A DNA stretch of 64,000 bases. Source: Eledone cirrhosa. Taxonomy: Eukaryota. Location of the stretch: NCBI GenBank assembly GCA_964016885.1, contig OZ024741.1:396862001-396926000 (forward strand), read 5' to 3'. The notes below the pieces were generated by a model. The model had not been told where the DNA came from. It did not search any database and was given only the letters and a program-made list of their open reading frames with translations. Each line of letters begins with the position of its first letter. The first letter of the stretch is position 1. The position numbers and the translations under genes are program-made. Below, piece by piece: positions 1 through 64,000 of this stretch.

Positions 1-800
1 ACAATGGACAGGGCTGGTCGTTTGGTGTAGTAGTATTAATTATAAAGTGTCAATTAAGGAAGAGGTAGATTTTCACTGCTACTGAATAACAACAATGCTG
101 GTAGCCTGCTGGTATATGCATTAGGGAATTAAATTAAGAAATCTCATTTTATCTATAGCAGTTTATATTAAATAGTAAAGAATAGAAGAGTTGATAGAAT
201 TAAGACCAATAGAGAATGTTAATATGTATTTTGACAATCAAACGGAGATGGAGACAGGCGTTCAATCCTGGTAGTGTTTGTAATATGAAAATGTAGATTT
301 TAAGCGATGGTTACAGTATAACGATCGCTCTATTGTAACCATCGCTTAATATCTAGTGTAACCAGCCCTGTCCATTGTTCAATTGGTCAAGTATAGATTA
401 AAATAAGCACTCCCAAAAATTCTTATTTAGATAAAATAAACCATATACTCATTGTATTCTCATTAGAAACCCTTTATATACTTGTTTACCAGTAAATTGA
501 ATTGCCATCTGTCATATACTATCCCCTCTCTTCTTCCTTTATTACAACTAATATAAATACTTCAATTTTTCTGATTTTTTCCAATTTATCCAATATCTCT
601 GAAGAAGTGACAACTGATTATACATTTGCTATCGAATACTTGCTAACATTATATGATTACGCAAGCAGCGATACATAGGTATTCCGTCTGTTACAGAAAC
701 ATATGTCAATACCTAATAAATTCCTTTTTAAAAAAAAGCACTTTCATTTTATATTCATCTTTTCTACATTTTCTCCGGAATATAATTTATACTCGTTGAG
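1..800 (+). mobile_element. PLE-type 3' end remnant with inverted segments and long-stem-II hammerhead-like motif
   Basis: 1-18 is the reverse complement of 361-378, and there is a hairpin at 294-355. CTGAAGA at 599 ... GAAAC-ATAT-GTC at 696-707, followed by AATAAA and (TA)n. Confidence 0.45.
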
Positions 801-886
801 CAAACCTACACGTACGCTGTTCATCTCTAACGTGACGATATATTATCACTACATTATTGATAACCTGAAATTTTTATAAATATATG

Positions 887-942
<56 letters not shown>

Positions 943-1208
943 AATATATAAATATATATATATATAAATATATTATAAAGAATTAATATCTAGTAACATA
1001 TATATACATACAGATGCATATCAATGCTAGCAAATATACAGGTTTTGTCTTAGTAACATTGTGGTTCAATGCATGACGACGGAATGTTTCTCTATATCTT
1101 CTTCGGAAAATATATTTACTCCATTCCAGAAACTAATTAGTTGGAAGTGATATTTTAGTAAGTAAGTTAATTTTATAATTTTCTTATTTTACGTCTCTCA
1201 TATATATA

Positions 1209-1320
<112 letters not shown>

Positions 1321-1354
1321 AATATATATAAATATATATATATATATAAATATA

Positions 1355-1921
1355 TATAGAGAAAATTGAGGTTGGTAATGGAACATGGAATATATAAGAG
1401 ACAGAATACTTTTTTGTGAAAAAACATATAATTTTATAAGGTAAGGAAAGAATAAAGGGTATAAAAAATGACCGGTTTCGATGGGTCTGCAAAAGCCATC
1501 TTTTCAAATGTTGATTAATATTAAGAAAAATTAATAATAAGAAGAGTTAAAATTTGAGATTTGAAAATTCAAGTATAAAATTCAGTGTGGGATTTCATAG
1601 TAGTTTTCATCTTGGTAGCATTCACTACCAGAAAGGGACACACAGCAGTCAACTTGCTGCTACCAAGTTGAAAACTACTATGAAATCCCACACTGAATTT
1701 TATACTTGAATTTTCAAATCTCAAATTTTAACTCTTCTTATTATTAATTTTTCTTAATATTAATCAATATTTGAAAAGATGGCTTTTGCAGACCCATCGA
1801 AACCGGTCATTTTTTATACCCTTTATTCTTTCCTTACCTTATAAAATTATGTTTTTTCACAAAAAAGTATTCTGTCTCTTATATATTCCATGTTCCATTA
1901 CCAACCTCAATTTTCTCTATA
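1355..1921. repeat. Long fold-back inverted repeat (arms ~265 bp) between (TA)n tracts, PLE-derived
   Basis: 1355-1620 is the near-perfect reverse complement of 1658-1921. Each arm carries a TTGAAAA-GATGG..CCATC-GAAAC-CG-GTC hammerhead-like motif. Confidence 0.92.
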
Positions 1922-1961
1922 ACCTTCGTTTTGTGTAGAAACTTACACTTTTCATAAATAT

Positions 1962-2012
<51 letters not shown>

Positions 2013-2091
2013 AATAAATATATATATATATATAAATATATTTATATATATAAATAAATATATATATATAAATAAATATATATATATAAAT

Positions 2092-2122
<31 letters not shown>

Positions 2123-2231
2123 AATATATATATATATAAATATATATATATATAAATATATATATATAAATATATATATATATAAATATATATATATATA
2201 AATATATATATATATAAATATAAATATAAAT

Positions 2232-2270
<39 letters not shown>

Positions 2271-2281
2271 AATATATAAAT

Positions 2282-2312
<31 letters not shown>

Positions 2313-2514
2313 CATATGTCCCAAGGCTCTTATTCCATCAACACTATAAACACAGAGCTGGCATATCTAAGAACTGACTAACTGCCTGATGAGATCATAG
2401 CCATTCAATGGCTATCATCGAAATAAAGGATTATGAGTTCATGCAATTGACTTATATTTCGTCACTATATATATATATAGGGCAATCATCTATTAAGAGT
2501 ATTTGCACAATTTC

Positions 2515-2650
<136 letters not shown>

Positions 2651-2700
2651 CGCTGACATACAGATAGTTGTAAATATACAGTGTGACAGTATACACTCAC

Positions 2701-2809
2701 TTGAGATTAAATGACCATTGGTTAAATCAATAGGTTTGTCGTTCACTGTCACGTTACATTGATATACTTCGATAGTTAAACCTTGGCTCACCAAATTTAA
2801 TATAACTTT
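2701..2809 (-). CDS. Coding exon 7 (VWD continuation); gene appears to continue left of the window
   Basis: Acceptor tatttttacag and donor gtgagt. Phase 0-1, KVILNLVSQGLTIEVYQCNVTVNDKPIDLTNGHLIS. It joins CKK of exon 6 to give the usual VWD C.K.V.I...V.VN pattern. Confidence 0.85.
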
Positions 2810-2856
2810 CTGTAAAAATATAAATTGTAAAAAGAATATTATCAATTTATACTTTT

Positions 2857-3167
2857 CTACATATATATCAATTTATACCATAAATGTTTTCTATATATAT
2901 ATATCAATTTATACCATATATGTTTTCTATATATATATATCAATTTATACCATATATGTTTTCTATATATATATATCAATTTATACCATATATGTTTTCT
3001 ATATATATATATCAATTTATACCATATATGTTTTCTATATATATATATCAATTTATACCATATATGTTTTCTATATATACATATATCAATTTATACCATA
3101 TATGTTTTCTATATATATATATATATCAATTTATACCATAAATGTTTTCTATACATATATATATCAA
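2857..3167. repeat. ~33-bp minisatellite
   Basis: Tandem unit ATATATATATCAATTTATACCATATATGTTTTCT, about 9 copies. Confidence 0.95.
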
Positions 3168-3169
3168 TG

Positions 3170-3450
3170 GGGTGGAGGAACGTGGCTTAGTGGTTAGCGT
3201 CTTCTGCTTACGGTGGTGAGGTCATGGCATTAAGAAATACACTTTATTTCATGTTGCTCCATCCCACTCTGCTGACAAAAGGGAGTTGTACCTGTAATGT
3301 GAAGGGGTCACCCTTGTCACACAGTGTCTTGCTGAATCTCCTGAAGAATTACTTTAAGGGTACACGTGTCTATGAAATGTCCAGCCACTTACACGTTAAT
3401 TTCAGTTTCACAACTGGAACACTCTTCGTTGAAACAGACGGAGGTCCCTT
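3170..3450 (+). mobile_element. Degenerate tRNA-derived SINE
   Basis: Head CGTGGCTTAGTGGTTAG resembles a pol III A-box. The body resembles common octopod SINEs (recognition from memory). Confidence 0.55.
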
Positions 3451-3649
3451 CCATATATCAATAGACAAGGCAATCAATCATTATTGAACATGCTTAAAGA
3501 AATATCTTAATGACGCTTGAATAAGAGAGAAGAAAAACAGGTATTTCAAACAAGCCAGATTGACACAGGAAAAACGCATGAATGCCAGACAAACTCTACT
3601 CCGATAAGATAAGATTTAGTATTAAAACACACCATCTTCTGCGTATGAT

Positions 3650-5460
3650 GGTTTATAATTTAGATACAATGCCAGCAATTCAGGGAAGTGGGCGAAAGTC
3701 GATTATAGTGACCACAGTACTTAGGCAAAATTGACCTCGACGGGATTTGAACTAAGAACGTAGAAAGTCGTTGCTACATGCCACAAAACATTTAGTCCGA
3801 CACTCTACCGATACAACCAATCCACCGCCATAGAATATAATAATTGGTTCTACTTCTGACAAAAGGCCCGCAATTTGAAGAGGAGAGGAAAGTCGATTAA
3901 CTTGACCCCAGTGCATTATTGGGGCTAAATTTTAAGGGAAAAGTCTAAATTAAAAGGCAAAAGTCACCTCAACAGTATTTGAACTCAGAACGTAGTAAGT
4001 CCTAACTAGATACCACAAATAATATTGTCGGCGCTCTACCGATACTGCTCCCACCCCCTAGCACATTAAATTAAAATGGTTTTTGATTTAGACACAAGGC
4101 CAACAATATGGGGGAGGGGAAAGTCGATTAAATCGACACCAGTGCGTTACTAGTACTTTATTTCATCGACCCCAGAAGGATGAAAGGCAAAATTGACCTC
4201 GGCGGGATTTGAACTCAGAAGGTAGAAAGTCGTAACTAAATGCCTGAAAATGTTTTGTCTGACGCTCTAGCGATACTGGTGAAGACACGTGGCCTAATGC
4301 TAAGGGTGTTGAACTTACGATCATGATGTCGTGGGTTCAATTTCTAGACTGGATTCTGGGTTGTGTTTTTTAGTAAAACACTTCATTTCCCGTTTCTTCA
4401 GTATACTCATCTTAAAATGAGTACCAGCAGTACGTAGGGGTTTAACCCTGCGATGGATTGGTGCCCTGTCCAGGGAGAGGGGGGGGGTATTGTACTCTCA
4501 GTCGCTTCACGCCACGGAGACCTGGGTAAGCACTGGCCTGATGACCCTCGGAGCTCGAGACAGATTTTAGACTTTATTGCCAATCCACCGCCCTAATTTA
4601 TGCACAAGGCCAGCAATTTTTGGAAAAAGGAAAGTCAATTAAATCGACCCCAGTACATTACTGGTACTTTATTTTATCGACCCCGTAAGGATGAAAGGCA
4701 AAGTTAACCTCGGCGGGATTTGAACTCAGAATAGCAAGGGCCGTAACTCCATGCATGGCGTCCGACCCTCTTACCGATACTGCCCGTCAATAATAATAAT
4801 GGTTTCTGATTTAGGCACAAGGCCAGCAATTTTCTGGGGTAGGGAAAAACGATTAAATCGAACCCAGTGAGGTGGAAAAGCTAACCTCGGCGGGATTTGA
4901 ACTCGGAGCTGAAAAAGCCGTAACTCTATGCCACAAAGCATGTTATACGACGCTCTACTGATACTGCCAATCCACCACCTTAATAATAATTATTTCTACT
5001 TTTGGCACAAGGCCAGAAATTATCCCAGTGCATTACTGGTACTTTATTGTATCGACCCCGTAAGGATGAAAGGCAAAGTTAACCTCGGCGGGATTTGAAC
5101 TCAGATCATAAAGGGCCGTAACTCTTTCCTGCAAAGCATGAGCTCCGACCCTCTACCGATACTGCCAATCTTAATAATAATTGTTTCTACTTTTGGTACA
5201 AGGTCTGCAATCCACCAGTGTATTACTGGTACTTTATTTTATCGATCCCGTAAGGATGAAAGGCAAAGTAAACCTTGGCGGGATTTGAACTCAGAATGGC
5301 AAGGGCCGTTTAATAATAATGATTTCTAGTATAGGCACAAGGCCAGTAATTTTGGGGAGGGGGGAAAGTGGATTAAATCGATCTCAGTACGTTACTGGTA
5401 CTTTATTTTATCGACCCCGTAAGGATGAAAGGCAAAGTTAACCTCGGCGGGAATAATAAT
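3650..5460 (-). mobile_element. Head-to-tail array of ~9 tRNA-derived SINE copies separated by (AAT)n
   Basis: Repeated GGCACAAGGCC...ACTGGTACTTTATTTTATCGACCCCGTAAGGATGAAAGGCAAAGTTAACCTCGGCGGGATTTGAACTCAG. The minus strand carries A-box TGGCAGTATCGGTAG and B-box GTTCAAATCC. Confidence 0.9.
4277..4576 (+). mobile_element. Second SINE family nested in the SINE array (V-SINE-like body)
   Basis: tRNA-like head (GTGGCCTAATG..GGTTCAATT) and AACCCTGCGATGGATTGG...GTCGCTTCA body. It interrupts a host SINE between GATACTG and CCAATCC. Confidence 0.65.
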
Positions 5461-5846
5461 ATTCAGAAACCTTGCAATGACATTTACTGTTGTTGTACCC
5501 CTGTGGCATCATTTGTATGACAATTGATTGTAAAATGTTGTCAAGTGTCAGGTTGATATTCGGCATAGTTTGGGAAAGGAGCAGAATTCAAAGGAAGTTT
5601 CAAAAGCATCTTAACTATAATAAAGGAAGGTCTGCGGGATTGCGTCCAGAATATATTTTTTTACCCTGTTTGTAAAATAAGTTGGATTATTTTGAATAAA
5701 TAATGAATGAATATTACATAATTTATATGCTAAATTGCGTGGCTGTTGATTAAATATATTTTATGGCTTAATCTTTAAAATTCACTTCTTTAAAATTATC
5801 AAATGTCAACACTTCCGGTTAGCGGCCGTTATATTATAACACTTAT

Positions 5847-6070
5847 AGGGCGGTGGATTGGCAGTATCGGTAGAGGGTCGGACGCCATGCTTTGCAGCAT
5901 AGAGTTACGGCTCTTTATGATCTGAGCTCGAATCCCGCCGAGGTTAACTTTGCCTTTCATCCTTATGGGATCGATAAAATAAAGTACCAGTCACGCACTG
6001 GGGTCGATTTAATCGACTTTTCCCTCCCCCCAAATTACTGGCCTTGTGCCTATATAAGAAACCGTTATAT
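5847..6070 (+). mobile_element. Full-length tRNA-derived SINE (same family as array)
   Basis: AGGGCGGTGGATTGGCAGTATCGG... to GGCCTTGTGCC tail, flanked by a duplicated TTATATTATAACACTTATA (target-site-duplication-like). Confidence 0.88.
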
Positions 6071-6084
6071 TATAACACTTATAA

Positions 6085-6332
6085 TCGCATATATTTCCGT
6101 CGCTAATTTTCTCCTAATGCAGTTTATATATAATGTCATCTTTTTTTAAATATATCATGGATTACTGATTACAGAAGACAGTGTAACATAGACTTTGTCA
6201 ATTTCTGTGTATATTGTCAATTACGATTTTATTTGATGTATCATATTTACATGCATATATACTTGTGTATAATATCAATATACACACTACACATACTAGC
6301 AGAAAACCACTCGTAGGGTGGTTTTCTGCTAG
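6085..6332 (+). mobile_element. Non-autonomous Helitron-like 3' part (reverse copy at 57409-57660)
   Basis: Ends in the hairpin CTAGCAGAAAACCAC-loop-GTGGTTTTCTGCTAG with terminal CTAG. About 250 bp match to 57409-57660 on the opposite strand. Confidence 0.6.
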
Positions 6333-6365
6333 TACTAATAAAGCACAAAAACAACAAACTCTTAC

Positions 6366-6583
6366 CTTTTTACAAGTGGCGAAGGTGTTACAATTGTAAG
6401 ATTCGATTTCTATAAACCATTCTCTTCCTTTACTAGCTAAGGTATATTTACATGTTCCACCAAAGTCGTAGCATGTTCCATCAAATGTTCTGTAGCTGTA
6501 TATACCACTGACACGGCAAGTAGCGAAGCCAACGTTCATTATCTTCTTAGGTAATTTGTTCAATGATCCTCCAGTGTAGGTGA
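6366..6583 (-). CDS. Coding exon 6 (start of von Willebrand factor type D domain)
   Basis: Acceptor tttttaacatttcag and donor gtaaga. Phase 1-0, containing ATCRVSGIYSYRTFDGTCYDFGGTCKYTL, the VWD signature C..G..HY.TFDG..Y.F.G.C.Y.L. Confidence 0.93.
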
Positions 6584-7052
6584 CTGAAATGTTAAAAAGG
6601 GAGTTTATTTATAACATTTATATATAAATTTGAGTGACTTCCGTCCGTCACACAATATGTGTGTGTGTGCTTGCGTGAATGTATGCGTGCGTAAAAGGAA
6701 GGAAGGGGTGGTGAAAAAACTATAGCAAAACATTGGTTGGCGTTCCATTTGCTACGCTGTGTATGAGTGCATGTGTAAATGCATGTATGTGTGTGTTTAT
6801 GTGAATGTATGCGTATTTGTGTGAATGTGTCTGTGAGTGTGTATTTTTTGTGTCTGTGTTTGCGCGTTTTTATTTATATACTCATAATATAAATGTATGG
6901 ATATGCACATACACACACGCATACACATATACACATACATATATACAAGCACACATATATACATATACACACACATATATATATACACACACACATATAC
7001 ACATACACGACAGCGTGTTGAAAATAATCTCAGTTTATTAAAAGTGGAAGGT

Positions 7053-8480
7053 AGTGAGTTGGTGGTGCGTCGTTAGGAAGTCATAACATTGGTGGTGCGT
7101 CGTTAGAACGTCAGGACGTTGGCGGTGTGTCGTTAGAACGTCAGAACGTTGGCGGTGCGTCGTTAGAACGTCAGAACGTTGGTGGTGCGTCGTCAGAACG
7201 TCAGAACGTTGGTGGTGCGTCATTAGAACGTCAAAACGTTGGTGGTGTGTCGTTAGAACGTCAGAACGTTGGTGGTGTGTCGTTAGAACGTCAGAACGTT
7301 GGTGGTGCGTCGTTAAAACGTCTGAACGTTCGTGGTGCGTCATTAGAAGGTCAGAACGTTGGTGGTGCGTCGTTAGAACGTCAGAACATTGGTGGTGTGT
7401 CGTTAGAACGTCAGAACGTTGGTGGTGCGTCATTAGAACGTCAGAATGTTGGTGGTGCGTCGTTAGAACGTCAGACGTTGGTGGTGCCTCGTTAGAACGT
7501 CAGAATGTTGGTGGTGCGTCATTAGAACGTCAGAATATTGGTGCTGCGTCATTAGAACGTCAGAATGTTGGTGGTGCGTCGTTAGAACGTCAGAACGTTG
7601 GTGGTGCGTCGTTAGAACGTCAGAATGTTGGTGGTGCGTCGTTAGAACGTCAGAACGTTGGTGGTCTGTCGTTAGAACGTCAGAACGTTGGTGGTCTGTC
7701 GTTAGAACGTCAGAACGTTGGCGGTGTGTCGTTAGAATGTCAGAATGTTGGTGGTGCGTCGTTATAACGTCAGAACGTTGGTGGCGTGTCGTTAGAACGT
7801 CAGAACGTTGGTGGTGTGTCGTTAGAATGTCAGAACTTTGGTGGTGTGTCGTTAGAACGTCAGAACGTTGGTGATGTGTCGTTAGAACGTCAGAACTTTG
7901 GTGGTGTGTCGTTAGAACTTTAGAACGTTGGTGGTGCGTCGTTAGAACGTCAGAACGTTGGTGGTACCTCATTAGAACGTCAGAATATTGGTGGTGCGTC
8001 GTCAGAACGTTGGTGGTCTGTCGTTAGAACGTCAGAATGTTGGTGGTGCGTCATTAGAACGTCACAATGTTGGTGGTGCGTCATTAGAACGTCAGAATGT
8101 TGGTGGTGCGTCGTCAGAACGTTGGTGGTCTGTCGTTAGAACGTCAGAATGTTGGTGGTGCGTCATTAGAACCGCAGAATGTTGGTGGTGCGTCGCTAGA
8201 ACGTCAGAACGTTGGTGGCGTGTCGTTAGAACGTCAGAACGTTGGTGGTGTGTCGTTAGAGCGTCAGAACGTTGGTGGTGTGTCGTCAGAATGTCAGAAC
8301 GTTGGTGGTGTGTCGTTAGAACGTTATAACGTTGGTGGTGTGTCGTTAGGAAGTCATAAAGTTGGTGGTGTGTCGTTAGAACGTCAGAACGTTGGTGGTG
8401 TGTCGTTAAGAAGTCATAACGTTGGTGGTGTGTCGTCGTGTCGTTAGAACGTCAGAACGTTGGTGGCGTGCCGTTAGGAC
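7053..8480. repeat. 30-bp minisatellite (~47 copies)
   Basis: Unit GTTGGTGGTGCGTCGTTAGAACGTCAGAAC, contiguous with no unique spacers. Confidence 0.97.
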
Positions 8481-8610
8481 CTCAGATAGAATGCGATGTT
8501 TCTGCTATCTGTGCTAATTTCAAATCTCACCAAAATCAAGCAAAATAGCTCCTCTGTATCCGTGAAATATTTGGTAAATGGAATAATTGTCTTGTGTTGT
8601 TTATTACATA

Positions 8611-8697
<87 letters not shown>

Positions 8698-8698
<1 letters not shown>

Positions 8699-9557
8699 GA
8701 GGTATGTCAGAAAAGTTCCAAACTTCACACTAAGTGTTTTCTCCTTCAAAGTAATCCCCTTGGAGTATGTAACTGTAATCTTAGCTCTCTGCAGCGATCA
8801 AACTTATTTCTTCATAATTTTATATACATGTCCTCTGTTTCAGGTCGTCATGCAATGAGCACAGAGCAACGAACAAACTAGAAAACTCCGTTAGAAGCAC
8901 TGGGATTGCTGCAGCAAGTGTATGGAGATGAAACGATGTCACGCCCACGTGTTTTTGAGTGGTGCAAGAGGTTTAAAGAAGGACGCGAGGACGTGGAAGA
9001 TGACCCCAGGAGCGGAAGGCCCTCAACAACCAGGACTGAGGTCAACGTTGAGCGCATCAGGCAGATGGTGCGTAGCGATCGTCGGCTGACTGTTCGACTG
9101 ATGGCAAATGAGCTGGGCATGAATCGGGACAGCGTCTGGAAGATTCTCACTGAAGATTTGGACATGCGGAAAGTCTGCGCGAAGATGGTGCCAAAACTGC
9201 TGAACGATGACCAGAAGGGTCGACGCATGCAAGTGTGCCAGGACATCCTCGAGCGTCTTGAAACCTAACCAGACTTGCTAGGGACAGTCATCACCGGTGA
9301 TGAGTCATGGATCTTCGAGTACGACCCGGAGGGGACCCGTTTTGAAGACGTGGACGACATCAAAAAGGCCGTGACGATGGAACTGCGGAGGATCCCGGAA
9401 GAATCCTTCCAGGAGTGCATGCAAGCGTGGCAAAAAAGGATGGAAAGGGGCATTAGACTCCTGGGGATTACTTTGAAGGAGAAAACTCTTAGTGTGAAGT
9501 TTGGGTTTGAAATAAATCTTTTGTGACATCAGTCCTGGATGTTTTCTGACCTACCTC

Positions 9558-9558
<1 letters not shown>
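8698..9558 (+). mobile_element. Internally deleted mariner (Tc1/mariner) transposon in (TA)n
   Basis: TIRs CGAGGTATGTCAGAAAAG / TTTTCTGACCTACCTCG with TA flanks. HTH region YGDETMSRPRVFEWCKRFKEGREDVEDDPRSGRP, KMVPKLL and VITGDESW. In-frame stop at 9266, and the catalytic core is deleted. Confidence 0.93.
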
Positions 9559-9592
<34 letters not shown>

Positions 9593-9613
9593 ACAATATT
9601 TTCATGTACTTAC

Positions 9614-9787
9614 AATTTTCAGCTAGGGGACATATTTCGCAAGAATCAACCGAACCCCAACTTTTTCCACTGTTCCTCTTTCCGAAACAACAATCCTTTA
9701 CTGTCATTAAAGTATCTTCCATGTTTGGCGGGTTTTCTCCATAACATTTCTTCGCCCTAAAGCAGTACTTTAGTCCACTGGTCATAT
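9614..9787 (-). CDS. Coding exon 5 (TB/8-Cys-like, fibrillin/LTBP-type module)
   Basis: Acceptor tttttacttcgttccatag and donor gtaagt. Phase 1-1, MTSGLKYCFRAKKCYGENPPNMEDTLMTVKDCCFGKRNSGKSWGSVDSCEICPLAEN. The CC...GxSWG..C..CP pattern resembles TB/hybrid domains. Confidence 0.85.
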
Positions 9788-10029
9788 CTATGGAACGAAG
9801 TAAAAACATTAAAAATACTTCATGAAAGTAAATTAATTCTGCACAGTAAATTTCCTATTGTTTCATCTATTAAATTTTTTTTTTAAAGGGATATACATTT
9901 TTATTATACAGAGCATATAAATAAATTTACAGTAGAATAACATAAGAAATATGTTTTAAATATATACATAAATAATATTACAAATGCTTAGATAAAATTA
10001 TAAATTGCTCGCGATTCTTTCTGATTTAC

Positions 10030-10225
10030 GCACATGGCTAACAATTTCGGGAGAGGCGAAAGTAGACTAAGTCGACACCAGTGTATTACTGATACTTCAT
10101 TTTATCGATTCCGTAAGGATGAAAGACAAAGCTAACCTCGGCAGGATTTGAACTCAGAATGTAAAGGTACGTCACTATGTGCCCAAAAGCATGTTGTCCG
10201 ATGCTCTAACATTTACTGCCAATGA
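10030..10225 (-). mobile_element. tRNA-derived SINE copy
   Basis: Same motifs as the 3650-5460 family. Confidence 0.8.
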
Positions 10226-10239
10226 AGTGCCCATCTTTC

Positions 10240-13200
10240 CTCACTTGTTACAGCACTGACTCTGTTACAGACCTCACTCTGTTACATCACTGAGTGTGTT
10301 ACACCACTGACTCTGTTACACCACTGAATCTGTTACACCACTGAGTGCGTTACACCACTATATCTATATACACCACTGATTCTGTTACACCACTATTCTG
10401 TTACACCACTGACTCTATTACAATCCTGACTCTGTTACAGCACTATTCTGTTACACCACTGACTCTGTTACACCCCTGATTCTGTTACACCACTATTCTG
10501 TTACACCACTGATTCTGTTACACAACTGACTCTGTTACACCACTATTCTGTTACACCACTGACGCTGTTACACCACTATTCTGTTACACCACTGACTCTG
10601 TTACACCACTATTCTGTTACACCACTATTCTGTTACACCACTGATACTGTTACACCACGGATTCTGTTACACCACTGACTCTGTGACGCCACTGACTCTG
10701 ATACACCACTATTCTGATACACCACTATTCTGTAACACCACTAATTCTGTTACACAACTGTCTCTGTAACACCACTGACTCTGTTACACCACTATATCTG
10801 TTACAACACTGACTGTTACACCACTGACTGTGTTACACCACTGATTCTGTTACACCACTATTCTATTACACACTATTTTGTTACACCACTATTCTATTAC
10901 ACACTATTTTGTTACACCACTATTCTGTTACACCACTGATTCTTTTACACCACTATTATGTTACACCACTATTCTGTTACACCACTGACTCTGTTACACC
11001 ACTGACACTGTTACACCCCTGACTCTGTTACCCCACTATTCTGTTACACCACTGACTCTGTTCCATCACTATTCTATTACACCACTATTCTGTTACACCA
11101 CTGACTCTGTTACACCACTGACGCTGTTACATCACTATTCTGTTACACCCCTATTCTGTTACACTCCTATTCTGTTACAGCACTGACTCTGTTACACTCT
11201 TGACTCTGTTACACCACTGATTCTGTTACACCACTGATTCTGTTACACCACTATTCTGTTACACCACTGACTCTGTTACACCACTGATTCTGTTACACAC
11301 CTGACTCTGCTACACAACTATTCTGTTACACCAATGACTCTGTTACACCCCTGACTCTGTTACACCATTAATCTGTTACAACACTGTGTGTGTTACGCCA
11401 CTGACTCTGTTACACCATTGACTCTGTTACACCGCTAGTCTGTTACACCTGTGACACTGCTGAACCACTATTCTTTTACACCCCTATTCTGTTAAACCTC
11501 TGAATCTGTTACACCACTGACTCTGTTACACCACTATTCTCTTAAACCACTGACTCTGTTACACCCCTGACTCTGTGACAACACTATGCTGTTACACCAA
11601 TGCCTCTGTTACACCACTGACTCTGTTACAACACTATATGTGTTACACCACTGACTGTTACACCACTATTCTGTTACACGATTGATTCTGTTACACCACT
11701 AATCTGTTAAACCACAGACTCTGTTACACCCCTGACGCTGTTACACCACTGACTATTACACCACTGACTTTATTACATAACTATTCTTTTAAACCACTAT
11801 TCTGTTACACCCTTGACTCTGTTAAACCACTGACTCTGTTACACCACTGATTCTGTTACACCACTATTCTGTCACACCACTGACACTGTTACACCACTAA
11901 CTCTGTTACACCACTAATCTGCTACACCACTGACTCTGTTACACCCTTGACTCTGTTATCACTATTCTGTTACACCACTATTCTGTTACAGCACTAACTC
12001 TGTTACACCCTTGACTCTGTTACACCACTGAGTCTGTTACACCACTATTCTGTTACATCACTGACACTGTTACACCCCTGACTCTGTTACACCATTAATC
12101 TGTTACAACACTGTGTGTGTTACACCACTGACTCTGTTACACCACTATTCTGTTACACCACTGACTCTGTTACACCACTATTCTCTTACACCACTGACTC
12201 TGTTAAACCCCTGACTCTGTTACAATACTATTCTGTTATACCAATGACTCTGTCACACCACTGACTCTGTTACAACACTATATCTGTTACACCACTGACT
12301 GTTACACCACTGACTCTGTAACACCACTGATTCTGTTACACCACTATTCTGTCACACCACTAACACTGTTACACCACTAACTCTGTTACACCACTAATCT
12401 GCTACACCACTGACTCTGTTACACCTCTGACTCTGTTATCACTATTCTGTTACACCACTATTCTGTTAAACCCCTATTCTGTTACAGCACTGACTCTGTT
12501 ACACCCTTGACTCTGTTACAACACTGACTCTGTTACACCACTGATTCTGTTACACCACTATTCTGTTACATCAGTGACACTGTTACACCCCTGACTCTGT
12601 TGCACCATTAATCTGTTACAAAACTGTGTGTGTTACACCACTGACTCTGTTACACCATTGACTCTGTTACACCAATATTCTGTTACACCACTGACTCTGT
12701 TGCACGACTATTCTTTTACACCCCTATTCTGTTAAACCACTGAATCGGTTACACCACTGTCTCTGTTACACCACTGACTGTGTTACACCACTATTCTGTC
12801 ACACCACTGACACTATTACACCACTAACTCTGTTACACAACTAATCTGCTACACCACTGACTCTGTTACACCCCTGACTGTGTTACACCATTATTCTGTT
12901 ACATCAATGACTCTGTTACACCACTGATTCTGTTACACCCCTGACTGTTACACCACTATTCTGTTACACCATTGACTCTGTTACACAGCTTAATCTGTTA
13001 CACCACTGACTCTGTTACACCACTTACTCTGTTACACCCGTGACTCTGTTACAACACTCTGTTAAACCATTGATACTGTTACACCCCTGACACTGTTACA
13101 CCACTGACTGTTACACCACTGACTCTATTACATCACTATTCTTTTACACCACTATTCTGTTACACCCTATTCTGTTAGATCACTAACTCTGTTACACCAG

Positions 13201-16200
13201 TAATCTGATACACCACTGACTCTGTTACACCACTGACTGTTACACCACTGACTCTCTTACATCACTATTCAGTTACACCACTATTCTGTTACACCCCTAT
13301 TCTGTTACACCACTAACTCTGTTACACTCCTAACTCTGTTACACCTCTGATTCTGTTACACCACTGATTCTGTTACACGTCTATTCTGTTACACCACTGA
13401 CCCTGTTACACCACTGACTCTGTAAAACCCTGACTCTGTTACACCACTTAGTGTTACACCACTGACTCTGTTACACCACTATTCTGTTACACCACTATTC
13501 TGTTACACCACTATACTGTTACACCACTATTCTGTTACACCACTCACTCTGTTAGTCCACTGACTCTCTTAAACCCATCACTCTGTTACACAACTATCCT
13601 GTTACACTACAAACTCTGTTACACAACTATTCTGTTACACCACAGTTTCTGTTACACCACTGACTCTGTTACACTCCTGACTCTGTTACACCACTATTCT
13701 GTTACACCACTGATTCTGTTACACAACTGACTCTGTTACACCACTGACTCTGTTACACTACTCTTATGTTACACCACTATTCTGTTACACCACTGACTCT
13801 GTTACACCACTGACTCTGTTACACACCTGACTCTGTTACACCACTATTCTGTTACACCACTGACTCTGTTACACCCCTGACTCTGTTTCACCATTAATCT
13901 GTTACAACACTGTGTGTGTTACACCAATGACTCTGTTACACTATTGACTCTGTTACACCACTATTCTGTTACACCACTGACTGTTGCAACACTATTCTTT
14001 TACACCCTTATTCTGTTAAACCCCTGAATCGGTTACACCACTGACTCTGTTACATAATTATACTGTTGCACCAATGACTCTGTTACACCACTGACTGGGT
14101 TACACCACTATATCTGTTACACCACTGACTGTTATATCACTATTCTGTTACACCACTGATTCTGTTACACCACTGACTCTGTTACACCACTGACACTGTT
14201 ATACCCTGACTCTGTTACACCACTAATCTGTTAAAACCACTGACCTCGATACACCCCTGACGCTGTTACACTGCTAACTGTAACACCACTGACTCTGTTA
14301 CACCACTATTCTGTTACACAGCTGACTCTGTTTCACCACTGTTCTTTTACCCCCTATTCTGTTACACCCCTGACTCTGTTACACTACTGACTCTGTTACA
14401 CCACTGACTCTGTTACACCACTATTCTCTTACACCACTGAATCTGTTACACCCTGACTCTGTTACACCACTACTCTGTTACACTGCAAACTCTATTATAC
14501 CACTATTCTGTTAAACCACTGACTCTGTTACACCCCTGACTCTGTTAAACCACTATTCTGTTACACCCCTGACTTTTTTACACCACAGTTTCTGTTACTC
14601 CACTGACTCTGTTACACTCCTGACTCTGTTACACCACTATTCTGTTTACGCCACTGATTCTGTTACACAACTGACTTTGTTACACCGCTGACTCTGTTAC
14701 ACCACTCTTATGTTACACCACTATTCTGTTACACCACTGACTCTGTAACACCACGGATTCTGTTACACCACCGACTCTGTTACACCACAGTTTCTGTGGC
14801 ACCACTGACTCTGTTACACTCCTGACTCTGTTACACCACTATTCTGTTACACCACTGATTCTGTTACACAACTGACTTTGTTACACCACTGACTCTGTTA
14901 CACCACTCTTCTGTTATACCACTATTCTGTTACATCCACTATTCTGTTGCACCACTGACTCTGTTACATTCCTGACTCTGTTACACCATCAATCTGATAC
15001 AACACTGTGTGTTACACCACTGACTCTATTACATCATTGATTCTGTTACACCACTATTCTGTTACACCACTGACTCTGTTACACCACTGACTCTGTTACA
15101 CCACTTACTCTGTTATACCCCTGACTCTGTTGCACCATTAATCTGTTAAACCACTGATTCTGTTACACGACTATTCTGTTACACCCTTGACTCTGTTACA
15201 CCAATATTCTGTTACACCACTGGCTCTGTTACACCACTGACTCTGTTTCACTATTGACTCTTTTACACCACTATTCTGTTACACCGCTGACTCTGTTACA
15301 CCACTGATTCTGTTACACCCCTGACTCTGTTAGACCACTGTGTTCGTTACACCAATGACTCTGTTACACCACTGACTCTGTTACACCACTGAGTGTGTTA
15401 CACCACTATATCTGTTACACCACTGATTCTGTTACACCACAATTCTGTTACACCCCTGACTCTGTTACACCACTATTCTGTTACACCCCTGACTTTGTTA
15501 CACCCCTGACTCTGCTACACCATGAATCTGTTACAACACTGTGTGTGTTACACCATTGCCTCTGTTACACCATTGACTCTGTTACACCACTATTCGGTAA
15601 CACCACTGACTCTGTTACACCACTATTCTCTTACACCACTTACTCTGTTATACCCCTGACTTTGTTACACCACTAATCTTTTAAACCACTGACTGTTACA
15701 CTTCTGACTCTCTAACATCACTATGCTTTTACACCACTATTCTGTTACACCCATATTATGTTACACCACTAACTCTGTTACACTCCTAACTATGTTACAC
15801 CACTGAATCTGTTACACCACTGATTCTGTTACACCACTATTCTTTTACACCACTGACTCTGTTACTCCACTATTCTGTTACACCACTGGCTCTGTTACAC
15901 CCCTGACTCTGTGACACCACTGAGTCTGTTACACCGTTGACTCTGTTACACCACTATTCTGTTACACAACTGACTCTGTTGCACCACTATTCTTTTACCC
16001 CCTATTCTGTTACACCCCCTGACTCTGTTACGCCACTATTCTGTTACACCCTGACTCTGTTATACCACAGTTTCTGTTACACCACTGACTCTGTTACACT
16101 CCTGACTCTGTTACACCACTATTCTGTTACACCACTGACTCTATTACAGCGCTGACTCTGTTACACCACTATTCTGTTACACCACTATTCTGTTACACCA

Positions 16201-16795
16201 CTGACTCTGTTACACCACGGATTCTGTTACACCACCGACTCTGTTACACCCCTGACTCTGTCACACCACTATTCTTTTACACCACTGACTATGTTCCACT
16301 ACTGACGCTGTTACATCATTATTCTGTTACACCACTATTCTATTACACAACTAATTCTGCTACAGAACTGACTCTGTTTCACCACTTTATTCTGTTACAC
16401 CACTATATCTGTTACACGACTGACTGCTACACCACTGATTCTGTTACACCACTATTCTGTTACACCACTATTCCATTACACCACTGATTCTGTTATACCA
16501 CTGACTCTGTTACATCACTGATTTTGTTACACCACAATTCTGTTACATCACTGACTCTGTTACACCACTGACTCTGTTATACCACTGATTCTGTTACACC
16601 ACTATTTTGTTACACCACTGACCCTGTTACACCCATGACTCTGTTACACCACTGACTCTGTTACACCACTGACTATTCTGTTACATCACTGACTCTGTTA
16701 CACCATTGACTCTGTTACACCACGGATTCTGTTACACCACTGACTCTGTTACATCCCTATTCTGTTACACCACTATTCTGTCACACCACTGATTT
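10240..16795. repeat. 6.5 kb intronic satellite of 16/17-bp units
   Basis: Interspersed TCTGTTACACCACTGAC (17) and TCTGTTACACCACTAT (16) variants, several hundred copies. Confidence 0.98.
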
Positions 16796-17026
16796 TACAG
16801 GATTTTCACAATGAATGGAACTGAGAATTGAGGACACAAAACTTAAACATTTCGTTTATCTGACAAAACATAAAAATTTGATATTTCTTAGATTATCTCC
16901 CCCTATTGTCTCACTTTAGCGAGGTCGACTCTGTGTCAAACATTGGGCCCAGATCAACAGTCTGGAGATTATTTCCCCACCACCCACTAGATTCAGGCAC
17001 TCTTCCTAAGCTATTATAAAAATGAT

Positions 17027-17220
17027 AGGGCGGAGGATTGCCAGTATCGGTAGAGGGTCGGACGCCATACTTTGACGCATGGAGTTACGGCCCTTGCCAT
17101 TCTGGGTTCAAATCCCACCGAGGTTAACTTTGCCTTCCATCCTTACGGTGTCGATAAAATAAAGTACCAGTAATGCACTGTGTGATTGTTGGCCTTGTGC
17201 CAAAAGTAGAAACAATTATA
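17027..17220 (+). mobile_element. tRNA-derived SINE copy
   Basis: AGGGCGGAGGATTGCCAGTATCGG...GGCCTTGTGCCAAAAGTAGAAACAATTAT. Confidence 0.85.
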
Positions 17221-17257
17221 AAAAGGATAAAAGACAAAAGATGAACGAGGTACTTAC

Positions 17258-17362
17258 TTGCGCTCCTTTCTCCACACTTATATCCAGCAAAGCCTTTAGA
17301 GCAAGCACATACATCTGGGCTGAGGCAGTTACCACCATTCTTACATGGAGGTTCACAGACAG
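17258..17362 (-). CDS. Coding exon 4 (EGF-like domain)
   Basis: Acceptor ctttcatatag and donor gtaagt. Phase 1-1, (P)VCEPPCKNGGNCLSPDVCACSKGFAGYKCGERSA, a canonical six-cysteine EGF with CxNGGxC and CxCxxGFxGxxC. Confidence 0.92.
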
Positions 17363-17618
17363 CTATATGAAAGATAACCAGGATGTTATTAATAAGAGTG
17401 GCAGAAATAAAGGTAAGAACTTTTAATCAATAATGGACGTATATGATAGTTATGAGATGATGTGATGTTTATATTTCTTACAGGTATTATATATATATAT
17501 ATATATATATATACAACACCTTTATACCGACTGGAAACTACGCTTCAAGTGCTTACTTTGGTGGACCTACAGTTACTGGACGTTACAGCCACTAATCTCT
17601 CTCTCTTTCTCTCTCTCA

Positions 17619-17650
<32 letters not shown>

Positions 17651-17653
<3 letters not shown>

Positions 17654-18150
17654 TATGTACACGTACATACATATATGTATACAGACGTACAGTAGTATGT
17701 ATATATATATACATACATGCACACATATATATGTACGTATGGATTCACCGAACATTTATTATAATGCTCGGTGTAATTGTAAACAAACATCCCGTATTAA
17801 ACCGTAGTGTCTAGCAACCATCGTTGCTCGTTTGTTCAACACTGACAAAGGAACGCTGTACTAGTTTCAAGCTTATTAGCTATCGTCAGCAACGTATACC
17901 TTCCTGCCAGATTGTTGAACGTATATACTTACCTTATGCATATTAACGGCTGAGTAACGCAATTTGCATATCGAGTGGGTTAATCGGCCGGGTGCACCGA
18001 AAACGATAAACGGAAAAACTGAAACGAAATTTCATTTCCCACTCTTAGTACGGCTGTTACTTAAATATAAGTATGTACACCCACTCGATATGCAAATTGG
18101 GCTACTCAGCCGTTAATATGCATAAGGTAAGTATATACGTTCAACAATCG
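17651..18150 (-). mobile_element. Retrozyme-like ~420 bp repeat, copy 1, with terminal inverted segment
   Basis: Begins and ends with AAGTATGTACAC (17651, 18069). Homologous to 24782-25550 and 26690-27320. 18081-18150 is an inversion of ~17912-17978. Confidence 0.75.
17854..17894 (-). ncRNA. Minimal type I hammerhead ribozyme motif
   Basis: CGTTG-CTGACGA-T-AGCT-AATA-AGCT-T-GAAAC-TA-GTA-CAGCG. Stem I, core, stem II, palindromic short stem III and a GUA triplet are all present. Confidence 0.75.
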
Positions 18151-18531
18151 TATATAATTACATATACATGTGTGTGTTTATATTATATACGTGTACGTGT
18201 TTGTGTATGTATGTGTATGTACGTGTTTATGTATTTGTATATGTATATTTATGTGTGAGAGTGTGTGTATGTGTTTACTATTTCGTACGTATGTATATGT
18301 GCTTTTGTGTGTATTACTTACCACGCGTGTCTGTCCTGTTAGCTGGGGCATGTATCGCTGTCAAAAATTTGTTAATATATATTTATATATTTTTTTCTTA
18401 TATTTATTTGCGTGTGTGAATATGTAGTGGAGTGCATTCATGTATGTGTATGTATGTACGTTGTATGTTTGTGTGAATGTATGTATGTGTATATATATGT
18501 GTGTGTGTATGTGTATGCTTGTACACACACA

Positions 18532-18566
<35 letters not shown>

Positions 18567-18567
18567 A

Positions 18568-18610
<43 letters not shown>

Positions 18611-18631
18611 ATATATGTGTGTGTGTATGTG

Positions 18632-18662
<31 letters not shown>

Positions 18663-18832
18663 ATGTGTGTGCGTGTAAGTATGCTTTTGTGTTTTTTTGT
18701 GTTTTTTTGTGTGTGTTTGCATGTGTAGTTTTATTTTATTTTTCCTTTCCTTCTCCCTTTTCCAGCCTCACTTTCATATAGATTGCATTTTTGTTTTTAG
18801 AATCCATATTCAATAAACAAACCAGGATTTTT

Positions 18833-18886
18833 CATTCTGAGGATTGAAAGCAAAACCTTTTGCTTTTAAGAAACCACTGGTAAATG
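18833..18886 (+). ncRNA. Type I hammerhead ribozyme motif in PLE-type 3' end
   Basis: CATT-CTGAGGA-TTGAAAGCAAAA-CC-TTTTGCTTTTAA-GAAAC-CACTG-GTA-AATG, followed by a tail into (TA)n. Confidence 0.75.
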
Positions 18887-18918
18887 GAATAATTGCCTTA
18901 TGTTGTTTATTACATAAT

Positions 18919-18954
<36 letters not shown>

Positions 18955-19064
18955 GAATATATATATATATATATATATATTGAAGAGGCACATAACTGTC
19001 GTTATTGCAAGGAAATTAAAAGACACAGTCTTCGATGAAAATATAGATGATATGAAAGACTTAC

Positions 19065-19126
19065 GTTTCAAACATTTGTCTCCTCCCCAGCCATGACAGC
19101 ATTGTTTTGTATTTGCAAGAACTCTC
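19065..19126 (-). CDS. Coding exon 3 (C-terminal EMI motif CCxGW)
   Basis: Acceptor ttatttgcag and donor gtaagt. 62 nt, phase 2-1, encoding (K)RVLANTKQCCHGWGGDKCLK(P). CCxGW/Y is the typical EMI terminal motif. Confidence 0.85.
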
Positions 19127-19217
19127 CTGCAAATAAGATAATTAAAGAACAACTTAGCAAAGGAATATATAATATATAATATATTATATATATATATATA
19201 ATATATCTATATATATA

Positions 19218-19282
<65 letters not shown>

Positions 19283-19914
19283 AAAGTTATATATATATAT
19301 ATTATTATTATTATTATGTATATATATTATATATATTTATATGTCAGCCAACTAACAGGAAACGAAAGACAAACACGGACAGAGATATGAACTCTCCTCT
19401 CTAAATATGCAAAAACTAATAATTTTTCTGCCCCTTTTTATTATTCTTATAAATATGCAACATAACTGCACCATGCATATCCGCAGTTGAAAAAGCACAT
19501 AATGCTGAAACCGGTACCACTATTAAATGTGGTACCAAATAGTTTTTATTTCACAACCTATAGAAAAAAACTGAAAAAGTTTACTGGGAACCCTACTCCC
19601 GACCAGGATCGAACTTCAGACCAGGATCACCACCGTCAATGATTCCTCCGACTAGGCCACCGAGACAGCTACAAAAGTATAATGAAAATTGATAATTATA
19701 AACCTACTTTCAAAATCAAAGTTTAAAAGATGTGGTGTCGTTTATGGCTTTCCTAGAGTTATTAGTAATATTTAGGGTCGACTTCTGGTCATTATTGAAA
19801 GTGTCTGGATTTCGCAAAATACATATATTTTATTGGAGAAGGTAAGATTTTTTCCGCAAAAATTTGATTGCACTGTTTTGTTTCCACTTATGTATTTTTT
19901 TAAAATGTTATTTA

Positions 19915-21304
19915 TCTACTTATATATAAAACCAGCAATTTCTCTGTCTGTCTGTCCGACAGTGGAAACACGTGCGTAGAGAGAGAGTGAGAGTGAAAGA
20001 AAGAGAGGGACTACGAGAGGGGGATAGCGGGAGGGAGAGAGGGAGAGAGAGAGAGAGTGAATAGACGCTAAAACACGTGCTACAGAAATATTACATTCCC
20101 CTTCCTTTCTCCACTTTGGTACTACCAAGAGAAACACTGTCGCTATAGAAACATTACCTTCCCCTCTCCACTGACTTTGGTCACTGAGGCCGAGGGAATC
20201 GCTGGTTGCTATAGAGACACCTTGCACAAGCCAGAAGTAACCAGTTCGAGGCGGTTCTGACTTGACACCATGCGAAGAAGGTTTGCCATTGAATTTGTGG
20301 TTGTTGCTGCTGATAATAAGGACCATTTGAAGAAGGTTGCTGCTGATGAGATAATTTATTAATCAGATTGCGCAGTTCCATAACCTACGTTTGATTTGTT
20401 CAATTTTTTCTTCAATTTTTTTTTTTTTTTTTTATTATTTCTTATTGAAAAAATATAAATAATAAAATAAGGTTAGAAATTTAAATACAATTAAATACGA
20501 TTTAATTTCCATTTCCAGCAACCAATGTCCAGTGTTCAATTTAATGAAAAAATTGGAAATAATTCAAAAAATTGAAGTTTAACTTTTGAACATTTGTTTT
20601 GACAATAAAAAAATATTTCCTTATTCACACCTAATGGTATGATTAAAATTTCATAGGAATATTTTTTTCTAACCGCCAGTTATTTAAATATTATTAAAAA
20701 TAAATTTTTTTTTTAAAAGAATGGAAGATTTTGTGGATTTTTTTACCACCTTCCAAGCCTTAAACACTAATTCTCGCGAATTTGTGTTTTGTAATGACCC
20801 TCAGGACGCTGCTATTGTTGATTCCAAGTGCCTGGTATTTGAATATGTTAGTATACAATTTTTTGAATAAAATTAAGGCGCAATTAGAGCTGCCAAACAA
20901 AATGTTTTTCGGCTTCGACCCATATTATTTTTGGGAAAATTCTATTGGCTCTAATGAGTCTGCCTCTGTTGGCGTTATTTGCGACAGTCACCATTTCTTG
21001 ACTTTCAAGTCTATATATGTAAAGCTGAGGTTGTCTGTCTGTCTGTCTACTAAAGCCTTCGGCACACATCTCCTCTTAAACCGTACGTTTAAATTTCGAG
21101 GAAATTGCTACACTTATAGATGAAGGTCCGGCGGAGTCACTGTCTGTCTGTCTGTCTACTAAAACCTTCGGCACACATCTCCTCTTAAACCGTACGTTCA
21201 AATTTCGGCGAAATTACTACACTTATAGATGAAGGTCCGGTGGAGTCTTCGGTCAAAAACATTTTCAAATCGACCCACGCCAAGTGTAAAAATCGAATTT
21301 GTAA
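19915..21304 (+). mobile_element. Cluster of Helitron-like 5' ends and fragments
   Basis: TC(TA)n-type starts followed by (CTGT)n at 19915 and ~21010. 19915-20090 matches 21305-21610. Confidence 0.5.
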
Positions 21305-21910
21305 TCTCCTTATAATATATAACCAGCAATTTCTCTGTCTGTCTGTCCGACAGTGGAAACACGTGCGCGCGTGCGAATGTTTTTTGCGCACGCGTAGAGA
21401 GAGAGAGTGAGAGTTAAAGAAAGAGACAGACTACGAGAGGGGGATAGCGGGAGGAGAGAGAGAGAGTGAATAGACGCTAAAACACGTGCGTGCGTGCGAA
21501 TGTTTTTTGCGCACGCGTAGAGAGAGAGTGAGAGTGAAAGAAAGAGACAGACTACAAGAGGGGGATAGCGGGAGGGAGAGAGGGGGGAATTGGGGAGTGC
21601 TACAGAAACGTATATACATTTCTCTGTGTGTGTAATATATATATACACACACAGAAATATATATATATATATATAGACACAGAAATATATATACATTTCT
21701 GTGTGTGTAATATATATATATATAGACACAGAAATATATATACATTTCTGTGTGTGTAATATATATATATATATATATACACACAGAAATATATATACAT
21801 TTCTGTGTGTGTAATATATATATATATACACACAGAAATATATATACATTTCTGTGTGTAATATATATATATACTAGCAGAAAACCACCCGGTGGGTGGT
21901 TTTCTGCTAG
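21305..21910 (+). mobile_element. Non-autonomous Helitron with internal minisatellite
   Basis: 5' TC, (CTGT)n near the 5' end, 3' hairpin ending CTAG at 21907-21910. Confidence 0.7.
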
Positions 21911-22815
21911 TCTATATATATAGAACTGAGGATGTCTGTCTGTGTGTGTGTGAGTTCGAATCCCTAAAACTCGAGAACCACCAAACCGACTGTTTTCAAA
22001 CTTTACACATGTAATACTTATGTTTCAGGAAGTGTTCTGAGCAAAAATACTTTCAAATTTTCCATGCGCTAGGGACCGCATTAGGCGATTTGGCGATCTC
22101 GCTCTATAATTCTTAGTCTTTCTCTTTTTAGATAGATACATACATATAACGTCGCACTCTTATAATACCTGTCTGTATGTCTGGCTGTCTGCATTACGTC
22201 ACTTCCCTGAGGATGTCTGTCTGTGTGTGTGTGTGTGTGTGTGTCTGTGAATTTGAATCCCTAAAACTCGAAGTACCTAACCGATTTTTTTCAAACTTTA
22301 CATGTGTATTACTTATGTTTCAGGGAGTGTTATGCACATAAAATTCAACTTTTTCATCTCCTAGGGCCCGCATTGGGTGAAAAACTGCGTTTTTCTAAGA
22401 TTTTTAGGGATTTTTTGAGGCGTTACGTCAGACCGATTTCCTTGAAATTGTAACTATGTATTAGTCAGTCTCTTCTTCATACCGTAAGCAAAGAACATCC
22501 AACTTTCTTATGGCCTAGGGCCCTCATTAGGTGAATAACTTCATATTTTCAGCTTCTTAGAGCTTTTTGGAGGCGTTACGTCAAGCCGATTTTCCCGAAA
22601 TTTCAAGTCATATTATGCATATAAAAAATATTCATGTGAAAACCTGCATTTTTCCTGCTTCATCGAGGAAAATCTTAAAGATTATCCAGCCATCAGAGTA
22701 TTCGGTTTATTTTCTTCACATATTGTCCAGGCATGCAGTTTTTCCACGATTAGGTCTGTTGGCAGCCCGCGTTCCGAAATACATTATCCCGTGCAACGCC
22801 GGTTACCACTGCTAG
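21911..22815 (+). mobile_element. Non-autonomous Helitron, directly abutting the previous one
   Basis: 5' TCTATATATA and 3' CCCGTGCAACGCCGG...CTAG|T. Homologous to the minus-strand copy at 33126-34122. Confidence 0.8.
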
Positions 22816-22919
22816 TTCATTATAAAAATTAAATGATTTCATTCTATATGTGGGTGGGCACCCTTCATCTGGCAACCAATATTTTTAGACCTAGTGCGCC
22901 ACTGTATATATATATAATA

Positions 22920-23172
22920 TTACCACCACGACGACCACCACTACTACTATATCCACCACTACTACCACCACCACCACTACTACTACCACCACCATCACCA
23001 CAACTACTATATCCACCACTACCACCACCACTACTACTATATCCACCACCACCACAACTACTATATCCACCACTACCACTACCACCACCACTACTACTAC
23101 TATATCCACCACCACCACCACTACTACCACCACTACTATTACTACTACCACCACTATTACTATATCCACCAC
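22920..23172. repeat. (CCA/CTA)n trinucleotide repeat
   Basis: Mixed CCA, CTA and TAT triplets. Confidence 0.93.
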
Positions 23173-23319
23173 TTAATTACAGAACCTTATCACAAGATAT
23201 CTCGAAAGGATGAAAGACCCCCGGGACTTTAATAAAATGCGTAAAAAGGCAGGAACAAATACCGCAACCCACTTAGTCTTACACTCTAACGACTTGAGAG
23301 TAAAAATACAACGAAATAA

Positions 23320-24130
23320 AATAATTGTTTCTACTTTTTGGCACAAGGCCAGCAATTACCCAGTACATTACTGGTACTTTATTTTATCGACCCCGTAAGG
23401 ATGAAAGGCAAAGTTAACCTCGACGGGATTTGAACTCAGACCGTAAAGGGACGTAACTATGCTGGAAAGCATGGCGTCCGACCCTCTACCGATACTGCCA
23501 AAAAAAATGGTTTCTGATTTAGGCACAAGGCTAACAATTTGAAGGGAGGGGAAAATCGACCCCAGTGCATTACTGCTGTTTTATTTCATTTACTCCGTAA
23601 GGATGAAAGGCAAAGCTAACCTCGATGGGATTTGAACATAGAGGGACGTAACTATGTGCGGCAAAGCATGTTGTCCGACGCTCTATCGATTACTTCCAAT
23701 CCATCACCAAACGAAATAAAACAATGACTATCTGTTCTCTTTTGTACCTCCACTTCAAAAGACAAGATCAAGTAACAGATTAAGACCAGAAAGAAGAAGA
23801 GGCATAAAAGAGAAGGGATAGTCATTGAGGAAGTCACAGGATGTGGGACAAAAGATAAAGATAAAGATAAAGATAAAGTGAAAAAATGAAAATCATATGT
23901 GCGTGTTTCTTTTTATTGACAATACTGGTTTCTTATATAGGCACAAATCCAGCAATTTTGGGGCAGGGGAATGTCGATTAAATCGACCCCAGTGCGTGAC
24001 TGGTACTTTATTTTATCTACCCCGTAAGGATGAAAGACAAAGTTAACCTCGGCGGGATTTGAACAAATATTATAAAGGGCAGTAACTCTATGCTGCAAAG
24101 CATGGCGTCCGACCCTCTACCGATTCTGCG
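23320..24130 (-). mobile_element. Three tRNA-derived SINE copies (23320-23500, 23505-23710, 23925-24130)
   Basis: Same family motifs as 3650-5460. Confidence 0.82.
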
Positions 24131-24182
24131 ACAATATTGACAACATGACAGTCTACAAATATAACAAAGAAATATATCTTAC

Positions 24183-24383
24183 TTGCTGAAGACACAATCT
24201 GGACTGGTTGGAATGCTGCGTGACCATACTTCGATCTTATTCATCAAATCGTTTTGATTCAACGAAGAAAAATTCGATGATTTTGGGTCCAATTGGTATC
24301 CATTTCGTATCATCTGCATGAACTTACCACATTTTTCTGTCTGGCTCTCCACCACGGTAGATTTACTGGTACATAACTGACCC
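24183..24383 (-). CDS. Coding exon 2 (N-terminal part of EMI-like domain)
   Basis: Acceptor ttttcttttggcag and donor gtaaga. 201 nt, open in phase 2-2: GQLCTSKSTVVESQTEKCGKFMQMIRNGYQLDPKSSNFSSLNQNDLMNKIEVWSRSIPTSPDCVFS. Confidence 0.78.
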
Positions 24384-24781
24384 CTGCCAAAAGAAAATGG
24401 TGGAATGTATAATAGTACTTTTAAAAAAGTTAGTTTTTTTTGTTTAAATGTAGATTTCTATTTCAACATGAGATCTGATTTCTATAATCAGTCCCCACGC
24501 AGCTAAACACTTATTACGTAACTACAATGAAGACCCAGACTAATTTTCAGCCGCTACAGACCTGTTTGTATTCAGAACAATCTGAGATGTCTCCCTCTCA
24601 TTAGTCTAACTTGAGTTGTTCCACTTGTCAATATTCTAGCGCATGACTTCCGTTTTCCGGCTGCAAACCATTCAGCCGAGCCGAAGATCCGCAAGGTGAA
24701 ACAAATTGTCCTCGGCAATGGTTAATTAGCTGTTGTGGAACTAACTCATATATATATGTGTGTGTATATATATATATATAT

Positions 24782-25544
24782 AAATGGAAAAAATGAAATT
24801 ACATTTCTCACTCTTAGTACGGCTGATACTTAAATATAAGCATGTATACGTACATACATATATGTATACAGACGTACAGTAATATGTATATATATATACA
24901 TACATGCACACATATATATATGTACGTATGGGTTTACCGAACATTTATTATAATGTTCGGTTTGTTTGTAAACAAACAGCCCGAATTAAGCCGTACAGTG
25001 TTCGGCAACCATCGTTGCCCTTTTGTTCAACACTGACAAAGGAACTATGAACTAGTTTCTAGCATGTATATATGTATGTACATACTACTGTACGTCTGTA
25101 TACATATATGTATGTACGTATACATGCTTATATTTAAGTATCAGCCGTACTAAGAGTGAGAAATGAAATTTCATTTTTTCCATTTATCGTTTTCGGTACG
25201 CCCGGCCGACTAACTCACTCGATATGCAAATTAGGCTGCTGAGCCGTTAATATGCATAAGAAAAGTATATACTTTCAAACTTTCAATCGACTGACAGCAA
25301 GGTATACGGTGCTGATGACAGCTAATAAGCTAGGAACTAGTTCATCGTTCCTTTGACAGTGTTGAAGAAAAGGGCAACGATAGTTGCCGAACGGCTTAAT
25401 TCGGGCTGTTTGTTTACAAACAAACCGAACACTATGATAAATGTTCGGTAAACCCATACGTACATATATATATATGTGTGCATGTATGTATGTATATACA
25501 TACTACTGTACGTCTGTATACATATATGTATGTACGTATACATG

Positions 25545-25550
<6 letters not shown>
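24782..25550. mobile_element. Retrozyme-like repeat, copy 2: permuted and inverted composite
   Basis: Reads through the end-to-start junction of the 17651 unit. 24782-24890 is inverted at 25063-25185 and 24840-25060 at 25336-25550. Hammerhead motif at 25307-25347 (+), with a GGAAC variant. Confidence 0.75.
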
Positions 25551-25614
<64 letters not shown>

Positions 25615-25756
25615 GTTGATGTGGCTGAGACAAAGAGTACTCAATACAGAAGCAGAGTCTAACATATTCATTTTATATAGGCAAATGGGATAGTGTATAA
25701 AAGACCGACAGATGTTAATGACAGCAACAGTTGACTGATAAAATGACAAGTCAGTC

Positions 25757-25865
25757 AATCATATTGGTGGCCTCCCCACAGCCCCGGCGGACAGAATGGA
25801 GAAGGCGTTTCCCCGGAGGACGGCATGGGAGACGAGCTGGAAAAGACATTCCAAGCTAAATAGTG
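25757..25865 (-). mobile_element. 3' end fragment of CRE-like non-LTR retrotransposon
   Basis: Closely similar to 28460-28557. Encodes LFQLVSHAVLRGNAFSI. Confidence 0.6.
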
Positions 25866-26029
25866 AGTCTTGTTGCTATGGCATTTCGCCTGCTTCTCAC
25901 AGGGTCATGGGCCACATACATGGCACATACATTTTTGAGACTCGAAACCGTACGGTACAGGTAACCATAGCAGGTAGAGTGAATTTTAAAAAATTTATTT
26001 TAAAACTTTTTCTTATTTGCTAAACCTTG

Positions 26030-26222
<193 letters not shown>

Positions 26223-26355
26223 GTGAGGTTTTTTTTACAAAATGAAAAATAACCGAGGTGTCCTACACGAGTGAAAGTATAAAGAAAAAGAGATGAAATC
26301 GAAAATGCAACTGGAGTCTTATTTTTTTTTTAAATATATATATTTATTTGGTTCC

Positions 26356-26390
26356 TTTACCGGTTTCGCAGTTCTTCTGCTTTTCAAAAT
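26356..26390 (-). ncRNA. Hammerhead-like motif with U3-A8 core
   Basis: TTGAAAA-GCAG-AAGAA-CTGC-GAAAC-CG-GTA. Stem I is very short. Confidence 0.5.
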
Positions 26391-26689
26391 GTGAGTTGAG
26401 ATGGAGGGTCTGTGGTTTTTCTCACATCTGGTTGGTCTCTGAATGTTACTTGTTTTATATAGAAAAAGTGGCTCGAAATTCCAGGTTTTTCGAGAAGTAA
26501 TTTGATTGGTTTGTCAATAATTATAATAAATTTCGCGCCAGTTCGCGTTCTTCAAATAAGAGAGGGGGTGGGGGTTGTCACAGGTTGTTTTTTCATATAT
26601 GAGTGTTTGAATTTCTTTTTACTTGAAAAAAGGAGGCTATATATTCTCTATATATAGAGAGAATGTAAACATATATATATATAAGTTGA

Positions 26690-27358
<669 letters not shown>

Positions 27359-27366
27359 CATACATT

Positions 27367-27508
27367 TTTAATATTGCAACATTAAAAGAATATATCCTTC
27401 TGATAGTACTTTGCTACAGAGAATGTAAACATATATATATATATGTTTACATTCTCTGTAGCAAAGTACTATCAGAAGGATATATTCTTTTAATGTTGCA
27501 ATATTAAA
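27367..27508. repeat. Perfect ~140 bp palindrome centred on (AT)n
   Basis: TTTAATATTGCAAC...GTAAAC-(AT)n-GTTTAC...GTTGCAATATTAAA. Confidence 0.92.
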
Positions 27509-27589
27509 GAATATGTAAAGGTAGGGGTGAATAACCGAGCTAACACCAGAGCAAAAGACAGCAGCGTCGCGAGGAGTACGGGGCAACCT

Positions 27590-27830
27590 CTCTAATGATT
27601 TTTGAGGCAAGCCATCACACTCGCAGCGTTGCCTCGGGTGATGGCGAGGCTAATGCGCTGGAACAACCAAGCGCCCTGCGCGAGATTCACCAGTTACCTC
27701 TATTAGGCGAGCCACCAGTGAAGAGAGGAACCTCGCAGTCAGCGGCCCGACACCCCCAACTATCTATGTATCAATTAGTGAATCTGGACCCGTGTAGACC
27801 CCACGGGAATGATCTGCACCAACAATAGTC
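27590..27830 (-). mobile_element. CRE-like non-LTR retrotransposon 3' fragment
   Basis: Minus strand encodes AWLFQRISLAITRGNAASV, a C-terminal motif of CRE-clade REL endonucleases. Confidence 0.6.
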
Positions 27831-28321
27831 TATTTGTAGCTAGATTTTAACAGATAGTGGAAGCAATAAACGGTACTCTGAATGTGTGTGTGTGTGTGTG
27901 ATATAAACAGTTTGATGACAGCTACATTCAAGATAACTGCAAAAACAACAACAACAACAACACCGACCACATCAGCTACATTGGCCGTTGTAGTAGCAGT
28001 GATCGTAATAACTTGCTAATGGCAACAACGGTCAAGCTCTGCTGCTTGTGTACCCGGAGAGGTTGTCAACTAAATAACTATCAGCTCTATATCCTCGAAA
28101 CGGTCAGATCACTGTATAAATAATCCTTTCTTCGTATATTAATAGATATATGTAGCATATTATTTCATTGATCTAAGATACACAATCACTTGACCGATCA
28201 AAGTGTGCATACATTTTGGGGGGACACCCTGTATATATATAGGAGCTGGACATATCGATGTATTGACGGAGTAAAACACACTTCAACAACATGTGTACAT
28301 GTCTTTCCCACACCAATTCGG

Positions 28322-28376
28322 ACTGCCTGAAGAGGTCACAGCGAATGATGATTGGCGCCGAAATATATATAGCAGT
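28322..28376 (+). ncRNA. Type I hammerhead ribozyme motif
   Basis: ACTGC-CTGAAGA-GG...CC-GAAAT-ATAT-ATA-GCAGT, with a perfect 5-bp stem I and palindromic stem III. Confidence 0.65.
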
Positions 28377-28459
28377 ATATCTATAATTTATAATAAACGA
28401 AGCCAAATTTTACATATTTGACTTAATTATTTTATATATATAAATATATATAAATCAGA

Positions 28460-28780
28460 AAATCATATTGGTGGTCTCCCCACAGCCCCGGTGCACAGAA
28501 CGGAGAAGGTGTTTCCCCGGAGGACGGCAAGGGAGACGCCTGGAAAAGCTATTCCAGCTCGTCAGGCTCACACCTGCGGCTAGCCAGCTCAGCGCCTATC
28601 GTGGTGAGTAGGGAGGTAGCCCTAGGGCCGAAGATACCAGAAGTCTCAACTGCCAAGGGTACAAACGCAAACCTGTCGGAGAGCGACCGGTATTTGGAGA
28701 GTTTGGCCTTCTCAGCCCGACGTGCAGCAGAACCTGGGTTAGTCGCAGACTGCACCAGGTTGCGGCTGGAGAAACCTATA
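28460..28780 (-). mobile_element. CRE-like non-LTR retrotransposon fragment (restriction-like endonuclease)
   Basis: SAARRAEKAKLSKYRSLSDRFAFVPLAVETSGIFGP has the REL E..K..KY and F.PLAVET.G motifs. Confidence 0.78.
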
Positions 28781-29065
28781 TCTTCACCCGACAGCCAGGC
28801 AGCGGCAACAACAACACTAGTAATGAAATCGGTTACGACGAGGGCAACAAAAAATGCTTTGGTGGAATGGAATGTGTTGCTGTAAATAAATTCCCAAGTA
28901 CTAATTGTTTCTACCCTGGTCAAGCTTTGCATTAGATCATAGCCAGTACAACTACGTTTCTTTCTTAATGTTATTCTTAACCAAATCTCCATCGTAACAA
29001 CAAACTACGAATGTAGAGAGCTTTCTCCTGCTTACTCTTGTTTTTACCAAAACAGTCTCTACTGA

Positions 29066-29099
<34 letters not shown>

Positions 29100-29120
29100 A
29101 CACACACACACATATACATA

Positions 29121-29203
<83 letters not shown>

Positions 29204-29776
29204 ACACACATATACATATACTTATACATATGCATATGTGTGTGTGTATTACATATATATGAAATATCAATGAAGTGACAAAAATTTAGATTCAAACCAG
29301 AAATTGAAACCGTGTCGTAAGATTAAATACTTGAAAATGTGGAGATGTTATCGTCGTTTAGCGGAACACCTGTAGCATGTTATTGATTGATATTTTTATG
29401 AACTTAATATCGTTTTATTTTTAACAATATACTATTGATTGGCTAGTAGCAGCAGGTGGTGACATCAATGGATTGGTGTAGATCTATCAGGTGAACAATC
29501 GATAGTTGGTGTTTTATCACTTACAGACCTGACCCCAATATATTTAAACTATCGCCGACCCCTTCCTCCCAACTGAACCCTATTTAAATAAGCTATGGGT
29601 TTAGTTATTGTTGATGTTGTTCGCTTCGATTTCAATCCTATGATATAAAGAGCCCTAGTGGTAAATATCCTGTGTTTAAAAGCTGGTAGGCAGTGGTGTT
29701 CAGCTCTACGCCAGACAATCATCCGTTGAGACAAACCTATCAGACTGTATCATATATTAAACACACATACACACAT

Positions 29777-29810
<34 letters not shown>

Positions 29811-29813
<3 letters not shown>

Positions 29814-30010
29814 AGTTTGAAGAACAGATAAAATTTACCGAAATTTTCTTCTTAGTAGAAATTAACTAGATAAATAATCAATTAAACAGTGCCATTATTT
29901 CTTCAAACTTACATTTCAAACTTAGCTCCGCTTAATTGATTATTTAGTTAATTCCTACTGACTAAGAAGAAAAATTAGGCAAATTTTGTCTACCTGTTGT
30001 TCAAACCTAT
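29811..30010. repeat. Decayed fold-back inverted repeat next to (TA)n
   Basis: ATAAGTTTGAAGAACAG...TAATCAATTAA versus TTAATTGATTA...CTGTTGTTCAAACCTAT. Confidence 0.65.
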
Positions 30011-30546
30011 AATTTTATATAGCTCTGATAAGTGATAATTTATTTAATTGATTGAGCCACACCGTTGAAGGTGGGCTACACTCATATATGTATCTATGAT
30101 TATGTTTAAATATATATGTGTTCCTTATGACTTTATATATATATATATAAATCTTTACCTGGGTCCTGTATTTTCGTTGCTCTAGTGATGCGGTCGGACT
30201 GCCGACTGCTATATCTAATTTGCTAAGCTGTCTGAACATAATGTTATACTCTGGGGTCTTACCTCATCTGAGTCGTAAAGCTACAAACTGAATAAGCATA
30301 CACGCTAGCTTGGCTGTATACTACAGCTTCGTCTATGCTGTACTAAAATTTTTATATATATATATATTAATGCGATGAAATACCAATGATCGTTGGCAAA
30401 TCACTGATGAGGGACTAATTTTATAATATGTATTCCATGTGCAACCATGCAGTATTCTTCTCCCCATGTTTTTCATATATATATATATATATATGAAAGA
30501 CGTAAAATAAGAGAATTATGAAAATCAACTTACTTACTAAAATTTC

Positions 30547-30627
30547 ACTCCAACTAATTAGTTTCTGTAAGGGAATAAATATGGTTACGGAACGTAATCA
30601 TAGAGAATCCTTACGTCATCAGGGAGT
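30547..30627 (-). ncRNA. Type I hammerhead motif with extended stem II (degenerate paralogue at 1073-1145)
   Basis: ACTCC-CTGATGA-C-GTAAGG...CCTTAC-A-GAAAC-TAATTA-GTT-GGAGT. Confidence 0.65.
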
Positions 30628-30645
30628 CTAATATATATATATATA

Positions 30646-31237
30646 TATTAAAATAACAGATTAAAGTTTAAGCAAAGAATCGCTGCTTTCACCCTTAACG
30701 GGATCTTCTGAAACTAACAAAGTCAATCTGTAAACGCAGAAGTGGATATTTAAAAAAACGTTGCAACCGGAGGAAGACAGGAAGACGATACTTTGGTTCG
30801 TGGAAACGTTCCCTGGCAAAGAACGGGAAAAACGAATATAATACCTCATTATTTGGAGCGGTGAAAAACAATTACACGCAAAGACAGAACCACGTCTGTG
30901 GTGTGGTTCTGTCTTTGCGTGTAATTGTTTTTCACCGCTCCAAATAATGAGGTATTATATTCGTTTTTCCCGTTCTTTGCCAGGGAACGTTTCCACGAAC
31001 CAAAGTATCGTCTTCCTGTCTTCCTCCGGTTGCAACGTTTTTTGAAATATTTACTTCTGCGTTCACAGATTGACTTTGTTAGTTTCAGAAGATCCCGTTA
31101 AGGGTGAAAGCAGCGATTCTTTGCTTAAACTTTAATCTGTTATTTTAATAAATATTTGCTCTACGGTTCTTATATATTCGATATATATTTATCCTTATCG
31201 AGCCCTCTTTGGTTTTAGTTTTCAAATGTATTATTAT

Positions 31238-31240
<3 letters not shown>
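30646..31240. mobile_element. Fold-back PLE-type element, ~245 bp near-perfect arms, in (TA)n
   Basis: 30646-30890 is the reverse complement of 30906-31150. The right arm continues into an AATAAA-containing tail. Hammerhead-like GTTT-CAGAAGA-T-CCC-GTTAA-GGG-T-GAAAGCA..TGCTT-AAAC at 31082-31130. Confidence 0.88.
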
Positions 31241-31312
<72 letters not shown>

Positions 31313-31474
31313 AGATGACATTATTGAAAAAAAATGACATTATTCAATAATGTCACTTTGACGAATCAAAGAAAGGATAAAAAAAGAAAAACAGACCCTT
31401 AAATATATTTTTCGTGCTATTTCCAACTTCACCGTTTCTCTATATCCACTATTTTGTATAGAACCTTACTTCCC

Positions 31475-31548
<74 letters not shown>

Positions 31549-31599
31549 TGTATGTATGTATGTATGTATGTATGTATGTATATATATGTATGTGTGTGT

Positions 31600-32210
31600 A
31601 TGTCAGGGCACCAGTTGGTGCTACTGATAACATGTATTCCAGTACAACCTGTCCGATGGTCGGGTCGTTGGCGACTAAACTGGCAACCCCACCAAGGTTT
31701 CTTGGTGAGGAGGGTGACTTTGGACATCCTGCAGGACTAAAAACAAAACCTGTCAAAGGGCAAAGGAGCTTTTAAGAGTCAATGGCCATCCAAAATCACC
31801 GGGAGAGATGACCCCTTAGCCTTTGTCAAGGCAGAATTCTAGGAGAAGGAAAACTCTGATATAACACCTGCAACCCTGATGGTATCCAATGATGTTGACT
31901 TGTTCTTCTTTTTAGTAAATATCATCTTGGTTAAGAGAGTGGGACTGGCTTTGTGCAGTGCCTTTGCTCACTATAAAAGCTTCACGGCACAAGCATTGCT
32001 TTATATCTGGAGATCTCTTTGCACTTGTCGTTACATGGTACCATGGGCCCAGCACTATGTGTCAATAATTGTCACAAGTGTAGTGTTCGTACCAGAGTTT
32101 TCAAGTCACTGGCTGGACTAAAAAGTCACACTCGTTCAGCGCATCGGTAGGGGTTCTCCTACATGGATATAAAGTAGTGGCCGTACTCGAAAACGAGTTG
32201 GCAGCTACCA
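31600..32210 (+). mobile_element. Probable non-autonomous RTE-related retroelement in (TATG)n
   Basis: GC-richer block bounded by (TATG)n. The resemblance to RTE 5'/3' ends is from memory only. Confidence 0.35.
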
Positions 32211-32229
32211 TATGTATGTGTATATATAT

Positions 32230-32845
32230 ATGTATGGTTAACGAAGGGTAAATGTAAGATATTGTTAGAAGGATTAACATGGTTGTTAGATGAATTATAA
32301 CAATTGTTATATATAAAGGTTTACTTCACTTTAATCAAAAAGTACAATAAAACAGTTACCAAAAGTTGAGAAGGTTGACAATGGTATTTTGTTGTTGATG
32401 TGATTACAGCGAGCGAGCAGATACGATTTGTTGGTGGTTAAAGTTTATTGCAGTCGTCATAGTAGTTCTCGTCGTGAGTCTGAGACCATAGTGAGTGAGA
32501 GAGAGTAATGGTCTGTAATTGATTGTAGACCACTGTGGCTTGTACATAGCGGTGAATCTTTCCCATAGCGGGTCTGTAGTAGTAGGGCTCCGATCGCTCT
32601 GTATTTCTGTAGACCCCTGTGGCCTGAAGCTAGCGGTGAATCTTTACATAGCCTGTTGTGTATCGTAGTGCTCCAATGTCTCTCCCTAAAGTGGGATGAT
32701 ACAGGCTTTATATACATGTCGCTTCCTGTCTCCCACCTTGAGGGGATAGCCCACGCATGAACCTGTTCACACCAAAAGGCTGGTGACCTAGAATTTGACC
32801 TTTAGGTGTCACCCAAGGTTCAAGGCGCGGACAGACTTCGCTACA
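32230..32845 (-). mobile_element. Possible solo LTR
   Basis: Minus strand starts TGTAGCG, has TATATAAA followed by AATAAA, and contains internal direct repeats. The left boundary is unclear. Confidence 0.35.
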
Positions 32846-32849
32846 TATG

Positions 32850-32920
<71 letters not shown>

Positions 32921-33125
32921 AAAAAAAACAGAAAATGCTAAAGGGATTTTCTCTCAGAATAACAGCAAAACATGAAGCGTTTTGCTTTGGAACACAACGC
33001 ACAACCCAGTCCAGGAATTGAAACCATAACATTAGGCCACGCGCCTCCACGTTCTTTATACTGTGGTGATGAAATAAAGATGTAAGTCAGATATTTAAAG
33101 GTACGCTGTTGGTATTTATAACTTA

Positions 33126-34122
33126 CTAGCAGCAGGACCTGGCGTTGCACGGGGTAGGAAACGTGAAATAACAACATGCATATGCAAATATTGAGGAATG
33201 TAGCTGTGTACTTTTTGAATTCCCTTATTTTCGGGGAATGATTGAGGAGCGACGTAGTCAATTGTGTGAAAACCAAGTAGGGATGTACATTTAAGTAGGG
33301 ATATTGAGATGACGAAATCAGCGTGGTAACGCAGCTGCAGCAGAAGAGGGTCATAGTGCAATTAGCACAAACACAGGGCGGCACTGGTTGCGCTGCATTT
33401 ACACAGCAACAAAGGTGCGACAAAAGGGGTCACCGCGGAATTAGCACAACCGCTGTTCAGCGTACTTGCGTTGGGCGTTAATACTGCGGTGTAGGTGCAA
33501 CAAAAGGGGTCTTAGTAGAAGTAGCACAGACGTGAGTTTTACGGTATCAATAACACGGCAACGTACACAGGGCCCGGATTTGCGCGTGATGAAAGCACGA
33601 AGCGTCAACAGGGCGCCGACAAAAATTTTAAGGTCCTCCTCATTTCCTCAATCCTCCCAAAATGGTCCTGCTTAAAAGTAAGTAAGTGTTGTGTCCTCTG
33701 TTAAATAAACCAAATTTTTAACGAAATATTATACGCTACTTACGATGTTTAAGTAGCGTTTATATGGAAAATGAAAATGGCATGTAATGCCTAATACTAA
33801 TTCGTAAATTTCCTAAAAACCATTAATGGAATCGGAAATTGTTTTTTTTTTGTCCACAGCAATGCGAGGTCACTAACTAATGTGTTCTGCAAATTATGAG
33901 GAAATCGGCTGGATTATCTTTAAGTTACGCCTCAAAAAAAGCCTAAAAATTTCTAAAAAATGCGATTTTTCGCCTAATGCGAGTTCAATTTGTTTAGCCC
34001 TTTGCACTTCAAGAAATATAAGTAACGCATGTGTAAATTTTGAAAACAATCGGTTGGGTACTTCTCGAGTTTTAGGGATTTACACAGACAGACAGACATC
34101 CTCTGTTTTATATATATACAGA
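33126..34122 (-). mobile_element. Non-autonomous Helitron
   Basis: Minus strand has 5' TC(TG)TATATATA, (CTGT)n and 3' CCCGTGCAACGCCAGG...CTAG. Confidence 0.78.
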
Positions 34123-34189
34123 TTTTACATTCATTTTCCTTAGAATTTAGTTATTAAAGTCTACGTGTACTAAATTAGTTATACTTCTA

Positions 34190-34580
34190 CTCTCGGATCT
34201 CGAATAATCGACTCCCACCCCGCTTATTAATTTTTCATATTTATTCCCACCCACCCCGTTCTTAGTCAGCCCCTCCCCCCATTCTTATTCCAACCTCCCC
34301 CGACTTATCAAATTTTGCTAATCTATCTGCGACGAAATTTTATTTTAAGTCGTAGCATTCCTGCGACAATCAGTTTCTTTAGACATCAAAAAACGTTATA
34401 CATGATTAAATAAAGTTTAACCAATGCGTTATAAATAAATAGGATGGGTTGGGGTCTCAGTATGTAAACTAAACGACTAATTCTGGTTTTAAAAAAATTC
34501 AACGGAGATAATATCGGAAAATTACTGATTTTCCACCCAGCCCTGCTTTTTCCACCTCCCTATTATTTGGGACCAGAGAG
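34190..34580. mobile_element. MITE (Tc1/mariner-type, TA flanks)
   Basis: Imperfect TIRs CTCTCGGATCTCGAATAAT / ATTATTTGGGACCAGAGAG, with TA on both sides. Confidence 0.6.
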
Positions 34581-35888
34581 TACATTATATAAAATATTTT
34601 AACAAGCTTTTATAAAATTCTAAATAATATTTAATTATAAGAATACAATATGATTTTTTAAACATCAAATGGCTATGGGGGTGGGGGTCAACAAGAGTAA
34701 AATAGGAATCAAAGGGCTCAATAGGTAAATAGTTTGAGAACCACTGATCAATAGTTTTCCACACTTGGCAATCTTATCCTGTGTAAAGTTGGTAAGATGT
34801 TATAAGGAGGTGATATTGTGGTTACTATTTCTAGCATGTCGACTGACCAGGTAAAGGCTTCGTTGCTGCCGCGTATTCTGTATTTCAATGAAGCTATTGG
34901 TGATTGAAATAATCTATGATCAATGCAGATAGATCGATACCATCCCACCTGTATCTCAGACAATATACCCCTGGGCCATCTCTAAGACGGCAGAGTAGGA
35001 TTTGTGGGAGATGTGGCTACAAGGCCGACCAAGACGAGTTATCATCGCCATCAGTAGAGAAGACAATAAATATTTAGTTTCCAGCAGTCCTTCTCCACTA
35101 CTGAAAGAGTCAACAAACCGTCCACAGCTTAAAATTAGAGACCTTTAACTGTTTCAAACAGATTTTACTGTTTGAATCTAGGACCCTGGTCTGATAATAG
35201 TTAACACCGTACCTGATGCTAAACATACCCCTAAACAATAAAGTTAGCACGTGTTTTCTCTATAATCACTACTATTAATATTACCACAACTACAACTGCG
35301 CCATTTGATGGAAAAGGGCGTGCCATTGTTCTTAAGGCCCCTTTTCCATCAAATGGCGCATTTTGAAAAGATCTACTGCCTACGTAAATGGCTCGAAATT
35401 TTGTCGGCTTTGTAATTCCGAAAAATGGTGGATACTCTCTCAATAAGCTTCGGATAAGCACTGCCTCAACACACGACTCGATTGCTTTGGCGGTTGTCTC
35501 CATGTGAAGAAATATATTTTGGATAAATGGCTTAGGCCTGACTAACAAATCCAGAAGTATCTTTTGATTTACTGACTATATTGTAATTCAGTGAAATTGA
35601 ATCTTCGGAGTCAACTAGAAGAAATTATTGTGCTTCAATCTTCATTCGAGATTTACTGTTGTCTCTGAAGAGTTACCTCCCTTCTAACTTACCCTATGTT
35701 TTTTAAAGTTCCCCTTTTTCTATACTATTTTCTAAATTACCTGCCCCTGCGTAAACTCTTTTGTTATATCCCACAGGGAAAGCACAATCAACCATAGGCG
35801 GTCATCTTTCTTTTTTCTCATGACAGGCTGAATGAATTGGGGTGAAACTAATAAGACTTTTTGTACCTCGGTTTGTTGTCTCCTTGAA

Positions 35889-35949
<61 letters not shown>

Positions 35950-36099
35950 TTCACACATACTGACCCCCGAATAACATCTGGCTGCTATTTCTCTTTATCT
36001 CGGTTGGTGTCAGTAGGCTAGAGAGGCTGGCCAGCCTGAGGTGAAGTGAGGTAAGTTTATCTTTGGGTCATTCGACGCTGGTAACTCGGAAGAGAAGTA

Positions 36100-36415
36100 T
36101 CACTTCGATACACTCAAGCAGCTCCCATGACTTTCGGAAACATTTTTTCACGCTTACAGTTGCTGAAGCATGGAACAAACTGCCTGCGTCAGTTGTTAGC
36201 TGCCGAGACACTGCATCCTTTAAAACCCTCATGCTTCCCGAAATTCGCCAAAACTACACTTGATGTCCCCCTTCCATACACATGCACACATGTGTATATC
36301 ATGACTCATGTACTGTTCATTTTCCTGACGTTTGTACATTACCCTATGAACTATACATACACTTTCGATGAGTTGTAGTGCACCTGAGCACTGTACACAA
36401 TATTTTCATTATTAT
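36100..36415 (+). mobile_element. CR1/L2-type LINE 3' end
   Basis: RKHFFTLTVAEAWNKLPASVVSCRDTASFK matches the CR1-group ORF2 C-terminal motif FF..RV...WN.LP..VV.....FK. Confidence 0.8.
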
Positions 36416-36456
36416 AAGTCGAAGTGATGTAGCATTTAGCAAAAAAAAATTTTTAC

Positions 36457-37513
<1,057 letters not shown>

Positions 37514-37541
37514 TATATACATTCATATACATATGCATACA

Positions 37542-37617
<76 letters not shown>

Positions 37618-37645
37618 TATATATATATAAATATAAATATATATA

Positions 37646-38391
<746 letters not shown>

Positions 38392-38787
38392 ATATTAGTC
38401 TAACGACTCCATTTATACCCTAAACTTGGTCTTGTCTTTGCATGAAATTGTTCTTTACGCTCCACATAACGACGTATTATCCTCGCTTTTTTCCCGTTCA
38501 TTGCCAGGGAATGTCTTCACGAACCAAAATATCGTTTATCCGACTACACACACAAAAAAGAAAAAAGGACAACTTAACATGCATACGCACATCCACACAT
38601 ATACATACAAATACCCACGCATAGGCCGATATACATACATTTACACATGCGTACGCATACATGCTGCCGCATGGATACACCTGTACGTATGCACATCTGC
38701 CTACACACACAGAAGTGCCACCACATATACATGTACATATATAAACACACCTGTAAAATATACAATGAAATATAATATACAATGTGG

Positions 38788-38844
<57 letters not shown>

Positions 38845-39272
38845 CCCTATTATACATATATACACACACACACACATATATACGCACCTACGTATATATA
38901 TACACACACACACATACACAGAGGCACACGTACACAGACTCATACGTACATATACACATATATACGGGTATGTATAGAGGATATGTGATAAAATAATACA
39001 ACATGAATAATAATAATCATGAAAAAAACCTATATAGTCCATATCTAAACATCCGCACACATTCCCAAGAGATGCACATAAACACATACATGTATGCACA
39101 AATACATATACACACATATAGAGGCCCGTAAATGCATGCACCTGCACCCACACACACATCCACATATATACACCCATACACATCCACACATATATACGCA
39201 CACTTACCCGCCCGTACACACACACACCTACTCATATGTGGCTATACGTACTTACTCACTCATACACATATA

Positions 39273-39324
<52 letters not shown>

Positions 39325-39639
39325 CATATATATGCTCATATATAGACAAACGTATACACACACCCCCACACACACATACACCCACATTCTGCCACATATG
39401 TATATATATGCACATGTCTGCACATACAGGCGCGCATAATCTCGTGCACCCACGCCCCCATGCCCATACACACACCCCAACACCCACCCAGGCATATATA
39501 TATATATACACATACATACGCATCTACACACACACACACGCGCGCATATACCCACACACATGTGTCCACACATAACAAAACTCGTGAACATAAACACAAT
39601 ATGATAATAAAATAAAATACGTAAATAAATTTACAATAT

Positions 39640-39930
39640 TTTAGGGTACATTAAATCTGACTATCTCCATAGCCTCGTGTAGGCACAGTCGGCACTTTCT
39701 ACTTCCGCTAACCTAGTGAAGTGCCTTTTGCTACGGTCCCTGAAGGAATTCGTGTGATTATACATCCGTGATTATACATCCGCGATTTAAAGGTCGTGGA
39801 TGTTGCGCCTATGTAGGTTCGATGCGCATTCTGGGTCGTAACCACACACTTGTATACTAAGTCCTTCATTAAGCATTTTCCCTGTAGGGGGCACTGGTGC
39901 CCGCTCTACTGTTGCAAGTTCTGCTGTCAT
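39640..39930 (-). pseudogene. Degraded PLE GIY-YIG endonuclease
   Basis: CPLQGKCLMKDLVYKCVVTTQNAHRTYIGATSTTFKSRMYNH and RKCRLCLHEAMEI, with frameshift and deletion. Confidence 0.75.
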
Positions 39931-40002
39931 TTCTTGTGCGTCCGATGTCCGGGCCCCGATCTGTAATGGCCCTCTGGAAAAATTCAACTACTCTTCTTCC
40001 AT

Positions 40003-41062
40003 GGTATAAACCACCTTTAAGGTGGGGAAAGGAAGCATTTATGTTGAAAAGAAGAAAGAGGCCCACAAGATCAGTAATTTGGGCAGAATCACTTGAGCTC
40101 ATAGTAATATCGAATAGATTACTATATGTGTTTCTGGTCCAGTATTCATTTTGAAATTCCAATAGTGTTAGTCTGGCATGTGTAATAATATTAATGTCAT
40201 CCAAAGTTAAGTTAGATCTATTTTTAGCAAATATCAAGGCTTTGTTCAGGAGTATAGGTGATATAGAAGAATAATAATTATCTATATCAAATTGTAGAAA
40301 TGAAGCAGAGGATCTATTTCTAATATTATTAAACCAGTTAATTACCTGGGATGTGTTTTCCCAGAGTGGTAAATTAACATGTTTTCTTAGTTGTGGGATG
40401 ACTCTATCTAAAAAAATGTTACTAATGATTCCAATATCAGATTTGGAAGGGCATATAAGCCTTATAGAAGGATTAGAGTTAAAGTTAGATTTATGATCTT
40501 TCAGGTTGAAATGTCGTCTTTTCAGTGCCAAAGGTTCAGTTCTATCTTCAATATTAAGTCTATTCACTATGTTGTGTGTTTTGTTGTTGATGTTGGTAAG
40601 TGACGCATTGTTTGTTTTTCTATAATTCTTCCTGAGTTCTATATATATGAACTCATTGTAATTTTCAATATCCATGTGATATAGATTTCCAGTTTTGTCC
40701 GAGTGGACATGGATTTTTTTAGATTTTTTTAGATCCAATAGGGTAGAATCAAGATCCTTTTGAAAATTAGATTTATACCTCTTAAATTTGAGATGTTTGA
40801 TTAAATTAAAAAGGTCTTTCTCAAAGTTTTCAAGTAAGGAGTTGTGTGGTGGATTTTTATATGTAGTGAAATCATATAAATACTTCTTATCAGTACATTT
40901 TGTTTTTTTATCGAAGTGGTAGGCCCTCCATCTGACCCTTCTGATAAATTGGTTGGTTTTTTGTATCATAAGAAGTAAGAAATCATCCTTAGAAGGTAAT
41001 GGTATATTCTTTAAAGAAGTTCCCAAGTATTGTTTTTCCATTGTGATATGGATAATGGACAA
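40003..41062 (-). pseudogene. PLE reverse transcriptase, N-terminal part (Naiad-like)
   Basis: SLKNIPLPS, RRVRWRAYHF, DKTGNLY, FLQFDIDNYYSSI and ITMSSSDSAQITDLVGL. Breaks off at GGLY just before the DD dyad. Confidence 0.88.
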
Positions 41063-41170
41063 GAAAAAGGGCTCAACTATTTATATATGGAGTTATAAAG
41101 TTATACACATATATATATATATATATAAATATATATACACATACACATACATATACAATCACAAAAATAA

Positions 41171-41879
41171 GAATATTCCCATAAAAGTTGTAACTGTAGA
41201 AACAAGGCAAACTGCCCATTAAAAGGAAATTGCTTTGTTAATAACATAGTATATAAATGTAAAGTTAACACTAAAGACTCAATTTATTCATATATAGGAG
41301 CTACCTCTAACAAATTTAAGGTAAGATTTAATACCCACAAACATAGCTTTAAAAATGCCGCACTAGCTAATACAACATCTCTAGCTGAAATAATTAATAA
41401 TTATAGAAAGAGGAATATAGATTATGACCTGACCTGGAGTGTGCTTAAAAGGGCCAGCCCTTATCAAAATAATAGATATGAATGTAGATTATGTTCCCAA
41501 GAACTTTTTGAAATAATGAAATCTAAGGATATCCTATTAAATAAGCGACAGGAATTAATAATATCGTGTAATCACAAACTGAGAAAAACCTTTAAATATT
41601 ATAAACCTAATTAATATACATCTTAGAAATTAATATATAAACTGGTTTTAATTTAGTTAACCTATAATTAATATTCTACTACTGATGAACTACATAATTT
41701 TACTTTCCTTCTTACAACTATCATTTCCTAAAACGGATACCATTAAGTAAACATATAGAATGCTTTAATTTCAGGTTGACTCTATGTTCCTTGAAATCTC
41801 TATATATTTATTATAAATTTAACTCCCCCCCCCCAATAATTATATGTATGTGTATGTATGTGTGTATATATATGTGTAT

Positions 41880-41923
<44 letters not shown>

Positions 41924-42860
41924 ATGTGTGTGTATATGTATGTATATATATATATATATATATATTATTTTTATATTCTTTTAATTTCCCCTCATCTTTA
42001 ACAGAACTCTTCAACTACATCTAACTCTTATTTATCATATCTATATGCATTAGTATAATTTGATCAATATAAATATACCCATCAATTAAATTAATTTATA
42101 TTCTTTTCATGGATGTATATTTTTTTCACTAACACTCTTATCGTAAAATTTTAGTCTCCTTAGATATTTGCATTGGCATTACTATTTTATAACAGCAAAT
42201 GTTCGTATACCTTTTACTGACCTGACCTATTTTCACCCCTAAAATAACCTTCTCATTCTTCACACTCCATTCAAAACTGAAATCTACCTTCATCTACCCC
42301 TAAAATAAACTTCAATTACTACTATTTTACCATTTGGCCAATTATTAACTCTCTATTGGTTAATTCTAAACCTGTTACCAAACAGACAGACTATATCAAA
42401 TCTTTGTTGATTTTATTCAATGAACAAATATAATTATTTCTGAGGTCAGCATGCGACCTATTTTCATCCCTAAAATAATCTTTCATTCATAATATTCTTT
42501 TCCATCCAAAACTGAAATCTACCTTCCTCTACCCATAAATTAAGGTTCTTTTACGACTAGATTACTATCTTGACCTTCACTATCTTTCTATTGGTCAATT
42601 CAAAACCTGTTCCCAAACAGACCTATTGTATTAAATCTTTGTTTTTTCAATAAACAAATATCATTATTTCTGAAGACGGCATATATATGTGTAGGTATGT
42701 ATATTCCCTCTGATAGTTTGTATAAATATTTTACATAGATCTATAGAATATGCATACCAACACTAACACATATATATCCTAGAAACGATCGTAAAATGAT
42801 GAATTTTTTTTTTAATATAAGGAACTGTTTCTTTGTTTATTCATTACTTTATTAATTTAT
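41171..42860 (+). mobile_element. Inverted PLE pseudo-LTR: GIY-YIG endonuclease (41171-41614), 3' UTR and hammerhead
   Basis: Open frame missed by the ORF track: CNCRNKANCPLKGNCFVNNIVYKC...YIGATSNKFKVRFNTH...CRLCSQE...LNKRQELIISCNH. Hammerhead at 42661-42802. Confidence 0.85.
42661..42802 (+). ncRNA. Type I hammerhead motif with ~105-nt stem II region
   Basis: TCATTATTT-CTGAAGA-[long]-GAAAC-GATC-GTA-AAATGATGA, with a 9-bp stem I and palindromic stem III. Confidence 0.65.
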
Positions 42861-42869
42861 ATATACACA

Positions 42870-45800
42870 AACAACAATAACAACACACACAACAATAATA
42901 ACACACACGGAGACAACAACAACACACATCAACAACAGCACACATCAACAACAACAACACACACACATTCAACGCCTCTCACCACCACCACAATCTTAAC
43001 AAACACACAGACACAGAAAACAAGTAATGACAGTAGCACAGAAATCACAAAAATAAGGGAAAGTAATAGAATAAAAAGGAGAAGGGAGACTAAGGACAAA
43101 TAAAATAACCAAGACGAACACACAGACACACAAAATAGGGTAGATAATAACAATGAGCCAGTGGAAAGAGACAGGAGTAATTATGAGAGACATAGAAACA
43201 ACCATGAGGCTGTTGGTGGAAATAGAGATAGAAACAACACAACTAACAATAACAATAGCACTAGTACACATAAAGCAGCAGCCTGGAACTCTACTTTTTA
43301 TAATCCCTCCGATAAGTCGTTCGACCTGCAACGAGTTCACGCCACGACTTTACCATTTAACAAACGCACGCAATTGCCGTCGCAGGTCGATGAACAAACA
43401 GAAGCACAATTTAGTATAGCTAGATCCGAACTTAGAAATATTATAGAACAGTATAGCAAGAAGCATAATAGAATGGAGGCCCAGCAACTGGGAGAAAAAT
43501 CTGCAAATGGCTTGCGTAAGCTCATGCAGCGCTCGCGTAATGGAGAGATAGCATGCTTTCCAACAGACAAGTCTGGCAGAATGTCGGTTGACAGCCTGCC
43601 AAACTACATCCAGGCAATGCAACCCCACATCACTAACACAAGAGAGGTAACACCACAGGAGCATGAGGATAGAGAAAAAACCCTCAATGCCCATATGGTG
43701 GTGTGGACGAATATAATGCAGCCCAACAAAAGGACTGCCAACAACTTCCAGGCCTGGAACAATGACGTGCCGGCGTTGTATGGGCTTCGAAAAGACCATA
43801 AAACGGGCAGTGACCCTGTCACGGGACCACCAACACGGCCAGTCTGTGGAGCTAACATTGCTAGTAACTACAGACTGTCCTACTTCCTCTCCCTGATCAT
43901 ACGCCCCATCATTGAAATGTCCCCAGATGTATGTGACAGCACGGAGGACCTCCTCAGCAGAATCGGCGAGGGTAACCGATCTAGGGACCTAACAAACTGC
44001 ATAATAGGTAGTATGGATGTTGTGTCCCTGTATCCATCTATTGACGTGGATTTTGCTGTGGAGAAATGCGTAGAAATGATCAGTGAGAGCAATGTTGAGT
44101 TCCGTGGGATTGATACCAGTGAGCTGGGACTCCTACTTATACTTACCTATAGTAATAATTACCTAGACACATATGACCTTAGCAACCTGTGCCCTACAAG
44201 ACCAGCAAGAGGCAGACCACCTACCATTACCTCAATGGCCAAGAAAACCCACACAGATAGATGGAACGGGTGGACCAGAGCCATACGGGTGGACCAGATC
44301 CCGAAAACCACGATGAACTGAAGAAAATGATTGCACATGCGGTAGGGGCCAGCATAAAACTAACCCTTAAGGAACATATGTTCAAATTTAAGGGAAAAAC
44401 ATATGCCCAAGAGGAAGGAGTAGCCATTGGTGTTAGCATTGCAGGCGACATAGCTAACTTATTCATGGTATGGTGGGACAGTAGACTTAAGCTTAAATTT
44501 AAAGAACAATTAGAAGACCCCTTAACCCTGATAATGTACTCCCGCTACGTTGATGATATAAACATCGTAGTTAAGACACCCCCACTAAAGAACAGTCAGG
44601 AAATAGAGAAAAACACAATGGAAAGCACCTAGAAAATAGCTAACTCCATCCACCAGAGTATTAGAGTTACTATAGACTACCCAAGTAAACACCCCAACCA
44701 TCGATTACCTGTACTAGACACAGAGCTCTGGTTAGATACCATTAATAACAAAAAACAAATCCTCCATTCCCATTATGCCAAACCCATGACTTCCAAACAT
44801 CTGATCCACCGAAACTCGGCTGTTTCGGACCATACCAAAATCAACATACTGATTGCGGATTTGGTACGGGTGATGAGAAACGTGTCCCGCATGTGCAACC
44901 CCGAAGAACTAGAGAGACACATACAACACTTCATCCACCGTATGCAGTTCTCTGGTTACAATCAGAGAGACAAAATCAGAGTGTATAGAGGAGCCAGAAC
45001 CAAATGGGAAAAAATGGTAAATAACGACATAAATGGGACCTGCCCCTTGTATAAGAGCAAATTTTGGAATAGAATAGAAAGAACTAGGAATAAGGCTAAT
45101 AGAATAAACTCATGGTATGATAGCAATAAATACCAGAGTGTAATGTTCATCGATACAACCCCTAGAGGTGAATTAGCTTACAAATTTAGAAGGGCCCTAG
45201 ATAAACATAAACTCAATATTAAGATAGTAGAAAGACCAGGTACCTCCGTAAAAACACATATTAGCAAGACATACCCTTTTCAAAGACCTCCATGTATAGA
45301 TAAGAAATGTATAACCTGTAAAATAAGCCCCCATATTAACTGTAAAACTAGAAATGTAGTGTATAGCATAAGATGTACTGAAGGACAATGTAGAGACAAA
45401 AATATAGTGTACATAGGTGAGACAGCTCGTAGTGTAGGGGAACGGAGAAATGAACACTGGCGAGACCTTCAAGATAGTAAAGAATCATCTGTACTCTACC
45501 AACATGCTAAAATAGAACACAAGGGTAAATTAGAGAACATAGAAATAAAAATAGAATCTACACACAGAAAAGACGCAATGTTTAGACAAATCACAGAGGC
45601 AATAAACATAAAGAATTACAACCAAAATTAAATAGAAAATATGAGTGGAACAGCAACATCACAACTTACAATTAAGGACAAAATGAAAACACACACACAC
45701 ACACATAGAACAAACAACCAACCAGTAACATGTAAATAAACAAATAAATAAATGAACATAAACACACACAGACACCCGGATCTGGCGCATGCGCAGACTA

Positions 45801-46135
45801 AGCACACAACACACACACAGAAACAAAATGGCGTAGGACAGAACAAAGGAGAGGCACAAAAACAAAGAAAAGAATCCCCAGTCACTGAAGAGGTCACAGA
45901 ATGTGTGACGAAAGAACTTTGACAATATATAAACAACTATCTGGTTGTGGAACCAACCAACCAACCAGAAATTTATAGATTTATTCCTAAATTTATAAAT
46001 TTATTATAATACATTGAAGTGAAAGCTACTGGTGCGTGTGTTTCTTATTGGCAACATGACCCTCCCAAAGTATAACAATATCGGTTTCAACACACGATTT
46101 CAGATAAAGAATCTTGCTAAACAAATTCAGAAACG

Positions 46136-46140
<5 letters not shown>
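42870..46140 (+). mobile_element. Near-complete Penelope-like retroelement (RT + GIY-YIG), inactivated
   Basis: ORF pieces 43161-44321, 44261-44632 and 44786-45631. Motifs PTDKSG, SMDVVSLYPSI, YSRYVDD and VVYSIRC...VYIGET. One frameshift and one stop. 3' hammerhead present. Confidence 0.93.
45881..45923 (+). ncRNA. Minimal type I hammerhead ribozyme in PLE 3' UTR
   Basis: GTCA-CTGAAGA-G-GTCACA-GAATG-TGTGAC-GAAAG-AA-CTT-TGAC. Confidence 0.75.
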
Positions 46141-46193
<53 letters not shown>

Positions 46194-46359
46194 CGAAGGA
46201 ATTGTGGTAAGGAACCAGATGGACAATAACGCACCAGAGTAGTCAATACTTAGGGTAGTAGAGTGGGTAATAGGAAAATTTATGGCCCCGACGGCAGAGC
46301 TCAAGCCGTTTCGACGGCTATTTCCGGACTCAGAAATAGACGTCTGGGCCATACTTTTT

Positions 46360-46508
<149 letters not shown>

Positions 46509-47013
46509 GGAAGAAATGTGGTAAGGAACCAGGTGGACCATAACGCACCAAAGTACTCAATACTTAGGGTAGTTGAGTGGGTAATAGGAATGAGTAGGAC
46601 CCCGACAGCAGAGCTCAAGCCGTTTCGACGGCTATTTCTGTAGTCCAGAAATAGCCGTCGAAACGGCTTGATCCCTGCCATCGGGGTCATACTTTTTCCT
46701 ATTGCCCACTCTACTACACTAAGTAATGAATTATTGGCTTGATTTTTTTCATTTTTTCTTCTCTTTACGTTGCCTCCCCATTCGTGTCTGTTTACATGTC
46801 TTTCTCTTTCTCCACCCAACTCTTTTTATCCCAATAACTTATTTTAGTTATTGTATCGCCCTAGGCGGAGGTATATTGTCTGTAATGCGAAGAAATACCT
46901 ATGATGCCTAGTAGACAACTGATGACGGATATTCCTAACTTCTATTTCTAATTCTTCATTTTTTATACTTAAATGCAGCAACACAGTTCGCCATTTTTGA
47001 TTTATATATATAT

Positions 47014-47208
47014 ATAGTTATGTAATAAACAACATAGGGCTGTTGTTTCATTTACCAGTGGTTTCTTAGAGGCAAGCAGGTTTTGCTTTCAATCATCAGA
47101 ATGAAAAAATCCTGGTGTCATTCTGATGATTGAAAGCAAAATTTGTTTGCTTTTGGGAAGCCGCTGGTGGGTGAAGTAGTTACCTTATGTTGTTTATTAC
47201 ATAACTAT
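47014..47208. repeat. 91-bp-arm fold-back of the 18833 hammerhead family with clustered transitions
   Basis: 47014-47104 versus 47118-47208. The left arm has an intact hammerhead core on the minus strand. 19 arm differences are confined to the central 44 nt. Confidence 0.9.
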
Positions 47209-47602
47209 TAAGCTCTGTAACCTACATAGAGCACTCTTTTGTCCTGGACCTTTCCGACGGAATTACTTCATTTATATATATATGTGTGTATATATAACGA
47301 AGGAATTGTGGTGAGGAACCAGATGGGCCATAGCGCACCAAGGTACTCAATACTTAGTGTAGTAGAGTGGGCAATAGGAAAAAGTATGACCCCTACGGCA
47401 GGGATCATGCCGTTTCGACGGCTATTTCTGGACTACAGAAATAGCCGTCGAAACGGCTTGAGCTCTGCCGTCGGGGTCCTACTTGTTCCTATATATATAT
47501 ATATATACATGTCAACATGAATGGACCTATTATTTTTATCTAAAGACATTTTTTCCAATTCCATCCCGCCCGTCCCTTTAATCTACTTTATTTCTCATTC
47601 TT

Positions 47603-47638
47603 TCTTCTGATGAAGGACTAGCGTCCGAAACGTTAAGA
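47603..47638 (+). ncRNA. Minimal type I hammerhead ribozyme motif
   Basis: TCTT-CTGATGA-A-GGAC-TAGC-GTCC-GAAAC-GTT-AAGA, the classic PLE-type minimal form with palindromic AACGTT. Confidence 0.8.
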
Positions 47639-47727
47639 CCCTCTTCCTGCTATATCAAGCGTTAACCTAATATATACCTTCCATTTACTGTACCGATTGT
47701 GTTGCTATGTCTGTTTACCTTTTACAT

Positions 47728-47818
<91 letters not shown>

Positions 47819-48139
47819 ACGAAGGAAGTGTGGTAAGGAACCAGGTGGACCATAACGCACCAGAGTACTCGATACTTAGGGTAGTAGAGTGGGAAATAGG
47901 AAAAGTGTCAGGACCCCGACGATTGAGCTCCGGCCGTTTCGACAGCTAGTTTTGAACAGTTCAGAACTAGCTGTCGAAACGGCCGGAACTCAGCCGTCGG
48001 GGTCCTGACTCTTTTCCTATATATATACAATATGTTGAAAAGGTAACACACCAGAGAGAGATATACAGTGCGCTATCAATAAAACAGGGGAAAAAACCAC
48101 CAGTGTATGGAATCTATAACCTATGAAATATATATATAT

Positions 48140-48257
<118 letters not shown>

Positions 48258-48268
48258 ATATATATATA

Positions 48269-49130
48269 CTAGTTGTGTGTCAGAAAAGTAACAGGACTTA
48301 GTGTGCTATGTAATCTATGGGTGGGCTAGGGATTAGCATGCTGCGTCACCGTCTGACGTAATATCCGGGCGTATATAACTGCGATCTCAACTCTCTGCAG
48401 TCATTTGTGTCATTTTCACGGGCTTTTGTTTAACAGCTCATCGTTAGAGCGATGAATCAACCTCATGTATCTGGTCCGGCTGGGGAGAACCCTGTCAGAA
48501 GCATTCTGAATATTGCAACAAGTGTACAGAGATCAGACGATGTCGCACTCACAGGTTTTCAAGCGGCACAAAAGGTTCAGAGCAGGACACTAGGACGTGG
48601 AAGACGACCCCAGGAGCAAAAGGTCTTCAATAATCAGAATTGTGGCCAACGCTGAGCGCGTGGGGGGGGGGGGCATAGTGACCGTCGGTTGACCGATCAC
48701 AACTGAGCTGGGCATGAACCGCCACAGTGTTTGGAAGATTATCTTCGAAGATTTGGACATGCGATCTGCGCCAAGATCTGCGCGAAGATGGTGTCGAAAC
48801 TGCTGGACGATGAGCAGAAGAAAGGACGTATGTATGAGTATCAGGACATGCTGGAGCCTCATGAAATCAAACCTAACTTCCTGGGGAGAGTCATCACCGT
48901 TGATAGGTGAAGGGTACACGTTTTCGGACGTGGAAACTACCAAGAAGGCCGTGAAGACATAGCTGCGGAGAATCCCGGAAGCATTCTTCTATGAGTGTGT
49001 GAAGTGGTGACGGAGAAGAATGAGAAAATGTGTCTCGAACGGGATTATTTGGAAGAGGAAAAGATGTAGTTTGGATAAGAAATATTTCTTTTGTGACCTC
49101 AGTGCTGTCTTTTTTCTGCCATACCACACG
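48269..49130 (+). mobile_element. Degenerate internally deleted mariner related to 8698-9558
   Basis: Similar TIRs (GTCAGAAAAG / TTTTCTGCCATACCACACG) and remnants GACGTGGAAGACGACCCCAGGAGC, GCGAAGATGGTG and GTCATCACCG. Confidence 0.8.
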
Positions 49131-49142
49131 TATATGTATATA

Positions 49143-49178
<36 letters not shown>

Positions 49179-49301
49179 TGTATGTATGTATGTATGTATG
49201 TATGTATGTATGTATGTATGTATGTATATATATGTGTGTGTGTGTGTTACATAATTCCAAAGGAAAAGCAAAGGAGAGAGTGCTCTATATATAGAACAGA
49301 G

Positions 49302-49450
49302 CTATTTAATTAGAAAGTGAACAACACAAAATATAACTACTCCATTACCAAAGGTTTCTGGATCACAGACAATAATAATATATGTCTGGATCGGTCGTCA
49401 GACAGAGGATCCAGAAACCTTTGCTAATGGAGTAGTTATATTTTGTGTTG
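49302..49450. mobile_element. Fold-back element with complete hammerhead on minus strand (49339-49407)
   Basis: About 60-bp arms. Minus strand reads CTCTGT-CTGACGA-CC-GATC..GATCC-A-GAAAC-CTTTG-GTA-ATGGAG. Confidence 0.75.
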
Positions 49451-49466
49451 TTCACTTTCTAATTAA

Positions 49467-49508
<42 letters not shown>

Positions 49509-49813
49509 TGGTTGGATGCTTCCATAAGCTGTATGCCGGTTGAGCACTCAAGCATACAGATGATGTCTCGAACTCTTGACCATTCGATGGGCCGCGCAAA
49601 CAGGATGATGGCAGATTAAAGAAATTCTAAGGGTCGGAGTCCAACAGACAGAGGATTTGCTTCGAAGTCGCTAGACGTATCTGAGGAAGTTGCGAATCCA
49701 GAGTCAGGTACGATCCACAACTAGAGGTTATATTTAGGACTATCCAGGAAGCTCCAACCGTTAAGGTTGTCTTTTTTCCGGGTATGTCAATATTTATTTA
49801 TAAAACAAATCTG

Positions 49814-49879
49814 TATTTTATCTGATGAAAGCGCACCATAATTTGCCTTGGTTGCCCTTGAAATATATATAATAAAATA
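49814..49879 (+). ncRNA. Type I hammerhead motif
   Basis: TATTTTAT-CTGATGA-AAG..CTT-GAAAT-ATAT-ATA-ATAAAATA, with an 8-bp stem I. Confidence 0.65.
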
Positions 49880-49917
49880 AATATGGTTTTATAAATATAG
49901 TTTCCATTTATTAATAT

Positions 49918-49974
<57 letters not shown>

Positions 49975-49976
<2 letters not shown>

Positions 49977-51518
49977 GATGATGACATACTGATACTCACT
50001 TCTTCCCGGGAGATGGCGAATGAAATTCACCAAATCTTTAACGACACTGACCATCACGTCGATTTCACCATCGAACACCCTGAAGAAGACGGGTCACTCG
50101 CCCTCCTCGACTTCCGTATCAACATCTCGGAAGAAGGAGACATAAACACCACCTTCTACCGCAAGGCAGCGTGCAAGGACTTATTTATGCATTACAACTC
50201 AGCCCTCCCCAACAGCGCTAAGAGAGGCTATGTCCTAAATGAACTTACACGGATCACTAATAGATGCAGCGACCCGATGGGTGGTCTCACCCATACCACG
50301 CAATTCCGTAATCTACTCAAGTCTAATGGATATCCCAAGCGACTGATTAACGGAATTAGAGACCCCCAGACCCAATAGACAGACACCCACTAGAAACTTA
50401 GATAAAAGCAGGTGCTTCTTTAAAATCCCCCACCTGAGTGAATATACCACGAACGCCATCCGCAGGGCCATACGGAGGGAGGGACTTGACATACATTTGG
50501 CTCACACAGGACCTTCGCTCCGAAGATGCCTCTCCACCAAACCCGACGAGTCAGATGGGACGTGTTCCCTCAGCAACTGCCCGATACGGGGGGCAGATTG
50601 CCTACGCACCTATGTCGTATATAAGATTCAATGCGATAAATGTAACAAGTTTTACATAGGTAGCACCATCCGACCCCTACATGTTCGTATCAAGGAACAT
50701 GTCAACACCAACGCATCTTCCTTCCGTAAACACATCCTTAAATGCGGAAACCCACAGGGCAGACCCTTGGTCACAGTCCTAGCGACTGAACGCAGCATCG
50801 GATCCTTAAGGATAAAGGAAGCACTTGTTATTAAGAACCTCAGACCCCCACTTAACAACCTGGCTGAGAGAAATGAGCTGACATGGCTAATTTAACCATA
50901 GTGACCAGTAACAGCCCCTACGGCCTATTTATTATCTTTCACACACACGCACTTATATGTATACCCATACACATACACACACACACACACATCTATATTT
51001 ATACACGCACACATGTTTAAACAACCTACCACCTTTCACACCCTTTGAATTCCAGCTTCTACGGCCCACTATCTTTCACACACACACACTCACATACATA
51101 CACACATACACATATACACACACAGTTACACACACATATATATTTACACACACATATTTTACGGCTTTCACACGCTAGCGCACCCTATTGATTTAACCCA
51201 ATTGGTCAGTAGCTTTTGCCACAGCCTATCACGCGCACGCGCATTCTTTCCCTCGTTTGAATTTTCCCCATAACGGCATTCCTATGTTTTAACGACAATA
51301 CAACTTTCTCCGGCTTAGCCTGTTACCCCCCTTTTGGAACTTTCCCCCGTTGATGGGCGTGAGCCCGAAATATTGGGATTAAATCTCCACTACGGTAACC
51401 CTTCTACCTTTGTTTTGTTTTCCTTTTTCGTTTCTCTCAATTTTCACTTTTCTCCTATTTCTCACTCACTTCCTACCTCGAGATTTCCCATCTGCATTGT
51501 TGTGGCTTTCTAAACTAC

Positions 51519-51525
<7 letters not shown>
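49975..51525 (+). mobile_element. 5'-truncated Penelope-like element (RT thumb + GIY-YIG) between (TA)n tracts
   Basis: DDILIL...FTIEHPEEDGSLALLD...TFYRK and VVYKIQCDKCNKFYIGSTIRPLHVRIKEH. Variant hammerhead TCCC-CCGTTGA-T-GGGC-GTGA-GCCC-GAAAT-ATT-GGGA at 51343-51378. Confidence 0.9.
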
Positions 51526-51588
<63 letters not shown>

Positions 51589-51700
51589 TGTGTGTGTAAT
51601 CTCGTTGACTTGCGGGACCAACCTTTTCAACCCATGTCGGTGGAAAGGAGCCTTTCCACCGACATAGTTTGTAAAAATTTGATTATATATACATGTGTGC

Positions 51701-51731
<31 letters not shown>

Positions 51732-51787
51732 GTTGCGTATGAATTGAAATATACTTCAGGTGCAACTACTGGTTGTATTTTGCTTAC

Positions 51788-51873
51788 CTTCCACTTTGTG
51801 CCGTTGCAATGTCCAAAGTTATATATCCGCAGCATATCCAGGCTAGCAACACTAAATACAGCTTCGTGGCCAT
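51788..51873 (-). CDS. Coding exon 1 (signal peptide) of a secreted EMI-EGF-TB-VWD protein (SCO-spondin/otogelin/mucin/vWF-like)
   Basis: ATG at 51873 gives MATKLYLVLLAWICCGYITLDIATAQSG (basic residue, hydrophobic core, ATA-Q cleavage-like site). It ends AG|GTAAGC in phase 2, matching the phase-2 acceptor of the exon at 24383. The link spans a 27 kb intron, so it is inferred. Confidence 0.72.
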
Positions 51874-52036
51874 ACTCTCTCTTATCACCTTCTCACTTTC
51901 ACCCTCGCTATATTACCACTTATTCTTTGTTATATTTAGATCTTTGTTCCTTGTTGAAGTTTAAAAAGTGAGGAATCTGATGAAGTAACAAACTGGCAGG
52001 ACAAACCTTTGTCGCTAGATTACCTGAAGAGATTTC

Positions 52037-52044
52037 TATTTATA
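52037..52044 (-). promoter_or_regulatory. Candidate TATA box of the VWD-domain gene
   Basis: TATAAATA on the minus strand about 165 nt upstream of the ATG, in non-repetitive sequence. This would give a 5' UTR of about 140 nt. Confidence 0.45.
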
Positions 52045-52121
52045 CCTCATGTGGGAGGAGAAGAAAGCAACAAAAACATTGTCACTATCAATATTATCAT
52101 AACCATCATTATCATGGAATG

Positions 52122-52154
<33 letters not shown>

Positions 52155-53099
52155 ACTACATTGTCATCACGTAGATAAACAGTAAACAACACAAAGGAAA
52201 CATTTCTAATTGGTTTACATGTTAACAAAGTCATTGATAAATTTTTATTGTCAGCAAGAGTCACTTTAATGTTTCTCAAAATAAAACACAAACAAAACAA
52301 AAGAAAACAAAGAAAAGGTTTTCTTTTCTTCTGAAAATCATTAGAAAGTCAGATATTTTAGACCACAAACTAAACAGGTGTCACACACGGGTGAACGATT
52401 TTCTTAGGAATTTCATAATTTTTACTCAAATCAATAAAAAATGGGAAGGTTCTATTGATTTGCTATTGTTTCTTCGATCATATGAAACCATTTTATATTT
52501 TCTTTCTTTGCTTTTTAACCTTTTTTATTTTATTTTATTTTATTTTATTTTATTTTATTTTATTTTATTTTATTTTATTTTATTTCTGTTGTCAACTGTT
52601 CGGTTGTGGGCGATATCTTCCTCCTTTTCTAGAGGTAGAGAGGTAGGGAGAGGTAAGGAGAGGTAGGGAGAGGTAAGGAGAGGTAAGGAGAGGTAGGGTG
52701 AGGTAGGGAGAGAGTAAGAGTGAGAGAGTGTGTAGCTGGGAGAGAGTGAGGGAGAGAGAGACTGATAAGAAGCACGGTAGACAGGTGTGCCTGAGTGTGT
52801 GTGTGTATGTGTGTATAGGTGGGTGTTTGTATGTGAGTGTGTGTGCTTAAGTATGTGTATGTGTGTGTGTATATATATATATAGTTGTGTTTGTATGCGT
52901 GTGTCTATGTGTATGTGTGTATACGTGTGCATACGTGGGTGTTTGTATGTGTATGTGTATATATTTGTGCAGGTGTGTGTTAGCGTATATGCGCGTGTGT
53001 ATGCGTGGATGTATATGTGTACATGTGTAGAAGTACATGTACACAAATATATGTAGCTAACGGGCCTTAGGGTCCTTGTCAAGGGTTGTGTTTCTTCTC

Positions 53100-54420
53100 C
53101 TGCCATGTAAAACCACCACCACCACCACCACCATCATAATCGGGTGGAGAGAGCCACGGAGGCTCAAATACATGGAGGCTACGCCCTAAGAGGCGAAGTC
53201 TCACTCTTTGGAAACCCTAAAGAGTGAGGAGATAGTCTTGGTGCCCTCCTACTGCGGGCAGAAAAAAGTGAGGGTCAAAGTGACCCAGGTCCCACCCGAC
53301 GTGCCCATACTTTGGCTGGTTGCGTCTGTCCTTCCTGGAATCGAGGACAGGACAACCATGCTGCAAGTAGAGAAAATAGGGATAGAGAACTGGTCAGGTA
53401 TAGGCAATGCAAATGCTAATACAAACTGACCAGGAGTGTATCGACGCTATCCCCGATATCATAGACCTCGAGGAAGGACTCAAACTCCATATAAGCGTGG
53501 AAGGAAGACACCCAAAATGTTATCTCTGTGGGTCAAAGGGTCACCTCAGGACCTTTTGCCCGCAGAAGACAGCGAAGAAGAAGGCCCCCTCCTTCCAATG
53601 CCTTGTCCACTGCTACCAAGAGCAGGGCAGGCAACAAACGCAGAAGACCCTTCCACTATGAGTAGGAGGGCAACGTCCGTGGTACCCGTACCAAGGCCAC
53701 GGACAACTAAAGCAGCAGCATCAATGGCGGCATCACCAGTAGCTACATTTGCAGTAGCTGCACCAGCAACAAAATCGCCGGAGAGGGCTCCACTACCACC
53801 ACCAACAGCCGTGGAGGACATACCCCTCCCAGACGCCACGGAATCCGACATGGAGTATGAGGCGGGAGTGAAGTGGCAAACGGTCTGCCACAAAAAACAA
53901 AAAACCAAAAAAAAAAACCCTTAGCTTCACCCTCCAAAAGGGAAGGTAAACAAAGAAGGGTAAAGGCTGCAAAGCGACTCGCAGCAACGCTACCACCATC
54001 ACCAACAACAACCACACCACCACCAGCAACATCACCACAAACATCAACATCGCAAGCACAATAAGACAAACATACCAAGCAGCAGCAACAAGAAAACAGC
54101 AACAAAACCAAACCCCCCGAAAACATTACAGTCATAAACATGGCAAATAAAGAACTCTTAGAACATATAAAGCAGCACACAGACATTAAGGACAAACATT
54201 ACTACACCCCACCGACACCAAGAACTCTCCCGAAAAATATAAACATTATTGAAATTAAAATAGAACATTATAAACTGTCAAAAGAAAAATTCCCCAACGC
54301 AGTTGGAGACATCAGTGGGTCAGTTACCAAAAGAATATACACCGACATCATCTTGGAGATACCCATGACCAGCCAAAGGGACGGTTCAACTGTCCCTTCC
54401 CCACACGATCAGGGTAGGTG
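53100..54420 (+). pseudogene. L1/Tx1-type ORF1 (gag-like CCHC knuckle), frameshifted
   Basis: ISVEGRHPKCYLCGSKGHLRTFC (CX2CX4HX4C), followed by a low-complexity tail. Confidence 0.75.
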
Positions 54421-54469
54421 ATCCTTTATCATTTACTCCATTCCGTTCCTTACCACACTTCCTTCGTTA

Positions 54470-57407
54470 CTGGAAGCTGAACGCGTCTTTCCCGGCGCGC
54501 AAAGCTTACAGAGACCGGATAAGCGAATTAGTTAAGCGTGCGTTGACGGGTGCGATCGTCAACAACAGGTGGTGGTTTACCCTGAAAAGGGCAATTAGAG
54601 TAGAATCGATAAAGTTTAGCAAAGGAGTAGTGATAGGGGAAAATAGAGTAGAGGGAGAGTTAGTTAGAAAGCTAGAAGGGGCGTTTAGGATAGGCATCGC
54701 AACCGACGTGCTTGCGGCAAGATTGGCATTCGACCAATTCTTCAATGCAAAACACGAAGGCTGCGTTGTCAGGGCTAGAGCGCGTGCTCTAAGACACGAC
54801 GGGGCGAAACCGTTAAATGGGCCCGGGTGGTGGAGGCGCGACGTGGCAACAAGTCCACAATTCGATCTTTGCCTGATCAAAATGGGCACATGCTGCTCGA
54901 ACCCGAGCAGATGTGTGCGGCAGTTCAACAGCACTTTGTTCAATTGTTCGGGAGCGGCGGTGGGCCGGTTCGGAGTATGGACTTCGGTGCATACCTCGAC
55001 GGACTGCCGCGGCTCTCGACCACCGCAACGCAGTGCTGCGAAAAGCCGACAACAGCAGGTGAAATACGGTAAGCTCGAGGGGGTAAATCGCCAGGTTTGG
55101 ATGGTCTGCACTACGAGCTTTATGCGTATATCCCAGACTTGTTCGGCGATCTCTTGGCAGATGTCTACTGCAACTGGCAGCAGAACGGGAGCATTCCCAG
55201 TTTTGTGAGCCGCGGAGCGGTGGAGCTGCTGAGAAAAGACCCGAACAAGGGGGACGTTATAGACCACTTCAGGCCCATAACTCTGCTAAACGCAGAGTTT
55301 AAGATTTTGACCAAGGTGTTAGCAAAGAGATTGGCGCTTGTCGTCAGTGATCTGGTGGGAGAGGTGCAGAGATGCGCCATTCTGGACAGATCCATCCACG
55401 ACAACCTCCATCTCATGCGATACATCATAGAGAGGGTGGTTAAGGAACCTGACACAGGTGGGGACCTGATAAACTTGTATCAATCTAAAGCATTTGGTAG
55501 GGTCGACCATCGGTACCTGGCTGCCGTCCTCGAGGTGGCCGGCTTCGGGCCCGTTTTAAGGGCTGGATCGCTGCGATGTACATCGACATCTGCTCGATTG
55601 TGAGGGTGAATGGTCATATGTCGCATTCAGCATCATGCGCTCGGTCCGCCAGGGTTACCTCCTCTCGTTCCTCTTGTACATACTGGCCGTCGAGCAGTTA
55701 CCGCACAAATTGGAGACGATGAGAGGGGTCTCATGCGAACTGGGATGCGGGATATCCGTAAAAGCTTACGCCGACCACGTCACCGTGGTGGTGTCGAGCA
55801 CCAAACACGTCAAGATTCTCGGCACCGCTCTCAAGGAATACGAAGCGGTGACAGGAACAAAGATAAACCAGGAAAAGCCGGTGGTCTTGCAACTCGGCAG
55901 CTGGAGAGGCAAGTCCATGCCGTCTGACAGCGTCGTGGGGCGCTGGTCGGAAGGACTGGTTAAATTGCTCGGGGTCTGGTTCGGTTCAGACCTCCTGATG
56001 GAGAAAAACTGGAGCGAGGTGACGAGCATGGTGGCATCTCTTGCCCAGAAATGGCCCGAGAGGAGGCTGTCTCTGAAAGGTCGGGCGGAGGTGGCAAATG
56101 CGTACATCGCGTCCGTTATCTGCTACCGCCTGACCGTCGTACCTTGCCCCCGCCCAACTCTGACCAAAATAAAGCGCCTTCTCTTGTGGAAGGGACGTGC
56201 TCCCATGGTCAGATGATCCATTTGCTGTCAACACCCGTTGCGTGGAGGACTAGGCATGCTGTGGCTGATGATGCGCAAACATGCGCTGAGACTGCGACAT
56301 CTCTGGTGCTTCCTTGACGGTGAACAGGTGTGGTCGCCGTTTGCCAGACGCGCTCTGCCCCAGCTCGCCTTCTTGACGGAGTTGCAGTCCTGGATCAGGA
56401 AAAGACCGAGGGATAGCGCTTGGAAGTTAGAATGTCTCCAGGTGCTCACCGCCCTCTACCGGCTGAGCACTAGTATCGGTGGAACATCCACCTTGGCGTT
56501 CTATAGAGGACTAGTGGAGGGAAAGAGCGACGACGTTCTCGGGGAGACCCTGGATATCGAAGACGATCAGCTGTTCGCTCTCTTCAACAGAACTTTCAGA
56601 CCGGAGCCTATGGACAACTTCCAGAAATCCCTGGCCTGACATTGCTACCGGAAGGCATTGCCGGTTCGGGTAAATCTCTGCAGGCACGGAGGTGCTGTCA
56701 GCCGAGCCTATCCGAGTTGCACGCAGGACGGCGAAACCGTCCTGCACGCACTCGTTCAGTGCCCGAGATTTGCTGACTTGTGGAGCTATGTCGAACAGCT
56801 GCTGTCGCGTGTAGGACGAATCCGGTTATCGACTGAGTCCATTGTGCTGATAGCCCCGCCACCCTTCTTTAAAGAGGAGGAAGGGCAGGCAGTTTTCATC
56901 TGCCTGGTGGCCATGGCGAAAGAGATTGTATGGTGGACAAGGTTAAAAGGGTGGAAGACGGACACTTTCGTCTCCAGCTAATCCCTGATTAACCTTTTCA
57001 CGTTTCACTTGAAGAGGAAAATCAGAGTGGAGAGGCAAGTGCTGTCTTCTAGCAAGTTTGTTGAAAGGTGGGTCAAAGTGACGTGTCTGGTCCGAACGGG
57101 CCCGCTCTGTGTATGCGCCTGTAGACTGAGGAGTGGGAAAACTGAGAGAGGGCGCTTGTCCTGGTGGTCAGGGTGGCCGTGGCCTTTTGCGTGGTTTTCG
57201 CCACGAGTGACCCTCGGAGGTTTCCTCCTTTTAGGGGAATTTTTGGTTGTTTGAATTTTTCTTGATTTCTAGCCCGATTTCTATCTTGTTATAACCTGTT
57301 TACACGACCAAAACCCACTTTGTATCGTCCTGTACTGTTATGTGCCGTCTCTAATGTTTTTCTTCATGTTAACCCTTGTGGCCAATAAAGAAACCATTAA
57401 TATTATT
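54470..57407 (+). mobile_element. L1/Tx1-type LINE ORF2 (RT + zinc finger), frameshifted, APE region missing
   Basis: FRPITLLNAEFKILTKVLAKRL, KAFGRVDH, SVRQG..LS.LLY, AYADHV and ETVLHALVQC. 3' tail CCCTTGTGGCCAATAAAGAAACC(ATT)n. Confidence 0.93.
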
Positions 57408-57408
57408 A

Positions 57409-57660
57409 CTAGCAGAAAAACCACCCGAAGGGTTGTTTTCTGCTAGCATGTGTAGTGTGTATATAGATATTATACGCAAGTATATATACATGTAGATATG
57501 ATACGTCAAATAAAATCGTAATTGACAATATACACAGAAATTGAACGAAGACTGCGTTACATTGTCTTATGTAATCAGTAACGTAATCCATGATACATTA
57601 AAAAGACGATATTATATATAAACTGCATTAGGAGAAAATTAGTGACGGAAATATATGCCG
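57409..57660 (-). mobile_element. Helitron-like 3' part (paralogue of 6085-6332)
   Basis: Reverse-complement match, including the CTAG hairpin. Confidence 0.6.
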
Positions 57661-58268
57661 AACACCTGGTGTCACGTGTAGAACGGATCCGGCTACCAGC
57701 TGAGTCCATCGTGAAGATTGCCCCGCCACCTTCCTTTAGTCGACAAGGACAGGCAGTTTTTATCTGCCTGGTGGCGATGGTAAAAGAGATTGTATGGTGG
57801 ACATGTCTGAAAGAGTTGATGACCGGTACTTTTCTCTTCGGTGAGGCCCTCATTAACTTTTTCAGATTTCACCTGAAGAGGAAAATCAGGGTGGAGAGGG
57901 AAGTGCTGACCTCCAGCCAGTTTGTTGAAAGGTGGGTGAGAGAAGCAAGAATGTCCTGTGTGAATGGGTCTACCCTGAGCGTGTGCCTGTAGCATCGTAG
58001 GAGGAAAACTGGAAGAGGGAATTTGCCATAGCGGTCAGGGTAGCCGTGGCTTTTCTTGTGGGCCTTCTCTACGAGCAACCCTCGGAGGTCTCCTCCCTTT
58101 TGGGGAATTTTTCATTGTTTCCTTTTGTCACACTCTGTTTTTTTTTTTTTTTACACGCAGAAATGCCCATTTGTATTGTCCTGTGTTGTCCTGCGTTGTC
58201 CTTAATGTTATACTGTGTCAACCCTTGTGGTTAATAAAGAAAGCATTATTATTATTATTATTATTATT
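57655..58268 (+). mobile_element. Second 5'-truncated copy of the L1/Tx1 3' end
   Basis: Aligns to 56790-57407 (ESIVKIAPPP...QAVFICLVAM.KEIVWWT). Same tail and (ATT)n. Confidence 0.88.
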
Positions 58269-61200
58269 GTTCTTTGAATCTCAGTCATTGGTGTTATTTA
58301 ACTGGAAAGTTTGTTGAAATGAATATCAAGCCACTACCTGTAGCCTCAGATATTCAGGACGTATCGGAGGGTTCTTGCTGTTCCCAGCAAGCATGCCTTT
58401 TGAAGCGTTCCAAAAAGCGTGGCGGGGCCAATTTTCTTTAACCATCCCTGGAAACTTTTTGAGATAGTACCTAGTGCGCCTATGACAATCGGCACTTTGA
58501 CTTCATGGCAGTTCCAAATCCTTTTTACCTCCCACTTTAAGTCCTGGTATCGGTTAATTTTCTCACTCTCCTTCTCTTGCACTCTCGTGTCGAATGGGCA
58601 GGCCACATCCAGAATCAGGCACGATATTTTTTCTTTGTCCAAAACCACCAGGTCAGGTCTATTGTGTTCCAGTTTCTTGTCCGTCTGTATCCTAAAATCC
58701 CATAGCACCTTCACCTGATCGTTTTCTATCACCGACTCTGGCTTATGCTCATACCACTTCTCAGAATGTGGTAAATTGTTTACTTTGCATAGGTGCCAGT
58801 GGATCACCCTGCCCATCACATCATGTCTCCAGCCCTTATAGTGAGTCTGGGCTAGGTGTTTACACTCGGATACAATGTGAGCCACAGTCTCCTCTCTCTC
58901 TCTCTCCACAGATCCTGCACAGTGGGCTAGCCTCCTCCTTGTAAATATGGTGTTTCACCCACTTCGTTTTGAGGGCCTGCTCTTGCGCAGCCATTAGCAT
59001 TCCTTCTGTAGTCTTTTTAAGGTCTCCTCTTTTTAACCAGTTCCATGTCTGTGGATCTCTAAATTCCGTTTTCTTATAGAAGGTACTATGAAGGGATTTT
59101 TCACGAAGGTGCCTCTTCCTCCTTGTTGTTATTTCCTCCTTGGACATCCTCTGGTCTATTGTCTTCTCCTTCAGTACAATTTTGAGCATTGGCTCCCTAC
59201 TGTCAGTCACGTATTTGTGCAGGTTGTTTTTCTCCATCTGAACACAGTGCTCTATGCTGATAAGACCTCTTCCACCTTTAGATCTCTTTAAGTAGAGTCT
59301 ATCGACATCACTCCTCTTGTGGAACATGTTGTAGATAGTCAATAGCTTCCTAGTCTTCCTATCCATTTCTTTTTGTTCAGCAACATTCCATTTCAGAATT
59401 CCTGCACTGTACCTATTAATAGATACAGCTCGGGAATTCACTGCACTTATGACATTCCTACTATTTAGATGTGATTTTAATACGCTCCTTACTCTCCTTA
59501 TGTACTCAGATCTTATCAATTCCTTCATTTCTTTCTGTTCTTGATGTCATCTGCCCCCAGAACACCTAAATATTTGTATCCTTCTTCAGTGTCAATTTCC
59601 TTTATCATCTCACCTGTTGGTACCTGGATTCCGTTGCTTCTGCTCAATTTACTCCTCTTCATCACTAGGACGCCACACTTATTTAACACCAAATTCCATA
59701 CATATATCATTGCTGAAAATACGGACAGTGTCAACACGTACATCCAACTCCTACTCACTCTTCCCAAAGAGTTTAAAATCGTCCACGAAGAGGTGGTTGA
59801 TGGTAAGCTCTCCTTTTCCCAACTTGTATCCTGCTCTCACTTTTCGCAATATAACGGTCAGGGGTATCAGGGCAAGGACAAACAGCAGAGGGGACAAACT
59901 ATCTCCCTGGAAACCTCTCTTGATCTTCACGCCTCCCAAGGATTCTCCACCCGATGTTAACTCTGCTTCCCAGGACTTCATACTTTTGCTCAACAACTGT
60001 CTGATGTTATCTGTCACCTTGAAGATCTCTAGGCTTTTGGCTATCCAAGAATGAGGTACCATGTCAAATGCCTTTTTGTAATCTATCCATCACATGGCAA
60101 GACCAGTGTGTCTGCTCTTGCTATTCCTCATTACCATCTTATCAATAAGTTACTGGTCTTTTGTACCACGGGACTTCTTTCGGCATCCTTTCTGTTCGTC
60201 CGGTAACAAGTTGTTTGTGTGGAGGTGATGGTAGATTTCCTCAGAATTCGACATTATGGACAGGCATGTGATAGGTCTATAGTTGGTAACATCATTACCT
60301 TTGATTCGGTCTTTCATTACCAGAACTGTGGTACCTTTTGTCAACCACTGTGGTACCTTTTGTCAACCACTCTGGTACCTCACCCGACATCAAGCAGTCA
60401 TTGAACATGGTTGTCAGTTTCGGGTGGAGGGATGTTATATTTTTAATCCAATACCATCTAGGCCTGGTGATTTCCAGTTGGTTAGTTTTTTGGCCTGCCC
60501 TTCAAGAGTTTCAACTGTGATACTCAAATCAGGTTGTTGGTGTGCCTGTTCACTAATCTCCTTTTGTACTGTCTCAATCCACACTGCCTGACTATTATGT
60601 TCAACATCCTGCTCCCATATTCCTCTCCAGAATGTCTTAGTTTGTTCCTCCTCAGGGATCAAGTCGTTGACTCTTTCTTTCCCTTCAAACTGTCCAAACA
60701 ACATCTTCTGGTTGTTGTCAAACATGCGGTTCTGTCAAACATGCGGTTCTATACTGACTGATTCTGTTCTCATACCGCCTAATCTTTGCACTTTTTTCTA
60801 CAATGCGTTGCTTCAGTTCCTCTATGATAATATTTAGCTTTTTCCCCCTAGTTTTGTACTTTATTTCCAATCTATTTTTAGTGTCTATGTTTTGTAATGT
60901 CCCATTCAGTAGGGACTCAAGCTTTCCAATGTCTTTTCTCATTTCCTTGATTTGACCATTCAGTCGTTTCTTCCACCAAAGTTCTGATCTTTCTTGTTTG
61001 TTGTTTCCTCTCGTTTTTATGTCAAGTAATTTCCTCACCGCATTTGCTGTTGCTTTGAGGATATTGTTGCATTGGTGAAGGTTCCTCGCCTCAAGGTATG
61101 GGTTGACTTTGTTTACCTTAGCTGTTGTTTCTTTTAACTTTTTCCTGTCTACAAATCTTAGGTTCATAAGTTTTCCACTATCATTGTTCATTTCATCTAC

Positions 61201-61870
61201 CACTAAGTTCAGGATATCAACCAAATCTTGTCCTAGCCCGTCAGCATTCATTTCCTCAATGGCCGTATCTTTGTTCCAGATGTTATTTATTTCAGCATTC
61301 AGATCATTGTCTGCTTCGGATACTTCCTAAGGTCTCTCAACCTCTTCACCTTCATTTCCCACTGGCTCGTTTGCCTGACATACTCCACTCTCCATTTCGA
61401 ACTTAATCTCTCTGCTCAGTTCCTCCAGTCCCAACTCGCTTATCCATCCATTAGTTCTTATTACCCGAGCCTGCCCGGCCAATTTTTGTTCATCTAATTT
61501 AAATAGACCAATCTCGTTCCAGATGTTGTGCATCCGTTTCCTATAGCCTTTTTCCATGGGGTTACTCTTCAGGTAACATTCCATGACAGTTCTATACAAT
61601 TCTTTCGTCCAGTTGGTTCTTGTCCCTTTCTTTCTTCTTCCTCTATCACCAGCAGTATTTGGATGACAGCCAGGTCCCTGCGGCTGGGCCAGGGAGCACT
61701 TGCTGGTTGAGAGTCTTTCACATGATGTTCCCCTTCACCGTTATTCGAACTGTTTAGGTTCGACATTTAAACACTTATATCGAGGATTGGTGAATGTATG
61801 GTTACATAACCACCGGTGATTTCATCACCCCCGGTGATTTTAGCGTGGCACCATCACGCTGTAGACGAAC
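58269..61870 (-). mobile_element. R4/Dong-type non-LTR retrotransposon (RT + CCHC + REL), degenerate
   Basis: YRPITCL, FQGDSLSPLLF, HLFVDDFKL, CRICG..ETVAHIVSEC, RHD and NRPDLVV..DVACP..EK..RY. The 3' end abuts (TAA)n. Confidence 0.92.
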
Positions 61871-62049
61871 ATAAATAAATAAACAAATAAATAGATAAAA
61901 ACTTTAAAAAATAAACATAAGTTTCATTGTAATGTTTGAATGTCTGACTTAGTTTTTTTTTTTTTCTCCCTTTTTGTTTTTCAAGACCAGTAACATCGGT
62001 TACTAGTGTTGTTGTTGCTGCTGCTTTTGATTTTAGCTACGAGGGACGT

Positions 62050-62395
62050 CTGAGTGTTCAAATCCCGCCGAGGTTAACTTTGCCTTTCATCCTTACGGGG
62101 TCGTCGATAAAATAAAGTACCAGTAATGTACTGGGTAATTGATGGCCTTGTGCCAAAAGTAGAAACAATTATTATTATTATATTATATTAAAGGGCGGTG
62201 GATTGGCAGTATCGGTAGAGGGTCGGACGCCATGCTTTGCAGCAAAGATTTACGGCCCTTTATGATCTGAGTTCAAATCCAGCCGAGGTTAACTTCGCCT
62301 TTCATCCTAACGAGGTCGATAAAATAAAGTACCAGTAATGCACTGGGATGATTGCTGGCCTTGTGCCAAAAGTAGAAAGAATTATTATTATTATT
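62050..62395 (+). mobile_element. Two tandem tRNA-derived SINE copies
   Basis: Same family, each ending GGCCTTGTGCCAAAAGTAGAAA..(ATT)n. Confidence 0.85.
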
Positions 62396-62410
62396 TGACA
62401 TCGTTTAAAC

Positions 62411-62570
62411 CACAGGTTCTCAACCCATTTAGGCCAACCCATTTTTGTCCCTCAAAATCACGAAACGCCCCCTACCCTATTTTTCCATTTTTCAATATAC
62501 TTTTGATATCAGTCGATTACTAAAAATAAAAAAAAATAAAAATAAATAAATAAAAATAAAAAATAAAAAA

Positions 62571-62613
<43 letters not shown>

Positions 62614-63660
62614 AAAAAAAATAAAAAAAAATTGTTTGTTTGCTTCGTAACAATAGCATATCCAAGTTTTTGGATAAATCAAATTACTTTAACTTTGACC
62701 TCATTTCAATGGAACCCTTGAGCTTCATGGAGTCTAGCTAACTCTTTGACGTGAGGCTGAATTTTCGTAAGATGTAGCCAGAGATCTCCATATGTAATTA
62801 CATTGTAGCGGTTGCGAGACTTACTGTGCAGTCTGGAAACAGCACCAAACCTCTTCTCGACTAAGTATGAGCTTGGACAAGACAGAGCAAATCTCTTAGC
62901 CTCTGCATGTAGATGTGGAAATCGACGCTGAATTTCCTCTTGCATCCAAAAAAGGGGTTCACCTATTTTAGGAAATCTAATTTTGATCATGTCATCTGTT
63001 TGAAGTTCAATGAATTCTTCCTGAAATTTAACGTCCAAATTGTCGACAGTAGCTATGAAGGAATCTGCTATCCACATTGGGATGTCCATCGGCTAAAGGT
63101 CAACAAACCGTTCTCTTGTAGCGAAGATAGGTGAGTATTATAAATTTGGAGTTGGTCATCGCTTACAATGTTTTGAACATTGGCGACACTCGCAAAATTA
63201 TAGAATTCCCGTCAACAAAGATCCTTTCGATGACATTCAATTTGGCCAGGAATGTTTTCACAGCACTACTTGCTTTAAGCAAGGTGATCTTCTTCCCCTA
63301 CAAAGCCATAATGACGCTATTGCATTTGTCGAAGATGTCGGCGAGGTAGGCACAGTCTTACCTAACATCAAGGGTTTTCTTGTACAGTTCTCTGTTGCGT
63401 CCTCGAAGAAATTCAATGATAGAGTCGAACAGTTCAAAGAAGTGAGTAAGGCACTTGCTCTTTAAAAGCCACCTCACTTCAGTATGAAGGAGCAGCTTGA
63501 CGAATTCTTTGTCATTATCATGGCACAGTTGCCGGAAAATTTGTTCATTGAGGGATGGCGTTTGATAAAATTGATGACATCAATGGCCACCTGCAAGGAC
63601 TTGCTCAGCGGCTCGCTGAGTTTCTTCGCAGCCAAGTGTTGTCAATCAATTACACAATGA
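62411..63660 (-). mobile_element. hAT (Buster/Charlie-like) transposase relic with one terminal repeat
   Basis: HCVI..QHLAAK, LLHTEVRWL and dimerisation motif PSSYLVE..F.A......K.RNR. Terminus CACAGGTTCTCAACC at 62411. Confidence 0.85.
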
Positions 63661-63734
63661 GAACAAATATAGATAGATTTTCTCTCTTCGTTGGCGGACT
63701 ATTGTTCTTGCGTCGTTCGTAGCACATGATACAA

Positions 63735-64000
63735 TGTGTGTTGTATGTGGTCCTAGATGTATGTATTACTTGCCTGTGTGTTGTATGTAGTCCTAGGTGT
63801 ATGTACTACCTGATTATGTATTGCATGTGGTCCTAGCTGTATGTATTACCTGCTTGCGTGTTGTATGTGCTCCTAGATGTGTGTATTACCTCCTTATGCG
63901 TTGTATGTGGTTCTAGATGTATGTATTACCTGATTATGTGTTGTATGTGGTCCTAGACGTTTGTATTACCTGATTATGTGTTGTATGTGGTTCTAGATGT
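63735..64000. repeat. 40-bp minisatellite running off the window
   Basis: Unit TGTGTTGTATGTGGTCCTAGATGTATGTATTACCTGATTA. Confidence 0.93.

Follow-up and report, generated by a model that had tools for sequence, protein, structure and literature searches.

An edit made in RNA is not normally regarded as directly heritable (PMC7703385), and a 2016 review said of Alu that a part played by ADAR in the mutation of retrotransposon copies "has not yet been determined" (PMC4982230). Among the closest described systems, cultured human cells yielded T>C clusters confined to inverted Alus in 3 of 235 pseudogene insertions made by L1 (PMC11702581), avian proviruses of RAV-1 and ALV were found to be A-to-G hypermutated (Felder 1994 and Hajjar and Linial 1995, as cited in PMC8586724), and clusters of A>G changes were described in the 3' LTR of BLV (10.1101/558130). 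LTR retroelements edited by APOBEC are known from vertebrate genomes, and were reported to be absent from the 19 invertebrate genomes that served as the negative control (PMC4866542). Repeat-directed RNA editing is widespread across squid tissues (PMC9068888), and the ADAR motif is described as a deficit of G on the 5' side together with an excess of G on the 3' side (PMC3197674, PMC8586724). With regard to mobile elements, RWK, DKT, CxCX5C, CxxC and CxH motifs are listed for Hydra-clade Penelope-like elements (PMC8557442), and head-to-head pairs with a one-sided tail are an ordinary insertion product of Penelope-like elements (PMC8557442, PMC3846280, PMC11167929). It has also been reported that Penelope captures host DNA between its terminal repeats, for which an antisense read-through template was hypothesised (PMC3846280). 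Here, we describe two source/copy pairs from one genome, that of Eledone cirrhosa, which contain what look like RNA edits made permanent.

The copy of the first pair lies in the window, by which we mean the whole stretch of 64,000 nucleotides that was analysed. It contains a hairpin formed by a left, inverted arm (47014..47104), a 13-nt loop (47105..47117) that is the same at the loci L002 and L003, and a right, sense arm (47118..47208), all on the plus strand. The original prediction held that the two 91-nt arms differ at 19 positions in the central 44 nt and that 17 of the 19 are compatible with G-U pairing in the plus-strand hairpin; both statements were borne out on recount, with every mismatch between the arms falling at arm positions 24-67. 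The folding energy calculated for the hairpin is -124.4 kcal/mol (z -20), a value reached by 0 of 200 shuffled sequences. When we polarised the changes by the majority of 37 other family copies and by four unedited left arms (the best 40 of 1,231 candidates were scored and 38 were used, the window copy among them), they resolved into 17 A>G, one A>T at 47041 in the left arm and one G>A at 47182 in the right arm, and not into mostly C>T or mixed changes. Eight A>G are located in the left arm and nine in the right arm. A total of 15 (9 right, 6 left) had been predicted; the right-arm number is correct, but the left-arm number is too low because the paralogue at 18833 used for that count comes from a subfamily in which two of the left-arm sites carry the other base to begin with.

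With a background rate taken from 76 arms and 6,450 bases, 1.2 A>G and T>C changes are expected in the 182 nt of the arms (Poisson p 2e-14 for the hairpin), and none of the 37 other family copies has more than four A>G. The strand skew amounts to 17 A>G versus 0 T>C (p 1.5e-5), and about a quarter of the adenosines in the arms (17/67) were changed. Dense A>G on one strand that dominates over the other change types, 17/19 in these arms and 40/41 in two hairpins of the second pair described below, is the pattern of ADAR hyper-editing. Since both arms were changed on the same strand, a single-stranded fold-back would be needed as the substrate. The hairpin is a mutational fossil, and no function is proposed or implied for it.

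Both arms belong to a repeat family, family A, whose copies lie in (TA)n and are made up of the arm and, on one side of it, a tail of about 62 nt. An inverted arm frequently precedes them, and an exact unedited 33-mer of this family occurs 6,661 times in the genome. In longer copies the arm and tail stand directly before an ORF and the arm appears again after it. This short single ORF contains RWK, DKT, CxCX5C, CxxC and CxH motifs, all of them present in locus L122, and is split by a frameshift in both listed copies. Family A also shows a terminal repeat at both ends, an inverted truncated copy, the one-sided tail and a (TA)n target, as Hydra-clade elements do. Judged by these motifs and this layout, family A is the terminal repeat of a putative Hydra-type Penelope-like retrotransposon. 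Pfam gave no match over the cut-off for the family A protein, the PDB search also gave no name, and the relatives had no informative names among the 120 listed. Three other Penelope-like ORF remnants were observed in the window at 39869-41080 (minus strand), 43104-45631 (plus strand) and 49881-50895 (plus strand); the first has Hydra-like RWR and DKT motifs and the second a weak GIY-YIG match.

The right arm contains a hammerhead motif, with CTGATGA at 47123-47129, GAAAC at 47157-47161 and the cleavage triplet at 47167-47169. As predicted, GAAAC was converted to GAAGC, at 47160, and we found that the predicted cleavage triplet was also changed, from GTA to GTG at 47169, so that two core positions are altered. 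The minimum-energy fold of an unedited single arm is a three-way type I hammerhead junction of -12.1 kcal/mol, while in the fold-back the long duplex dominates (-132 versus -12.1 for the single-arm hammerhead). With the CUGAUGA and GAAA core, three helices and an NUH site, the family A arm is modelled as a type I hammerhead; Rfam gave no hammerhead match at the gathering or E-value thresholds. A non-LTR retrozyme, which consists of head-to-tail tandem units with a hammerhead in each (10.64898/2026.07.22.740005), was rejected as its identity, since the copies are head-to-head pairs or single arms and not head-to-tail tandem units. At their 3' end, full-length family A elements carry a diverged variant of the arm (L122:3330-3490; also L052, L065 and L066) with a changed predicted cleavage triplet, and this 3'-end ribozyme copy may be inactive. 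A compact hammerhead-like motif (CTGATGA...GAAAC) of a further repeat family lies at 47607-47640 of the window and had no Rfam match at the gathering threshold.

The hairpin is part of an insert (46641-47435) in the centre of a C' palindrome. The left arm and tail of the C' fold-back form the left insertion flank (46507..46640, minus strand) and its right arm follows the insert (47436..47492, plus strand); these two pieces group together by diagnostic bases and do not group with the inserted C piece. From left to right, the insert is composed of an inverted duplicate of its own 3' end, which is a family C arm (46641..46729, plus strand), a family B repeat (46725..47002, plus strand), the hairpin, a one-sided family A 3' tail (47209..47272, plus strand), a (TA)n spacer (47273..47296, plus strand), and a family C tail and arm that is antisense on the plus strand (47297..47435, minus strand) and would form the RNA's 3' end. 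The same arm and tail precede the ORF in full-length family A elements. The left 89 nt, the inverted duplicate of the right end of the insert, have one A>G and one C>A in common with 47347-47436, and neither of these changes is present in L002 or in any other C copy compared. These two end copies differ at three further positions and at one position at the junction. As a possible mark of a retroelement end on the edited strand, the window insertion shows only this inverted end duplicate inside the C' palindrome.

The same order, B-(TA)n-A-(TA)n-C, is found at L002 (C2:317.05 Mb), 80 Mb away. Of the 40 places scored, L002 alone matched the composite in full, and each of the 17 A>G sites of the hairpin is an A there. 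Because L002 and the window have derived bases in B and C in common, and L002 extends further left in B, as do other B copies, we consider the window copy to be a truncated derivative of an L002-like locus. The density of A>G is uneven across the insert. While the arms contain 17 in 182 nt, the B piece contains one in 277 nt (five differences from L002 in total), the 64-nt tail contains none, and the C piece contains four among nine differences in about 140 nt. The changes are thus concentrated in the long duplex, and the single-stranded, A-rich flank B was nearly spared. A partner arm for the four A>G of the C piece was not found within 10 kb around L002. The (TA)n spacer is pure in L002 and contains three G in the window, which were possibly edited or arose by ordinary microsatellite change. 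Since the end copies differ at three positions and the insert carries about 1% of changes other than A>G, the insertion appears to be old and inherited.

Family C is a second family of fold-back and tail in (TA)n, and is present in the window at 46193-46360, 46507-46729, 47297-47492, 47819-48020 and 37324-37461, with its 5-nt loop in both orientations. A GAAAC, a short helix and a GTC in this family may be parts of a hammerhead, with the second helix as the point of inversion. At L002:1500-1695 one arm has two private changes; each is an A>G on the opposite strand from the window edits, and chance could account for them. Long near-perfect hairpins at 30641-31155 (253-nt arms, 98%) and 1392-1886 (229-nt arms, 93%) of the window were not among the hairpins picked out by the skew test described below.

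A second source/copy pair, reached through one hit of the pattern searches described below, is clearer than the pair formed by the window copy and L002. The segment C919:54765-63694 is a repeat-rich, 8.5-kb copy of C18:27270533-27279027, and these differ by 87 substitutions in 8,393 aligned bases; T>C accounts for 50 of them and A>G for 4. Two hairpins hold 40 of the 50 T>C and only one other change (p 3e-14), and many of the remaining differences are located in microsatellites. First, in a family A fold-back, 19 of 95 minus-strand adenosines were changed; these changes fall in both arms, and the strand that bears them is antisense to family A. Second, in an inverted SINE-like pair, which was not selected by our search patterns, 21 of 88 adenosines were changed. 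The two hairpins are 1.7 kb apart and were changed on the same strand. A 1.2-kb inverted LINE pair in C919 also appeared skewed (82:143), and this skew was gone once the changes were polarised. C919 is an unplaced 98-kb contig and its bases come from the assembly alone.

On the minus strand, the C919 copy terminates in a LINE 3' end whose (GAT)n tail has been lengthened, with similar TA-rich repeats to either side, and the (GAT)n expansion of about 500 nt stands in place of about 30 source bases. A longer copy of this LINE has Exo_endo_phos and RVT_1 domains, and the element is a likely member of the RTE type. The orientation of the LINE predicts the edited strand independently of the changes themselves. 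In both pairs the source keeps the ancestral bases and the copy is truncated at the 5' side of the RNA, as in a retrocopy. A target-site duplication was not identifiable in either, the targets being a palindrome in the window and a microsatellite in C919. The 5' end of the C919 copy is separated by 335 nt from a near full-length LINE with an endonuclease, a reverse transcriptase and a PHD-like cysteine motif (L092:3867-7244, minus strand), and many pieces of this LINE are present in the contig.

We then compared the sequence context of the changed adenosines in the three source-polarised hairpins, in which 57 of 250 were edited. By 5' neighbour, the edited numbers were 34/105 for A, 9/50 for C, 11/61 for T and 3/34 for G, with a p value of 0.046 for the 5' G deficit and 0.014 for the four-way comparison. 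It had been predicted that none of the changed sites of the window hairpin has a 5' G; this is correct for 0/17 edited versus 7/50 unedited adenosines, but is not significant in that hairpin alone (p 0.18), nor is the deficit in C919 alone (p 0.16). Adenosines with a 3' G neighbour were edited in 12/36 cases, which is not significant (p 0.13). The order of 5'-neighbour preference of ADAR favours 5' U, and the edited fraction of 0.18 after U shows no such preference here. The neighbour bias therefore fits ADAR in its direction, and this fit is weak. Matches to the adenosine-deaminase domain were found on the C6, C1 and C25 contigs. The C6 exon matches human ADAR2 structures (E 3e-102) and is 95% identical to an ADAR2 record of Octopus vulgaris; by this homology the genome encodes a predicted ADAR2-like deaminase.

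To see how often such clusters occur, we used search patterns that required G at one test adenosine and allowed A or G at the others. The three sites probed gave 14, 20 and 9 matches, with further A>G in 6, 4 and 1 of them, respectively. At one test site further A>G were found in 6/14 matches with G versus 1/27 with a transversion at the same site as the control (p 0.004), and in 5/13 versus 1/27 when one subfamily-like row was removed (p 0.0095). An antisense test was uninformative, as its site is a subfamily variant with 563 matches. Clusters were seen in six copies, namely the window copy, C919, L053, L055, L056 and L067, which corresponds, with three sites probed, to at least roughly 1 per 1,000 family A arms, a rare effect. 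The last four are single family A arms with four to eight sense-strand A>G (L053, C7:42.70 Mb; L055, C25:6.53 Mb; L056, C28:89.29 Mb; L067, C17:39.42 Mb). That all four are changed on the sense strand is only suggestive, given two sense-site searches versus one informative antisense search, and spectra against the nearest relative flatter their purity, since the relative chosen minimises other changes. L053 is truncated near the expected position of the fold-back loop. L052, L065 and L066, with two to three A>G in the motif, were dropped as they resemble the 3' terminal-repeat subfamily of full-length elements, and L054, with two changes, was dropped as too weak. An inverted SINE-like pair at L160:8560-9560 with a 7:0 skew was also rejected, its seven T>C being among 22 changes.

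Based on these observations, we suggest with high confidence, from the sequences compared, that ADAR hyper-edited a read-through RNA, which was afterwards copied into germline DNA by reverse transcription and took the hairpin along as a passenger. Terminal repeats of family A often form a head-to-head pair in (TA)n, and L002 holds the unedited composite. A plus-strand read-through transcript of an L002-type locus would fold back, and ADAR1 or ADAR2 would deaminate about a quarter of its arm adenosines. Two cDNAs of about 710 and 89 nt would then have been primed from the two sides of the C' palindrome on the same template and joined, probably by a Penelope-like reverse transcriptase; this junction model was read from the sequence only. 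The insertion would have been inherited since, acquiring the other changes of about 1%. In an ordinary Penelope-like insertion from an edited sense RNA, changes mirrored across the strands would be expected, as we infer from PMC11167929, whereas here both arms were changed on one strand. It seems likely that RNA edits become inherited mutations now and then. The central proposal of the original prediction, that the fold-back was transcribed, A-to-I edited, reverse-transcribed and inherited, is supported: it withstood the comparison with the family consensus and the alternative of two subfamilies, and it gained from L002 and from the C919/C18 pair. Its proposal of a ribozyme-bearing mobile RNA has to be modified, because the hairpin would have been mobilised as a passenger in a longer read-through RNA and not as a mobile ribozyme RNA itself.

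Here, we need to consider that an adenine deaminase may have acted on DNA, either ADAR on an RNA:DNA hybrid or another enzyme. Its substrate would be a hairpin or cruciform of single-stranded DNA, either at the original site or in an intermediate of copying, and the copies themselves would be products of DNA duplication. This would change one strand in both arms without RNA, and thousands of fold-backs could extrude. However, in both resolved pairs the cluster is in the truncated inserted copy and the source is without it, and the C919 changes lie on the sense strand of the LINE and not on the first-strand cDNA, in two hairpins 1.7 kb apart. Moreover, when we applied an unpolarised skew test (G-U versus A-C transitions per hairpin, p<0.01), none of 89 hairpins at unbiased family loci (16 with at least 8 transitions) was skewed, nor any of 266 in 56 evenly spaced 10-kb windows covering 560 kb (69 with at least 8 transitions), nor any of 10 around the C18 source. 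Skewed hairpins were found in 1/28 cases in the window, which is the present hairpin (17:1), and in 3/14 cases in C919, one of which failed polarisation. Deamination of DNA is improbable on this evidence.

Compared with editing of the RNA, it is very improbable that the changes arose by error-prone reverse transcription within the hairpin, through G placed opposite template U or a skewed dNTP pool. Reverse transcriptase may stall in a structured template, and the changes were indeed found in retrocopies and in their structured parts. Against this, the change type is nearly pure in both the window arms and the C919 hairpins, 20-25% of the duplex adenosines were changed, the A-rich single-stranded flanks were spared, 5' G was weakly avoided, and two apparently different reverse transcription systems show the same pattern.

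An error of sequencing or assembly at hairpins has very little probability. The confirmation by DNA reads that the original prediction called for was obtained for the left arm, as a 98-nt contig with no difference from 47011-47108 exists in the runs X1 (depth 8.9) and X2 (depth 8.1) and covers all nine left-arm changes; it is not listed for X3. The right arm has no such cover at 47156-47179, where no contig or read of 100% identity was found in X1, X3, X5 and X6, a gap that proves nothing in itself. X1-X3 are one sample, possibly the assembly's own, and C919 is unplaced, which leave some room for this explanation; on the other side, no such cluster is present in the source loci or in 37 further copies of this hairpin. 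Finally, the origin of the arms from two older subfamilies or by gene conversion can be dismissed as next to impossible. Subfamily variants do occur: known ones account for two of the left-arm G and for the G>A, and one test site is itself a subfamily variant. However, a pattern that demands two right-arm G was found at this locus alone in 3.0 Gb, and L002 has A at all 17 sites.

If ADAR editing of a read-through RNA is the origin, such clusters bear witness to ADAR activity in germ cells or early embryos, tell which DNA segments went through an RNA stage, and reveal which strand the reverse transcriptase used as its template. More tentatively, with a likelihood that we place slightly below even, germline ADAR editing and promiscuous reverse transcription would form a recurrent route of inherited mutation in octopods and leave a readable archive of germline editing. 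If this is true, there should be many retrocopies, with lengths reaching at least 8.5 kb, whose A>G clusters show the strand that served each retrotransposon as template. Genome sequence by itself could then answer whether Penelope-like elements use a sense or an antisense template, and mutation by this route could contribute to the A>G substitutions at edited sites.

When we compared these loci with the known systems, the element itself is close to the Hydra clade, sharing the short single ORF with its motifs, the terminal-repeat hammerhead, inverted 5'-truncated copies, the one-sided tail and (TA)n targets, although the tail of the Hydra clade is 30-40 nt compared with about 62 nt here, and edited copies are not mentioned in the relevant section of that paper (PMC8557442). 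As in Penelope-mediated capture, unrelated sequence is carried between inverted pieces of a terminal repeat; unlike in the captured cases described, the edits here mark a template strand antisense to family C, and no target-site duplication was found (PMC3846280). The scars left by APOBEC are likewise inherited fossils of a deaminase, seen as strand-biased clusters relative to a source or consensus, but APOBEC edits cDNA and leaves G>A in LTR elements, whereas the A>G here are concentrated in RNA duplexes (PMC4866542). The retroviral proviruses share short dense A>G clusters ascribed to ADAR and fixed by reverse transcription; those are viral RNAs in infected somatic cells, in contrast to the host read-through RNA and non-viral elements described here. 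No report of inherited ADAR-type clusters in invertebrate retrocopies was found in a full-text search of largely open-access literature. Another precedent is the L1 pseudogene insertions (PMC11702581), in which an edited duplex RNA was also carried as a passenger by the reverse transcriptase of a retrotransposon and the clusters were confined to inverted repeats. Those cases are somatic and culture-induced, while the present ones are natural, likely inherited and from an invertebrate, and involve a LINE that is likely of the RTE type as well as, probably, a Penelope-like reverse transcriptase. The mechanism has precedents, and natural inherited cases in an invertebrate are what would be new.
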